A stretch of 50,676 bases of DNA from a virus. Its lineage: Duplodnaviria; Caudoviricetes. Below the pieces are notes generated by a model that saw nothing but the letters and a program-made list of their open reading frames with translations, was not told where the DNA came from and ran no database searches. Positions 1 through 50,676 of the stretch are shown here, piece by piece. The first letter of the stretch is position 1. Every line of letters begins with the position of its first letter. The stretch spans positions 1-50,676 of IMG/VR virus record IMGVR_UViG_3300025530_000406. One strand, given 5' to 3'. The translations under genes were made by a program, and so were the position numbers.

Positions 1-471
1 GTGGTGATTGGGTTGGATGACATGATCGAAAGCTATCGAAAAACGATTCTCTCGCTGCAAGAAGCATACGAGAAATGCGAGAACGGTTCTGACCGATCAC
101 GTATTCAATCGATGATCACCAGTTGCGAAGCCATCGTCGAATGTTTGCTTACTGGCAGTTACCCCAGCAGAGCAAGACCAATCAATCGCTTGTCGCGATG
201 GCAGAGGACCGTATTTGTTCCGCCGGACAAGCTCAACATCTTCATCGATCACAACGCCATAAAGTGCGAATCGAGCTTAACTGCGGAGGACCGGCGGAGA
301 ATCGACGAAGCTTTAAACCTGTTGACTCGACGCGAGCAAGAAATATTCGTGACCGTCTACGGTTTCGGTCTATCAATCAGCGAGGCTGCTGCAATCCACG
401 GGATCAGCAAAAGCAGCGTCAGCACATACATCAAGCGGGCCAAAACAAAACTCGCGGCCAAACTGGCATAG
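1..471 (+). CDS. Phage late-gene sigma-like factor (sigma-70 region 4 HTH; PBSX Xpf-like)
   Basis: C-terminal LTRREQEIF...GLSISEAAAIHGISKSSVSTYIKRAKTKL is a region-4 HTH; lies just upstream of the packaging genes. Start may be ATG at 22. Confidence 0.75.
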   Translation: MVIGLDDMIESYRKTILSLQEAYEKCENGSDRSRIQSMITSCEAIVECLLTGSYPSRARPINRLSRWQRTVFVPPDKLNIFIDHNAIKCESSLTAEDRRRIDEALNLLTRREQEIFVTVYGFGLSISEAAAIHGISKSSVSTYIKRAKTKLAAKLA

Positions 472-668
472 GTGATTAGCGTCGCTGCGTCTATCAAGCC
501 GGACGATTGGCGACGCATCACATACACCACGCACGGGAGTTAGGAGGTCTCCCATTTGATGACTGTGCGTGGTCCTTGATGGGCCGTCATCCACAAGGGC
601 GCCGGGTGATGGTCCCTTTGTATGAAAAGCAAAACACCGCCGGATGCTTCCCGAGCGGTGTGTTTTTA
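472..668 (+). ncRNA. Candidate structured RNA (three hairpins, possible pseudoknot, terminator)
   Basis: Stems 479-485/510-516, 527-534/565-572 with inner 535-539/549-553, and 574-578/594-598; GATGAC 558-563 is complementary to GTCATC 586-591; terminator-like stem 634-640/655-661 followed by a T-run. Confidence 0.45.
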
Positions 669-845
669 TCTTAGCACGAGAACGGGAATCTGTAAACCAA
701 TTCCAACCGAAGGAGATGGGCTGGCCATGGTTCACAACACAAGTTAAAGCCTGTTTTAAGGCGCGATGATGGATGATGGGTATAAATACACCCTTCGAAT
801 GCTAGAAGCGCTCAAAACGGCCACACGGGGCTGACAACCACATGC

Positions 846-892
846 ACGGGTCCTTCTGGCGAAGGGGAATGGGTGCGGGTACTGGCGACCCC
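846..892 (+). other. Putative cos site (cosQ/cosN-like)
   Basis: GGGTCCT at 848-854 equals lambda cosQ; GGCGACC at 884-890 equals the core of the lambda cohesive end; immediately upstream of a Nu1/gpA-type terminase. Confidence 0.65.
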
Positions 893-1040
893 GATTTTTG
901 TCTAGTTTCAAATTTTCAAACTCACTTTCGCTTTTGGTAAACGAGCAGCCAATAAATCGCATTTTGCAAATTTCGCTACCGAAATACGCGGTCCAAAATC
1001 ATACCAGCATTTTTTGATGCTTTAAACGAAAGTAGGAGGG

Positions 1041-1550
1041 ATGCTGATGCCGAACAAAAAAACGAAAGTGGAGGGGGTCGAAATCCATGAAAAAACGGTC
1101 CTGACGAGCGAGCTTGCCGCAGTTGTCGGGAAAACGCCGCAATGGATACGGCAGCTTACGAAGGAGGGCGTGCTGCAGCAAGTTGATCGCGGCAAATACG
1201 TCCTCGGCGAAGCCGTGCAAGCGTACATCGAGTACGCCAGCGGTGGCAAGGAGGACACGGGAAAGCCTCGGTACATCGACGAAAAAACCGAACACGAGCG
1301 CTTGAAAAAAGAGCGGGCTGCCTTGGAGCTCGAACGATTGCGCGGCGAATTGCACTCGGCAAAGGATGTCGAGCTGCTCGTGTCCGATCTGATCTTGACG
1401 ACAAAGGCAAAATTGCAGGTCATCCCGAGCAAACTTGCGCCGCGATTGGAGCACGAATCGGCAGCGGTGATAGAGCGGGAAATCCGGAAGGAAATAAACG
1501 CGGTGCTGACGGCCCTTTCGAACTACGATCCGGCGGAAGCGGGGAAATAG
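1041..1550 (+). CDS. Terminase small subunit (Nu1-like)
   Basis: N-terminal winged HTH (TSELAAVVGKTPQWIRQLTKEG), coiled coil, GEL motif; AGGAGG RBS; precedes terL. Confidence 0.85.
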   Translation: MLMPNKKTKVEGVEIHEKTVLTSELAAVVGKTPQWIRQLTKEGVLQQVDRGKYVLGEAVQAYIEYASGGKEDTGKPRYIDEKTEHERLKKERAALELERLRGELHSAKDVELLVSDLILTTKAKLQVIPSKLAPRLEHESAAVIEREIRKEINAVLTALSNYDPAEAGK

Positions 1551-1551
1551 T

Positions 1552-3384
1552 TTGGTTGCCGAAAAGACAGTTGCGCTTTTCCGCCGGCTTTGCAAACAAT
1601 GGGCACCGCTGCCGGAGTTGTCGACGTCAGAATGGGCCGATCAGTACCGCATTCTGACCACCGCAACGAGCGCGGAGCCGGGGCCGTGGAGAACGGACCG
1701 GGCGCCGTATCAGCGCGAGATCATGGATTCGATCAATGACCCGGAGGTCGAAGAAGTCGCGATCATGGCCTCGGCTCAGGTCGGCAAAACGGAGTTTTTG
1801 CTGAACATGGTCGGCTATCACATCGATTATGACCCGGCGCCGATCATGTACGTGTTGCCGACAGACAAATTGGTCGAAACCTTTTCCAAAGAACGCCTTT
1901 CAGTAATGATCGAAGCCAGCCCACGGCTGCGGGACAAGGTCGGAGAGGCGAAGAGTCGAGATAGCAGCAATACGATTTCCGAAAAGAGTTTCCCCGGCGG
2001 ATACATCGCAATCGTTGGGGCAAATTCGCCGTCATCGCTATCGAGCCGGCCGATCCGAATTCTGCTTTGTGATGAGGTCGACAGGTATCCGGTCAGCGCT
2101 GGCAAGGAAGGCGATCCGATTTCCCTTGCCGTTCAGAGAACGAAGACTTTCCACAACAAGAAGCATATCTTCGTTTCGACTCCGACCATCAAGGACGCTT
2201 CTCGAATCGAGCAGTTATATAACGACAGCACGATGGAGCAATATTGCCTTCCGTGCCCGAGTTGTGGCGAGTACCAACCGCTGACCTGGCAGCAAGTTAA
2301 ATTTGAGTACGAGAAAGAGGAGAATGGCGACTTCGAAATCAAGTCGGTGCGGCATGCCTGCAAGGAATGCGGGGCGCTGCACACGGAAAAGGAGTGGAAG
2401 CGCGGGACAGGCAAATGGATCGCGCGGAAAAAGCACTCCAAGCGCCGCGGGTTCCATCTTAATCAGCTTGTCAGCCCGTGGTCGTCCTGGTATGACGTCG
2501 TGCATTCCTTCCTCGTCGCCAATCGTGACGGAACCGAAGCGCTCAAGGTATGGACGAATACCGTCCTGGGTGAATCGTGGGAAGAACAAGGCGAAAAGCT
2601 CGAAGAAGAGACGCTTTTCGGACGCTGTGAGGATTACGGCGCCGAAGTTCCGGAAAAGGTCCGCGTGCTGACGGCAGCCGTCGACGTGCAGGATGATCGC
2701 TTTGAAATTGAGGTCATGGGTTGGGGCCCCGGCAAAGAATCGTGGGGCATCGAATATCACGTCATTTACGGTAACCTGCGGCAACCCGAAATTTGGAATG
2801 AACTCGACGAGTACCTTTCCCGCCGCTGGTCAAAGTCAGACGGTCGACAACTTGGTATCGCGATAACCTGTATCGATTCCGGCGGACACTTTACGACCGA
2901 AGTTTATCGTTTCTGCGCACCGCGGTCACACCGCCGAATATTCGCGATCAAGGGCCAGGGCTCGCGGAACGGTGAATACATCCCGCTGATTGCCGGGCAT
3001 ACGGAGACGCAGCGAGAGAAAGCGATCCTGTTCCGGCTGGGCGTAGATGAAGGTAAGTCGAAGGTGTTCGCCGATCTGAAAGTACAGCACGCCGGTCCAG
3101 GATACTGCCACTTCCCGACCGGCCGCGGATACTCGCTGGATTACTTCCGCGGGCTGACGGCCGAGAAGAAACAACTTCGAAAAAGAATGGGCGTGGCGTA
3201 CTACGAATGGGTAAAGGTCCGGGATCGGAACGAACCGTTTGACCTTCGGGTTTACAACACGGCCGCACTCGAAATTCTGAATCCTAACCTTGACGAACCC
3301 GTTTTACTGAAGCCGAAGCCTGCTGCACAAGCGGCACCAGCCGCGAAAAAGCGTGTCTTCGTGAAGAAATCGAATATTTGGTAG
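1552..3384 (+). CDS. Terminase large subunit (lambda gpA family)
   Basis: Walker A SAQVGKTE, Walker B LLCDEVD, STPT motif, CPSC/CKEC zinc site, VDVQ, DSGG, RNEPFD. Confidence 0.95.
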   Translation: MVAEKTVALFRRLCKQWAPLPELSTSEWADQYRILTTATSAEPGPWRTDRAPYQREIMDSINDPEVEEVAIMASAQVGKTEFLLNMVGYHIDYDPAPIMYVLPTDKLVETFSKERLSVMIEASPRLRDKVGEAKSRDSSNTISEKSFPGGYIAIVGANSPSSLSSRPIRILLCDEVDRYPVSAGKEGDPISLAVQRTKTFHNKKHIFVSTPTIKDASRIEQLYNDSTMEQYCLPCPSCGEYQPLTWQQVKFEYEKEENGDFEIKSVRHACKECGALHTEKEWKRGTGKWIARKKHSKRRGFHLNQLVSPWSSWYDVVHSFLVANRDGTEALKVWTNTVLGESWEEQGEKLEEETLFGRCEDYGAEVPEKVRVLTAAVDVQDDRFEIEVMGWGPGKESWGIEYHVIYGNLRQPEIWNELDEYLSRRWSKSDGRQLGIAITCIDSGGHFTTEVYRFCAPRSHRRIFAIKGQGSRNGEYIPLIAGHTETQREKAILFRLGVDEGKSKVFADLKVQHAGPGYCHFPTGRGYSLDYFRGLTAEKKQLRKRMGVAYYEWVKVRDRNEPFDLRVYNTAALEILNPNLDEPVLLKPKPAAQAAPAAKKRVFVKKSNIW

Positions 3385-3392
3385 GTGATGAC

Positions 3393-3644
3393 ATGCGGAA
3401 AGAACGGATACAAGCCCGACTGGAACTGGTGAAGCAACGATTGCAAATGTATTACGCCGCGGAGGCGGCAATACTCCAGGGTTCGCAATCGTATAGCATC
3501 GCCGGCCGGTCACTCACCCGCGCGAATCTGGCACAAATCCGGGAAGAGATCGATAACCTGGAGCGGCAGCAGGACGAGCTGGAGAACGCGCTGACAGGAT
3601 CGGAGAAACGCAAAGCCTATCGAATTCTTTACCGTGATTTGTAA
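3393..3644 (+). CDS. Head completion protein (gpW-like)
   Basis: QSYSIAGRSLTRANL motif; between terL and portal; RBS before ATG 3393. Confidence 0.8.
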   Translation: MRKERIQARLELVKQRLQMYYAAEAAILQGSQSYSIAGRSLTRANLAQIREEIDNLERQQDELENALTGSEKRKAYRILYRDL

Positions 3645-3660
3645 GGAGGTGATGTGACTT

Positions 3661-5328
3661 GTGAGCTTCATTGACAGAGCGATTGAATTAATTGCTCCGC
3701 GCGCCGCGCTACGGCGAGAGGCCGCCAGGCTCAAACTTGGGGCAATGCGCCAAGTTTTGAACAGCGGGTACTCGCACAGCGGCGCCAGCCGCCGGAAGAA
3801 GTCCATGCAAGGTTGGATAAGCACCAGCCGCAGCCCGCAAGAGGACATCGGCAACAACCTAGCGCTGCTGCGCGAGCGCAGCCGTGACCTTTACATGTCC
3901 GGAGGTCTCGGAACGAGTGCGATTAAGAAAAACCAGTCTAACATCCTTGGGTCTGGACTTGAATTAAAATGTCAGATCAACGCCCGCGCGCTGGGTCTGA
4001 CGCCCGAACAGGCAAAGGAGTGGGAGGATCGCACCGAGTTTGAATTTAAACTCTGGGCGGAATCCAAGATCGACAATACGGGGCTCAACGACTTTTACGA
4101 TGCCCAGCGAATCATGCTGACCGGATGGCTCCTTAACGGCGACTCGCTCGCCATCGTTAAGTATGCGGATCGACCGGAGGGAACAAACCCATATCTCTTG
4201 CGGCTGCATTTGATAGAGGCTGACAGGCTCAGCACTCCGAACCAATACGTTCCTGCACACCTCAGTCCGGCTTTGAGCAACTTTGTCACAATGGACTATG
4301 TTGAGCTTAACGACGGTCGAAAAATTCAAAACGGCGTTGAGACGGACGCGGCCGGAAAAGTGATAGCGTATTGGATCAGCAACAAACACCCTAACAGTCT
4401 GCTACCAACGCGTCAACCCATCCAATGGGTCCGCGTGGACGCGCTGAACAGGGTCAGCGGGCTGCCGAACGTCTTGTTTGTCATGGACCCGGAGCGGGCA
4501 GAGCAATATCGAGGCGTCCCGTATTTGGCGCCGGTCATCGAACAGATCAAGCAGATGAGCCGTTACACCGAGGCGGAGATTGCGGCCGCAATTATTAACA
4601 GTTTCTTCACAGCCTTTATCAAGACGGAGGGGCCGAAAAACACAAATCCGTTGGGCGAAAGCATCCCAGAAGAGGATCGTTTGGACATTCCGCCAGAGGA
4701 AAGGCTTGCATCTTACGAGATGGGGCCTGGGACGATTAACGTTTTAGGACCGAACGAAGACATAACGTTCGGCGACCCAAAGCATCCGACATCCGGGTTT
4801 GAGACGTTTACGAGGTCGATGGCGCAGTTGGTTGGTGCGACCCTTGACATCCCATATGAAATGCTGCTTGGAGTGTTTAATTCCAGTTACTCAGCCAGCC
4901 GGGCCGCACTTTTGCAAGCATGGCGGCCATTCCGGGATCGCCGGGACTGGTTCGCACACGACTTTTGCCAACAAGTTTATGAGACATGGCTTTTTGAAGC
5001 CGTGGCAACTGGACGTATCCAGGCGCCCGGTTTTTTTTCTGACCCAGCGCGCCGAAAGCTTTGGAGCAAAGCAATTTGGATCGGTCCTAGCCCCGGTCAA
5101 ATCGACCCAGTCAAAGAGGTCCAAGCGGCGGCGATGCGGATCGCTAACAAATTTTCGACGCACGAGCGCGAGGCCATGGAGATCAATGGCTCCGACTACG
5201 ACAGTAACGTTGAGGTCCTGCGTCGAGAGTATGAAGTTGCGCGAGATTTGCCGAGTAGTGTGACGAGCACGACAGCAAGCTCTGATGAAGGAGGTGAAAA
5301 CAAAAATGCCGACGAGGGTAGAGATTAA
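3661..5328 (+). CDS. Portal protein (lambda family)
   Basis: LRERSRDL, LIEADRL, EQYRGVP, SYSASRAAL, IDPVKEV motifs. Confidence 0.95.
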   Translation: MSFIDRAIELIAPRAALRREAARLKLGAMRQVLNSGYSHSGASRRKKSMQGWISTSRSPQEDIGNNLALLRERSRDLYMSGGLGTSAIKKNQSNILGSGLELKCQINARALGLTPEQAKEWEDRTEFEFKLWAESKIDNTGLNDFYDAQRIMLTGWLLNGDSLAIVKYADRPEGTNPYLLRLHLIEADRLSTPNQYVPAHLSPALSNFVTMDYVELNDGRKIQNGVETDAAGKVIAYWISNKHPNSLLPTRQPIQWVRVDALNRVSGLPNVLFVMDPERAEQYRGVPYLAPVIEQIKQMSRYTEAEIAAAIINSFFTAFIKTEGPKNTNPLGESIPEEDRLDIPPEERLASYEMGPGTINVLGPNEDITFGDPKHPTSGFETFTRSMAQLVGATLDIPYEMLLGVFNSSYSASRAALLQAWRPFRDRRDWFAHDFCQQVYETWLFEAVATGRIQAPGFFSDPARRKLWSKAIWIGPSPGQIDPVKEVQAAAMRIANKFSTHEREAMEINGSDYDSNVEVLRREYEVARDLPSSVTSTTASSDEGGENKNADEGRD

Positions 5329-6421
5329 GGGCGTCATCATACCGAATGATTACCAGGATATTTACGACTGGCTCGAATGGGAGGCTACAAGCCCGCGCAA
5401 GGTATCGCAAGCAATCGCAGATGCGAACGGCGATGACTTGGAGGTCATTATCAACTCTGGCGGCGGCGACGTTTTTTCCGGGTCGGAAATTTACACGATG
5501 CTGAAAGAACACGCCGCAGACGTGACGGTCAAAATCGTCGGGGTGGCGGCCAGCGCGGCAAGCGTGATTGCAATGGCTGGAAAAAAAGTCGCGATGTCTC
5601 CGACCGCTCAACTGATGATTCACAACGCCTCTACGATCACCATTGGCGATAAGCGCGATCATCGCCATTCGGCCGACTTCCTGCAAACGGTAGACGCCGG
5701 GATCGCGAACGCTTACCGGCTGAAAACCGGCATGACGCAAAGCGAACTGCTTAACCTGATGAACAAAGAAACCTGGTTAAACGCGCAAGACGCCCTGGCT
5801 TATAAGTTTATCGACGAAATCATGTTCGACGAGGGCGGGCAACTGAGCGCCGTCGCGTCTGCGACAACGCAAATGCTGCCGCAGTCCGTCGTTGAAAAAA
5901 TCAAAAACGAACTGCTCAAAAAGAAAGGAGATGTGGGGAACGTGTCTCAAACGACCCAAACCCAAAATGTAGCACCGAATCCGGTTGTCACGGCTGGAGT
6001 CAATACGCCCGTGCAATTGACGGCGGGCACGGTCGTTACCCCTATCGGTGGTGCGAGCAATGCCTCTCCTGCCGTCGACCTGGCAGCCCAGGAGCGCGCG
6101 CGCCTTAAAGCTATCGACGAGATCGCCGCAAACATCGATCCAGAGCTTGTCAACGAAGCCAAGTACGGCGAAAACCCCATGACGGCAGAACAGCTCGCGC
6201 TGCGGGCAATGCGTGAAGGAAAGATGATCAACAACGCCCTTTTTGGCGCCGCGGTCGCAGCGAACAAAGCTGCTGGAACTGAAGGTGTGAAGCCGGCGCC
6301 GCAGCCGCAAAACTCGGAGAAAGAGTTCGACCTGAACAATGTCAATGATGTGAACACGATTTTCAACTTTTTCGCGGCCAATTCGCAAGCCGGCCGGCCG
6401 CAGAACATTCGAAGGGAGTAA
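5306..6421 (+). CDS. ClpP-type prohead protease with C-terminal scaffold region
   Basis: INSGGGDV, AASAASVIAMAG, MIHNA, ETWLNA catalytic motifs; low-complexity linker then ERARL scaffold segment. Confidence 0.92.
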   Translation: MPTRVEIKGVIIPNDYQDIYDWLEWEATSPRKVSQAIADANGDDLEVIINSGGGDVFSGSEIYTMLKEHAADVTVKIVGVAASAASVIAMAGKKVAMSPTAQLMIHNASTITIGDKRDHRHSADFLQTVDAGIANAYRLKTGMTQSELLNLMNKETWLNAQDALAYKFIDEIMFDEGGQLSAVASATTQMLPQSVVEKIKNELLKKKGDVGNVSQTTQTQNVAPNPVVTAGVNTPVQLTAGTVVTPIGGASNASPAVDLAAQERARLKAIDEIAANIDPELVNEAKYGENPMTAEQLALRAMREGKMINNALFGAAVAANKAAGTEGVKPAPQPQNSEKEFDLNNVNDVNTIFNFFAANSQAGRPQNIRRE

Positions 6422-6426
6422 TCTGA

Positions 6427-6786
6427 ATGCCTGATTTCGCAAGTGTTGAACTGCAAACGCTGTTCGCCGGAACGGAAGTCCCGGCCCTGACGACTTCGGT
6501 GACGCTGGCAAGCGGTCAAGGTGTCCTTAAAGTCGGTGCTGTCATCGGCGAGGTTAGCGCAGACGGGAAGTTTAAACTCGTCGACAAAACCGCATCGGAC
6601 GGCAGCCAGACGGCCAAATATGTTTTGGCCGAGACGGTGGACACCTCTTTTGCTGATGTCGTAGCCGTCGCATACAAGACCGGCATCTTTAACTATGATG
6701 CGCTGTACGTGGCCGATGGAGACACGGTAGCCAACCACAAGGACGAGCTTCGTTCGGTGGGAATCCACTTCCGCACCGACTATTAA
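6427..6786 (+). CDS. Head decoration protein (gpD-like)
   Basis: 119 aa; ASGQGVLKVGAVIG, DGSQ and GIFN motifs; between protease and major capsid gene. Confidence 0.85.
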   Translation: MPDFASVELQTLFAGTEVPALTTSVTLASGQGVLKVGAVIGEVSADGKFKLVDKTASDGSQTAKYVLAETVDTSFADVVAVAYKTGIFNYDALYVADGDTVANHKDELRSVGIHFRTDY

Positions 6787-6794
6787 TCGAAAGG

Positions 6795-7937
6795 GTGATA
6801 GTTTTGAAAATCAGGCAAAGCTTTTTGCAGAATCGTTTTGTAGGTGGCCCTCAAAATGCCGCGGCTGCTTCCGGTGGTAACATCAGCATTTACGAGCCGC
6901 AGACAATGCAACCGGCATTTCAAAAGCGGATGCCGGTTACGACGTTCCTTCGGGATCGATTTTTTCCGGGCTTTTCTACCTTCGCGACCAAACACGTGCT
7001 TATGGACTTTTACAGAAACCGTCAGCGCGTAGCTCCGCTTGTGGCCGAGGGCAGCAATCCGGTAAATATTCGCCGAGAAGGCTATCAAACCAAAATCTAC
7101 ACGCCGCCGTATATCAACCTTTCGGCGCCGTATAATGTCGATTTGCTGCAGGTAAGACTTCCCGGTGAGCCGGTTTTCGGCGGCTTGACTCCGGAAGAAA
7201 GAGCACTCGCCATTATGGAGCGAGACTACAACGAGCTGGACGATATGATCGTTCGGCGAGAGGAATTGATGATCGCGGAAGCTATGCAAACTGGCAGCGT
7301 CACCGCAACAGGCTACATCGACGATTCCGCAACGCAAGTAAGGACGGACACGATCGATTACGGCTTGGAAAACGTGATCAATCTCACCGGTACGTCTCAG
7401 TGGAGCAATTCCGCATCGAATAAATATGCCGATCTGCTCAGAGCTGTTACGCTGGTGCGCCAAGCCGGCTACAACCCGACGGTCGCAATTCTCGGGGAAA
7501 ATGCCTGGATGTACTTGCGGGAAGACGATAACTTTATGAAAAAGCTGGATTTGCGTTTTGCTCAATTCGGCGAAATCAACCCGCAACTCAATATCCGAAA
7601 CGGCAATGGTTACGCTTACGTTGGGCGTTTGACGGAGCTTGGCCTCGACCTCTACACGTACCTCGCCTGGTACTATGATGAGCAGACTCAGACGCTCAAA
7701 CCTTACATCGATAAGGATAAGGTCATTGTGGCCGCTGAAAACATCGGCGAAATGCTGTACGGCGCAAACACGATCATCCCTCCGGATTCGGACAACTTTG
7801 TCACGGTCGAAGCGCCTCGTGTCGCAAAGGTCAATGTGGACCGTAACACGGATACCAAGAGCCTCGTCGTCAAGTCGCGGCCGATTCCGAAACCGTTTGA
7901 TGTCGGCGCTTGGGCCGTAATCAACACGGTATCCTGA
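6795..7937 (+). CDS. Major capsid protein (lambda gpE family)
   Basis: TTFLRDRFF, VAPLV, RREELM and SRPIP motifs; position. Start may be TTG 6804. Confidence 0.9.
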   Translation: MIVLKIRQSFLQNRFVGGPQNAAAASGGNISIYEPQTMQPAFQKRMPVTTFLRDRFFPGFSTFATKHVLMDFYRNRQRVAPLVAEGSNPVNIRREGYQTKIYTPPYINLSAPYNVDLLQVRLPGEPVFGGLTPEERALAIMERDYNELDDMIVRREELMIAEAMQTGSVTATGYIDDSATQVRTDTIDYGLENVINLTGTSQWSNSASNKYADLLRAVTLVRQAGYNPTVAILGENAWMYLREDDNFMKKLDLRFAQFGEINPQLNIRNGNGYAYVGRLTELGLDLYTYLAWYYDEQTQTLKPYIDKDKVIVAAENIGEMLYGANTIIPPDSDNFVTVEAPRVAKVNVDRNTDTKSLVVKSRPIPKPFDVGAWAVINTVS

Positions 7938-7955
7938 TGCGGGGAGGGCAGATTT

Positions 7956-8273
7956 ATGCGCTTCGAAGTGATTCGCGGAAGCATTAAGCATAACGGAGCC
8001 TTTTATGAAAAAGGCTCCGTTTTTGATGCAGACGAAAAAGACGTTGCCCACCTGATCGATACCTATGTGTCGCCTGCGTTTGTAGGGCAACCCGGTGGCC
8101 AACAAGGCGACGGAATGGAAACCGTCGAGCTGCTGACCGTCGAAGAATTCGAAAGCCTGAACGCCAGCGAACAAAAGGAATTGCTGATCGAACTCGGGAT
8201 TGAACCGGGTTCGAACGCTGAAACTCGGCTGCAGCAATACGCCGAATTCTACAATAAGGCTGACGAAGAATGA
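7956..8273 (+). CDS. Small acidic head-associated protein (gpFI-like position)
   Basis: IKHNGAFYEKG N-terminus; follows the capsid gene. Confidence 0.55.
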   Translation: MRFEVIRGSIKHNGAFYEKGSVFDADEKDVAHLIDTYVSPAFVGQPGGQQGDGMETVELLTVEEFESLNASEQKELLIELGIEPGSNAETRLQQYAEFYNKADEE

Positions 8274-8614
8274 ACTTCAGGGACTACGTTGCCAGGGATA
8301 ACTTGACGACCTTTATCAACGTGGACGAGTTCGGGGAGCCGGTCTTTATCAGATCGACCGGCTTTGAACCGCAACAAATCGATGTTGTCATTGACCGTGA
8401 TCAGCGTGAGGGCTCGCTCTATCCGGATGCCGACGGCTCATACGCTTCGAAAATCACGTTGTATATGCGGCTTGATGACCTCGGATATGTCCCGGTTGAA
8501 AACCAAGTGCTCGAAATCGGGAAGACGGCGGTAGACCTCAACCCATACATTGTTCGGCGCGTGTCGTCCGAAATGGGCATTCTGGCGGTAGAAATCGAGG
8601 CGAGCCTGACGTGA
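8270..8614 (+). CDS. Head-tail joining protein (gpFII-like)
   Basis: FINVDEFGE motif; overlapping stop/start chain. Confidence 0.65.
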   Translation: MNFRDYVARDNLTTFINVDEFGEPVFIRSTGFEPQQIDVVIDRDQREGSLYPDADGSYASKITLYMRLDDLGYVPVENQVLEIGKTAVDLNPYIVRRVSSEMGILAVEIEASLT

Positions 8615-9180
8615 TTTCCTTCAATTCCACTCGAAAAGAGCTTAAGCAGGCGACCATTGGCCTTCGGTTTGTTGTGCAAAACATGCCGAAGGCTTTTGCG
8701 TCTGCTATCAATCGCGTCTCCGCGGGCATGAAAACAGAAGCGGCGCGGAAGGTTCGGGAAATCTATTACGTCAAACACGGCGATGTGCTGAAAACGATCA
8801 AAGTCACCAAGGCTAATCCGGCCAGACTCGAAATGTTGCTTACGTCCCGCGGCCCGAGCATTCCGCTGATTAGGTTTCGCACGACGCCATCTCAGCCGCC
8901 AGCAAAGCAGCCGAAGGTGTTACGAGCAGCAGTCAAAAAAGAGGGCGGCAAGAAGCCCATTCCTGGGGCGTTCGTGGCAAAGATGGATAGCGGCCACATC
9001 GGCGTGTTCCGGCGCGAGCGGAAGAAACGGCTGCCGATCGGAGAACTTTACGGTCCGGCGATCCCGGTTATGCTCAGCGAACCCGGAATTGCCGAACATT
9101 TGCAGTTGGAAGCAGAACGCCGAATGGCGCTGCGACTTGATCACGAGGTTAACCGGGTACTTGGGAGGTTCAAAGGATGA
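8611..9180 (+). CDS. Minor tail/neck protein (gpZ-like)
   Basis: Basic protein; AFVAKMDSGHIGVFRR and RLPIGELYGPAIP motifs. Confidence 0.8.
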   Translation: MISFNSTRKELKQATIGLRFVVQNMPKAFASAINRVSAGMKTEAARKVREIYYVKHGDVLKTIKVTKANPARLEMLLTSRGPSIPLIRFRTTPSQPPAKQPKVLRAAVKKEGGKKPIPGAFVAKMDSGHIGVFRRERKKRLPIGELYGPAIPVMLSEPGIAEHLQLEAERRMALRLDHEVNRVLGRFKG

Positions 9181-9707
9181 CGGCATTTCATCTTTTGCAG
9201 TCGGTAGCCGAGTTTCTGCGCCAAGTTGTGCAAAATTATGCGGCTTCGCAAGGCGCTGACAAAGCTTACGCAGCCCCAAGGGTGTTTGAGTGGTATCTGC
9301 CATTTAAAAACCCGCAACTGCCCGAGAAAATCGATTTTCCGTACATTGTCGCACGTATCACAGGTGGCAACGATCCTGTTCTCGAACCTGCATCCACGAC
9401 GATGTCTACCGTCGGGATCACGTTGGCTTTTGGCGTATACAACGAAGGCGGACAAAAGGATGGATTTTTGCATCCGGATGGCGCTTATGACCTTCTGAAC
9501 CTGATGGAGCATGTAAGGATCGAACTTTTCCGTCAGCGCGTGATCAACAATCGTTTTGTAATCGGAAAACCCTATGAATGGGAAATCCCGGAGGATCAAC
9601 CTTATCCGCTTTGGGTTGGACAGGCAAAAACGATATGGACCGTACAAAGCGCTACTGAACAACCGAAAGGAGATGACATCCATGCAATCCGATTCCCATG
9701 GGAATGA
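9177..9707 (+). CDS. Tail terminator protein
   Basis: DFPYIVAR and EDQPYPLW motifs; position before the sheath. Confidence 0.65.
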   Translation: MTAFHLLQSVAEFLRQVVQNYAASQGADKAYAAPRVFEWYLPFKNPQLPEKIDFPYIVARITGGNDPVLEPASTTMSTVGITLAFGVYNEGGQKDGFLHPDGAYDLLNLMEHVRIELFRQRVINNRFVIGKPYEWEIPEDQPYPLWVGQAKTIWTVQSATEQPKGDDIHAIRFPWE

Positions 9708-9990
9708 AAAGCCTGAAAAGGCAAAGAAAACAGCCTCGAAGCCGGAAAAGACGAGGCCGGAGGAACCGCTGATCTACGTCGGACCCAACATCCAGCGTGG
9801 TCGGCTTAAGCAGTACACGGTATTCCGCGACGGCGTGCCCGCCTATTTGGCGGGCGTGATCGCCGAATTTCCGGATGCGCAAAATCTGATCGTTCCGGTT
9901 AGTGAGCTGGCAACCGTAAAAAAGCGGGTAAACACGCCCGGAACTCTGGAACACAAAACGTTCCGGGAATTGAAAGGAGCTGCTGATTGA
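9682..9990 (+). CDS. Hypothetical protein (pre-sheath gene)
   Basis: AAGGAG RBS before ATG 9682; LIYVGPN motif. Confidence 0.6.
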   Translation: MQSDSHGNEKPEKAKKTASKPEKTRPEEPLIYVGPNIQRGRLKQYTVFRDGVPAYLAGVIAEFPDAQNLIVPVSELATVKKRVNTPGTLEHKTFRELKGAAD

Positions 9991-11429
9991 TGGCCTACAA
10001 GCACGGCGTCTATGTCAACGAAATCCCTACCACGATCACGCCGCCTACATCCGTCGATACTGTCCCGGTTGTGTTCGGGACGGCGCCGATCAACCTGTCT
10101 AAGCGCAGTAAAGCGCCGGTCAATGAGCCGGTACTGTGCTACACCTACGCCGAGGCTGTCGAAGCGTTCGGATACAGCAATGACTGGAGCTTTTCGCTGA
10201 GCGAATTTATCCATTCGCATTTTGCGCTTTTTGCGATGTCCCCGGTTGTGCTGGTCAATGTACTGGACCCGGCGACGCATAAAACTTCCGTCTCCGATGA
10301 GGCCGTGACGATGGTTAACGGATTGGCGACGGTCAAAAAGCAAGGCATCTTGAAATCTTCCGTTGTTGTTAAATCCAACGACGGCCAGACGACGTACCTC
10401 CTGGGTACGGACTATACGCTTGACTATGATGATGATGGAAACTTGGTCATTCAACGTTTGGCAGCCGGATTGATCCCGTCCAACGCAACGACGCTTTCGG
10501 TCAGCTATGACAAGCTCAATCCGGCAGCAGTAACCAGCTCCGACATTATCGGCGGTATCGACGGCAGCGGAAACCCGAAGGGGCTTGAACTGATCGATCA
10601 GGTATTCCCTCGCTTCCGGATGGTCCCGGGGATGATTTTGGCTCCCGGATATTCGCACGAGCCGGCGGTCGGCGCCGTGATGGTCGCAAAAGCTGGCAAC
10701 GTCAATGGTCTGTTTAAGGCAATCGCCTTGACCGACCTTCCGGCGGATCAAGCATATACGGACGTGGCAGCGTGGAAAGAAAGCAACAACTATACATCCG
10801 AGCGGCAGATCAACACGTACCCGTTGGTTAAGCTCGGAGACAAGACATATCATCTTTCGACGCAGCTTGCGGGCGTGATTTGCGCAACGGATGCGGCATA
10901 TACCGGGATACCGTATGTATCGCCCTCCAACCAGTCGTTGCGGGCAGACTCTTCTGTGCTTGCAGACGGCACGCCCTTGTTCTTGGGGCCGGATCAGGCT
11001 GCTTACCTTAACGGCCAGGGGATCGTGACGGCGCTCAACTTCGTCGGTGGCTGGAAGGCATGGGGTAACCGTACCGGTGCGTACCCGGCCAACACAGACC
11101 CGAAAGACGCGTTTATCCCGGTCCGCCGAATGATGGATTGGATCACCAATACGGTCGTCCTGTCCTATTGGCAGCGACTTGACGGTCCGATCACGCGTCG
11201 GTTGACGGAGGCGGTCACGGATAGCCTTAACCTGTGGCTTAATGGCCTGACAGCCATTGGCGCGCTTCTCGGTGGCCGTGTCGAGTTCCGGGCGGACGAA
11301 AACCCGCAAACCGACATTATGGACGGCATTGTACGTTTCCACATTTACGTTACACCGCCGTCTCCGGCCCGTGAAATTGACTTTATTGTCGAATACGATA
11401 CTTCTTATCTCAGCACCTTGGCGGAATAA
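9987..11429 (+). CDS. Contractile tail sheath protein
   Basis: YKHGVYVNE, GTAP, SPSN, LNGQGIVT, WGNRT and RR motifs. Confidence 0.95.
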   Translation: MMAYKHGVYVNEIPTTITPPTSVDTVPVVFGTAPINLSKRSKAPVNEPVLCYTYAEAVEAFGYSNDWSFSLSEFIHSHFALFAMSPVVLVNVLDPATHKTSVSDEAVTMVNGLATVKKQGILKSSVVVKSNDGQTTYLLGTDYTLDYDDDGNLVIQRLAAGLIPSNATTLSVSYDKLNPAAVTSSDIIGGIDGSGNPKGLELIDQVFPRFRMVPGMILAPGYSHEPAVGAVMVAKAGNVNGLFKAIALTDLPADQAYTDVAAWKESNNYTSERQINTYPLVKLGDKTYHLSTQLAGVICATDAAYTGIPYVSPSNQSLRADSSVLADGTPLFLGPDQAAYLNGQGIVTALNFVGGWKAWGNRTGAYPANTDPKDAFIPVRRMMDWITNTVVLSYWQRLDGPITRRLTEAVTDSLNLWLNGLTAIGALLGGRVEFRADENPQTDIMDGIVRFHIYVTPPSPAREIDFIVEYDTSYLSTLAE

Positions 11430-11444
11430 GGGAGGGGATAGACC

Positions 11445-11969
11445 ATGGCGCAGATGCAGATTCCTGAGAAGCTGATCAACTTTACCGTATATCGTGACGG
11501 CAATGAATACTTGGGTGCCTCTGACATTACGTTGCCCACCCTGCAAGCCATGACCCAAACGATCAGCGGCGCCGGCATTGCTGGGGAAATTGACAGCCCT
11601 ACGCTCGGTCATTTTGGCAGCATGACGGTTACGCTTAACTGGCGTACTGTTGAGCGAAGCACGATTCGGCTGCTTCAGCAAAAAGCGCACGCGCTTGATT
11701 TCCGGGGGTCCATTCAGGTTTACGACTCGAGCTCAGGAACAATCCGGACGGCTGGCCTTAAGGTAAGCGTCAGAGCGCTTCCGAAGACTGGCAACCTCGG
11801 AAACTTCCAGGCGGCTAACCCGATGGGGTCCTCCAACGAGCTCGAAGTGACATACATCAAGATCGTGCAGGATGGCGTCACGCTACTCGAACTCGACAAA
11901 TTTAACTTTATCTTCAAGGTGGACGGCGTTGACATGCTGGCTAACGTACGTTCGCAACTTGGACTGTAA
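11445..11969 (+). CDS. Tail tube protein (P2 FII-like)
   Basis: GAGIAGEID, LELDKFN...VDGVD motifs. Confidence 0.92.
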   Translation: MAQMQIPEKLINFTVYRDGNEYLGASDITLPTLQAMTQTISGAGIAGEIDSPTLGHFGSMTVTLNWRTVERSTIRLLQQKAHALDFRGSIQVYDSSSGTIRTAGLKVSVRALPKTGNLGNFQAANPMGSSNELEVTYIKIVQDGVTLLELDKFNFIFKVDGVDMLANVRSQLGL

Positions 11970-11983
11970 GGAGCGAAAATCAC

Positions 11984-12298
11984 ATGAGCGATCAAGCACA
12001 AACGGCCGCTGACAGCGTGTATACGCTCAGGCGGCCGATTACATTTGACGGTCAAGAGTACACGCAGATCAATCTCGATTTCGATCGGCTGACGGGGGAG
12101 GACATCCTTAATTGTGATCGGCAATATGCAGCATCGCAGGGCTCCCAGTTGTTCTTTAGGGAGTCTGACAAAGCCTATCAGGCGATCGTAGCTGCCCGAG
12201 CCGCCGGCGTGCCTGTCGAACTGATTAAATCGCTCTATGCCAAGGATTTCACGCGGGTAACATTGCGGGCTCAAAATTTTTTGATCGGGTCGGCCTAA
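11984..12298 (+). CDS. Tail assembly chaperone (gpE/G-like)
   Basis: LRRPITFDG, LTGEDI and KDF motifs; slippery site near the 3' end. Confidence 0.85.
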   Translation: MSDQAQTAADSVYTLRRPITFDGQEYTQINLDFDRLTGEDILNCDRQYAASQGSQLFFRESDKAYQAIVAARAAGVPVELIKSLYAKDFTRVTLRAQNFLIGSA

Positions 12299-12447
12299 CT
12301 CCTGATTTGGGCGTGCGGGATATGGCCGTGATTTTGTCCAAAGCTACTTACACGCCCATTCCCTTCTTTCTCTCTCTCCCTGTATTCGAATTGGGAGAAT
12401 GGATGAAATTAGCGGCGAAGTGGAAAGGCGGCGGTAAGAGTGGCTAA
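12277..12447 (+). CDS. -1 frameshift extension of the tail chaperone (gpE'/GT-like)
   Basis: TTTTTTG at 12277-12283; the -1 frame is open to TAA 12445-12447 and reads ...FFLSLPVFELGEWMKLAAKWKGGGKSG. Confidence 0.8.
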   Translation, partial: FFDRVGLTPDLGVRDMAVILSKATYTPIPFFLSLPVFELGEWMKLAAKWKGGGKSG

Positions 12448-15349
12448 TCGAGGACGAGAATTTGAAGTATCGTTCAGGCTGGACGCGGAGTTGGAGTCAT
12501 CCTTTCGAAGGTCCTTCGGAGCTGCAACTGACAGGCTTGAAAGTCTGGACAGAGTGCTGAGTAAAATCAGCAGCAATGATGCGTTTGGACACATAAGCAA
12601 GGAAGCACGCGAAGCGGAGAGAGCAATCCGTTCCGCGGGCGAGGATACGCGAACATTCGGAGATGTACTGAAACGCGTCGCCGAGTATTCTGGAGCTTTC
12701 GCGATTGTTCAAGGCGTCGCTGATTCCGTCCAAGGGATCGGCGGCGCTGTTTTTGAGTTTCATGACTCCATGGCGCAGTTGCAAGCGGCCACAGGCGCAA
12801 GCGCGGAAGAAATGGAAGAACTTCGGAGCATTGCCGAATCGTTATACGAGTTGCCGGTTGGGCAAGGCTTCGAGGACCTCACGAACTCCATTGCAACGGT
12901 AAAACAGGTAACGCAGCAGAGTGGCGAAGCGCTGGAGCAAATGACCAAAGAGGCGATCCTTTTCCGAGACGTGTTCGGCGAAGACGTTACCGAATCGGTC
13001 AAGGCCGCCGACACGATGATGCGCAACTTTGGCATTACGTCGACGCAAGCATTTAACCTCCTGGCGCAGGGTGCACAGAAGGGGCTCGACAAGTCCGGCG
13101 AATTGCTGGATACCGCGAACGAGTATGCGCCGCAGTTTGCAGCCTTGGGTTACTCGGCCGACGAGATGTTCAACATTTTTGCGGCTGGCCTTGAAAAAGG
13201 TGCGTTTAACCTGGACAAAGTCGGCGACGCCGTCAAGGAGTTTAATATCAGGCTTAAGGACGGCAGCAAGACGACCAGCGATGCGCTTGCGGTCCTTTTT
13301 GCACCGAATAACATCGACGCTTGGGTAGCGAGGTTGACCAAGGCCGGGAGGAAGTCTGCTCAGTATGCTGAATTGGTTAAAAAGGTCGGCAAATCGACGG
13401 CCGACGAAATGCTCAAAGACCTGAAAAAGGGCGGCCAGGCAGCGAGCAAAACGATTACACAATTACAGATGATTCTGGGCGGCGGCCAGGACATTCTGGA
13501 TGGTCTCTCAAAAGGGGCTATTCAGGGCAAAGACGCTTTGCAAGCGGTCGTTCAGAGGCTCAACGAGATCAAAGACCCCTTGCAGCGCAACCAGCTTGGC
13601 GTAGCGCTTTTCGGCACGCAGTTTGAAGACCTCGAAGCCACTGTCATCACATCGTTGGGATCGGTTCGTAACCAGTTCGACATGACCAAGTCCACGATGG
13701 AGGATATCGAACAGGTCAAATTCGACACGGTCAGTAAAAAATGGCAGCAGATCGGGCGTCAATTGATGACGGAGCTTGTGCTGCCGATTTCCGAAGACCT
13801 CATGCCGACGATCGAAAAGCTGGCGGATTGGGCCGGGGACAATAAAGAATTGATCAAATTCTTGGCCTTGGCTACGCCGGCAGCGATGATCGGCAAAAAC
13901 GCGGTGTCGCTCGTTTCGAAATTTGCTTCGGTCGGCGAAGCCGTGGAGGACATTGGTAAAAGCGCGAGCGGCGCCAATAAGCTCATGACGTCGTTCGGCA
14001 CGACGCTGCGCTTTTTTACCAATCCCGTAGGTATCGCCGTCGGCGCTGTCGGCGCGCTCACGGCTGGCATTATCGCGTATCGGAAAAGCCAGGAAGAAGC
14101 CCGCCAGGCGCTCCTGCATATGGACGAAACGCTTAGCACCGCCTTTAAGGATTACAGCAGCATTGACGAGCATTACCAGCGGACGAATAACCTGATCGCC
14201 GAATACGACCGCCTCTCCGCAAAAATAGCGGATTCGAAGACACCGACCGAACAACTGACCGAAGCCCGCCGGAAATTGAGCGAGATCGAGAAAGAACTGA
14301 TCGAACTCAACCCGGAAATCTTGAATGCGGAAGATGCGAAGAGTGGAAAATTCCGAGAGCAGTTGGGACTGGTCCAGGAACTAAATGGCGTGCAGCGCGA
14401 AATGGCGCGCCGGGAACTGGAAAAGTCGGTGACGGACGCAGAATACAAACTCCCAAGCCTCGAAGAAGAATACGCCAAGCTGCAGGAGAACCTGACGAAA
14501 TACGATCAGGCATACAACCAAGCGCGCGAGTCCTATGTCAAGTATCGCGAATTCGTCGAGCAGCAGCAGGCTATCGTAAATGACAGCAGCCTGTCGTCGG
14601 ACGAGCAAACCCAGCGTTTGCGCGACTTGGCCCGTACAATCCAAGAGATTACCGGCAAGGACTACAGCGGTAACTGGGCCAATCTGGTTGCCGACATGCA
14701 GAGCTTTTATGAGGCATACGGTAAAAATTATGACAAATGGGTTCAAACGCAGGAGGACATTCAGGCGGCCGAGCAAAGCTTTCAAGCGTTGTATGACTCG
14801 CAGAAACAACTGATCGAGCTCAACCTTGGCGGCACGCTAGAAGAACAAGCAAAGAAATTCAGCAGCCTATCCGAAGAAAGCAAGGCGAAATTTGCAGCGG
14901 CGTTGCAAACCATCGCGGAACTTAACCAAAAGCTGAATGAGTTACCGGCGGAGAAAAAAATAAACGTCGATGTGCTCTATCGAACCTCCGGTCTTCAAGT
15001 TCCGAAGACACCCCAAAATAATACATCGGGATTGTTAGATATGCCGAAGTTTGCCGAAGGCGGTATAGCAACTCGGCCGTCAATATTCGGCGAGGCGGGC
15101 CCGGAAATGGCGATCCCGCTGGAACGCAGCCAGCGCTCCCGCGAACTGCTGGAACAGACAAGTCGCATCATAGGGTATGATCAAGGGACTACGGTTAACG
15201 TTTCGTACTCTCCGGTGATTAATGTAAGCGGCGGCGGGCCGGAAGTCATAGCAAAAGTGAAGCAAGCAGCACAGTCGGGATACGAGGATTTCAAGCGATT
15301 CTTGCAACGATATGAGCGCGAAAACAGGAGGCTTAGTTTCCACCAATGA
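12440..15349 (+). CDS. Tape measure protein
   Basis: 969 aa, Ala/Gly-rich and helical; FNLDKVGDAVKEFNIR, LFGTQFED, FAEGG...GEAGPE motifs. Confidence 0.93.
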   Translation: MANRGREFEVSFRLDAELESSFRRSFGAATDRLESLDRVLSKISSNDAFGHISKEAREAERAIRSAGEDTRTFGDVLKRVAEYSGAFAIVQGVADSVQGIGGAVFEFHDSMAQLQAATGASAEEMEELRSIAESLYELPVGQGFEDLTNSIATVKQVTQQSGEALEQMTKEAILFRDVFGEDVTESVKAADTMMRNFGITSTQAFNLLAQGAQKGLDKSGELLDTANEYAPQFAALGYSADEMFNIFAAGLEKGAFNLDKVGDAVKEFNIRLKDGSKTTSDALAVLFAPNNIDAWVARLTKAGRKSAQYAELVKKVGKSTADEMLKDLKKGGQAASKTITQLQMILGGGQDILDGLSKGAIQGKDALQAVVQRLNEIKDPLQRNQLGVALFGTQFEDLEATVITSLGSVRNQFDMTKSTMEDIEQVKFDTVSKKWQQIGRQLMTELVLPISEDLMPTIEKLADWAGDNKELIKFLALATPAAMIGKNAVSLVSKFASVGEAVEDIGKSASGANKLMTSFGTTLRFFTNPVGIAVGAVGALTAGIIAYRKSQEEARQALLHMDETLSTAFKDYSSIDEHYQRTNNLIAEYDRLSAKIADSKTPTEQLTEARRKLSEIEKELIELNPEILNAEDAKSGKFREQLGLVQELNGVQREMARRELEKSVTDAEYKLPSLEEEYAKLQENLTKYDQAYNQARESYVKYREFVEQQQAIVNDSSLSSDEQTQRLRDLARTIQEITGKDYSGNWANLVADMQSFYEAYGKNYDKWVQTQEDIQAAEQSFQALYDSQKQLIELNLGGTLEEQAKKFSSLSEESKAKFAAALQTIAELNQKLNELPAEKKINVDVLYRTSGLQVPKTPQNNTSGLLDMPKFAEGGIATRPSIFGEAGPEMAIPLERSQRSRELLEQTSRIIGYDQGTTVNVSYSPVINVSGGGPEVIAKVKQAAQSGYEDFKRFLQRYERENRRLSFHQ

Positions 15350-15555
15350 GCACATACACGACGATTCAGGGCGACACCTGGGATGGTATCGCACACAAGT
15401 TGTTCGGGTCGTCCTCTCAAATGTCGAACCTCATGCAGCTTAATCCCGAACATATGAGGACGGTTATCTTTGGTGCCGGTGTCGTGTTGATGATCCCGGA
15501 TGTGGCACCGGCGGAAGCCGAAGACCTCCCTCCTTGGAGGCGAGCGGAAGAATAA
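15346..15555 (+). CDS. Tail protein X (LysM-like)
   Basis: YTTIQGDTWDGIA...NP...LPPW. Confidence 0.9.
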   Translation: MSTYTTIQGDTWDGIAHKLFGSSSQMSNLMQLNPEHMRTVIFGAGVVLMIPDVAPAEAEDLPPWRRAEE

Positions 15556-16568
15556 TGGAGCCGAGAAAAGCAATCATCGATCTGACCTATCAGGGCGTCA
15601 ATATCTCTCGCGATATTGAGCCTTTTTTGTTGTCTTTTTCATACACGGATTCGGGTAATGGCCGGGCCGACGATCTGCAGATCAGTCTGGCCGATGTTGA
15701 CGGCCGCTGGCGGAAGTCTTGGTTCCCCCGGCGAGGGGACCGCATAAAGGCATCGATCCAGCTTAGAAACTGGTACTCTAGCGGAACAACACGAACGCTT
15801 TATTGTGGGACGTTTGACGTTGACAGTGTCGATTACACCGGACCGGACGACACGATCACGATTCAGGCGGCGTCTTATCCCGGGAACACGAAGATTAAAA
15901 GCGAACCCCGGTCTCAATCCTGGGAGAAAGTCACTTTGCGCCAAATCGCCGGCCAGATTGCAAAAAGGGCCGGGTTGAAACTCATGTACGAGATGGACGA
16001 GGTCGTTTATGACCGGATTGATCAGTCCCAAGAAACAGACCTGGCCTTTCTAAGTTCGCGAGTGGAAGCTGAAGGCGGGTCGCTCAAAATCACGAGCGGG
16101 CGGCTTGTGCTGTTCGACGACCGCAAATATGAGGGTGTCAAGCCTACTCGCACGATTGAACGCGGCAAAAGCGACATCCTGAGTTATTCTTTCAACCTCC
16201 AAACGACAGATGCCGCCTATGCCTCTTGCGAAATCAAATTCACGGACACTTCGAAAAAGAAGACCATCAAAGGATCGTTTAGTATACCGGGCGCAAAGGG
16301 TCCCGTTCTCAAACTTAACGAACGCGTTGTATCGGTAGCTGAAGCCACCCGCAAAGCTCGAGCGGCACTCCGAAAGGCGAATAAGGATGCGCAACGGGCC
16401 CAATTGGTTTTGATGGGTGATTGCGCGCTTGTGCAGGGCGTTACGGTCAAGCTTTTGGGGTTTGGGGGGTATGATGATACCTATTACGTTGAGACAGCGA
16501 CGCATACGGTAGACGGCAGCGGCGGATACCAGACCCGGATAGACTTGCGAAAGGTGCTGGGGTATTGA
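15555..16568 (+). CDS. Baseplate hub (P2 gpD / late control D-like)
   Basis: SYTD...ADDL, CGTFDVD, QSQETDLAFL motifs. Confidence 0.88.
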   Translation: MEPRKAIIDLTYQGVNISRDIEPFLLSFSYTDSGNGRADDLQISLADVDGRWRKSWFPRRGDRIKASIQLRNWYSSGTTRTLYCGTFDVDSVDYTGPDDTITIQAASYPGNTKIKSEPRSQSWEKVTLRQIAGQIAKRAGLKLMYEMDEVVYDRIDQSQETDLAFLSSRVEAEGGSLKITSGRLVLFDDRKYEGVKPTRTIERGKSDILSYSFNLQTTDAAYASCEIKFTDTSKKKTIKGSFSIPGAKGPVLKLNERVVSVAEATRKARAALRKANKDAQRAQLVLMGDCALVQGVTVKLLGFGGYDDTYYVETATHTVDGSGGYQTRIDLRKVLGY

Positions 16569-16804
16569 TGGGCTTTAATTTGCTTCGCGTTGGTATCGTA
16601 TCGAGTGTCGATGAGTCATTGAAAGCTGTTCGGGTTGTGATTGAGGATCAAGATGACCTCGTGACCGGATGGCTGCAGGTCATCGTGCCTCCAATTGCCG
16701 GCATTTCGATTCAGTTTCCGGCGGTAGGTGACATGGTGCTATGCGCGTTTCTCGGTTCCGGAATTGAGACCGGGTACTGTCTTGGAAAGGTGGGCGGGGT
16801 ATGA
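16565..16804 (+). CDS. Baseplate spike gpV-like protein (OB-fold part only)
   Basis: RVGIVSSVD, VTGWLQV, PAVGDMVLC, GYCLG; only 79 aa. Confidence 0.75.
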   Translation: MMGFNLLRVGIVSSVDESLKAVRVVIEDQDDLVTGWLQVIVPPIAGISIQFPAVGDMVLCAFLGSGIETGYCLGKVGGV

Positions 16805-17190
16805 TCGGGACTTTTGGCAAATTGGTTTTCGTCGCATCGGCAAGCCTGCTTCGGACGTTCCGAGATTTTCGTCGGACGAGCTCGGCGCGCTGGGCGACGC
16901 ACGACATCTACAACCATAATCCCAAATCGCAGTTCCTTGGCCCGGGCCAGGACGAAATATCATTTTCGATGCACTTCGATGCCCGGTATGGCATTAAGCC
17001 GCGCAACGAGATGGCGCGCTTGACTACGATGTGTCGTACGGGACAAGTCGAAAAATTGATTATCGGCGGGCTGCCTTTCGGAGTCAATAAATGGTATATC
17101 GATTCCGTCGATCAGACCTGGGAGGTATTTGATAATGCAGGCCGTCTGCTCGTGGCCAGCGCTGACGTGCGGCTGAAAGAGTACGTTTAA
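16801..17190 (+). CDS. Tail protein (P2 gpU-like)
   Basis: IGTFGKLVF, RWATH, QFLGPG, LKEY motifs. Confidence 0.85.
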   Translation: MIGTFGKLVFVASASLLRTFRDFRRTSSARWATHDIYNHNPKSQFLGPGQDEISFSMHFDARYGIKPRNEMARLTTMCRTGQVEKLIIGGLPFGVNKWYIDSVDQTWEVFDNAGRLLVASADVRLKEYV

Positions 17191-17525
17191 TGGGGGTGAG
17201 AGTCTTGGAGTATGTGGTCGTTGCAAAGCCGGGTGAAATTGATTTCGGGGCGACGGGGATGACGGAGATCATGCAAAACGTAAGAACGATTGTCACGACC
17301 GCGCTGGGCAGCGTACCCCTCGACAGGGGATTCGGCGTTGACCAATCCGATGTAGACTCCCCATTGATGGTGGCGCAGGCCAGGCTGACCGCTCTGATAA
17401 TCGAGGCCGTGCAAATAAACGAGCCTCGTGTAGAGGTTACGGGCGTCTCGTTCGATTCCGACAATTTGGACGGGCGGTTGCTCCCGTCCATCCGAGTACG
17501 ATTGCGAGAGGGGGTTGAGCTGTGA
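17190..17525 (+). CDS. Baseplate wedge protein (gpW/gp25-like)
   Basis: QNVRTIVTT, GSVPLDRGFG, EPRV motifs. Confidence 0.88.
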   Translation: MGVRVLEYVVVAKPGEIDFGATGMTEIMQNVRTIVTTALGSVPLDRGFGVDQSDVDSPLMVAQARLTALIIEAVQINEPRVEVTGVSFDSDNLDGRLLPSIRVRLREGVEL

Positions 17526-18640
17526 GCATCTTCGATTTGCCCGACATTCAACTTGTCGATACCGACCCAGATGCCATAAAAAACAACATTATCACAGTGT
17601 ATGAGGCCATAAGCGAAAGAAAGCTGTATCCGGGCGATCCGGTACGGCTTTTTTTGTTGGCTGTGGCCAACGAGATCATCCAACTTCGCGTGCTGATTAA
17701 CGATACCGCGAAGCAAAACCTGCTTCGGTATGCTCGCGGCGACATGCTGGATCATATCGGGGCCATGGTGGAAACGACTCGGCTACAGGCTTCTCCGGCG
17801 CTGACGACGATCCGCTTTACGATGTCGGCCCCGCTTGGAGACACGATTATCATTCCTGCCGGCACTCGCGTAAGCCCCGGTGGAGAGGTGTTTTTCGCGA
17901 CAAGCGCGGTCGCTGAAGTGCCGCCTGGCACTTTGTACGTGGATGTAAGCGCCGAATGTCTCACACCAGGAACTACGGGCAACGGGTTTTTGCCCGGTCA
18001 GATCAGTAACCTTGTCGACCCGATCCCCTTTGTAGCCAGCGCGGTAAACACGACGGAGAGCGCGGGAGGATCGGAAACGGAATCAGACGACGCATTCCGC
18101 GAGCGCATCTATACCTCGCCGGAACGATTTTCGGTCGCTGGGCCGCGCGGTGCCTACGAATACTGGGCCCGTTCGGCCAACTCAGGAATTATCGATGTGA
18201 AAGTTAACTCGCCGGCGCCGGTGGAGGTTGAGGTCTATGTGCTGATGCAGGGCGGAGAGCTGCCGACAAGTGACGTCCTGGAACAAGTAGCTGATGTCGT
18301 CAACGATGAACGTATTCGGCCGTTGACAGACAAAGTTACTGTCAAGGCGCCCAATGTTTCGAGTTACGACGTCGAACTGACCTATTACATCGCCACGCAA
18401 AACGCAGCCTCCGCGGCCACGATTCAGGAGGCAGTTAACCAAGCCGTCACGGATTATGTGCTATGGCAAAAATCCAAGATTGGCCGGGACATAAACCCGT
18501 CCGAGCTGGTCCGGCGCATCATGCAAGCAGGAGCGCGTCGGGTTGCGATCACGTCGCCGTCGTATACGGCAATCAGCAACACTGATATTGCAGTTGCGGG
18601 GAATATCGAAGTGATTTACGGAGGGTTGGAAGATGATTGA
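17522..18640 (+). CDS. Baseplate J protein
   Basis: LYPGDP, GGSETESDD, SVAGPRGAYEYWA, RPLTD motifs. Confidence 0.93.
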   Translation: MSIFDLPDIQLVDTDPDAIKNNIITVYEAISERKLYPGDPVRLFLLAVANEIIQLRVLINDTAKQNLLRYARGDMLDHIGAMVETTRLQASPALTTIRFTMSAPLGDTIIIPAGTRVSPGGEVFFATSAVAEVPPGTLYVDVSAECLTPGTTGNGFLPGQISNLVDPIPFVASAVNTTESAGGSETESDDAFRERIYTSPERFSVAGPRGAYEYWARSANSGIIDVKVNSPAPVEVEVYVLMQGGELPTSDVLEQVADVVNDERIRPLTDKVTVKAPNVSSYDVELTYYIATQNAASAATIQEAVNQAVTDYVLWQKSKIGRDINPSELVRRIMQAGARRVAITSPSYTAISNTDIAVAGNIEVIYGGLEDD

Positions 18641-19196
18641 TATTGAGCAGATCAAGCTTATCGACCTGATCCCGCCAAATCTGCAGAGCGACGATAAGGT
18701 ACGAGCGGCGGCGGAAGCTTTGGACGCAGAACTAAAAAAAGTAACGCAGCTCATTCCTGCGACCGCACTTTTGCATATGATCGACACGCTGCCGGAACGA
18801 TGGGTCGATGAATTGGCTTGGCAATGGCACGTTGACTTTTATGACCCGACGCTTGATCTGAAGATTCGGCGCGAACTCGTTAAAAACAGCTTCCGCTGGC
18901 ACAAGCGCAAAGGGACGCCGTCTGCCGTCACCGAACTGATCGCAACGGTGTTTGGCAGCGGAGATGTCGTCGAATGGTACGAATACGGCGGGCAACCTGG
19001 CTATTTCCGAGTCGTAACCAGCGATCCGGCTGCAACGACCGAGCGGGCACAGCAATTTCTGGACGCGATCAACTCCGTCAAAAACGCCAGGTCATGGTTG
19101 GAGTCGATCCAAATTACAACCGAAGCGACAATGCCCCTGTATTTCGGGGGGATGGTACACACAGGCGACTACATAATTATTGAGCAAGGGGTGTAA
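18633..19196 (+). CDS. Tail protein I (P2 gpI-like)
   Basis: LAWQWHVD, HKRKGT, EWYEYGG, KNARS motifs. Confidence 0.9.
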   Translation: MIDIEQIKLIDLIPPNLQSDDKVRAAAEALDAELKKVTQLIPATALLHMIDTLPERWVDELAWQWHVDFYDPTLDLKIRRELVKNSFRWHKRKGTPSAVTELIATVFGSGDVVEWYEYGGQPGYFRVVTSDPAATTERAQQFLDAINSVKNARSWLESIQITTEATMPLYFGGMVHTGDYIIIEQGV

Positions 19197-19200
19197 TGAA

Positions 19201-22200
19201 ATGGCCGGATTTGGACAAATGATCCTGACCAACAGGGGACGCGTGCTGCAGGCCAAAGCACAGACGGGTGTTCCTCTGCAGTTTACGGCAATCAAGATCG
19301 GTGACGGCCAGCTCGGCGGACAATATATCCCGACACTTAACGGGCTGATCAGTCCTAAAATGACGCTCGGGATCGGTAAGCTTCAACCGCGGCCCGACGG
19401 AAAAGCGATTGTTGGGACATATTTGTCGAATGCCGATTTGACGACGGGGTTTTATTTTCGGGAAATCGGCCTGTTTGCAAACGATCCAGACGTCGGCGAA
19501 ATATTGTACTGCTACGCAAACTCCGGAAGCGCGGCCGATTATATTCCGGCCGGTGGTGGACCCGATGTGGTCGAACGGTACATTGATTTGGTTGCAATCG
19601 TACAAGATGCGCCAAACGTGAGTGCGGTTATCGACAATTCGCTCGCATTTACGTCGTTCAACGAATTCGAAGAGCACAAAAACGCATCAATTCTGGATCA
19701 TCCGGACGGGTCGGTAACGACGGCAAAACTGGCCGCGAAGGCGGTCACACAGGCTAAGATCGCCGACAACGCGGTCGGCAGCGGACAAATCGCCGACAAT
19801 GCAGTGACTGACGCCAAGATCGGAACGAGAACGGTCAACGACACGGCGACGCCGAGTTTCACGGGCCAACTGACGACCCTCATTTCGGGCGTTTTTAATC
19901 TGATCAAGGGCATCACGGGTAAGAGCAGCGCTCTCACTCCCCCGGCCACTACGCTCGAAGACGCAAAGGCGCATATGGACGCAGCGGCTCCGCACAGCGG
20001 GCACGCCATCGTTGGGCGCAAAATCAATACATCCGGCGGGCTAACGGGCGGTGGCGACCTTTCTGCGGACCGTACGCTGTCCATCGCGGACGGCGGAGTT
20101 ACGGACGCTAAGATCGGAAACAGGACGATTACAGACACGACGGCGCCGGCCGGCGACAGCGGCTCGTTGACCAGCTTGTTCGGTTGGCTTGGCTACATGA
20201 TTAAAGCGATCACGGGCAAAAGCAGTTGGCGGACGGCCCCTGCTACTACGCTTGAAGCGGCGAAGGCACATATGGACGCGACAGCGGGGGTTCACGGCGC
20301 CACTTCGGCGGCCACGGCGGGCACAATCATACAGCGCGACGCCTCCGGCAGAGCAAAAGTAGCGGCTCCCTCCGCTGCTGACGACATCGCCCGCAAGGCG
20401 GAGGTGGACGCCGCAATCTCCACCGCTGCAGCCGACGCGACGACGAAGGCAAACGCCGTGCAGGCGAACTTGACGGCGCACGCCAACGCGACGACCGGCG
20501 TACATGGAGCAACGTCCGCCGCTACCGCAAATGCGCTCATTCAGCGCGACGCTTCCGGTCGTGCAAAGGTGGCAGCGCCGGCGGCAGCCGACGATATTGC
20601 CCGGAAAGACACGGTCGACAACGCGATTGCGGCGCTCAAAAACGAGACAAGCACTCTCACCGCCACCCTCCAGCACGGCCCCAACCTGATCCAAACGGAC
20701 CAAGCATCGCCGCTGGCCGCAACGGTGTATGGTCGGACGCTCGTAAATCTGCTCGGCAAGGACGGCGGGTGCGAGAGCTTGGCGCCGTTTACGATAAGCG
20801 GGACGGTCGACCTCTCTTCTACCCAGAAGAGAAGTGGAAGCAACTCCATGAGGGTAACTTCTGTCGCGAACAGTTCCTACGCCCGAAAAGACTACGACTT
20901 CACGCTCGATACCGCCAAGCAGTATATTCTCGGTGCGTGGGTGTTCATTGAGTCGTATACGAGCGGCACTCCTACGATCAGGCTGTTCGATAAGGGGACA
21001 AACGACAGCAGCGCCTTGCGGTATTCCGTCAACGCAAACACCTCGAAGGTAGGGGTCTGGCAGTTTGTGTATATCAAGATCCCGACGGCTAACACGCTAA
21101 TGGGGAGTGGCTTCAGGTTATTCGTTGGCAATTACTTCTCAGGTACAAGCGTAGTCTATTTCGACGAAATCCGCTTGTACGAACTGTCGGCTGCCGACTA
21201 CAACGCCATCGGCACGACGTATTCGACGCCCGAGCAAATCGACGCCTTTATCCCCTACGTCGACAGCGTCCAGCACCTTCAGGGATCGGCGATCCAGAAG
21301 GCGGGGAAGAACCTGCTGCCGCCGGGTACGGAAGCATACAGCATCAACGCGGCGTGGTCGATCAGCGAGCCGTACAAGGCTACCTTGGTAAGATCGGCTA
21401 CAGGGCAATACCTAACATTCCGCGTTCCTTGTCTGCCGAATCAGCAATATACGCTGTCTTATTCTGGAGCGAGCAGCGGCATTCTTCGAATTATTAATGC
21501 CTATAATTCCTCAGGGGCTATGACAAACCTTGCTTCTAATGCCGCCGTTGGGGTATCAACGGTGACGACTCCGGTGGATGCCGTTACACTCGAAGTGCAA
21601 TTTAGCGCTGCAACAAACGGTACTTACGAGCTTTCCAACTGGCAGCTCGAACTCGGCAGCACAGCAACAGCCTTTGAGCCGCGTAACGACGATTATGCCT
21701 ACATCCCGACCAAACTCGCATCCAGCATTGACGGCAGCGTGCGAGATAGCTTTGACACGCGGACCAGGCAAGTCACGAGGCGGTGGAAGACGGATGTTGT
21801 ACTGGATGGGTCGTTAAACTGGATACATGTGACTGGGTTTACGGGCTATAAACGCGTTGCAGCGGTGGCTTTTCCGCAAGGCGCCATTTCCGGTACCAAT
21901 GGTTTTGTTACCAAATACACGGGAGCTCCACTTGTAGGGTATGTGTCCTCATCCTCTTGGGCATCTGCGGACTTGTGGCTCCAAAATGCTGCAGATTTTA
22001 ATGTCACGATAGCATCTGCCGACTCCGGATGGGGTGATTCTTACACTCCTTCCGCCGCCGAAATCAAGGCATACTTTTTAGGCTGGCGTATGAACAACGG
22101 CACGTTCGGCCAGCCCTACAACGGATCAGGGACCAAGACCTGGGTGCCGCTCAACGCTACGGACAACTCCGGGGCTGTAACGACCGTCCCGACGACGCCG

Positions 22201-24057
22201 AGCAGCGCGATCACGAGCGGAGCCTATGACTACTACCGTCTGTCTTATCAGCTCTCCACGCCGGTTACGGAGCCGGTAGAGGGCTACGAGGGCTTGATCA
22301 GCTTGCATGCAGGCGGGAATGTCGTGGAGCTGCTGGAAGGCGTGATTACACGGGAGAAGGCATCTCCTGTGTTATTCGAAGGGGAATACTTCATCAATAA
22401 TATAAAAATTACCGGCACGAACTTAAAGAATCGCGTCGATCGGATATTGGCTGTTTACAAAGGGGCCGAACGAGACGCTAAGTGGAAAATCCAGACACAC
22501 GCAAACGGTTACGGCAACCAAATCGCGCGAATCTCCGCTGCTGACTACGACCCCACCGCCGAATACTTTGTCACTTACATTGCGCTGGACAAATACGCCT
22601 TGACGGCCAACGCCACGGAAGCAAAAGTGGAGTACCGGACCAACATCGGCGGCGTCGTGGGCGACTTGGTGCAGCGCATGGCCGACAACGAGACCAAAGA
22701 CAGCGTGCAGGATTGGGCGGACACGTATATCCAGGCGTTGGCCGAAAACAATGCGTTCGATATTGCCGCGATCAAGTCGCAATACCTCGGCTACGGCACG
22801 ACGGCAGGAACCGGCACGGCCTACACGCTGACGCTCAGCCCGGCTCCGTCTGCGCTTGTTGCAGGCATGCGGGTGACCGTCAAAATCCATACGGCCAACA
22901 CAGGAGCGGCGACGCTTAACGTTAACGGCCTCGGGGCCAAGTCGATCAAGAAGGCAAACGGGAACGATGTCGCTGCTGGAAATCTCAAATCTGGCGGCGT
23001 CTATACGCTCGTTTACGACGGCACAAATTTTATCTTACAGGGTGAAGGGGGGGAGTACGGCACAGCGACGGCGGCGGATGTATTGGCCGGGAAGACCATC
23101 GGAACGGAAAACGGGCTTGTCACAGGGACAATGCCTAACATGTCTGGAAGCACCCAATCCATGTCCACGCTGGATGACGGAACGGGTAACAAAATGAACT
23201 ATATCGATTCTGTTTCGGAAATTAGCCAAGAAGATCAGGCTATGGCTGTTACCTTTACCCCTCCACAGGGATATTACGACGGCTCTACAGCGAAAATAAA
23301 GCTTAGAGTGTGGGGGCCTAAACCCAATGTTATTGCGGCTGGACAAAAAATCGGATGGGTGAATAATGCCCCGTTAACGGGAACCTATACAAGCGACGCC
23401 AACGCCGCCGCAGGGGACATATTGTCCGGAAAGACGGCATACGTAAACGGGCAAAAGATCACAGGGAACATGCCTAATCTGACCGGCATCCGTAACGCAA
23501 CCGGCACGGCTAGATGGCCTAACGGGGACCTTGCAGTATACCCCGAAAGGGGCTATCAAAAAGGCGGGGCCGGGGATGGGGAAATCCGAGTCACGACAGC
23601 CCAACTACAGGCGGCAGATGGCAGCCTAGCGCCTCAAAACATCGTCTCGGGAGCAACCATATTTGGCGTTGTCGGCACGGCCATCGTGGGCAGACGGTCG
23701 GCGAGCGGGATCGCTTCAGTAGAAACGCTTCCTAGTGATGGGAATTATTTTATTACTTCATATGGCGGTTATTCATCGGTAAGAAACTACATTTTCGTTA
23801 CCGGTATATCGTTTACCCCATCTATTATAGTTGCTTTTTACAATACCGCAGGTAACTGGACTAGCGGCACACTTTATTACAAAGATGGGTTTTTTCAAGA
23901 TAACCCTTGGTTATGTAATATTCTTATGTTCGGGCAATATCTCGATCCCTTTACGACACAAAATGGGGCCGCATATGTACTTGGTGGGTTTGGTTTTATG
24001 TTGCCCATTTATCCCAAATATCAAAATTTACAAGTGAAATGGATTGCCATTGAATAA
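19201..24057 (+). CDS. Long tail fibre / receptor-binding protein
   Basis: P2 gpH-like N-terminus (LTNRG, REIGLFA), internal repeats, carbohydrate-binding-like beta modules, AT-rich C-terminal tip. Confidence 0.9.
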   Translation: MAGFGQMILTNRGRVLQAKAQTGVPLQFTAIKIGDGQLGGQYIPTLNGLISPKMTLGIGKLQPRPDGKAIVGTYLSNADLTTGFYFREIGLFANDPDVGEILYCYANSGSAADYIPAGGGPDVVERYIDLVAIVQDAPNVSAVIDNSLAFTSFNEFEEHKNASILDHPDGSVTTAKLAAKAVTQAKIADNAVGSGQIADNAVTDAKIGTRTVNDTATPSFTGQLTTLISGVFNLIKGITGKSSALTPPATTLEDAKAHMDAAAPHSGHAIVGRKINTSGGLTGGGDLSADRTLSIADGGVTDAKIGNRTITDTTAPAGDSGSLTSLFGWLGYMIKAITGKSSWRTAPATTLEAAKAHMDATAGVHGATSAATAGTIIQRDASGRAKVAAPSAADDIARKAEVDAAISTAAADATTKANAVQANLTAHANATTGVHGATSAATANALIQRDASGRAKVAAPAAADDIARKDTVDNAIAALKNETSTLTATLQHGPNLIQTDQASPLAATVYGRTLVNLLGKDGGCESLAPFTISGTVDLSSTQKRSGSNSMRVTSVANSSYARKDYDFTLDTAKQYILGAWVFIESYTSGTPTIRLFDKGTNDSSALRYSVNANTSKVGVWQFVYIKIPTANTLMGSGFRLFVGNYFSGTSVVYFDEIRLYELSAADYNAIGTTYSTPEQIDAFIPYVDSVQHLQGSAIQKAGKNLLPPGTEAYSINAAWSISEPYKATLVRSATGQYLTFRVPCLPNQQYTLSYSGASSGILRIINAYNSSGAMTNLASNAAVGVSTVTTPVDAVTLEVQFSAATNGTYELSNWQLELGSTATAFEPRNDDYAYIPTKLASSIDGSVRDSFDTRTRQVTRRWKTDVVLDGSLNWIHVTGFTGYKRVAAVAFPQGAISGTNGFVTKYTGAPLVGYVSSSSWASADLWLQNAADFNVTIASADSGWGDSYTPSAAEIKAYFLGWRMNNGTFGQPYNGSGTKTWVPLNATDNSGAVTTVPTTPSSAITSGAYDYYRLSYQLSTPVTEPVEGYEGLISLHAGGNVVELLEGVITREKASPVLFEGEYFINNIKITGTNLKNRVDRILAVYKGAERDAKWKIQTHANGYGNQIARISAADYDPTAEYFVTYIALDKYALTANATEAKVEYRTNIGGVVGDLVQRMADNETKDSVQDWADTYIQALAENNAFDIAAIKSQYLGYGTTAGTGTAYTLTLSPAPSALVAGMRVTVKIHTANTGAATLNVNGLGAKSIKKANGNDVAAGNLKSGGVYTLVYDGTNFILQGEGGEYGTATAADVLAGKTIGTENGLVTGTMPNMSGSTQSMSTLDDGTGNKMNYIDSVSEISQEDQAMAVTFTPPQGYYDGSTAKIKLRVWGPKPNVIAAGQKIGWVNNAPLTGTYTSDANAAAGDILSGKTAYVNGQKITGNMPNLTGIRNATGTARWPNGDLAVYPERGYQKGGAGDGEIRVTTAQLQAADGSLAPQNIVSGATIFGVVGTAIVGRRSASGIASVETLPSDGNYFITSYGGYSSVRNYIFVTGISFTPSIIVAFYNTAGNWTSGTLYYKDGFFQDNPWLCNILMFGQYLDPFTTQNGAAYVLGGFGFMLPIYPKYQNLQVKWIAIE

Positions 24058-24069
24058 AGGAGGATTAAT

Positions 24070-24483
24070 ATGCAAATCGGACGCAGAATCTATTACGACC
24101 TCGCCACCGGAAACATCATCCTGGACACTGGCGAGCGTTCCGGCGACGTAGTCGAAACGACGGTCGAACAGGATTTCGCCGCTTACAAGTCGCTCGCCGA
24201 GCGAGTCCCTGAAACCGTCGGCATGCTGCAACTGGAATACGGCCAGTACGCGCAAGATTTTGCTACCTGTTCCGGTTACCGGGTGGACGTGAGCGGAGAT
24301 GAGCCGAAGTTGGTATTCTCCTACCCGGACCCCAACGATCCGGAAGTCGAGCCGGTTTATCAGAAACCTCTGTCGGAACAAGTGTCCCAACTCGAATCCG
24401 ACAAACTCACCCTTATGGAATCGATGGCCGAGCTGTACGAAATGGTCCTGGCTTTACAAACTCCGGGAGCCGAGCAAGCATGA
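24070..24483 (+). CDS. Putative tail fibre-associated/chaperone protein
   Basis: IGRRIYYD...GN motif; strong RBS; directly after the fibre gene. Confidence 0.6.
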   Translation: MQIGRRIYYDLATGNIILDTGERSGDVVETTVEQDFAAYKSLAERVPETVGMLQLEYGQYAQDFATCSGYRVDVSGDEPKLVFSYPDPNDPEVEPVYQKPLSEQVSQLESDKLTLMESMAELYEMVLALQTPGAEQA

Positions 24484-24533
24484 TAAATCTGCTGCTCTGG
24501 CTCTTTTTACTTTGCACGAGAGGGGGTGATCGC

Positions 24534-24680
24534 ATGGCAATCGCTGTCGTTTACGCTACGTTGATCGTGGCCGGACGCCGCACGTTCGACCAGGTTCCCG
24601 AAGTGATTCGTCCGGCGGTGAAAGACGCGCTGGAAGCGCTCGGCCTCGGCACGGACGGCCAGCCGCTGAAAACGGCATAA
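24534..24680 (+). CDS. Small CD1375/XkdX-like protein
   Basis: VYATLIVAGRRTFDQVP...V motif; RBS GGGGGTG. Confidence 0.7.
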   Translation: MAIAVVYATLIVAGRRTFDQVPEVIRPAVKDALEALGLGTDGQPLKTA

Positions 24681-24690
24681 TGACACAACA

Positions 24691-24720
24691 GGCTCCGCAT
24701 AACGCGGGGCCTATTTTATT
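24691..24720 (+). terminator. Intrinsic terminator after the tail module
   Basis: GGCTCCGC-ATAAC-GCGGGGCC then ATTTTATT. Confidence 0.55.
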
Positions 24721-24730
24721 GGGGGGTGCG

Positions 24731-25027
24731 ATGGTGGATAAATCTAATCTGCCAATTCTGATTTCGGCCGCCGCGGCGATCAGCGGCATCATTTTGGGCT
24801 GGCTTGGCCGTTCCCGGACCGTCCGGCAGGATGTCGTTACCGAGGCCAGCAAGGACGCGCTTTTAAGGTCCGATATGGACTATATTAAGCGCGGCATCGA
24901 GGACATAAAAGTTGAGCAGCGCGTACAGGGGCAGCGCTTTGACGCCTTGGCCGAACGCGTGACGCGGGTGGAAGAGTCAGCGAAGCAGGCTCATAAACGA
25001 ATCGATCGATTGGAGGCGACGGAGTAA
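24731..25027 (+). CDS. Lysis membrane protein (XhlA/holin-like)
   Basis: One TM segment plus coiled coil ending RVEESAKQAHKRIDRLE. Confidence 0.7.
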   Translation: MVDKSNLPILISAAAAISGIILGWLGRSRTVRQDVVTEASKDALLRSDMDYIKRGIEDIKVEQRVQGQRFDALAERVTRVEESAKQAHKRIDRLEATE

Positions 25028-25351
25028 ATGGAATCCGGACAACTCTTCACGTGGCAAGCTCTCTCCGCGATGGGGGGAGCTTCTTTGTTGACGTACCTGA
25101 TCGTGCAGTATACCAAGGGGCTTGTTGACTGCTTTGCAAAATGGCTGCCGACGGACCTGTACGCGGTCGTGATCGCGACGGCCATTCTGACGGCTGCGCA
25201 ACTCGCCATTGGCGCCGACGCGGGCGACTGGCGGGTGTATGCGCTGGCGTTGGCTAACGGCTTCTTGGTCGCGGCGGCGGCCGGCCAGATGCAGAACAAG
25301 GCGCTGAACCCGCCGGGGTCGGCGGGGAAAGGGGATGAGAACCATGGCTAA
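25028..25351 (+). CDS. Holin
   Basis: Three hydrophobic segments; directly before the endolysin. Confidence 0.75.
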   Translation: MESGQLFTWQALSAMGGASLLTYLIVQYTKGLVDCFAKWLPTDLYAVVIATAILTAAQLAIGADAGDWRVYALALANGFLVAAAAGQMQNKALNPPGSAGKGDENHG

Positions 25352-26240
25352 AGGCATCGATTGCGCGATTCCGCTGACCGCCAGTACGGCCAAAGCGATT
25401 GCCGCATCCGGCTACGCCTTCGCGGCGCGATACCTGGTGCCGGAACGGTATGCCTGGAAGCGGCTGACGAGGGGCGAGGCGGAGGCCATCACGGCCGCCG
25501 GGATGCAGATTGTCAGCGTGTTCGAGACGACCGCCAATCGGCCGGCGGGGGGCGGAGCTGCGGGGATCGTAGACGGCGCCGAAGCCCTCAAAGAGGCTAT
25601 CGCTATCGGACAACCTCTTGGCACGGCCATCTATTTTGCCGTGGACTACGACGCGCAGCCCAAGGACTACGACGCGATTGAGGCATACCTGCGCGCCGCG
25701 TCGTCCGCGATCCCCGGCTATCGGGTCGGCGTTTACGGCTCGTATGCCGTCATTGAGGAAATGGCCCGGCGCGGCGCCGCCAAGCATTTCTGGCAGACCT
25801 ACGCCTGGAGCCGGGGCAGGAAGTCGTCGCGCGCAAACATCTGGCAGCATCAAAACGGCGTCAGCTTGGCCGACGCGACGGTCGACTTGAACGAATCATA
25901 CGGCGGCGAAGGCTGGTGGAACACGAACCCGGCACCGGCGGCCGCACCGCAGACCAACGAAAAGGATACCATCAAGGTCGTCGTCAACGACAAGCTGGCC
26001 GGCTATGGTCGAGCGATTGACGGCCACGTCTATTTACCGTTGCGGCAGCTCGGGGAGGCGCTCGGCAAGGTGGTTCACTGGGACAATGAGTCCAAGCTGC
26101 CATACGTGGACGGCAAGGTCGTGGACGTGTTCGAGATCATCGATGGCACAACGTACGTCGGCGTACGGGCGGCTGCTGAGTTGCTGGGAGCGCGAGTGAG
26201 CTGGAACGGAGAGGTCAAAAAGGTGTTTATTTATCGCTAA
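25344..26240 (+). CDS. Endolysin (GH25-like, DUF1906 type) with C-terminal binding repeats
   Basis: KGIDC, ARYL, IYFAVDYD, GVYGS, WQTYAWS motifs; two repeats of (Y)LPLRQLGEALG..V.W. Confidence 0.85.
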   Translation: MAKGIDCAIPLTASTAKAIAASGYAFAARYLVPERYAWKRLTRGEAEAITAAGMQIVSVFETTANRPAGGGAAGIVDGAEALKEAIAIGQPLGTAIYFAVDYDAQPKDYDAIEAYLRAASSAIPGYRVGVYGSYAVIEEMARRGAAKHFWQTYAWSRGRKSSRANIWQHQNGVSLADATVDLNESYGGEGWWNTNPAPAAAPQTNEKDTIKVVVNDKLAGYGRAIDGHVYLPLRQLGEALGKVVHWDNESKLPYVDGKVVDVFEIIDGTTYVGVRAAAELLGARVSWNGEVKKVFIYR

Positions 26241-26245
26241 TGATC

Positions 26246-26276
26246 GGCCCGGGGGCTTCGGCTCTCGGGCTTTTTG
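26246..26276 (+). terminator. Intrinsic terminator at the end of the late operon
   Basis: GCCCGGGGGC-TTCG-GCTCTCGGGC then TTTTT. Confidence 0.85.
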
Positions 26277-26360
26277 CCATGCAACTTCACTAATTTATTG
26301 TCAAATCAGAAATAAGGAGAATAAGCTGCGATTAATGGTTTAAATTATTTGCAAAATTAG

Positions 26361-26411
26361 GAACATGTGTTCTCAGTTTGATATTGACTACTGGTAAAAT
26401 TGCGTTATTAT
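26361..26411 (+). promoter_or_regulatory. LexA/DinR SOS box plus sigma-A promoter of the TA pair
   Basis: GAACATGTGTTC at 26361-26372; TTGACT 26384-26389 and TATTAT 26406-26411. Confidence 0.6.
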
Positions 26412-26432
26412 TGGTGAAAGGAGGGAAGTGTT

Positions 26433-27089
26433 ATGTACCGAAGTGCCCAACCATTCGCCTATTGGTTTATAAAAAACAATTACGATACACCCAGAAATAC
26501 ATTCGACGGAAATATGAAATTGCAAAAGTTGCTATATTTCTCCCAATTAGTTCATCTCGCAAAATATGATGAGCCATTATTTGATGATACAATTTATGCG
26601 TTTAAACACGGGTCTGTAATTGAAACTGTTAGACAACCTTACAATTACGATTTCCAAAATTATGTAATCAGAGCGCTTTCTCAAAAAATTGACCTTACAA
26701 GCGAGCAACTTGACACTCTCCAAACTGTCGAGGAAATTTTTGGACAATTGTCTGCGTCAGAGCTATCTGATATCAATCATGAACATGTTTCGTGGCGTGA
26801 ATCATATGATAGATCGCTTAGTGGTGGATATTCGTGGAAAGAAAATGCTTATATCACGATAGATCAGTTGCGGAAAAATGAAGTTGACAGTGTTCTTGAA
26901 ATCATTAAAGCGTATGAAGCAGGAAGCGAATTTTCGGAATTCCTTGAAGTTAACGGACGCAAATTTTACTACAATCCAAACCAAGTAACAATTACCTATG
27001 ATTTAATTTCACTGCTTGAATCTTTTGACGGGCCAGATTCAGCATATACAATATATAAGGACGAAAGATCAGGAGTTTTGATTTATTAA
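26433..27089 (+). CDS. Panacea-domain antitoxin (DUF4065/SocA-like)
   Basis: MKLQKLLYF, AFKHGSV (cf. AWxxGPV), LSASELSDINH...W; AT-rich region. Confidence 0.85.
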   Translation: MYRSAQPFAYWFIKNNYDTPRNTFDGNMKLQKLLYFSQLVHLAKYDEPLFDDTIYAFKHGSVIETVRQPYNYDFQNYVIRALSQKIDLTSEQLDTLQTVEEIFGQLSASELSDINHEHVSWRESYDRSLSGGYSWKENAYITIDQLRKNEVDSVLEIIKAYEAGSEFSEFLEVNGRKFYYNPNQVTITYDLISLLESFDGPDSAYTIYKDERSGVLIY

Positions 27090-27517
27090 TGGAAATTATT
27101 CCTGGTCACGGTTTGTGGTTTAAAGGACGCTTTGCCAATGGGACTGTTTGTAATTATGAGCGCCCGTTCTTAGTAATTGAAACAACAGCCACCTTTATCA
27201 AAGCGTTAAATGTTTCATCGACTAAAGGGAAAGAGGCGAAGTTAGCTCGGCCATCGAATAAGCGTCTACGAATACACTTCCCTCCTTTCCCTGCACCGTC
27301 TTTTGTTAAGTTGGATGAATTATACATAATTGATATGTTCCCCGAACTTAATCACGCTATAAGGGACAGAAGAACATTAGATCCATCAGTTTTACGTGAA
27401 ATTATTCAATTTCAGATTGATTATGCACAAAAAAGGATAGTATCTGAAGTTAGGCTCGATATCACGGAATTACAACAATTGAATCCAAGCTTATTTAGAA
27501 CGAAAATCAAACCGTAA
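27089..27517 (+). CDS. Putative toxin, PemK/MazF-like fold
   Basis: ERPFLVI, VSS and SFVKLD pattern; translationally coupled to the antitoxin. Confidence 0.55.
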   Translation: MEIIPGHGLWFKGRFANGTVCNYERPFLVIETTATFIKALNVSSTKGKEAKLARPSNKRLRIHFPPFPAPSFVKLDELYIIDMFPELNHAIRDRRTLDPSVLREIIQFQIDYAQKRIVSEVRLDITELQQLNPSLFRTKIKP

Positions 27518-27524
27518 TAATAAA

Positions 27525-27555
27525 TGCAGTGTGAGTAATCTCACTGCTTTTTTTA
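27525..27555. terminator. Bidirectional terminator between the TA pair and the ligase
   Basis: GCAGTG(TG)AG-TAAT-CTCACTGC flanked by A- and T-runs. Confidence 0.65.
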
Positions 27556-27556
27556 T

Positions 27557-28408
27557 TTACACCACAAACCGCACAAACTCCGGTGCCCGCAACATCCCGG
27601 CCCGGGTCCAATTCCGGAACCGCACAACCGCCTCAATGCTCGGCTGCACATAAACGAAGTCCCGATCCTCACCGGTTATGATCGTCTTTGCAACGCCGTA
27701 AAACGCCTGCCTGTGTGCAGCCGGCACCGCAAGTTCAATGATTCCCACAGCGCGGCCGTTGTGTTGAGCCAGCCAGCCGAATTGATTTTTTCTGTACCCT
27801 GCGATCTGGACGGTGACGTATTTGTAATTGATGATCTTCAGCCAGTTAGGATCGCGTCGGCTGACATACGGACTGTCCTTCCGCTTTGCAACGATCCCCT
27901 CAAGTTCCTTGCCCAGGATCGCCTCAAATAGCGCTGTTCCCGCGCCGTCTACAGCCAGCGTACGGCTGTAGTACCGATTATCCTCCAAAACCTCGTTCAG
28001 CAGCGCCTTACGCTCCGTGAGCGGCCACGAGCGGACGTTCTCACCCTTGTACCGCATGATGTCGAATACAAAATAATGGACTGGCCGCTTTATCGATGCC
28101 TCCCGAATGGACAAGGGCTTTTTCAGCCGAAAACGCTCCATGATGCCCTCAAACTCGATTGCGCCCGTCTCGGGATCCATATAGGCCACCTCGCCGTCCA
28201 GAACAACGTCAGAGCCGTCCTCGATCGGCACGTTATGCAACTCCGGGTACTGGCGCGTGACCTCGTTACCGTGACGCGTGTAGAGCCGAACGACGCCGTT
28301 CTGCATGGACAGAATAAGACGATGGCCGTCGATTTTCGGTTCGAATATGTAACGGTCATCATCGAAAGGCTTTTCGCGTTTTTCAGCCAGCATTGGAGCA
28401 ATAAACAT
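27557..28408 (-). CDS. ATP-dependent DNA ligase (minimal LigD/LigB-like)
   Basis: EPKIDGHR adenylation motif; LDGEV, FDI, EGIVAK, WLKI, LRAPEF. Confidence 0.92.
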   Translation of the reverse strand: MFIAPMLAEKREKPFDDDRYIFEPKIDGHRLILSMQNGVVRLYTRHGNEVTRQYPELHNVPIEDGSDVVLDGEVAYMDPETGAIEFEGIMERFRLKKPLSIREASIKRPVHYFVFDIMRYKGENVRSWPLTERKALLNEVLEDNRYYSRTLAVDGAGTALFEAILGKELEGIVAKRKDSPYVSRRDPNWLKIINYKYVTVQIAGYRKNQFGWLAQHNGRAVGIIELAVPAAHRQAFYGVAKTIITGEDRDFVYVQPSIEAVVRFRNWTRAGMLRAPEFVRFVV

Positions 28409-28491
28409 GGGGAGTGTACACCGTCCGTATATCTAAAATTGATATACCGATTTTAGCATTCTGACCGCTTGTATTGTGACGGTAAATGTTT

Positions 28492-28521
28492 GCATAAGAG
28501 GGAAAGGGAGGTCGCATAATA
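28492..28521 (+). promoter_or_regulatory. SigG-type forespore promoter
   Basis: GCATA-18 nt-CATAATA upstream of the SASP gene. Confidence 0.7.
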
Positions 28522-28548
28522 AGGGGAGAAAATCTTGGAGGTGAGCCC

Positions 28549-28755
28549 ATGGCAGACAATCGCCAACTCGTCGTGCAACAAGCTCGGGCTGCATTGGAAA
28601 AAATGAAATTCGAAGTAGCTCAAGAACTCGGCATTACACTTCCGCAAGACGGGTACTACGGCAATATGACCACTCGCGACACCGGACGCATCGGGGGTAA
28701 TATCACTCGCCGGCTTGTGCAAATGGCCGAGCAACAGCTGGCTGGTCGGTTTTGA
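28549..28755 (+). CDS. Alpha/beta-type small acid-soluble spore protein
   Basis: ALEKMKFEVAQELG...TRDTGRIGGNITRRLVQMAEQQL. Confidence 0.93.
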   Translation: MADNRQLVVQQARAALEKMKFEVAQELGITLPQDGYYGNMTTRDTGRIGGNITRRLVQMAEQQLAGRF

Positions 28756-28774
28756 TCGATCTGCTTGGAATCCG

Positions 28775-28803
28775 TTGACAATTTGTTTTGCAGGATATAT
28801 ATT
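28775..28803 (+). promoter_or_regulatory. Sigma-A promoter driving the solitary CRISPR repeat
   Basis: TTGACA-17 nt-TATATT; predicted start near 28810; no ORF downstream. Confidence 0.75.
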
Positions 28804-28811
28804 TAAGGTAT

Positions 28812-28844
28812 GTCGCCCGCCATGAGCGAGGCGTGGATTAAAAC
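28812..28844 (+). CRISPR. Solitary type I-C-like CRISPR repeat (candidate Racr / crRNA mimic)
   Basis: GTCGCCCGCCATGAGCGAGGCGTGGATTAAAAC: 5' GTCGC, internal hairpin, 3' GCGTGGATT-AAA-N as in I-C repeats; no second repeat and no cas genes. Confidence 0.75.
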
Positions 28845-28860
28845 AACCTTGTTCCTAAAC

Positions 28861-28893
28861 GACATGGCCCCCGTAAGGGGGCTCTTGTCATTT
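28861..28893. terminator. Hairpin/terminator shared by the repeat RNA and the leftward cassette
   Basis: GCCCCC-GTAA-GGGGGC at 28867-28882, extendable by GACA/TGTC. Confidence 0.65.
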
Positions 28894-29569
28894 ATGCTGT
28901 AGTCTCGCCGGAAAGGATACGCTTTACCCGTTCTTCATGTCCTTCTAAGTTGAGAACATGAGGAAGTATAAGTCTATTGTATTCCTCCATAGTCACCGCT
29001 GTTATTGCGGGCCAGCTCGGAGGAAAGAGGTCTTTTCCTATGTCTTGCCACATGTTGTTAAACTCGAAATTTTCTCGACGCTTAAAGAACATGATGTCTA
29101 CGAAAGACAATTCCACAAAAGCGACCTGATATGTTCCGCCGTCCTTGACGGTGTAAACGGCGGACGTTAGTTGATTATGGTATTTGATGGCGCGAATGAG
29201 CTCTCCTGCCTGTTTGACTGAGCCGCGATTCTTGTCAAACTCTACCGTTGTGTAAAGGACGCCGTTATCAAAATAAACAGTTATAACAGTGTCCTCTACG
29301 TCTACGCGATCGATGGGCGCGACGAATGTTATGCGTCTTTCGGACTCATCGATCGTCATGCTAACTACATCCCAATCAGGGTCGCTCACTTCCTGCAAGA
29401 CCCACTCGTACCAGCTTTGCAATGCTCCATAATGACCAAGGACGAGTGCTTCTTTTACATATTTAGCGTCCGGGATGTTAGGTCCCGAAAATCCATCGAA
29501 GACTGCCAGCGCCCCGGTGTACACTTCATCAAAGGTTCCTTTTACAGAAGTTACTTTTTCGACTTTCAT
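28892..29569 (-). CDS. Hypothetical acidic protein (candidate anti-defence)
   Basis: 225-aa ORF with AAAGGAG RBS, downstream of the ribozyme; no recognisable family. Confidence 0.7.
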   Translation of the reverse strand: MKVEKVTSVKGTFDEVYTGALAVFDGFSGPNIPDAKYVKEALVLGHYGALQSWYEWVLQEVSDPDWDVVSMTIDESERRITFVAPIDRVDVEDTVITVYFDNGVLYTTVEFDKNRGSVKQAGELIRAIKYHNQLTSAVYTVKDGGTYQVAFVELSFVDIMFFKRRENFEFNNMWQDIGKDLFPPSWPAITAVTMEEYNRLILPHVLNLEGHEERVKRILSGETTA

Positions 29570-29635
29570 TTTTAATTTCTCCTTTCGCGCGGCCTCCCCG
29601 AAGGTGAGGTCTTATGCGGTTTTCAACTCGTGGCG

Positions 29636-29700
29636 GGTATCCCGCGACGCTCGGGTGGACGTTTCGGCCGGTTACCATCCGGCCATCATCAGGCGGGGGA
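29636..29700 (-). ncRNA. Type I hammerhead ribozyme
   Basis: Minus strand CCCGC-CUGAUGA-U-GGCCGG(AUGGUAA)CCGGCC-GAAACG...CGUC/GCGGG; all three stems pair; GUC cleavage site between 29646 and 29645. Confidence 0.85.
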
Positions 29701-29725
29701 GAGAGGGGCCGGAGCCCCTCCGCTC

Positions 29726-29890
29726 TCAGTACACAAGCTTAAAATCGTTGTAGTCGATGTCGTCGAAGCCGTGCTCTGCGATAAACGCTTGCTCGTCAAA
29801 TCCGATTACCTCCAACGCTTCATCCACCGTCAAGCTGCGGTTTGTGACCACCTCTCCGACCAGGATGTCCTCGTAGTAGATTTTTGCCAT
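29726..29890 (-). CDS. Small acidic protein, 54 aa (candidate Acr)
   Basis: MAKIYYEDILVGEVVTNRSLTVDEALEVIGFDEQAFIAEHGFDDIDYNDFKLVY; RBS AGGAGAGG; own promoter; not in the ORF track. Confidence 0.75.
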   Translation of the reverse strand: MAKIYYEDILVGEVVTNRSLTVDEALEVIGFDEQAFIAEHGFDDIDYNDFKLVY

Positions 29891-29942
29891 TTTCAACCTC
29901 TCCTTTGATTTAATTTTGTATGTCGTCCCCTGCTGTGATTTA

Positions 29943-29975
29943 ATAATAACATATAAATAATTATATGTAAATAGG
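29943..29975 (-). promoter_or_regulatory. Sigma-A promoter with palindromic operator (cassette C)
   Basis: TTTACA-17-TATTAT with TG extension; inverted repeat ACATATAA-ATAA-TTATATGT at 29949-29968. Confidence 0.7.
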
Positions 29976-29989
29976 GTAAGGCAAAAAAA

Positions 29990-30202
29990 TTAACGGACTC
30001 TTTTGTTTTTCGCGTACTCCTCCAGATCGGATCGGAGATAAAGGCGCGTTTTGCGCGCATCTCCGAATTCCACAAACGGGATGATTCGTCCCGTTTGGAC
30101 AGACTGGTTGAACCCGGAGACGGACTGGCCCGTGATCTTCCGGGCCTCGTCCTGCATAACCAGGTTTTCTTCGATCCATTTTTTAATCTCGTCTCTTTTC
30201 AC
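29990..30202 (-). CDS. Small HTH/excisionase-like DNA-binding protein (Aca-like position)
   Basis: LVMQDEARKITGQSVSGFNQSVQTGRIIP...LYLRSDLEEY; GTG start at 30202 after AGGAGGAG. Confidence 0.7.
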   Translation of the reverse strand: MKRDEIKKWIEENLVMQDEARKITGQSVSGFNQSVQTGRIIPFVEFGDARKTRLYLRSDLEEYAKNKRVR

Positions 30203-30869
30203 GTTTTTTCTCCTCCTCATACCGCTCCAGATAGGGAGCGTAACATTGTTCCTCAGCGCGTTTCCGCGCTTCGGCGGCCTGCTCAATCGTGGGGTATATA
30301 CCGAGATAAATACGTTTGCCGTTGACGGTGATGTTTGCGACGTATTTCACTCGCCCCTTTTTGTCCCGCTGAATTGATACCCCTTTGACTCCGGTCTTGT
30401 TGTTGATTTGGATTTTTTGCCGGAGCAGCGGGGCGAAAACGCCATCGATGGTGTGATGCTGCTCGTTGTGTTGTTTAAGAGACTTCGCAAAGTCTTTCAC
30501 GGCGCAGCCGCAGGATGTCGTATTACCGCTGACAAGATCGCGGGCTGGCACAGCTACGACATTGCCGCACTTACACTCACATACCCAAACAACGATCCCA
30601 TTCCGCAGGCCGTCTTGATGCCTCGCAGTCAGCCGGCCAAAGGTCTGATCGGTCAAGTCAGCTGCCTGTCTACCAAGTTCAAGCTTTTCTCGCGCCAGGC
30701 ACCCGCAGGATCGGGTGTGTCCAGATAGGAGGGCGTATATGTCAAACTCTCGCACCGTGCCACACTCGCAGCGACAAAGCGCGTATCGCTTGCCCTTCCG
30801 CGTTTCGGTCTCACGGATGACGACCAGGCGATCAAACCTCTGATCGGGATGGACTTGTTTACGTGCCAT
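30183..30869 (-). CDS. AP2-domain protein with two CxCxCG/SCGC repeats (homing-endonuclease related)
   Basis: FDRLVV...CRCECG...SCGC twice; C-terminal NKTGVKGV...YLGIY...AAEARKRAE AP2 domain; no HNH motif seen. Confidence 0.75.
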   Translation of the reverse strand: MARKQVHPDQRFDRLVVIRETETRKGKRYALCRCECGTVREFDIYALLSGHTRSCGCLAREKLELGRQAADLTDQTFGRLTARHQDGLRNGIVVWVCECKCGNVVAVPARDLVSGNTTSCGCAVKDFAKSLKQHNEQHHTIDGVFAPLLRQKIQINNKTGVKGVSIQRDKKGRVKYVANITVNGKRIYLGIYPTIEQAAEARKRAEEQCYAPYLERYEEEKKREKRRD

Positions 30870-31231
30870 TACACCACGTCCTTCGCGTCGATCCGGCGAT
30901 AGTCGCCACTAGCGACCCGGATAAAGTAACGATTGCCGTTTTCGCAAACCTCGTATACACCTTCGGCCAGTTCCCACGTCGTTTCGCCCCAGGCGATCGG
31001 ATTGATGAACTTGCGCTCGAACTTGTAAACCGGATGCGTGCCGACGATTGCGGCGACCCACGTTTTGGATTTGCGGTTCGGCTGGCGCAGCTCAATCGTT
31101 ACGCGTTTTGGACGACGGGACTCTGCCCATGCCATGCGCAGTGCGTCGGCGATGTATTCCGATGCCTTGCCACCGTGAATGCTGGCTGCCGCCTTAGCGA
31201 TTTCCCATGCCCGCGTCATAACGTTTTTCAT
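30869..31231 (-). CDS. Hypothetical protein (MTRAWEIAK N-terminal module)
   Basis: First gene after promoter B; good RBS. Confidence 0.7.
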   Translation of the reverse strand: MKNVMTRAWEIAKAAASIHGGKASEYIADALRMAWAESRRPKRVTIELRQPNRKSKTWVAAIVGTHPVYKFERKFINPIAWGETTWELAEGVYEVCENGNRYFIRVASGDYRRIDAKDVV

Positions 31232-31271
31232 CTCGATCCGCTCCTTTGTTCATCTTGTTCCTTATGTCTAT

Positions 31272-31304
31272 ATAATAGCATGCAAATAATAATATGTAAA
31301 TAGG
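31272..31304 (-). promoter_or_regulatory. Sigma-A promoter (cassette B)
   Basis: TTTACA-17-TATTAT with TG extension; 20/21 nt identical to 29955-29975. Confidence 0.7.
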
Positions 31305-31345
31305 TCGGAACAAAATTTTCATAGGAGAACAGAAGAGCAGGAGGG

Positions 31346-31657
31346 TTAATCTCGCTGCTCTTTGTCAGCATTGAGCAAATGTTTGATCGTCCCTATGTGC
31401 CAGTATCCCCGGCCGCCCTCGTCGCACCCATCAAATGGAGGCAATGTGCCTCGCTTAACCCTATCTTGGATCGCGCCTCGAGTTATGCCTAGCTGCCGAG
31501 CAAGATCGGCCTGATAGATGCGTTTGCGGATGTCGCCAGGTCCGTAGGCGTTACCGTCTGGATCAACCAGTACCGGTTGCCCGTGCGAGCTAGCGGCGTG
31601 ATCGGTTGTAATGCGCCATCCCTCCCAAATGCCGGTTCCTGTCCAAATTTCGCTCAC
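31346..31657 (-). CDS. Protein with C-terminal HTH (Aca-like position)
   Basis: IYQADLARQLGITRGAIQDRVKRGTLP; GTG start. Confidence 0.7.
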   Translation of the reverse strand: MSEIWTGTGIWEGWRITTDHAASSHGQPVLVDPDGNAYGPGDIRKRIYQADLARQLGITRGAIQDRVKRGTLPPFDGCDEGGRGYWHIGTIKHLLNADKEQRD

Positions 31658-31705
31658 TCCTCATTCCTCCATTTCCAGAAAAGGGGAGGTCAACCTCCCC
31701 AATGA

Positions 31706-32131
31706 TTAGAAAATTTTAGCGATAACCACGGCGTCCTTAATGACGATCTCGTTTTCATCGGGGTCATCGTGGCGGCCTTCGCGGTGGCCGGCGATCACGT
31801 AGCAGTGGTCGGCCAAAAAGAAACTCCGGCAATCTTTTTCAAGGTTGATGCCGTATAAGCTGTACATTCCGGGATGGTACTGTTTACCGTAGATGCTCGG
31901 GTCCATGTTCCAAGCGCTCGTGCCGTCGAGGATTTCCATTTCCTCGTATTCAGGCGTACCATAGGCCGGGAAGTCACGTTCGTCCTCGCGGTCGGCGTTG
32001 TGACGACTGTTCTCGCAAACTTCGCCGATTTCCCGGTCTTTGTTTTCGAAGCGAAGACCGATGTAGTAATATTCATCCTTATGTTTTTCGTAGATCGCTT
32101 TTACCAGCTCGTACATTTGAACGATGTTCAT
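31706..32131 (-). CDS. Acidic hypothetical protein (candidate anti-defence)
   Basis: 141 aa; GGAGG RBS; first gene of cassette A. Confidence 0.75.
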   Translation of the reverse strand: MNIVQMYELVKAIYEKHKDEYYYIGLRFENKDREIGEVCENSRHNADREDERDFPAYGTPEYEEMEILDGTSAWNMDPSIYGKQYHPGMYSLYGINLEKDCRSFFLADHCYVIAGHREGRHDDPDENEIVIKDAVVIAKIF

Positions 32132-32164
32132 TTCGTCCGCCTCCGTTCCTTGGGCTCTGATATA

Positions 32165-32195
32165 AATATATCACAAACCTATACTTATGTATAGG
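32165..32195 (-). promoter_or_regulatory. Sigma-A promoter with palindromic operator (cassette A)
   Basis: TATACA-17-TATATT; CCTATAC-TTAT-GTATAGG at 32178-32195 overlaps the -35. Confidence 0.65.
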
Positions 32196-32212
32196 GGAAC
32201 AAAATACGAACA

Positions 32213-32256
32213 TTGACAAAATATTTCCTTGCCCCTAAAATGAGAACAAACGTTCT
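32213..32256 (+). promoter_or_regulatory. Sigma-A promoter with LexA/DinR SOS box
   Basis: TTGACA-17-TAAAAT; AGAACAAACGTTCT at 32243-32256. Confidence 0.8.
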
Positions 32257-32274
32257 TATTCGGAGGCGATTCAG

Positions 32275-32478
32275 GTGTCTATTGAAAAGTACATTGGTCG
32301 TCGCGTCGAAGTTATCTACGAGGATAGCAAAGGGCGGATTACAAAACGGGTGATTACGGTTTACTCGATAAGAGATGGCCGGGCCCGCGTGCTGGATTGG
32401 GGCAAAAGATCGTACCGGACGCTCAGCATCAGCCGAATCCTGGCTGTGGTGCCGGTGGTCGGGAGACATGCATCATGA
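32275..32478 (+). CDS. Small WYL/YolD-like SH3-fold protein
   Basis: VEVIYEDSKGRITKRVI...RTLSISRIL pattern. Confidence 0.6.
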   Translation: MSIEKYIGRRVEVIYEDSKGRITKRVITVYSIRDGRARVLDWGKRSYRTLSISRILAVVPVVGRHAS

Positions 32479-32894
32479 ATGTTGAGTTGCGCGGCAAAGC
32501 GACGCCGGACGAATTGGAGATCATTCGGAGCGTGCTCGTACTGCAAAATATGGTCATCATGCTCGATAAGCAATACTCAGACATGCAATACTCGCTACAC
32601 GTGTTAAAGCCGCTATATCTCCAGGTAACGGAGGCGCTGATCGTGGCCGTCAATCGAGATTTGGCGGACTTGCGCCGGGAACTGCGGCGGCGGAAGATCA
32701 AAATAATAGACGACGAGCAAAACGACTTTGTGCTTTATGTCAATTATATCTGCCGCGGATATGAGGAGCGGATCGGGTTTACGAGAGAGGTCGTAAAGAC
32801 TCAAATCCGGCTCCAACTGACGCAGTACATCCAAAAGATTTTGAGTCCAATCAACCCTCACAAAGCACCTGCGCAGGAAGCGAATTTGTTGTAA
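32475..32894 (+). CDS. Hypothetical SOS-regulated protein (YhjD-like)
   Basis: Overlaps the upstream stop; YICRGYE motif; family assignment tentative. Confidence 0.55.
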   Translation: MNVELRGKATPDELEIIRSVLVLQNMVIMLDKQYSDMQYSLHVLKPLYLQVTEALIVAVNRDLADLRRELRRRKIKIIDDEQNDFVLYVNYICRGYEERIGFTREVVKTQIRLQLTQYIQKILSPINPHKAPAQEANLL

Positions 32895-32929
32895 AGTAAA
32901 ATACAGGAAAAGCTCATGGGGGTGCTGAT

Positions 32930-33478
32930 TTGATGAGGCGTTTTGCACAGATCAGTGTTTTTGGGGTACTGCTCATATCGATCATTTCGGGATGCAACGG
33001 CGGAAAAGCTGACGGTCTCGGGAAAGACGACTTGTGCGTTGTCAAGGTCGCGGACAAAAATATAAAAGTCTGCTACGGAGACACCCGGGAAACCGCCGAA
33101 AAAGTGCTCGGAAGCGGCACTAAACAGCAATTTGGTACCGAATACGACAACGGCATAACCATCATGTACCGAGGGGATGTCGTCGCCGGGATCACGATGG
33201 ATGAGGATGCGAAGGGCTCATTTCGGACATCTCGCGGCGCTGAGATCGGCATGACGAAAGATGCTGTGATGGAGCTTTACGGGAAAAAGGGAATTGAGAA
33301 CTCCGGAAACACCCTTGATTACAACTACGATACCGGAGCCAAGCGTTTTCTGGACGTGGAATCGTTGAGCAATTACAAAGTAGACGAATCCGTTTATGTC
33401 GTGTCAATCACTTATGGAGACGACGGCGTGGAAAGAATCATGCTGCTGGATCGGAAAATGGCGATTACCTTGTCTTAA
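32930..33478 (+). CDS. Lipoprotein (possible superinfection exclusion)
   Basis: Signal peptide with lipobox ISGC; RTSRGAEIGMT motif; next to the repressor. Confidence 0.7.
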   Translation: MMRRFAQISVFGVLLISIISGCNGGKADGLGKDDLCVVKVADKNIKVCYGDTRETAEKVLGSGTKQQFGTEYDNGITIMYRGDVVAGITMDEDAKGSFRTSRGAEIGMTKDAVMELYGKKGIENSGNTLDYNYDTGAKRFLDVESLSNYKVDESVYVVSITYGDDGVERIMLLDRKMAITLS

Positions 33479-33514
33479 GTCCCGCCCGGCAAGCTACAGG
33501 CGAGACAGCAAAAG

Positions 33515-33540
33515 AAAAAAAGCAGGAGAAGCACTCCTGC
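33515..33540 (-). terminator. Terminator for the repressor transcript
   Basis: GCAGGAG-AAGCA-CTCCTGC preceded by an A-run on the plus strand. Confidence 0.55.
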
Positions 33541-33646
33541 GAGGGCGTGGTACATATCAAAACAATCGACTTACAGGACTATCTGAACCTACTGGATGCA
33601 AAAGGGATCGACACGGCCAATGCGAGGGCCTACTTAGAAAATATCA

Positions 33647-34090
33647 TCACTTATCAAGCATCTCCGCAGCCGCCTGCAGTATCTTCACAAGTTGCGTTTT
33701 CTGTTCGTCCGTTAGGGCATGACCCTTGTACGTAAGTTTGTGATTGGCCAATTCCTCAATAGGTATTTCTGAAAGCCCCTTCTCGTCATACGAGGATGGG
33801 CTTTCTTTTATTTTTGGCGTCCCATCATCCAACCGCATCGGCTCCAGCAATTCATCTTCGTCCCAATACCCGCAAACGACCATTAATTCGACCAACGACG
33901 TTGTATGCAAATATTTAGCCAGAGTCTTAATCGTGTCTGCCTCTGGCTTCTGAATACCGGCCTCAATCCGCGAAATGGTTGCCGACGAAATTCCAGATTT
34001 ATCTGCAAGTCTGCGCTGACTCTTAAATCCACTCGCAATTCGGTGATACTCGATAAACTTGCCGAAATCCATCTTTGACATTTTCGACAT
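33647..34090 (-). CDS. Prophage repressor (XRE HTH)
   Basis: SQRRLADKSGISSATISRIEAG...P; divergent from a Cro-like gene. Confidence 0.88.
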   Translation of the reverse strand: MSKMSKMDFGKFIEYHRIASGFKSQRRLADKSGISSATISRIEAGIQKPEADTIKTLAKYLHTTSLVELMVVCGYWDEDELLEPMRLDDGTPKIKESPSSYDEKGLSEIPIEELANHKLTYKGHALTDEQKTQLVKILQAAAEMLDK

Positions 34091-34136
34091 TCCTTCCCGA
34101 TAGATTGAATTATGTTTGAATTATAACAATAAGCAT

Positions 34137-34218
34137 TACGTCGACGCAATTTTTTGGTTCCATGTTATTGCGAATATGTATCGACGTGTTGTATATTGGT
34201 GATGCGAAGACGTATCAC
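34137..34218. promoter_or_regulatory. Operator array of the genetic switch (TRCG-N4-CGTA)
   Basis: TACGTCGACGCA 34137-34148, TGCGAATATGTA 34169-34180, TGCGAAGACGTA 34203-34214; promoter TTGCGA...TATATT. Confidence 0.7.
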
Positions 34219-34240
34219 TTTTTCGAAAGGAGGGATAAGC

Positions 34241-34498
34241 ATGAAATACACGGTCAGGCTCAAAACTGACGCACTATTGCAGGCAGCAGACGAAAAAAAT
34301 TTTACGGATACCGAGTTGGCCGCTGCCATCGGCGTTTCTACAACGCAGTTGTGGCGCGCGAAGCTGCCTGTTTCTCATCCGTATTACAATGCCCCAGGAT
34401 CTACATTTATCGCTGGTGTGCTGGCCGTGTTCGGCGGCCCATTTGACCGGTTCTTTTTTATACAGGAAGTGATACGAGGACGTAGCAAAACAGGGTAG
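34241..34498 (+). CDS. Cro-like HTH regulator
   Basis: DTELAAAIGVSTTQLWR...PG..FIAG; GGAGG RBS. Confidence 0.8.
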   Translation: MKYTVRLKTDALLQAADEKNFTDTELAAAIGVSTTQLWRAKLPVSHPYYNAPGSTFIAGVLAVFGGPFDRFFFIQEVIRGRSKTG

Positions 34499-34508
34499 AG
34501 AGAGGTGA

Positions 34509-34715
34509 ATGCCGATGTCCACAAAAAGGCTGGTTGAAGTTTGTTTGTACTTTCTTCAACTGGAAGAACGCATGATTTTCGAAAATCGCCGCAACATCGC
34601 CCGGTTCGCTCGGCGCAGATACGAGTGGTATCACGCTCGGCTTAAGGAGGTAAGACAGAAAAATGCTGGGAACGAAGCTCATCGTCAGCGGGCCTATCGC
34701 CCGGCTCGAGTCTGA
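34509..34715 (+). CDS. Hypothetical protein
   Basis: GAGGTG RBS; early operon. Confidence 0.5.
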   Translation: MPMSTKRLVEVCLYFLQLEERMIFENRRNIARFARRRYEWYHARLKEVRQKNAGNEAHRQRAYRPARV

Positions 34716-34913
34716 CCGGATCGTCGTCCAGCGCGGGGACGTGACGGAAATATACAGCCGGGACTATTACCGTTTGCTGCCGGAGGTGGACGATGGACCG
34801 ATTCAGAGAGCCGCCGTACAGGCGAGAGCAACCGATGATTGATGACCTTGACGCCTACAAACAACTCCGGGACATGGAGTTGGAGCAAAAATACGAGAAA
34901 GCGAGGGATAAGC

Positions 34914-35192
34914 ATGGACCTGAAAACGCTGGAGTACCTGGAAAGCAGGGCAAAACAGGGGCGGAAGATCGCGGATCGGATCGATGAGTTGAGGGGAAAG
35001 AAAGAAAAGTTACTAATCATTAGAAAAGTGGCTTTTCTGGACAACTACAACGATCGTATTTTCAACCTCGATCCGTCCTACCAGGGCGAAAATGACCACC
35101 ACAAACGCATCATTGATGAAATTAAAGCTGCTCTCAAAAACGCAATCGAAAACGAAATTGCCCGTCTGGAGCAGGAATTGGCGGAATTGTGA
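34914..35192 (+). CDS. Hypothetical protein
   Basis: RBS GAGGG before ATG 34914; coiled coil ending LEQELAEL. Confidence 0.6.
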   Translation: MDLKTLEYLESRAKQGRKIADRIDELRGKKEKLLIIRKVAFLDNYNDRIFNLDPSYQGENDHHKRIIDEIKAALKNAIENEIARLEQELAEL

Positions 35193-35201
35193 GGCGGCGG
35201 A

Positions 35202-35324
35202 ATGGGCGAGATCGCAGAAATGATGCTTGATGGAACGCTTTGTGAACGCTGCGGCAGTTACATTGAAGAAGGGGAGCCGGAAGGGTTTCCCAGACTTTGC
35301 GAGGATTGCGAAAAAGAAAAATGA
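35202..35324 (+). CDS. 40-aa zinc-finger peptide
   Basis: MGEIAEMMLDGTLCERCG...GFPRLCEDC; not in the ORF track. Confidence 0.65.
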   Translation: MGEIAEMMLDGTLCERCGSYIEEGEPEGFPRLCEDCEKEK

Positions 35325-35396
35325 CCGCCCAAGAGAGCGGCCAAAACAAATCTGGCAGCCCCATTATACCACGAAGGGGCATAGGAGGAAAAAATC

Positions 35397-35837
35397 ATGT
35401 TGGAAAAATTGCTGGACCTGCTTGGTAAACAGCAGGAAAGGAAACTCGTTGGCGTTGTGACAGGCGAACTGCTTGATGAGTGGAAGAAGCACCAATGCGA
35501 AGCGGTACTCGCCAATTTCGATCACGAAGCGAAAAAGAGTACGTTCGCCCTTGAATTCCTGCGCCGGCATATCGTAGATGGGAAATTGACGATTAGAGCC
35601 AAAGATTTCAATTCAAGGTTGAGCCATGCTTTTGAAAAAGAAAACGCGGACTACATTCATGCGCGGGAATGTCAACAAGCAGAACTAAAGCGTAAGCGCA
35701 AGGAACTTTGGGATCAGACGTATATCCAACTCGGCATTGCATCCGATGATGAACACGACATCAATGTCGCCACTGGTGAAGTTTTTGAAATCGGTTCTGG
35801 GAGTGGGAAGCAGCATGAAACGCATTCGCTTCATTGA
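35397..35837 (+). CDS. Hypothetical protein
   Basis: AGGAGG RBS; 146 aa. Confidence 0.6.
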   Translation: MLEKLLDLLGKQQERKLVGVVTGELLDEWKKHQCEAVLANFDHEAKKSTFALEFLRRHIVDGKLTIRAKDFNSRLSHAFEKENADYIHARECQQAELKRKRKELWDQTYIQLGIASDDEHDINVATGEVFEIGSGSGKQHETHSLH

Positions 35838-37380
35838 ATTGGAGCTCGAAAACTTCACCAGCCACCGCAGCCTGACGGTCGAATATGGCCGCATCACGCG
35901 CCTTTCTGGCCGGAACGGCCAGGGCAAAACGTCGATCGGAACCGCGCCGGTATGGGTGCTGTGGGGCACGGACCTGTCCGGCCGCAAATGGTCGCCGCGC
36001 CCGGTCAACTACGATGCGGACGTGACGCGGGCGGCGCTGCTGCTGGAAGTTGACGGCAAACCGATCAAGTTCGAGCGCGGCATCGACGGCGGCGACAACG
36101 TGTTTTTGATCAACGACGTGCCGACCAAGGCCAAGGAGTACGAGGCGGCCGTAGCCAGCCTGTTCGACCGCGACGAATTCCTGAGCCTCTATTATCCGCC
36201 TTACTTCTTCGGCCTCCACTGGACCGATCAGCGAAAAATGATCCTGCGACATACGGTTTCTCCGGCGAAGTCCGAAGTCTTGGCGGAAATGAGCCGGACG
36301 AGCAAAGAGCAGAAAGTGACGGAAATTCCGCTGAATCCCGCAGCCAAGAAGCTGGCGGAGTTGACCCAAAAGCACAGCCTCGACGAACTGCAAAAGATTC
36401 ATCGTGACAAGAAAGTGAAACTCGAAAAGGACCACATCGCCGCGCAGAGCCGCACGCGAACGCTGCAAGAGCAGTTGACACTGATGGATTCGGCGCCGGA
36501 CGTGGACATTGAGGAAGCTAAGGTGGACATCGCGAAGATCGATGCGGCCATTGCAGAGCTCGAGCGGGCGACGGCGGGCGCCGACGAGAACAACCGCCGA
36601 ATCGTTGCCCTGCAAAGCAAAGTCCGGACGCTATTGGAGCAGCGCGACCGCATGAAGCAGCAGTTTGCCGCCCTCCAATCTGAGCCGATCGCCGACGCTT
36701 GTCGCGTGTGCAAACAGCCGTTGCAGGGTGACGCGGTAGAGGCGGCCAAGGCGGACAAAGAACGCCGGATCTCCGAATTCAAGGCCGAATACGACCGCAT
36801 TGTCGCCCAGCGGAAAGAGCTTGAAGCCGAACTTGCCGTCCTCGAATACATCGACGTATCTGAAAAGCTCGAAGAAATCCGCCGCTGGCAGGAGGCCAAA
36901 CAAGCCCTGCAGGATGCAATTCGAGCGAAAGAAGATCGGCAGAAATTGGAGGCGCAAGTCGAGCAAGCCCGCGCCGATGAAGCGGCCACGCTCACCAGCC
37001 TGAAAGAATCCATCTTCATCCTGGACGCAATCAAAGCCTATCGCGCCAAAGAGGCGGAGTTGCAAGCCGAGAAAGTACAAAGCCTGTTCACATCGCTTTC
37101 CATTCGCCTCTTCAAATACGTCAAGACCACGGACGAGTGGGAGCCGGACTTCGCGATCCAGATGGACGGCAAGGACTACGCCCTGCTGTCCGCCGGCGAA
37201 AAGATCGCCGCGGGCTTGGAACTAGCTGACGTGCTGTTCAAGAAATCCGCACTTATTACGCCTGTCTTTATCGACGGCATCGAATCGTACACCGGCCACG
37301 TGGCCGTCTATGACCAGCTTATTACAGGCCGGGCGGTACCGGATCAAGAACTCAGGATCGAAACGGAGGGTGAGGCATGA
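35815..37380 (+). CDS. SbcC/Rad50-like ATPase
   Basis: Walker A GRNGQGKT, coiled coils with CRVC hook, signature LSAGE, FIDGIE. Confidence 0.88.
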   Translation: MKRIRFIELELENFTSHRSLTVEYGRITRLSGRNGQGKTSIGTAPVWVLWGTDLSGRKWSPRPVNYDADVTRAALLLEVDGKPIKFERGIDGGDNVFLINDVPTKAKEYEAAVASLFDRDEFLSLYYPPYFFGLHWTDQRKMILRHTVSPAKSEVLAEMSRTSKEQKVTEIPLNPAAKKLAELTQKHSLDELQKIHRDKKVKLEKDHIAAQSRTRTLQEQLTLMDSAPDVDIEEAKVDIAKIDAAIAELERATAGADENNRRIVALQSKVRTLLEQRDRMKQQFAALQSEPIADACRVCKQPLQGDAVEAAKADKERRISEFKAEYDRIVAQRKELEAELAVLEYIDVSEKLEEIRRWQEAKQALQDAIRAKEDRQKLEAQVEQARADEAATLTSLKESIFILDAIKAYRAKEAELQAEKVQSLFTSLSIRLFKYVKTTDEWEPDFAIQMDGKDYALLSAGEKIAAGLELADVLFKKSALITPVFIDGIESYTGHVAVYDQLITGRAVPDQELRIETEGEA

Positions 37381-37574
37381 GCCAAGTCAAGGAAATCAGC
37401 GTCGGATACACCTACGCCAAGAACCTCGGTAACTACGAATCGTTGAAGGTTGATGCCGGCGTGGTTATGACGGTTGAGCCGGGCGAAGACCCGGCCACCG
37501 TAGAAGCGATGGCGTGGGAGCACGCCAAGAAGCAGATCAAGCGCGGTCTTGAAGCCGCCAAAGGAGGATTTTGA
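37377..37574 (+). CDS. Small conserved phage protein
   Basis: NLGNYESLKVD motif. Confidence 0.65.
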   Translation: MSQVKEISVGYTYAKNLGNYESLKVDAGVVMTVEPGEDPATVEAMAWEHAKKQIKRGLEAAKGGF

Positions 37575-37576
37575 AC

Positions 37577-38533
37577 ATGAGCCAAATTCAACCCAAAAAC
37601 CAAACGGCAGTCCAAGCGATCGGCAGCTTTAGCTCCGAAGACGTGCAAATCATGCACCAAATGTTTGGTGCCGAATTGACGCCTGAACAATTCCGCTTCT
37701 TCGTCCGGGCTTCGGATGCAATGGGCCTCAACCCTTTCTATGGCCACGTAACGCCTATCGTTTACAAGGGCAAGTTGTCAATTCAGATTCAAGCCGAAGG
37801 GTACGTTTTCAAAGGCCGCCAGGTCGAAGGGTATCAAGGGCACGACGTCCAGCTCGTCCACGAAAACGACGATTTCAAGGCCCGTCGCTATAAAGATGAT
37901 CAGGGCCGGGATAATTGGGAAATCGTCACGCACGAAGTAGGTTTTCCCCGCGGGAGAATCATCGGAGGTTACGCGATCGCCTATCGTGAAGGGTTCCGGC
38001 CGTTTGTGGTGCTGATGGATGTCGAAGAAGTCGAGCACATGAAAAAGGGTCTCAACGCCCATATGTGGAACGGTGGCTTCTTCCCGGACATGTTCAAAAA
38101 GCACATGCTCAAGCGGGCATACAAAGGGCAGTTCGGCATTGACTTGAATGACCAAGACTTTCAACCGGCTGCCACTGAAATCCCCGCCTATGAACCGCAG
38201 CGCCGTGACATTACCGCCGAGGTCAACGCGTCTGCAGCCAACACCCCGTCCGACATTCCGGAAACGACCGAGCAGCGCGAAGGACTCGCGCCGGAAGAGA
38301 CCGAAGCGCAGAAGATCGAAGCGCTCAGAAAGGAAATGACGGCCAAGTTCCGGCAACTCGGCATCATCGGCAAGGAGGCGCGCGCCGAGTACATCGCCAA
38401 AACAGGCGTCGTCAAGGGAGAGACACCGACCGTTGCCGAACTGACCAAGCTCCTGAAACTGATGGACGTGGACATCGCGAAAAAGACGGCGCTGGCCTCG
38501 GACGACGATGATCTGCTGGACGGGGTGGAGTGA
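37577..38533 (+). CDS. recT: RecT/Bet-like ssDNA annealing protein
   Basis: GLNPF, QLVHENDDF, RGRIIGGYA, W...DMFKKH motifs. Confidence 0.8.
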   Translation: MSQIQPKNQTAVQAIGSFSSEDVQIMHQMFGAELTPEQFRFFVRASDAMGLNPFYGHVTPIVYKGKLSIQIQAEGYVFKGRQVEGYQGHDVQLVHENDDFKARRYKDDQGRDNWEIVTHEVGFPRGRIIGGYAIAYREGFRPFVVLMDVEEVEHMKKGLNAHMWNGGFFPDMFKKHMLKRAYKGQFGIDLNDQDFQPAATEIPAYEPQRRDITAEVNASAANTPSDIPETTEQREGLAPEETEAQKIEALRKEMTAKFRQLGIIGKEARAEYIAKTGVVKGETPTVAELTKLLKLMDVDIAKKTALASDDDDLLDGVE

Positions 38534-38737
38534 ATGCGTGCCGCCGATCTTGCTCGTCTGATGAAAGAATACGAGACGGCCAAACGGCGTGCAGCGAAGG
38601 CTGCGGAGGCGAGGGCATCCCTCCCTCCCGGCTCCAGCCGAGCGCGCTTCACCTCGGCGAATGCACGGTGGGCAACGGAAACCGAACATCGCGATAGGCT
38701 CGCCGCGAAACTCCGGGAAATGGGGGTTGAGCCGTGA
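38534..38737 (+). CDS. Hypothetical protein
   Basis: Coupled between recT and the MBL gene. Confidence 0.55.
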   Translation: MRAADLARLMKEYETAKRRAAKAAEARASLPPGSSRARFTSANARWATETEHRDRLAAKLREMGVEP

Positions 38738-39486
38738 AAATCGACATCCTCGCTTCCGGATCGGGAGGCAACTGCATCGCCGTTCGGTCTGGCTCCACCG
38801 TCATCCTGATAGACGCAGGCATACCCAAAACCAAAATTGAAAAGCGCCTGCTCGATGCGGGCATACGGCCGGATGAAATCGCAGGCATATTCATCACTCA
38901 CGCACACGGCGACCACATCAAGGGTTTACCGCTCGCGAGCAAGTACCGCATCCCGGTCTATGCGGCTGAGGGCGAATGGAAAGACATTCATGGCGTGGAT
39001 GAAGAGCTTCACAGTTCCTTATCACCGGGAGATTTTGTTCGGTTCGATTTCTACGGAAAGGGCAAGCCGGAAATCACGGCGTTCCGGACTCATCACGATG
39101 CCTATGATCCACTCGGATATGTCATTGAAGGCGAAAAGAAGGTCAGCATATGCCTCGACACCGGCCACGTGGACAGCGATATGCTGGAGGCCATGCGCGG
39201 ATCGGACGTCTACATCATCGAGGCCAATCACGACCCGGACCTAGTAGCCGTGAGCGACTACCCGGATTCGGTGAAAGCCCGCATCCTTTCCGACTTCGGG
39301 CATCTGAGCAACCAACAAGCCGCAGGCGCGCTCGCCAAACTGGTTCAGGGGCGCGGTGAACGGATTTACCTGACGCACCTGTCGCGGCAAAACAATCACC
39401 CGGCCATAGCCCGGGCGACCGTAGAGGCGGCGCTCCGGCGCAAGGGATTCGTGAACGGCAAGCACTACTTTTGCGAGGTGGTTTAA
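38734..39486 (+). CDS. Metallo-beta-lactamase-fold nuclease (YycJ-like)
   Basis: SGSGGN, THAHGDH, DTG, EANHD, GHLSN, HLS motifs. Confidence 0.92.
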   Translation: MKIDILASGSGGNCIAVRSGSTVILIDAGIPKTKIEKRLLDAGIRPDEIAGIFITHAHGDHIKGLPLASKYRIPVYAAEGEWKDIHGVDEELHSSLSPGDFVRFDFYGKGKPEITAFRTHHDAYDPLGYVIEGEKKVSICLDTGHVDSDMLEAMRGSDVYIIEANHDPDLVAVSDYPDSVKARILSDFGHLSNQQAAGALAKLVQGRGERIYLTHLSRQNNHPAIARATVEAALRRKGFVNGKHYFCEVV

Positions 39487-40227
39487 ATGCAATACGTCAT
39501 GACTGCGCGTGATGTCAAGTTTATCAGCGGCTACACAATCCCAATGGAGACCATTCTTCCTGTCAAGGACGAGGGGGAATACATGGTGTTCGTCACCTCC
39601 GGGCCTTACGAAGGATTGCGCATCAACAAGAATGACATTTGCCCGTTCCCTCTCTACCAAGAACTGCTCCAGCGGCGCGAAGAAGTGGCGGAGTTGATGC
39701 GGGAGCGTGAACAACTGCGGCGTGAACTTGCCGAAGTTCGCGAAGCCAAAAAGGTGATGCTGCCTCGGGAAGTGGCGGAGGCGGTTGAAAATCTCCGGAA
39801 TTGCGATTTTAGCGACTATGGAATCATCATCGAGTCGCATGTCATTTCTTCGATCATGAAGTGGCCGCTGGGGATCGCCAAAAGTTTAAAAACGATTCGC
39901 AAATTCACGTACCAAAATACCGGCGAAGACGCGGTCGGAGATTCTGGCGCAGACTTGTTACTCAAAGCCCTTGTCAACGGCTACACCATCGAAGAACCAC
40001 AAACCTTCCAAACCAACCGCAAGCTGGATCATTCCGAAATCCGCGCCATCCGCAGATGGTATGAAGGGGCGTTGCTGCGGGAGAAGGACGGCACCGATCC
40101 GGACGGTTTTGCCAAAGAAGCGATCGAGGAAGTGGCGCTGTATTTGGGTGGTGCGGAGTTGCTGAAGGACATTAGCGGGTTTTGCAAGACACAACTCGAA
40201 CGGGAGCAAGCGGCACAAAGCGGGTGA
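39487..40227 (+). CDS. Hypothetical protein (DUF1642-like segment)
   Basis: KVMLPREVAEAV...ALVNGYTIEE. Confidence 0.6.
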   Translation: MQYVMTARDVKFISGYTIPMETILPVKDEGEYMVFVTSGPYEGLRINKNDICPFPLYQELLQRREEVAELMREREQLRRELAEVREAKKVMLPREVAEAVENLRNCDFSDYGIIIESHVISSIMKWPLGIAKSLKTIRKFTYQNTGEDAVGDSGADLLLKALVNGYTIEEPQTFQTNRKLDHSEIRAIRRWYEGALLREKDGTDPDGFAKEAIEEVALYLGGAELLKDISGFCKTQLEREQAAQSG

Positions 40228-40232
40228 GGTAA

Positions 40233-41063
40233 ATGGCCGAGCCCCAACTTGAAGACGGGTACACACGGGTTGCGAACGAAATATTCGACAACATCATAAA
40301 AACCGGCTTGAACGGCACGCAGTTCCGCATTGTGCTGGCCGTATGGCGGTACACATACGGCTTCCACCAAAAAGAGCGAGACATGTCGGTCGACTTTTTG
40401 GCAGAAGTCACCGGCATCCATCCGGTGGCCATTAAACGGGAACTAAAAATCCTGTTTGAGCGGCGGATTCTCGTCATCACCCAGGAGCGGCGCGGGAGTA
40501 AGCCGCGGGTGATCGCCTTCAATAAGGACTACGAGGGCTGGAAATCTCCCGAGCCTGCGGTTACCCGCGATAATAAAACGCCTAAGAAGATTCGGACAGA
40601 CAACCCGCCATTCGGGACGGATAAGCCCAAAAAGCCGAAGCAAAAGCGGGTTTACGACGAAAACAGCACCTACTACAAAATGGCTGCTTACTTCCACGGC
40701 AAGGTGTCCGAAATGGCCGCGAATATCGGTTTCAACCATGCCAGCATAGCCAAAGCCGATCTTCAAAAGTGGGCCGACGAATTCCGCAAGTTGGTGGAGA
40801 TCGATGGCGTTTCGGACAAGCGGGTGATCTTCGATTTGATCAACTGGGTGACCGCTGACCCGTTTTGGCAGGTCAACGTCATTTCCGCCAAAAAGCTCCG
40901 CGAGAAGTTCCCCGACCTGGCCCTGCGTATGCAAAGCCGTCGGCGCCCGCACAATGCCTCGCCACCGCCGCCGCAGAACACATCTATGATCGACAGGCTT
41001 GCTGCTGCCCAAGAATGGATCGAGCAGGGGGGTGATCCATACGAGTTCGAGCCAGACATTTGA
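40233..41063 (+). CDS. Replication initiator (lambda O-like N-terminus)
   Basis: EDGYTRVANE, RYTYGF, FNKDY; C-terminal DPFWQVNVISAKKLREKF. Confidence 0.88.
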   Translation: MAEPQLEDGYTRVANEIFDNIIKTGLNGTQFRIVLAVWRYTYGFHQKERDMSVDFLAEVTGIHPVAIKRELKILFERRILVITQERRGSKPRVIAFNKDYEGWKSPEPAVTRDNKTPKKIRTDNPPFGTDKPKKPKQKRVYDENSTYYKMAAYFHGKVSEMAANIGFNHASIAKADLQKWADEFRKLVEIDGVSDKRVIFDLINWVTADPFWQVNVISAKKLREKFPDLALRMQSRRRPHNASPPPPQNTSMIDRLAAAQEWIEQGGDPYEFEPDI

Positions 41064-42381
41064 CCTTTCTGCCGAAGCTGCTGTGCTTGGCTCCATCCTT
41101 CTAAACCCGGAAGTATTGGACGAAATCAGCTTCCTGGAGCCGCGGGACTTTTCGGCCAAGCGAAACGAACTGATTTTTGCCGTCATGCGCTACCTGTACG
41201 ACAACGACCAGCCGGTTGATGCGCTGACTGTTACGAACCATTTTTTACGCCGTAATCGGGTTGAGGACTTGGGCGGTATGTCTTACCTCACGGAGTTGGC
41301 CAGTTCGGTTCCATCCGCCGCGAGCGCGCGGTTTTATGCACAGATCGTCCGGTCAAAGGCTCACCGTCGGCGGGGCATCGAACTTGCGCAAAAGATCATA
41401 GCGGCATCCGAGGACGATTACGAGGACGACGAGGATTATTTTGCAAAGGTGGACGAGCTGGTTGATGAGATCAGGCCGGCTGACGACAAAAATATGACCA
41501 GCTTGGCGGAGGCGCGTGATAGCTATTTTCGACACATCCGAAGTAAAGCCGAAAAGCTTCTGACAAACTTCAAGCTTTTCAACGAATGGTCTGGAGGGTT
41601 GTGGCGTGGATGGCTGTACGTTCTCGCCGGACGTCCTGGAGCCGGAAAAACGGCGATGGCGCTGCAGATCGCGTATGGCGTCGCAAGAAACAATCCCGAT
41701 GCTGGTCCTATCCTGATTTTTTCGCAGGAAATGGACCGCGACGAGTTGATCGATCGTCTTGTTGCGATGGTATCGCAGGTGAATTATCGCCGCCTGATTA
41801 ATAAAGGCGGCGAAGAAGGATTTTCAGATAACGAATGGGAGCGGATTAATCAGGCCTATGATTTGGTTTCGCGATTTCCCATCTTTATCCGGGATTCGGC
41901 GGGAATCACGATCCAAGAGGTTCGAGCAACGGCCAGACGCTTTAAGAAACGCTACGGCAAGCTGGCTATAGTGGTTGTTGACTACCTGCAGATCATGGAC
42001 ATTCCGCAGCGTAAAAACGAAACACGGGCGGCCGCAATTGGCCGGGTCACCGCCGCCGCTAAGCAAATGGCGCGACATATGAAATGCGTCGTCATGCTCC
42101 TTTCTCAATTGTCGAGATCGAGCGAAAACCGAGACGAGCCGAAGCTGTCAGACCTCAAAGAGTCCGGAAATATCGAGCAGGATGCCGATGTGGTTCATTT
42201 TTTGTGGGAAAACGGCGAAATGCACGGCAGCGCGAAAGTGGTGCAATCCATCTTTGCAAAGGGGCGCAATATCGGAACGCGCAAATTCCGCTTGGCTTTC
42301 GAATGGTGGATTCAGCGGTTTATCGAAACTGATCCGGCGAAGGAGGCCGCGGCTACAAATGGCAAGGCGAATCGAAAATGA
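41032..42381 (+). CDS. dnaB: Replicative DNA helicase (DnaB family)
   Basis: AEAAVLGS, AGRPGAGKT, VVDYLQ, LSQLSR, LSDLKESGNIEQDAD. Confidence 0.95.
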   Translation: MIHTSSSQTFDLSAEAAVLGSILLNPEVLDEISFLEPRDFSAKRNELIFAVMRYLYDNDQPVDALTVTNHFLRRNRVEDLGGMSYLTELASSVPSAASARFYAQIVRSKAHRRRGIELAQKIIAASEDDYEDDEDYFAKVDELVDEIRPADDKNMTSLAEARDSYFRHIRSKAEKLLTNFKLFNEWSGGLWRGWLYVLAGRPGAGKTAMALQIAYGVARNNPDAGPILIFSQEMDRDELIDRLVAMVSQVNYRRLINKGGEEGFSDNEWERINQAYDLVSRFPIFIRDSAGITIQEVRATARRFKKRYGKLAIVVVDYLQIMDIPQRKNETRAAAIGRVTAAAKQMARHMKCVVMLLSQLSRSSENRDEPKLSDLKESGNIEQDADVVHFLWENGEMHGSAKVVQSIFAKGRNIGTRKFRLAFEWWIQRFIETDPAKEAAATNGKANRK

Positions 42382-42715
42382 CGAGGCTTACGAAAAGTCA
42401 CTTTCCTGGCTTGTTAAAAAAGCGGTCGAGTTGGAGGACCCGCTGCTAGACCCAGCCGAAAAAAACGAACTGCAGCGCAAATATGATTTCGTCGCCGATG
42501 CGGTCGGGCGTTATCGCCGCGGTCAACTCGTACTTATCTTCCCGGGGTTGCGTGCCATCTACGCGCAATTGGGATGGTCATATGACGATTTTGCCCCGGT
42601 GCCGCAAGAGCCGGAGCAGGAACCGGAAAAGAAACCCGAACCGCAGCCTCCGCAGCAGCCAGATCAAGCAAAAAAGGCAGCGCTGGCGTCCTGGCTGGAT
42701 GACGACGACGAGTGA
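42359..42715 (+). CDS. Hypothetical protein
   Basis: AAGGAGG RBS before ATG 42359; acidic C-terminus. Confidence 0.65.
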   Translation: MARRIENDEAYEKSLSWLVKKAVELEDPLLDPAEKNELQRKYDFVADAVGRYRRGQLVLIFPGLRAIYAQLGWSYDDFAPVPQEPEQEPEKKPEPQPPQQPDQAKKAALASWLDDDDE

Positions 42716-42724
42716 GGTGATTAT

Positions 42725-43702
42725 GTGCGCTCATTGAGCCTGTTTAGCGGGATCGGCGGCATCGACTTGGCTGGCGAATGGGCGGGCATGGAGACGGTGG
42801 CCTTTTGTGAGCGCGAACCGTTCCCGCAGCGCGTCCTCCGCAAGCACTGGCCGGACGTGCCGATCATCGACGATGTTCATGATTTTACGCGAAAGGAGTT
42901 GGAGCGACTTGGCATTATCGGAGACGGTCGAGCAATTGACCTTATTTCCGCCGGATACCCATGCCAGCCTTTTAGTTTTGCCGGGCAGCGACGAGGCGCG
43001 GAAGATGACCGCCACCTCTGGCCGGAAGTTAAGCGAATCCTTGAGGAAATCCGGCCCCGTTGGTTTGTTGGCGAAAATGTTGCTGGGCACGTCACTTTGG
43101 GGCTCGACGACGTCCTATCTGACCTGGAAAACGAGGGCTACACCGCGCAAGCGTTTGTTATTCCGGCTTGTGCCGTCGGTGCAAGTCACAGACGAGATCG
43201 GGTCTTCATTGTGGCCCACTCCGCACGCGAACTGTCACACCGGAGCCGGGGAGAAGGGCGAAGGTGGGATGAACACTCAAACGGCGGTCAAGATGTGGCC
43301 GACGCCGACAACGAACGACGCGAAGAATGCGACGCTTCCGCCAGCAGCGCAGGAGTGGGATATTATCCCAGGTGCATTAATGCGGGAGGGACACAGCGCG
43401 AAGGAAGGCCAACTCAACCCGGAGTGGGTCGAGGTGTTGATGTGCTTCCCAATTGGTTGGACGGAGGTATGAATCCGCTGGACGACATGAAAGATTTCAT
43501 CGACTCATACCCGCAACCGGCGCTGATTGGACAATCACAGCACGCATGGGAGCCGCCGAGAGTAGCGACAGGGACAAAGAATCGAGCGGCACGCCTGAAA
43601 GCGCTCGGAAACGCGGTCGATCCGTTGCAAATTTATCCGATCATGTACGCGATCAAGGTTATTGATGACTGGCTCACAGGGCGAAGCTCGAAGGCCAAAT
43701 AA
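42725..43702 (+). CDS. C5 cytosine DNA methyltransferase, alpha chain (motifs I-VIII and X)
   Basis: LFSGIGG, GYPCQPFS, ENV, HRRDRVF, LGNAV; motif IX is absent from this frame. Confidence 0.9.
   Translation: MRSLSLFSGIGGIDLAGEWAGMETVAFCEREPFPQRVLRKHWPDVPIIDDVHDFTRKELERLGIIGDGRAIDLISAGYPCQPFSFAGQRRGAEDDRHLWPEVKRILEEIRPRWFVGENVAGHVTLGLDDVLSDLENEGYTAQAFVIPACAVGASHRRDRVFIVAHSARELSHRSRGEGRRWDEHSNGGQDVADADNERREECDASASSAGVGYYPRCINAGGTQREGRPTQPGVGRGVDVLPNWLDGGMNPLDDMKDFIDSYPQPALIGQSQHAWEPPRVATGTKNRAARLKALGNAVDPLQIYPIMYAIKVIDDWLTGRSSKAK
42909..43472 (+). CDS. C5 methyltransferase beta chain in an overlapping frame (motif IX plus WPTP repeats)
   Basis: Alternative frame ends LNPEWVEVLMCFPIGWT; WPTP occurs twice; candidate TTG start at 42909 after GGAG. 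Confidence 0.75.
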   Translation: MALSETVEQLTLFPPDTHASLLVLPGSDEARKMTATSGRKLSESLRKSGPVGLLAKMLLGTSLWGSTTSYLTWKTRATPRKRLLFRLVPSVQVTDEIGSSLWPTPHANCHTGAGEKGEGGMNTQTAVKMWPTPTTNDAKNATLPPAAQEWDIIPGALMREGHSAKEGQLNPEWVEVLMCFPIGWTEV

Positions 43703-43725
43703 CACCACCCAGGGAGGACAGCATC

Positions 43726-44640
43726 ATGGATACAGTAAACGTCCTGAGCATATCGGGAGGAAAAGACAGCACAGCCATGTGGCTGCATGCGCTGGAGCAG
43801 CAGCCGGAAGGCGAAATCCTCCCCGTCTTTGCCGACACCGGCCACGAACATCCGCTAACCTATGATTACTTGGAATATCTCGAATCCCAGTTGGGGCCGA
43901 TCCGGCGGATTAAAGCCGATTTTAAGGAGCAAATCGACCGGAAACGGGAATGGGTGCAAACAAAATGGCGGGAAGAAGGAATCTCGGAAGAAATTATCCA
44001 GCGAGCGCTTGAGGTACTGCACCCGACGGGGGTCCCGTTTCTGGACCTGTGCCTCTGGAAAGGACGTTTCCCCTCAACGAAAGCACGTTTCTGCACGCAG
44101 TTCCTAAAAAGGGAGCCGGTATTCGACCAAGTCTATTTGCCATTGATGGAAGAAGGAAAACGCGTCGTTAGTTGGCAAGGGGTTCGAGCACAGGAAAGCG
44201 CGGCGCGGGCGAAATTGCCTGAAAGAGAGGACACCCCGGAAGGATTCGAGATATTCCGGCCGCTGCTCAATTGGAAGGTTGAAGATGTTTTCGCAATCCA
44301 TGAGCGTCACGGGATCGACCCCAATCCTTTGTACCGTCAAGGCATGGGACGGGTTGGCTGCATGCCCTGCATCAACTGCAGCAAGGCCGAGCTTTTTGAA
44401 ATTGCCCGTCGATATCCGGAGGAAATCGAGCGTGTGGCTCAGTGGGAAGCAATCGTAAAACAGGCTTCCAAACGCGGCGCGTCAACATTTTTTCCCACCG
44501 CAGAGGGGCGAGGCGAAGGGATACACGAGGCAGTCGAATGGTCGAAAACGACATGGGGTGGGCATCAGTACGATCTCCTGAAAGCAATTGAGTTTGAGGA
44601 CGTGCCTGTTTGCTCAAGTGTATATGGGCTTTGCGAGTAA
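43726..44640 (+). CDS. PAPS-reductase family protein
   Basis: SGGKDS PP-loop, DTGHE, RFCT..LK, GVRAQES, RVGCMPC. Confidence 0.9.
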   Translation: MDTVNVLSISGGKDSTAMWLHALEQQPEGEILPVFADTGHEHPLTYDYLEYLESQLGPIRRIKADFKEQIDRKREWVQTKWREEGISEEIIQRALEVLHPTGVPFLDLCLWKGRFPSTKARFCTQFLKREPVFDQVYLPLMEEGKRVVSWQGVRAQESAARAKLPEREDTPEGFEIFRPLLNWKVEDVFAIHERHGIDPNPLYRQGMGRVGCMPCINCSKAELFEIARRYPEEIERVAQWEAIVKQASKRGASTFFPTAEGRGEGIHEAVEWSKTTWGGHQYDLLKAIEFEDVPVCSSVYGLCE

Positions 44641-44693
44641 TATTCAGGGAGGACAAACATCCTCCCCCATCACCCATAGGAGGAGAATCGGAT

Positions 44694-45368
44694 ATGACTA
44701 TCACTCTTGAACAAATGTATGAAATGCAAAAGGAGCTCGACGCCCGGATCATTGCTGAGAAGGGATTGGAAGGCGTCGACTTGCTGCCGAACACGGTTTT
44801 GGCGCTCCAAGTGGAGATCGCGGAGCTTGCAAACGAATGGCGCGGGTTTAAGCATTGGAGCGGTGACCGTGAACCGAGGATAATTGATGACAGCACTTTT
44901 TGCAGTCTGTGCGATGGTTCCGGGACGTTTGATGTGGATTGGGATGCTATTACCGATTGCGTCTTGTGCGAAGGAACGGGATTCAAAAATCCGCTGCTCG
45001 AAGAATACGTCGATTGCCTGCATTTTTTCTTGAGCATCGCTGTTAAAAAAGGCTGGAAAGATGATTTATACATCTGGGATGGCGCACTTGAAGAAAGACG
45101 CGAAAAAGGATTGGATGGCGGAATAGGCGGAGCATTGATTGAAACGATCTATTGGGTATCGAAAATGCACATGGAAAAAGAAAACAAACACATTCAGCAT
45201 GCATTGGACAGTTTGGGCGTGACACATCCGCAATTTTGCTTCCGTATGGCGTGGTTTGTGTTTGTAGCAATCGGTTTGATTGGTTTCGGCTTTACTTGGG
45301 ACCAGATCGCGACCGCCTACGTTGAAAAAAACCGCGTCAACCATGAGCGGCAAGGAAACGGATATTGA
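44694..45368 (+). CDS. dut: Dimeric (all-alpha) dUTPase with a zinc-finger insertion
   Basis: QKELD, EIAELANE..FKHWS, LEEYVDCLHF, KNRVNHERQ..GY; inserted CSLCDGSG...CVLCEGTG. Confidence 0.85.
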   Translation: MTITLEQMYEMQKELDARIIAEKGLEGVDLLPNTVLALQVEIAELANEWRGFKHWSGDREPRIIDDSTFCSLCDGSGTFDVDWDAITDCVLCEGTGFKNPLLEEYVDCLHFFLSIAVKKGWKDDLYIWDGALEERREKGLDGGIGGALIETIYWVSKMHMEKENKHIQHALDSLGVTHPQFCFRMAWFVFVAIGLIGFGFTWDQIATAYVEKNRVNHERQGNGY

Positions 45369-45399
45369 ACCAATCACCCCATAAGGAGAGGGATCGGGA

Positions 45400-45510
45400 A
45401 TGGACATCGCTCAGGAAATCTTAGCCATCTATAGGCTTGCACGTGACGGCAAAATCACAGCTCGCGAAGCACTCGAAAAAGCGCACCAACTTCGTATCCA
45501 AGGAAGGTGA
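45400..45510 (+). CDS. 36-aa hypothetical peptide
   Basis: MDIAQEILAIYRLARDGKITAREALEKAHQLRIQGR; AAGGAG/GAGGG RBS. Confidence 0.5.
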   Translation: MDIAQEILAIYRLARDGKITAREALEKAHQLRIQGR

Positions 45511-45515
45511 ATCCC

Positions 45516-46058
45516 ATGAGCATCAATAAACCCCAAAGAGACTTTGCGAAAGACCGCGCGATATGCGAGGCGGCAACGCCGGGGCCGTGGATGAACGATA
45601 ACCTTTCGAACAGTCTTATTTGGGGACCAAAGGGTCCGGGATTTGGGTTGATTGCGAAAGCCAACTATGGAATCTTGTGGCGAGACAATGCCAGATTCAT
45701 CGCCGAAGCCCGTACCGGATGGCCTGCGGCGTTGGATGAGATCGAACGTCTGCGGGCGGCGTTGGAGTGGTACGCTCTACAAACGACATACGAATACATC
45801 AAAGACGAATCAGCACCGATCCTCGAAGATCGTGGAGAACGGGCAAGAAAGGCTCTCTATGAACAAGCCCTATCCACAACCAAACCAACAGGGGCGGAAC
45901 GGGTGAGGGAGTTGTGGGCACTGAACACCGAAGAAGGCAACCGCGCAGATGAAGAATATCTCGCCGGTATCGTGGATACGTTGAACGCACTTGGAATCAA
46001 AATCCCCGGCATCAACGCGCCGGGGATGGAGGGGCAGGGAGGCCAGGTATCCGGATGA
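45516..46058 (+). CDS. Ead/Ea22-like protein
   Basis: EAATPGPW...NARFIAEAR...LDEIERLR. Confidence 0.75.
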   Translation: MSINKPQRDFAKDRAICEAATPGPWMNDNLSNSLIWGPKGPGFGLIAKANYGILWRDNARFIAEARTGWPAALDEIERLRAALEWYALQTTYEYIKDESAPILEDRGERARKALYEQALSTTKPTGAERVRELWALNTEEGNRADEEYLAGIVDTLNALGIKIPGINAPGMEGQGGQVSG

Positions 46059-46399
46059 GGGAAAAACGACTGGACTTGACCACCGCCACCAAAAACCAAC
46101 TCCTACAGATCGCGCTGTACGAAGATTGCAGCCTGGACCTCAAATATGCCGCTTGCCGTGAGCTGCAGCGGAGGGGCAAGAGCCATAACCCCGACACGTT
46201 TGACAACTATACGCCCCGCGAAGAACGCTATATTGCCAATCTTTATTTGCACGGCTACTTGATAAGCGACATCGCATATCGATTTGGCCGGAGCAAAAAC
46301 GCCATCAAAACAAAACTCCGAAAAATGCACAAAAAAGGCTTGCCCTATCGCTCATGTACTCGTTGGTCCAAAAGCGGTAGGGTGCCTGGGAGAAGGTGA
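46055..46399 (+). CDS. HTH-containing protein
   Basis: YTPREE...ISDIAYRFGRSKNAIKTKL. Confidence 0.65.
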   Translation: MREKRLDLTTATKNQLLQIALYEDCSLDLKYAACRELQRRGKSHNPDTFDNYTPREERYIANLYLHGYLISDIAYRFGRSKNAIKTKLRKMHKKGLPYRSCTRWSKSGRVPGRR

Positions 46400-46403
46400 G
46401 AAT

Positions 46404-46631
46404 GTGAACGACATATGCAGATTTCCCAGTTGCGCAAGGCAGGCCACGACGACCTGGGCCCTAGTGCCGCTGTGCAACGAGCACCGCAGAGCGATTCTGG
46501 ATGAAACGCGAGAATACTACAAAGGCCGTAAGCCCTATTGGGGACGCGAAGCATACCACCATATCAGCCATCTGATCCCTTGGAGTCTGGCCTTTAAGGA
46601 GGGCGTTACCAATGCGAGTTGTCGGTATTGA
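46404..46631 (+). CDS. Small Cys/His protein
   Basis: CRFPSC...LCNEH; GTG start after AAGGTG. Confidence 0.55.
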   Translation: MNDICRFPSCARQATTTWALVPLCNEHRRAILDETREYYKGRKPYWGREAYHHISHLIPWSLAFKEGVTNASCRY

Positions 46632-47211
46632 CCCGAGTTCCAAGACTGGATTAGTAGCCCTAGACGCGGCCGGAAAGGTTTTGCGGGCAAAGGAGTTGAC
46701 CGGCGTCGGCGACAAGGACCCTAAGCGCATGGCGACGCTGATCGACGAGATTATGGCACACATTCAGCCAGGAGACATCGTCGCAATCGAGGGTTTTGCC
46801 CACAATGCCGGATTTGGAAAAAAGAAAAGCCAGTCTCACGATTTTCAGTATGGACTTGGCTGGGGAATTCGCATTGCGCTTCACCGCCGCGGAATCAAGT
46901 ATATCGACGTGGCCCCGACGCAGCTTAAAAAATTTGTCGGTGTGACCGGTTGGGAAGGCGAGCCGGGAAGCAAGCGGCGCCTGACCGACAAGGAGAAAAA
47001 GAAGGCCGTTATGGAGGCCGTACGCAATCGCTATTCTTTCATCCATCCGAGCGACAACGTCAACGACGCTTTCGTGCTGGCCAAGATCGCCGAAATACTG
47101 CACGATGTCCAGAATGGCCAAGCGCTCGAATGTTATCGAAAGGAAGAGGCTGATGTCATTCAGGCGATCCTCAGTCCTTCCGAAAAGAAGCGGAAGAAGG
47201 CAGCGAAGTAG
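46612..47211 (+). CDS. RuvC-like Holliday junction resolvase
   Basis: VGIDPS, IEG, P.QLKKF, DNVNDA catalytic pattern. Confidence 0.85.
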   Translation: MRVVGIDPSSKTGLVALDAAGKVLRAKELTGVGDKDPKRMATLIDEIMAHIQPGDIVAIEGFAHNAGFGKKKSQSHDFQYGLGWGIRIALHRRGIKYIDVAPTQLKKFVGVTGWEGEPGSKRRLTDKEKKKAVMEAVRNRYSFIHPSDNVNDAFVLAKIAEILHDVQNGQALECYRKEEADVIQAILSPSEKKRKKAAK

Positions 47212-47228
47212 CTATTTTTTTGCCTATG

Positions 47229-47246
47229 GTGATACGAACTCGTATC
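47229..47246. promoter_or_regulatory. Distal copy of the switch operator
   Basis: GTGATACGAACTCGTATC resembles GTGATGCGAAGACGTATC at 34199-34216. Confidence 0.55.
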
Positions 47247-47354
47247 GGTTCGATACAGAAGCGCAACGTTTCGCCAAGGCAATTTATCCAGCCAAACTTT
47301 ACGATGCCTCAGATAGGCGCGTAGAAGCCCACAACCACATCGGGAGGTGAGACA

Positions 47355-47609
47355 TTGAAAGTTCACATTGAAGGCAACCTGTACCTTGAATCAGACGATC
47401 TTCAATTCGTGCTTAAAGAGTACACCGGGGCCAAAGACAAAACCGGCCGCGAACTTTACAAGACCCTCGGTTATTTTACCGACATCCGCAGCGCGATTCG
47501 GTTTTTGCTGAAAAAGAAGATCATGCAATCGACCGCAAGCACCCTGTCTGAGCTTTTGCAGGTTGTCGAAAGGATTCACCGGGACATTAACACCCGGATC
47601 AAAGTTTGA
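47355..47609 (+). CDS. Hypothetical phage protein
   Basis: GGAGGTG RBS; SDDLQFVL...GYF motif. Confidence 0.7.
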   Translation: MKVHIEGNLYLESDDLQFVLKEYTGAKDKTGRELYKTLGYFTDIRSAIRFLLKKKIMQSTASTLSELLQVVERIHRDINTRIKV

Positions 47610-47668
47610 TGTCTGTATACGGCTTGTAGAGCCTCACAACCACAAATTCAAAAAAGGAGATATGAACC

Positions 47669-48304
47669 ATGGCAGTTGAACTGAACGTACTTTTCAAATC
47701 CATGCAACGCGACGACAAGAAAGAAGTCCTGAAATTCGAAATCAAGGGCGAGGAAATGCCGTTCGCGCAAAGCCTGGTCGAAATGGCCGGCGGGATCGTT
47801 GTTTTTGATGTCGAAGGCTGCGAAGCCGGCGAGACGACCGCGGAATTCGCTACCCTGCAGCGTGACAGTAAGAAAACCGTTTTGAAGTTCAACATCAAAG
47901 GCGACAGCGAAGACAAGGCGATCAAGCTGTACCGTCATGCCGGCACGAACGTTAAACTCCGGATACAGGCTGCGCAAATTAGCATCGACGAATATTACGG
48001 CGAAGACGAACATGAGGGTATCGAATACAGGGTAAACCCGGACGGTACGGTTGACGTATCCGATGATAACCAGTTGGCAATTGAAGACGTCGCGGAAGCC
48101 TCCGAGGACGCAGAGGCTACATCCGAAGGGGGAGACGAGGCCGCCTCCGAAGAAGCGGCAGAAGCCGAGAACACGGAAACCGAAAAAGTGGCCGATCTGG
48201 CGAAAGCACGGACGAAGCGCATCCGGAAGAAAAAGGACGAGACCGCTGAAAAAGCGAACGACGAGGACACGCTGCCTACTGCCGACGACGACCTGCCGTT
48301 CTAA
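47669..48304 (+). CDS. Hypothetical acidic protein with an internal duplication
   Basis: QRDDKKEVLKFEIKG / QRDSKKTVLKFNIKG; ends DDDLPF like SSB tails. Confidence 0.7.
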   Translation: MAVELNVLFKSMQRDDKKEVLKFEIKGEEMPFAQSLVEMAGGIVVFDVEGCEAGETTAEFATLQRDSKKTVLKFNIKGDSEDKAIKLYRHAGTNVKLRIQAAQISIDEYYGEDEHEGIEYRVNPDGTVDVSDDNQLAIEDVAEASEDAEATSEGGDEAASEEAAEAENTETEKVADLAKARTKRIRKKKDETAEKANDEDTLPTADDDLPF

Positions 48305-48377
48305 GAGGGTCAGCAATTAAGCAAACAGCCCCGGCTGCGTGCCGGCCGGGGTATTCCGCAAGGAAGGGGGCACGCAC

Positions 48378-48851
48378 TTGGAGCAAGTAACCCTCGGACA
48401 TGACTTTCTCCCCGAACTAGATCGCAAGGCCACTCAAAAAGCCGTTGAGGCCGCGCTGGAACGGTACCGGCTTTACAAATATCTGACGTTTGAAGAACGC
48501 GAGGCAAGCATCACAGCTTCGCCGGAACCGCGTTATCACGGGGCGACGAACAAGACTGGCGATCAAACGGCGGACGTAGCGATCTACAACGTCGACGAGC
48601 AGGAGCGGCGCCGCCAATATTGTGAACGTATTGAAAGAGCTGTTAAACGGCTGCCGCGCATGGAGCGCTTTTTGATCGAGGAGCGCTACATGACCATTGA
48701 TGCACAGTATATCACCGATTATCACGTTTACACGGTACGATTCCAGCCGGCTATCAGCGAGGGGACTTATGCAAAGATTCGTTGGCGCGCGTTTTACAAA
48801 TTGGCCCTTTCACTTAATATCGCGGTCGTTAAAGAAATTGAGCCCGAATAA
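48378..48851 (+). CDS. ArpU/RinA-family transcriptional regulator
   Basis: LDRKATQKAVE..LERYR...ERFLIEERY...AFYKLA. Confidence 0.85.
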   Translation: MEQVTLGHDFLPELDRKATQKAVEAALERYRLYKYLTFEEREASITASPEPRYHGATNKTGDQTADVAIYNVDEQERRRQYCERIERAVKRLPRMERFLIEERYMTIDAQYITDYHVYTVRFQPAISEGTYAKIRWRAFYKLALSLNIAVVKEIEPE

Positions 48852-48906
48852 GACGAGTTGGATTCCCAATATATTGATTCAAGAAGGCAAGTAAAGGGGG
48901 AGGGGC

Positions 48907-49065
48907 ATGGAATTCACCGTCACTGAAAAAAACGGAACCCAACCCATTGAGGACTGGCTAGTTCCCGGAATCAAGGAACACGCCAAAAAGAAGTTTGGAA
49001 TCATTCTGAATGTAGAAATCAAACGGGACGAAGAAAAACCAAGAGAAGAGGGGGCCTCGAAGTAG
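48907..49065 (+). CDS. 52-aa protein (candidate recombination directionality factor)
   Basis: Strong RBS GGGGAGGGG; last gene before the terminator and integrase; function inferred from position only. Confidence 0.5.
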   Translation: MEFTVTEKNGTQPIEDWLVPGIKEHAKKKFGIILNVEIKRDEEKPREEGASK

Positions 49066-49079
49066 GCCCCTTATTTTTT
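49049..49079 (+). terminator. Intrinsic terminator before the integrase
   Basis: GGGGCCT-CGAAGT-AGGCCCC then TTATTTTTT. Confidence 0.75.
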
Positions 49080-49128
49080 AGTTAATTAATTGTTTGCTCA
49101 TCATTATGGATGTTGTTAAAATTAACTA
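49079..49128. promoter_or_regulatory. Integrase promoter inside a 50-bp att-like inverted repeat
   Basis: TAGTTAATT...AATTAACTA; TTGCTC-17-TAAAAT with TG extension. Confidence 0.5.
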
Positions 49129-49146
49129 TAACATGGGAGGGATACT

Positions 49147-50676
49147 ATGCAGGAAAAAATTAAATGTGCGATATATGCTAGGGACAGCACAGACCAACAA
49201 GGCGACACAATCGAAAACCAGATCAGTCAGGGCAAAGAATACATTTCACGCTTGGGCGATCAGTACGACGCGGAGGACGTAGCGATATTCATTGACCACG
49301 CGGTTTCCGGTTACTATACGAGCGTGTTTGAACGGCAAGCGATGAAAGATGCCGTAGCCGGCGCCAAACGTGGGGATTTTAAACTGATTCTTTTTAAAGA
49401 AGTCAGTCGCGTCGGGCGGGACAAGCAAGAAAACCCGGCGATTGTCGGGATTTTTGAGCAGTACGGGGTGCGTGTAATTGCGATCAATGACAACTACGAC
49501 AGCTTGAATAAAGATAACGTGACATTCGGCATCCTTTCCGTGTTGGCTGAACAGGAGAGTATAAAAATTTCCTCCCGCGTCAGTAGCGCAAAGAAACAGA
49601 AGGCGAGGCGGGGCCTTTGGAACACAGACGCGCCAATCGGCTATCGTTTGAACTCCGAAACCAAAAAGCTTGAAATCGATCCAGACAGCAAAGAGATCGT
49701 GGAGTCCATTTTTCACATGTATGTTCACCGCGGGATTGGATCGTTTCTTATCGCGCAACACTTGAACCGAAACGGAAAAAAGACACGGGATGGCAATCCG
49801 TTTAGTCGGGAGTCCGTCAAACGAATCCTCCGGAACCAGGCCTACATCGGGAATACGGTTTACGGCAAAAAGCGAAACGAACTCAGGCGTGAATATGATG
49901 ACTCAGGCAAAATGACCAAACGAAAAGTACAGGTAAAGATCGATCCGAAGGATTGGACGATTGTCGAAGGAACGCATGAGCCGATCATTGACAAAGAAAC
50001 GTTTTACGCTGCCCAAAGAATCTTGGCTGGCCGTGGACACCACAGGACGCCGCGAAGGGCATACCATCCCCTAACGGGTATTTTGTTTTGCGCAAAATGC
50101 GGACAAGGCATGGTCTGCCAAAAGCGAAGCTTTCAAAGCAAACAATACCGATACTATATTTGCAAGACGTATCACAAATACGGTCGCAATGCATGCCCTC
50201 AGGCGAATGTTAATGCTGACGAATTGGAAATGAAGGTGATTAGTGTCGTTCGCGGCCGCTTGTCTGCTTTGTCCACTTCAAATATCATCGCTTCGGCTGA
50301 TAGGAGCGTGGATTTATCGAGGCTGGAGAATGAACGGAAGACCAAACAAAAGCAGCGGGAGAAATTGCAAAAAGATCAAATCGATATTTTCGGCCAGCGT
50401 GATTTGTTCGACGATCAAACATATCAAGGCATGATGGTTTCGTTAAAAAAGCAGATTCAAACCATTGACGAGGAAATAGCCATTTTGGACGGACAAATAA
50501 AGGCGATCCGCGAAGAGTCAAGCCAGACAGCAAACGTAGTGAACATTATCGAGGACTTCCTATCTCTCGATGTGAATGATACCGAAAGGCTACGGACGAT
50601 TCTGCATGAATTGATCGAGAAGATCACGCTCGCGGACAATCATATCGACATTCGTTATCGTTATTCCATTATGTAG
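49147..50676 (+). CDS. Large serine recombinase (integrase)
   Basis: YARDST catalytic Ser, SRVGR, APIGY recombinase domain, CAKCG...YYIC...C zinc ribbon, coiled coil. Confidence 0.95.
   Translation: MQEKIKCAIYARDSTDQQGDTIENQISQGKEYISRLGDQYDAEDVAIFIDHAVSGYYTSVFERQAMKDAVAGAKRGDFKLILFKEVSRVGRDKQENPAIVGIFEQYGVRVIAINDNYDSLNKDNVTFGILSVLAEQESIKISSRVSSAKKQKARRGLWNTDAPIGYRLNSETKKLEIDPDSKEIVESIFHMYVHRGIGSFLIAQHLNRNGKKTRDGNPFSRESVKRILRNQAYIGNTVYGKKRNELRREYDDSGKMTKRKVQVKIDPKDWTIVEGTHEPIIDKETFYAAQRILAGRGHHRTPRRAYHPLTGILFCAKCGQGMVCQKRSFQSKQYRYYICKTYHKYGRNACPQANVNADELEMKVISVVRGRLSALSTSNIIASADRSVDLSRLENERKTKQKQREKLQKDQIDIFGQRDLFDDQTYQGMMVSLKKQIQTIDEEIAILDGQIKAIREESSQTANVVNIIEDFLSLDVNDTERLRTILHELIEKITLADNHIDIRYRYSIM

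Follow-up and report, generated by a model that had tools for sequence, protein, structure and literature searches.

A solitary type I-C-like CRISPR repeat on a temperate Bacillota phage as a candidate RNA anti-CRISPR

We describe a compact transcription unit built around a single type I-C-like CRISPR repeat in a temperate phage, and we consider that it probably acts as an RNA anti-CRISPR, that is, a crRNA mimic for type I-C systems. The window, meaning the whole stretch of DNA that was analysed, is one metagenomic IMG/VR provirus record of 50,676 bp. Within it, the repeat, a short tail and a terminator form an 85-nt conserved mobile module at 28812-28896 on the plus strand. The crRNA-mimic class is the best supported because the repeat is solitary and promoter-driven, sits on a temperate phage as part of a mobile module, belongs to a subtype in which the host lineage is rich, and is covered by an RNA-library contig that ends beside the predicted processing site. 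The original prediction had proposed a crRNA mimic, an RNA anti-CRISPR or a phage guide RNA that might bind a host cas promoter; this class is partly supported by the analysis, and for the cas promoter as its target no support was found.

A promoter scan identified a sigma-A-type promoter at 28775-28803 (+) that matches the consensus at 11 of 12 positions, with a -35 box TTGACA at 28775-28780, a 17-nt spacer and a -10 box TATATT at 28798-28803. From its position, transcription is predicted to start at about 28810-28811, 1-2 nt upstream of the repeat. The scan is weak on its own because the number of promoter-like sites, three in 1.8 kb, is close to the 1.6 ± 1.4 found in shuffled sequences. 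The 33-nt solitary repeat (psi-R) lies at 28812-28844 (+), 8 nt after the -10 box, with GTCGC at its 5′ end and GCGTGGATTAAAAC at its 3′ end. Its hairpin (28814-28833) consists of 7 bp with one bulged A, and the 11 nt that follow, TGGATTAAAAC at 28834-28844, encode the handle. In type I-C systems, Cas5d leaves an 11-nt 5′ handle on the crRNA, and by this rule we take the Cas5d cut to fall between 28833 and 28834 on the plus strand. Processing of type I-C crRNA by Cas5 is indicated in a figure legend in PMC10651486.

The pseudo-spacer, or tail, occupies 28845-28866 (+), which is 22 nt up to the core of the 3′ hairpin and about 16 nt up to its extended stem, and occurs once in the window. It leads into a terminator-like, G+C-rich hairpin with a T-rich tail at 28866-28896 (+). 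The hairpin itself (28866-28883) has 7 pairs, six of them G-C, is followed by a T-rich stretch and is terminator-like on both strands; it is bidirectional and also ends the convergent ORF225. The predicted promoter, 33-nt repeat, 22-nt tail and GC hairpin were thus all recovered in place. The prediction that there is no second repeat also held, as the 33-mer remains a single copy in the window even when 3 mismatches are allowed (0 expected) and direct-repeat families do not cover the element. CRISPR arrays and mini-arrays have at least two repeats around a spacer, and here there is one repeat, although a highly degenerate second copy might lie hidden in the terminator hairpin. The 84-nt RNA folds at -33.1 kcal/mol (z = -3.56), and 0 of 200 shuffles fold equally well. 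A weak handle-tail hairpin that appeared in the single-sequence fold was dropped because natural variants at 28851 and 28853 break the pairing. A search of Rfam yielded no relevant family and only two chance miRNA matches, with E values of 0.55 and 0.87.

The original prediction had further described the unit as free of ORFs. This needs amending, since a 30-codon ORF (28810-28902) overlaps the element as an open frame in the window; its coding capacity is not conserved, because a diverged homologue of the element from another metagenome (L160) is missing the start codon and carries a 1-nt indel in the tail.

The phage is siphovirus-like, with annotated terminase, portal and tail genes, and we regard it as temperate because it encodes a repressor (33647-34090) and, at the right end of the window, a large serine recombinase (49147-50676). 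The element is internal in the phage, away from the attachment end. An accessory block begins after the endolysin gene (25335-26240) and encodes a Panacea/SocA-domain protein, a phrog_13386 protein and an ATP-dependent DNA ligase on the minus strand. An alpha/beta-type SASP gene (28549-28755) precedes the element, with no terminator between the two, and the unannotated ORF225 (28892-29569, minus strand) converges on it from the other side. Beyond ORF225 lie HNH/AP2 genes, a repressor/Cro-like pair (33647-34498), and genes for RecT, DnaB and a methylase. As had been predicted, no cas gene was found among the annotated phage proteins, including the neighbours of the element and the window ends, and no known acr gene was identified beside it. 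ORF225 has no relatives in the viral contigs or genome contigs and no usable match in the Atlas, where the model of ORF225 itself is poor. The SASP search of the viral contigs returned one locus (L005). When positions 27500-30000 were compared with named phages by blastn, no match was obtained.

We then considered which bacteria the phage is likely to infect and whether they carry type I-C systems. The nearest matches of the large terminase are in Paenibacillus genomes (72, 71 and 69%) and a Neobacillus genome (70%), and its best matches among named phages, an Exiguobacterium phage and a Paenibacillus larvae phage, reach 58-60%. Judged from these relationships, the host is likely Paenibacillus-like. 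Our genome sample is the family of the closest terminase relative, a Paenibacillus sp. (G001, which is also L019), and the cognate I-C system was assessed at the level of this lineage. The I-C repeat pattern GTCGC-N14-GCGTGGATT.AAAC was found in 202 of 401 family genomes, where its copies exceed 11,000 in total, and is missing from the other 199, and Cas8c (PF09709) was detected in 147 of 381 family genomes compared with 0 of 14 control genomes. The element itself (141 nt) is absent from the five genomes with the closest terminases.

The phage repeat shares GTCGC...GCGTGGATT.AAAC with the host-family arrays and has its hairpin at the same place. The original prediction proposed aligning the repeat with those of the host and checking there for an I-C cas locus; the lineage is rich in type I-C, but the repeat is identical at 22-26 of 33 positions to the 22 arrays sampled and departs from them in the handle. 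All 22 arrays carry the canonical handle TGGATTGAAA[C/T], to which the phage conforms at 10 of 11 positions, with A at position 7 where the hosts have G. This A might impair recognition by Cas5d or by Cas5-Cas8. In hosts the A-variant handle turns up in 24 of 401 genomes, in one mutated repeat per genome, and we rejected it as a special regulatory repeat because these are sporadic copies, mostly inside arrays or at their decaying ends. Genomes with a single match to the I-C pattern were likewise rejected as carriers of solitary units, since six of the eight singleton loci examined are tiny or degenerate arrays. The other two (L098 and L101) have a solitary repeat followed by a partial repeat in non-cas contexts.

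Conservation of the element in other metagenomes is the main reason that we place its likeness to a CRISPR repeat beyond chance. The stretch is present in public sequencing runs, and relatives occur in independent metagenomes from soil and from mangroves. A 1,083-nt contig from soil covers 28570-28897 with 11 differences and then skips to 29579, and because of this jump the soil relative carries the element without ORF225. Three mangrove contigs cover only the region from 28812, 28826 or 28828 to 28893 or 28896, with unlike sequence on both sides. A single scan of metagenome contigs with an invariant 21-mer gave six loci, two of which (L160 and L161) are true homologues. The remaining loci were set aside, three of them (L157, L159 and L162) as one unrelated group and L158 as a chance match.

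The flanks of both homologues are unrelated to those of the window, and in L161 the element follows a holin-amidase cassette, so that it occupies the same slot as in the window, an accessory region after the lysis genes. Each homologue has its own promoter with a 17-nt spacer and 10 of 12 consensus matches (TTGACG-17-TATTAT in L161, TTGACA-17-TATTTT in L160), and both add a short 5′ leader hairpin that is absent from the window element. Comparison of the window with L160, the most diverged, showed that the repeat stems are conserved at 8 of 9 and 8 of 8 positions and the handle at 11 of 11, while the loop retains 1 of 5. Tail positions 1-14 are identical at 12 of 14 positions and positions 15-22 at 5 of 8. 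The terminator is 13/18 identical, with its stem kept, a different loop and a longer T-run, and the 100-nt flanks are at about 52% identity, which is the background level. In L161, 13 of the first 14 tail positions match the window. Both hairpins are kept and the handle is invariant in the two homologues, and the A at handle position 7 is fixed in all relatives; the tail varies among relatives at 28851, 28853, 28856, 28865 and 28866. Because the stems, the handle and tail positions 1-14 are conserved and the loops, flanks and small ORF are not, we conclude from the comparison of sequences that constraint acts on the RNA, namely on the repeat hairpin, the handle, the first ~14 tail positions and the 3′ hairpin. 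With three full sequences this is a record of conservation and not a real covariation test, and one compensatory pair was seen among 28.

RNA-library contigs also cover the element. In a metatranscriptome from the same bioreactor campaign, one contig of 789 nt matches positions 28833-29621 without a single difference and spans ORF225, the 3′ hairpin, the tail and the handle. A second RNA run gave a 220-nt contig that lies inside ORF225. The SASP and ligase genes had no RNA-contig cover at the same identity, and the parts of the 1.4-kb stretch that are uncovered in RNA contigs are not evidence of silence. The end of the 789-nt contig at 28833 is 1 nt from the predicted Cas5d cut, for which 28834 is the expected first base, and had the assembly broken at the known sequence variants, the break should lie at about 28824-28826 and not at 28833. 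We take this as a weak hint of Cas5d processing, as it is the end of one assembled contig, a kind of sequence that shows neither strand nor true ends and in which DNA carry-over is possible.

The layout of the phage element recurs in the host lineage. Of the listed cas8c loci we examined 150, amounting to 1.51 Mb, and found CreR-like units in 53 of them, each with an isolated degenerate repeat, a pseudo-spacer and a hairpin terminator; one further unit in the host list was discarded as an array artefact. The repeat of the host units usually lies directly after the -10 box and usually lacks a stem-loop, and the pseudo-spacer (psi-S) is AT-rich and most often extends about 16 nt up to the hairpin. 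Their targets are flanked by TTC or TTT, are located 40-260 nt away and pair with 9-16 PAM-proximal positions, with mismatches typically at positions 6 and 12. Among them, L228, L216 and L246 (the last in G001) have 15 paired positions each. Three target-validated host units have T at handle position 7, and so this position is not strictly required to be the canonical base. Host pseudo-spacers differ greatly between lineages. On their sequence features, we identify the host units as CreR/CreA-type regulators, type I-C cases of which are mentioned in bioRxiv 10.1101/2023.03.10.532045.

To look for a partner of the phage tail, we searched the 401 family genomes, the cas loci, the window and the viral contigs. 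When the handle was searched together with 11 nt of the tail and up to 2 mismatches were allowed, 8 matches came up in 7 of 401 genomes, all of them ordinary array spacers or chance. Because it tolerates no mismatch at position 6, an exact search for TTC plus 11 nt may overlook targets of the natural style beyond the 150 loci; it gave 25 matches in 21 of 401 genomes compared with 17 for a reversed control, none of them promoter-like. These sites are identical to the tail at 11-15 of 22 positions, none is extended or near repeats, and most lie in coding frames, apart from five in rRNA leaders of one genome and one pair at an intergenic, non-cas site. Seed scans that skipped positions 6, 12 and 18 were run on 60 and then on 150 cas loci and found no more than 9 paired positions, at one homologous cas2 site in three loci and with no extension. 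Shuffled tails reached at least 9 paired positions in 10 of 100 and 24 of 60 runs, and we rejected the cas2 matches as a target because they represent one homologous coding site at chance level. Across the 401 genomes and 150 loci, then, the best approach to the at least 9 PAM-proximal nucleotides of pairing that mark a Cracr target is this 9-position cas2 match. The suggestion that the RNA acts at a host cas promoter is accordingly unsupported, given the 25 matches against 17 in the control and seeds that do no better than shuffles. No host psi-S in the 150 cas loci resembles the tail, the best agreeing at 8 of 14 positions. No match to the tail was present elsewhere in the window when up to 3 of the 22 positions were allowed to differ, and only one 12-mer with 1 mismatch to the tail was seen, inside the HNH gene at 30242. 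In the viral contigs, exact words of handle plus tail gave chance matches only, and the 21-mer gave none.

The RNA anti-CRISPR reading can be set out as a mechanism. The sigma-A promoter would yield a transcript of some 85 nt, both in the lysogen and early in infection. Cas5d of the host would bind the repeat hairpin and cut directly 3′ of it, and the 3′ product would then carry an authentic-looking 11-nt 5′ handle, a pseudo-spacer of 16-22 nt and a 3′ hairpin. Loaded with Cas5, Cas8c and a few Cas7 subunits, this product would form a shortened, non-productive Cascade. At the least, such an RNA would act as a decoy in the manner of a Racr and divert Cas proteins from phage-targeting crRNAs, a role that calls for just such an intact repeat hairpin and strong promoter. 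Possibly it would also act as a guide in the manner of a Cracr, with the complex steered to a partially matching site; this mode is suggested by the conserved tail, and the conservation of its positions 1-14 speaks for a role of some kind that depends on sequence.

A guide-type crlRNA (Cracr) refines the preferred explanation and does not exclude the decoy reading. Here the pseudo-spacer would pair at about 10-15 PAM-proximal positions with a host promoter, for instance that of the cas operon, a CreT-like toxin or another defence gene, and binding would repress the promoter without Cas3 cutting. We view this account as possible but doubtful. The layout equals that of the CreR-like units in 53 of 150 host loci, tail positions 1-14 are conserved (12/14 and 13/14) while loops and flanks vary, and bioRxiv 10.1101/2024.10.29.618823 includes short pseudo-spacers, a single psi-R with terminator in type V-A and type I-C candidates. 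However, no cognate of the tail was found in the 401 genomes or 150 cas loci, the tail is richer in G+C than the AT-rich host pseudo-spacers, and two of the positions at which it varies, 7 and 9, belong to the seed. It is with similar reserve, as a tentative suggestion, that we entertain a single-repeat, terminator-capped I-C guide copied from CreR, whose shortened Cascade silences a host promoter. The fixed handle A together with the short spacer might mark such a complex for binding without Cas3 recruitment, and if the RNA does act as a guide, the hypervariable positions of its tail (7, 9 and 12) would record retargeting between host strains.

Other explanations leave the type I-C machinery of the host aside or turn it elsewhere. 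The element could have a non-CRISPR role, as the remnant of a decayed phage array, as the 3′ UTR or terminator of its neighbours, or as an unrelated sRNA. Phage-borne I-C arrays do exist (L002 and L004) and could decay to one repeat, the hairpin also terminates ORF225, no Rfam family matches, and read-through from the SASP gene is possible because no terminator separates it from the element. Yet a remnant would not keep its promoter, hairpin, handle and sharp boundaries in at least five variants with unrelated flanks, the L161 element follows an amidase gene and not a SASP gene, and one relative keeps the element without ORF225, so we judge a role of this kind improbable. A crRNA-like layout would also suit a phage guide that aims host Cascade, with or without Cas3, at competing mobile elements or at the phage's own promoters, and phage mini-arrays against rival phages are known (cited in PMC10651486). 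The tail, however, has no match in the window at up to 3 of 22 mismatches, the viral contigs held nothing relevant, and a spacer of 16-22 nt is short for interference, which makes this account very unlikely. The proposal that the 30-codon ORF at 28810-28902 encodes a functional small protein is barely credible: an open frame is present in the window and a longer one in L161, but the ORF lacks proper ribosome-binding spacing, has neither an intact start codon nor an unshifted frame in L160, and is crossed by conservation that tracks RNA stems and not codons.

If the RNA anti-CRISPR reading is correct and the element is active, it would inhibit type I-C as a stand-alone RNA in the spore-forming Bacillota of soil, among which I-C systems are very frequent, with about 40-50% of the Paenibacillaceae genomes sampled carrying one. 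Its CreR-like layout would make it a compact natural test case for decoy versus guide action, and it could provide a minimal, roughly 60-nt scaffold on which to load I-C Cascade.

The class to which we assign the element is already known, as Racrs, including RacrIC1, and Cracrs are both in print, and the element may already stand among the catalogued solitary repeat units (SRUs) or Cracrs of the two papers. Camara-Wilpert et al. (Nature 2023, PMC10651486) describe phage solitary repeat units that act as RNA anti-CRISPRs, or Racrs, and report 2,103 solitary repeat units, often directly after a promoter, on viral sequences that include IMG/VR3. RacrIC1 from Bifidobacterium restored infection against a I-C system and is the one I-C Racr presented as validated in PMC10651486. 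The features by which a Racr is recognised are found here: a solitary repeat on a mobile element without cas genes or other repeats, similarity in sequence and structure to the repeats of a defined subtype, in this case I-C, and a promoter within 250 bp upstream, which is predicted to end 8 nt before the repeat. The phage element thus resembles a Racr as a solitary repeat mimic on a (pro)phage with no cas gene or array, an upstream promoter and an intact hairpin, and the subtype of its repeat matches systems common in the host lineage. RacrIC1, as described in PMC10651486, lies 11 nt downstream of acrIC5 in a Bifidobacterium prophage and is made as part of a bicistronic RNA, whereas the phage element has its own promoter. 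The element further differs from RacrIC1 in having no recognisable acr neighbour, a conserved short tail, a dedicated terminator and a fixed G-to-A change in the handle.

Cracrs are viral crRNA-like RNAs that direct Cas proteins to the promoters of cas genes or creT (Liu et al., bioRxiv 10.1101/2024.10.29.618823). Their pseudo-spacers are short, 17-21 nt in type I-F; the form with a single psi-R and a terminator is described there for type V-A, and the I-C candidates are predicted and are two-spacer arrays. The phage element has the structural parts of a Cracr, in that a psi-R, a short psi-S and a rho-independent terminator lie on a virus outside CRISPR-cas loci, and its short spacer implies a smaller effector complex. 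It differs in that the match of at least 9 PAM-proximal nucleotides to a host CreA/CreR spacer or promoter, which defines a Cracr, was not found for the phage tail.

The host CreR/CreA units have the same order of parts as the phage element, a similar psi-S length (~16 nt in hosts) and a terminator hairpin at the end. In contrast to it, they sit inside cas loci, have an AT-rich psi-S where the phage tail is richer in G+C, and have a verified target nearby. The 5′ part of the phage RNA folds at -9.8 kcal/mol with a full repeat hairpin, compared with a median of about -3.9 for host CreR units, which are mostly without a stem-loop. Canonical I-C repeats share with the phage repeat the 5′ GTCGC, the hairpin, the 3′ GCGTGGATT.AAAC and the length of 33 nt; unlike them, the phage repeat is single and without spacers, has A at handle position 7, and has a stem and loop unseen in the sampled arrays. 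Because the element shows the structural features of both Racrs and Cracrs, we assign it to these known kinds of RNA anti-CRISPR. It introduces no new principle and offers a clean, conserved, stand-alone Bacillota example that mirrors the CreR regulators of its likely host family.

The phage genes around the solitary repeat element were examined together with its counterparts in viral, metagenomic and host sequences. An alpha/beta-type SASP gene lies within 28492-28755 of the window (Pfam E 3e-26) and is preceded by GCATA-18-CATAATA (28492-28521), which resembles a forespore sigma-G/F promoter. SASP also adjoins the element in the soil relative, a metagenome contig that keeps the element. ORF225 (28892-29569, minus strand) is missing from that contig, where 28897 is joined to 29579. 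It has no assigned family, a poor Atlas model and no relatives in the viral or genome contigs searched, and it is covered by contigs from two RNA libraries; ORF225 looks like a lysogen-expressed moron. Elsewhere in the window, a Panacea (SocA) domain protein and the adjacent phrog_13386 protein (26433-27517) look like a toxin-antitoxin-type pair, and an AT-rich 33-nt direct repeat, with copies 88% identical at 29943-29975 and 31272-31304, lies on both sides of the HNH/Gp111 genes, possibly as an operator or promoter element.

Further solitary type I-C-like repeats were observed on other viral contigs, namely L001 (269-301), L003 (9209-9241), L118 and the pair L116/L117, which carries two sites 3.7 kb apart, each with a TATAAT-like box 6 nt before it. 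One of these contigs is AT-rich. On three soil contigs (L157, at ~10105 as oriented, L159 and L162), a hairpin is followed by a handle identical to that of the phage and then by AACC, with ABC-transporter ATPase genes upstream and an RBS and ORF directly 3′. This arrangement could have arisen by chance, as a 21-mer match in a very large set of contigs, or it could be a 5′ UTR element of an unrelated kind.

Repeats outside cas loci were also found in host-family genomes. In G372, a solitary I-C repeat with a partial repeat and a terminator (L119, ~10015, minus strand) sits in a contractile-tail cluster with a tail-tube (gp19-like) gene on each side, and in G337 another repeat and half-repeat (L098/L120) are enclosed by fabG-like and fabF-like genes; neither locus has cas genes close by. 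At handle position 7, G is replaced by A in 24 of the 401 host-family genomes (L163-L186), once per genome and mostly in repeats close to decaying array ends. The copy in G001, the Paenibacillus sp. with the closest terminase, appears solitary (L181).

In three host cas loci (L245, L225 and L211), one homologous site antisense to cas2 matches TTC and the 9-10 nt that open the phage tail. Shuffled controls placed this match at chance level, and the site was rejected as a target of the tail.

CreR-like units are present in 53 of the 150 Paenibacillus-family type I-C loci (L187-L336; for example L246:6040, plus strand; L216:1840 and L228:3421, minus strand). In each, a -10 box precedes a truncated repeat, after which come a pseudo-spacer of ~16 nt and a terminator, and each has its own TTC/TTT-flanked target at a distance of 40-260 nt, with mismatches typically at positions 6 and 12.

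Follow-up and report, generated by a model that had tools for sequence, protein, structure and literature searches.

In the temperate Paenibacillaceae phage analysed here, a Paenibacillus-type prophage, the junction of the lysis genes with the gene of the cI-like repressor carries what we read, with a probability of about one half, as an array of three accessory (moron-type) operons in series, under regulator-operator feedback. The window referred to below is the whole stretch of phage DNA that was analysed (50,676 nt). Both the array and the cI-like gene are transcribed leftward, and the Acr-Aca-like architecture of the cassettes is real. The cassettes have a GC content of 0.46-0.57, near that of the phage (0.53), and the neighbouring PanA pair has 0.36-0.38. 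The array and its flanks contain the following features.

28775-28844, plus strand: promoter and type I-C-like solitary CRISPR repeat, convergent with o225 and kept in two relatives (L002 and L039).
28866-28883, reported on both strands: bidirectional terminator hairpin common to cassette 1 and the solitary-repeat RNA.
28892-29569, minus strand: o225, a real ORF for an acidic 225-aa near-orphan protein, in an exchangeable cargo slot.
29570-29725, minus strand: GC-rich structured spacer of 156 nt from o54 to o225, with CUGAUGA...GAAAC...GUC motifs.
29726-29890, minus strand: o54, encoding a 54-aa protein that is very acidic and has 68-96% identity across many genera of Bacillales.
29943-29971, minus strand: promoter P1, TTTACA-17-TG-n-TATTAT, with the palindrome ACATATAA-N4-TTATATGT at 29949-29968.
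29990-30202, minus strand: hth70, last gene of cassette 2, encoding an excisionase/MerR-type winged-HTH protein (called from Pfam HTH_17 and PHROG excisionase).
30183-30869, minus strand: gene of a 228-aa DNA-binding protein with Cys-rich repeats and an AP2-like domain (AP2, PHROG 374), without an HNH nuclease domain.
30869-31231, minus strand: gene of a basic 120-aa Gp111-family protein (PF07410).
31272-31300, minus strand: promoter P2, TTTACA-17-TG-n-TATTAT, with an operator-like ACAT-N12-ATGC.
31346-31657, minus strand: hth103, last gene of cassette 3, encoding a winged-HTH protein whose N-terminal extension is conserved (weak HTH models, PADLOC mad1).
31683-31700, minus strand: GC-rich hairpin (7 pairs, 6 of them GC) and T-run with tail TTTTCTGGAA, between o141 and hth103.
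31706-32131, minus strand: o141, encoding an acidic protein of 141 aa whose family is conserved in Bacillales prophages (107 homologues; predicted structure with pLDDT 92.6).
32165-32193, minus strand: promoter P3, TATACA-17-TG-n-TATATT, driving o141; found by promoter scan, with the same promoter in the close relative L002.
32178-32195, no strand: P3 palindrome CCTATAC-ATAA-GTATAGG over the -35 element and spacer, the candidate operator of hth103.
32213-32255, plus strand: divergent rightward promoter TTGACA-17-TAAAAT with a LexA/Cheo-like box GAACAAACGTTC at 32244-32255, the right boundary of the array.

The promoter scan finds all three leftward extended -10 promoters named in a preliminary description of this DNA, with TG before each -10 element. 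In the 9.5-kb region, promoter-like sites number 22, whereas shuffles give 11.9 +/- 3.3. P1 and P2 are identical at 29 of 33 positions, and the 20 of 21 nucleotides said to be common to two promoters correspond to their 21-mer CCTATTTACATATWATTATTT, in which the two differ at the degenerate W alone; this 21-mer has two matches in the window and none in 100 shuffles. The palindromes described at the -35/spacer of two promoters are those of P1 and P3, each with a single match in the window (0.06 and 0 expected, respectively). By eye, L002 holds a perfect 18-bp form of the P3 palindrome, and most o141 homologues are preceded by a promoter of their own with a lineage-specific palindrome. At P2 the palindrome is limited to GCATGC, and the site is a homologue of the P1 operator (ACAT...ATGC). 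The acr operons have strong promoters that are repressed by an HTH protein, Aca, at inverted repeats in the acr promoter. Such repeats are a sequence feature of P1 and P3, with the homologous site at P2, and represent candidate binding sites.

Two cassettes end in genes for small winged-HTH proteins, hth70 and hth103, as had been described, and cassette 1 lacks its own regulator gene. The HTH assignments come from sub-threshold Pfam matches, one PHROG match and one PADLOC match: hth70 reaches 22 bits with HTH_17 (Pfam cut-off 27) and 5.8e-8 with a PHROG excisionase family, and hth103 gives several weak Pfam HTH matches (HTH_17 at 0.0087) and PADLOC mad1 at 1.4e-5. The Pfam Phage_Cox match is weak (0.068), and no PDB chain, solved Aca proteins included, is matched by the sequence of either protein.

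Gene-neighbourhood analysis, which the preliminary description had proposed, shows that hth70 and its operator travel together. The motif TT[TG]ACAT-N12-ATG[TC]-TATnnT, tuned after the first matches had already been seen, is present in 7 of 9 loci with a hth70 homologue and in none of 39 loci (362 kb) lacking one; the loci come from related phages, so that part of this co-occurrence is shared ancestry. In the hth70 loci the motif lies before the gp111-AP2-hth70 block and/or directly 3' of hth70, before o54. A reverse search with the P2-like pattern returned 14 viral stretches, four with hth70, all of them contigs already in the set; the other ten are AT-rich and unrelated. In the window and in L002, L039 and L041-L044, genes of this family follow gp111-AP2. 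In L018, a P1/P2-type promoter drives o141, a family member comes next, and both gp111 and AP2 are absent. These comparative data support a regulatory reading in which the hth70 family travels with a P1/P2-type operator, and hth70 is probably the repressor of P2 and P1.

The hth103 family follows o141 in the window and in L002, and in L048 it follows an unrelated 113-aa gene that is preceded by a promoter with ACATTAATTAATGT. Both regulator families stand behind varied cargo, as one regulator does in acr-aca operons. The link between hth103 and its operator is seen in the window and one close relative; among the ten stretches returned by a reverse search with the P3 palindrome, hth103 occurs in that relative only. 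Moreover, the layout recurs in other lineages with other pairs. L017 and L027 have the same palindromic promoter and the same last gene, which is HTH_17-like and encodes 68 aa, and the difference between them is a gp111-like cargo gene. In L011, o141 is followed by a 60-aa protein with HTH_59 at 1.2e-8, and in L037 by a 49-aa protein with a weak RHH match. This recurrence with differing operator-regulator pairs supports the regulatory reading.

An alternative is that these are ordinary lysogeny-module or early-left genes, with hth103 and/or hth70 acting as an excisionase (recombination directionality factor) or Cox-like switch regulator, the AP2-type protein, Gp111, o54 and o141 serving phage gene regulation or DNA metabolism, and the palindromes being switch operators rather than feedback sites of the Aca type. 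The PHROG excisionase match of hth70 points this way, and an excisionase role fits the hth103 homologues that lie directly 5' of a tyrosine integrase (L049) and of a large serine recombinase (L050/L051). The array adjoins the cI-like gene in the same direction, a placement repeated by the o141 homologue in phage Halcyone; the AP2-type protein is predicted to bind DNA, and o54 is elsewhere fused to RHH-like domains. However, the sole recombinase gene of the window (49147-50676) is 17.5 kb from the array and its product is 23% identical to that of L050, and integrase adjacency is confined to the hth103 homologues of L049 and L050. Since there are two HTH_17-type genes, at most one can be the directionality factor. 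The P1 and P3 palindromes have no further copy in the window and were not found by eye in the cI-cro intergenic region, which has other repeats. Regulator-operator modules beside cargo that differs from phage to phage fit local feedback better than one genome-wide switch, and we regard the lysogeny explanation as rather unlikely.

The cargo of the proposed accessory operons can be divided into two classes. The first would comprise conserved phage proteins whose order is shuffled across many Bacillales prophages, namely o141, Gp111, the AP2-type DNA-binding protein and o54. The second would occupy an exchangeable slot 3' of o54 and the structured spacer. Four cargo ORFs, of 54, 225, 120 and 141 aa, had been described as unknown and three of them as acidic. 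All are real, and their pI values (4.05 for o54, 4.74 for o225, 9.76 for the 120-aa ORF and 4.72 for o141) make three acidic; the 120-aa ORF, however, is a Phage_Gp111 protein (99.8 bits with PF07410, cut-off 27.1, E = 1.9e-28, residues 3-111). The 228-aa gene of cassette 2 was missing from that ORF list; its product matches AP2 at 21.6 bits, below the cut-off, and PHROG 374 at 9.3e-41 over the DNA-binding repeats only. Among 50,697 records of cultured phages, o141 occurs in three P. larvae phages only, annotated as hypothetical, o54 and o225 are absent, and the four cargo proteins have no match of known function. Contigs from RNA libraries, which can contain DNA, are identical to the window at 28833-29621 (o225) and 31806-32119 (part of o141).

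Across its 107 homologues, o141 retains many invariant polar residues and is enzyme-like, and its predicted structure gives no informative fold match. The hairpin between o141 and hth103 is possibly a partial terminator. Toxin-antitoxin-like pairs, with o141 and hth103 in toxin-first order, an HTH or RHH protein paired with o54, and autoregulation at the palindromes, would account for operons of two genes in which one partner binds DNA and the promoter has a palindrome, and for the enzyme-like residues of o141. In addition, two loci (L024 and L035) encode in-frame fusions of o54 with RHH-like domains, and the N-terminal parts of these fusions give weak RelB and VapB antitoxin matches. Yet o141 lacks the constant partner of type II toxin-antitoxin systems: in many of the 30 loci listed the genes after it are gp111, AP2 or unrelated ones, without an adjacent DNA-binding partner. 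Both o141 and o54 are acidic, o54 has just 54 residues, and no toxin or antitoxin family matches at curated threshold. We consider such pairs highly improbable.

In cassette 1, o54 (146 homologues) and the spacer are constant and the gene behind them is exchanged. The near-orphan o225 forms one cluster, with seven matches among 1.84 billion representatives and no match by fold comparison. In L002 and L039 it is replaced by a Csx16-like gene and a 242/255-aa gene, and the last 40-49 nt of the spacer (hairpin and RBS) reappear before other cargo genes in relatives. The Cas_VVA1548/Csx16 matches in the neighbourhoods of L002, L039 and L034 score 23.8, 24.1 and 24.9 bits, near the cut-off of 25. 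The ribozyme noted earlier beside the cassettes matches no Rfam ribozyme family: as a hammerhead, the spacer gives no Rfam match at gathering scores, nor, on short stretches, at E <= 5 or E <= 10. Its three copies show 95% identity and no covariation, and the putative stem II carries an uncompensated mismatch in L002.

The solitary repeat (28812-28844; fold z = -4.0) lies 48 nt from the o225 stop, behind a promoter (28775-28803) with an 11/12 match to consensus. A search of species-representative genomes for CRISPR arrays with this repeat pattern gave none, only two single matches in unrelated MAGs. Solitary repeats are reported to be able to act as RNA anti-CRISPRs and to co-localise with acr genes, and an acrIC5-racrIC1 locus is reported for type I-C (PMC10651486). 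Another study describes Csx16 as a ring nuclease for cA4 that phages seldom carry (bioRxiv 10.1101/2024.09.24.614671).

The preliminary description had read the array as an anti-defence island with new inhibitor families. Its architectural part stands (promoter palindromes, cargo and a terminal HTH gene); the anti-defence function and the new inhibitor families are putative, and the HMM and structure searches it proposed place no cargo ORF in a known anti-defence family and give no match to a PDB chain or fold. As a true anti-CRISPR island, at least one of o54, o225, Gp111 and o141 would represent new inhibitor families, hth70 and hth103 would be Aca, and the solitary-repeat RNA would act with them. 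The Acr-Aca-like layout, the three small acidic cargo proteins, the near-orphan o225 in its exchangeable slot, the adjoining promoter-driven and terminator-ended repeat and the Csx16-like neighbours are consistent with this. Typical Acrs have a narrow range and evolve fast. Against that background, o54 and o141 are broadly conserved and the gp111-AP2-hth70 block is likewise conserved, not variable. Likeness to solved Acr, Aca and anti-defence proteins was absent by sequence and fold, the RHH-like fusions of o54 point to regulation, and the lack of an array with this repeat pattern also weighs against the idea, which we hold as a tentative possibility at low odds. Counter-defence is our leading guess for the exchangeable slot only, and the solitary repeat together with the near-threshold Csx16-like gene suggestively keeps an anti-CRISPR role alive for cassette 1 alone. 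A bolder version, which we find doubtful, makes the array a Bacillales-prophage counter-defence locus with a new excisionase/MerR winged-HTH class of Aca-like regulators and at least one new inhibitor family (o225 or the enzyme-like o141 being likeliest) alongside a type I-C-like solitary-repeat RNA, with relatives carrying instead, at the same site, a viral ring nuclease of the Csx16 type directed against type III signalling.

For the three feedback-controlled accessory operons that we favour, the sequence features, their conservation and the joint inheritance of regulator and operator are established, and we infer operator binding, repression, timing and any cargo action on the host. Each operon would start at a near-consensus extended -10 sigma-A promoter with a palindromic operator over the -35 element and spacer, and the small excisionase/MerR-type winged-HTH proteins from the operon ends probably bind these operators. 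Particularly, hth103 would act on P3, and hth70 on its own promoter P2 and on P1, directly downstream of the hth70 gene. The expected outcome is negative feedback, with a burst of expression at DNA entry and then a low set level, a logic familiar from acr-aca operons. Clear terminators are missing between the cassettes, and read-through from one into the next may therefore occur; leftward transcription would stop at the bidirectional hairpin.

If the regulatory model is true, an excisionase-type HTH gene with a matching promoter palindrome could flag accessory or counter-defence cassettes in Bacillales prophages, for which few anti-defence genes are known. The exchangeable slot beside the solitary repeat yields a testable short list (o225, the Csx16-like protein and its 242/255-aa neighbour). 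Should the cargo be ordinary regulatory proteins, the locus would still be a clear case of operator-regulator modules moving jointly between phages.

Phage morons are accessory genes, independently promoted and terminated, in late-early junctions. The cassettes resemble them in their own promoters, their position at the lysis-lysogeny junction and the exchange of cargo between close relatives, but differ in a GC content near that of the phage and in lacking clear terminators between them. Excisionase-type regulators that also repress promoters include P2 Cox and the AlpA/Vis-like proteins; hth70 and hth103 probably belong to the same small HTH_17-like fold class, and hth103 homologues adjoin integrases, whereas neither HTH gene of the window is near a recombinase. 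With acr-aca operons the array shares strong promoters, inverted repeats over the -35 element and spacer, small and partly acidic cargo placed first with a small HTH gene last (cassettes 2 and 3), and a regulator and operator inherited jointly, with cargo between them that varies from relative to relative. It departs from them in that no cargo is a known Acr and two cargo proteins are broadly conserved; the regulators are excisionase/MerR-type winged-HTH proteins without detected likeness to solved Aca, and one operator type serves two promoters flanking the regulator gene. Finally, compared with the Racr units described in PMC10651486, the repeat likewise follows directly after a strong promoter beside candidate counter-defence cassettes, whereas its RNA here is separate from and convergent with the protein genes, with no common transcript.

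The window is a complete provirus record of 50,676 nt, and its DNA and protein matches point to a host in the Paenibacillaceae. The gene order is as follows.

1-471: sigma-like gene
1552-3384: terminase
after 3384, plus strand: long ORFs, putative structural genes
25335-26240: endolysin
26433-27517, plus strand: low-GC Panacea-domain gene and 142-aa ORF
27557-28408, minus strand: ATP-dependent DNA ligase
28549-28755, plus strand: SASP gene (alpha/beta-type small acid-soluble spore protein)
28775-28883, plus strand: promoter, type I-C-like solitary repeat and terminator
28892-32193, minus strand: three leftward cassettes
29570-29725, minus strand: GC-rich spacer of 156 nt, from o54 to o225
32213-32255, plus strand: divergent rightward promoter with LexA-like box
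33647-34090, minus strand: cI-like repressor
right of the cI-like gene: early genes
49147-50676, right end of the window: large serine recombinase

The cassettes therefore sit at the junction of the lysis and lysogeny modules, and share their transcription direction with the cI-like gene, whose product shows only HTH domains (Pfam, E <= 0.01). Paenibacillus phage Halcyone carries a homologue of o141, the 141-aa cargo ORF, at the equivalent position, likewise co-directional with a cI-like gene.

The promoter scan reports all three leftward promoters of the preliminary description (P1-P3), each with a TG-extended -10 box. P1 and P2 are indeed alike, being identical at 29 of 33 positions and sharing a 21-mer that occurs twice in the window and in none of 100 shuffles. 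The two palindromes are also present, with 8-bp arms at P1 and 7-bp arms at P3, each with a 4-nt gap and neither recurring in the window. The positions given for the ORFs and HTH genes are correct, as is the acidity of three of the four named ORFs. Cassette 1 contains o54, the spacer and o225, and cassette 3 contains o141 and hth103. The content given for cassette 2 is correct for the listed genes, including the small winged-HTH gene hth70, but overlooked a gene for a 228-aa protein composed of Cys-rich repeats and an AP2-like domain, without a nuclease domain. Likewise, its 120-aa ORF exists but is not of unknown family, as it belongs to Pfam Phage_Gp111 (PF07410), of which no mention was found in the literature. 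The cassettes are closely spaced, with 18 nt between the hth70 stop and the P1 -35 box, and 45 nt between the hth103 stop and that of P2. The terminator scan reports none between cassettes, its sole hairpins being one between o141 and hth103 and a bidirectional one after o225.

Comparison across viral loci supports this regulatory layout. Relatives of o141 occur in 37 loci, in many of which o141, o54, Gp111 and AP2-type genes are found together, with their order differing between loci (tblastn with the window proteins). By eye, most loci have a sigma-A-type promoter in the 150 nt upstream of o141, and a palindrome that differs from lineage to lineage lies between its hexamers or overlaps them. 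The gene after o141 was tabulated in 30 of the 37 loci (all except L002, L012, L014, L022, L025, L030 and L033) and scanned with Pfam in six of those 30. It matches HTH_59 in L011 (1.2e-8), HTH_17 weakly in L017 and RHH weakly in L037, and has no DNA-binding match in L023, L015 or L036. L017 and L027 carry, by eye, one and the same 68-aa gene; these two loci share the palindromic promoter and the last gene, and differ by one gp111-like cargo gene. In L018, o141 is followed by an hth70 homologue.

The P1/P2-type motif, a candidate operator, accompanies hth70. It is present in seven of the nine loci with an hth70 match and in none of 39 other loci (362 kb), a co-occurrence to be read with the relatedness of the loci and with the refinement of the pattern after the first matches were seen. 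It is missing from L045, whose sequence is truncated 27 nt ahead of hth70, and from L046, where the hth70 match is weak and partial. The motif is located before the gp111-AP2-hth70 operon and/or right after hth70, ahead of o54, and in L018 it precedes o141-hth70 as the promoter. In a scan of the whole collection, a P2-like pattern matched 14 stretches, of which four have hth70, all on known contigs, and 10 are unrelated and AT-rich. Reverse scans with the P2 and P3 patterns gave no new informative loci.

The P3 palindrome is common only to the window and its close relative L002. Homologues of hth103 (66-70% identity range) are found elsewhere in other settings: behind an unrelated 113-aa gene in L048, whose promoter contains ACATTAATTAATGT, immediately before a tyrosine integrase in L049, and immediately before a large serine recombinase in L050 and L051. 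Because its members adjoin integrase and recombinase genes, the hth103 family may be an excisionase-like factor. In the window, hth103 lies 17.5 kb from the sole recombinase, whose identity to the L050 enzyme is 23%. The literature matches listed held nothing relevant on Aca, excisionase and HTH_17 together.

The preliminary description also proposed new inhibitor families, for which HMM and structure searches gave no support. NCBIfam returned no family for 10 proteins including all four cargo proteins, and the sole PADLOC match, mad1, fell on hth103 and on none of the four. For o141, 107 homologues (E <= 0.001) reveal many invariant polar residues, and its predicted structure is confident (pLDDT 92.6). 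Searches by PDB sequence, PDB profile and Foldseek gave no informative match: Foldseek found nothing at E <= 0.001 in PDB and a single uncharacterised protein in BFVD (8.1e-4), and the ESM Atlas yielded no usable match. The near-orphan o225 has one cluster in a word-indexed search, seven matches among 1.84 billion representatives, a mediocre predicted structure (pLDDT 66.7) and no Foldseek match in PDB at E <= 0.001.

The o54 protein has 146 homologues at 68-96% identity, in Paenibacillus, Heyndrickxia, Neobacillus, Oceanobacillus, Weizmannia and other genera, and matches only unnamed ESM Atlas clusters (0.76-0.77). In two loci (L035 1869-2192, L024 3409-3711) an N-terminal part weakly matching RelB and VapB (RHH-type) continues in frame into the o54 domain, and an RBS is also present before the o54 ATG. 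These ORFs may be fusions tying o54 to DNA-binding regulators. A reading of the cassettes themselves as toxin-antitoxin units has a low probability.

In the window, o225 occupies an exchangeable slot. L002 and L039 retain P1 and o54, a 95% identical copy of the 156-nt spacer, and both the solitary repeat and its promoter; in each, o225 is replaced by a 180-aa Csx16-like protein followed by a 242/255-aa protein. Cas_VVA1548/Csx16 scores are near threshold at L002 3082-3624, L039 4641-5183 and L034 3716-4651 (23.8, 24.1 and 24.9 bits; cut-off 25). The spacer ends in a hairpin and RBS segment of 40-49 nt, which recurs ahead of the second cargo gene in L002 and L039. Its copies stand before different cargo genes (window 29570-29618, L002 3636-3676, L039 5205-5253), and the segment may serve recombination as a cassette boundary.

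By eye, the spacer displays hammerhead-like ribozyme motifs (CUGAUGA, a 6-bp GC stem, GAAAC, GUC), yet no Rfam family matches; its folding stability does not exceed that of shuffled sequences (z = -0.81) and the three copies show no covariation. The solitary repeat unit consists of a promoter matching consensus at 11 of 12 positions, a 33-nt repeat (28812-28844) and a terminator. Its RNA fold has z = -4.0, and the L002 copy differs by two bases. No CRISPR array with the repeat pattern was found among species-representative genomes, which gave two single unrelated matches.

In the surrounding accessory region, the Panacea-domain (SocA-like) gene overlaps the basic 142-aa ORF at a GC of 0.36-0.38 (window, 0.53), and the two probably form a toxin-antitoxin-type pair of recent acquisition. 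This region also includes the genes for the ligase and the SASP; a ligase is near o141 in L004, L016 and L044 as well, and no SASP gene is present in L002. The window has only two perfect GAAC-N4-GTTC boxes, which are LexA/Cheo-like, a count not significant by itself (at least two boxes in 22 of 100 shuffles). Both are in promoter regions flanking the accessory region, at 26361-26372 upstream of the Panacea gene and at 32244-32255 just past the -10 box of the rightward o67-o140-lipoprotein operon (32275-33478, plus strand). Speculatively, this operon could carry an SOS-controlled antirepressor function.

RNA-library contigs from one run, in which DNA carry-over is possible, are identical to the window at 28833-29621 (o225), 31806-32119 (o141), 26477-27299 (Panacea pair) and 33543-33860 (cI-like gene). 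The Panacea pair has the deepest cover in the stretch examined. The contigs listed do not cover 25367-26467 (endolysin) or 27936-28669 (ligase, SASP), an absence that does not equal silence.

Taken together, the Acr-Aca-like architecture is real, and comparison across loci backs its regulatory logic. An anti-defence function is plausible for the exchangeable slot adjoining the solitary repeat; o54, Gp111 and the AP2-type protein, which resemble conserved phage regulatory or DNA-binding proteins, are less likely to have one. Csx16 is described in a preprint as a cA4 ring nuclease, present in 2 of 28,114 phage genomes (bioRxiv 10.1101/2024.09.24.614671), and solitary repeats are described as able to act as RNA anti-CRISPRs and as clustering with acr genes (PMC10651486).
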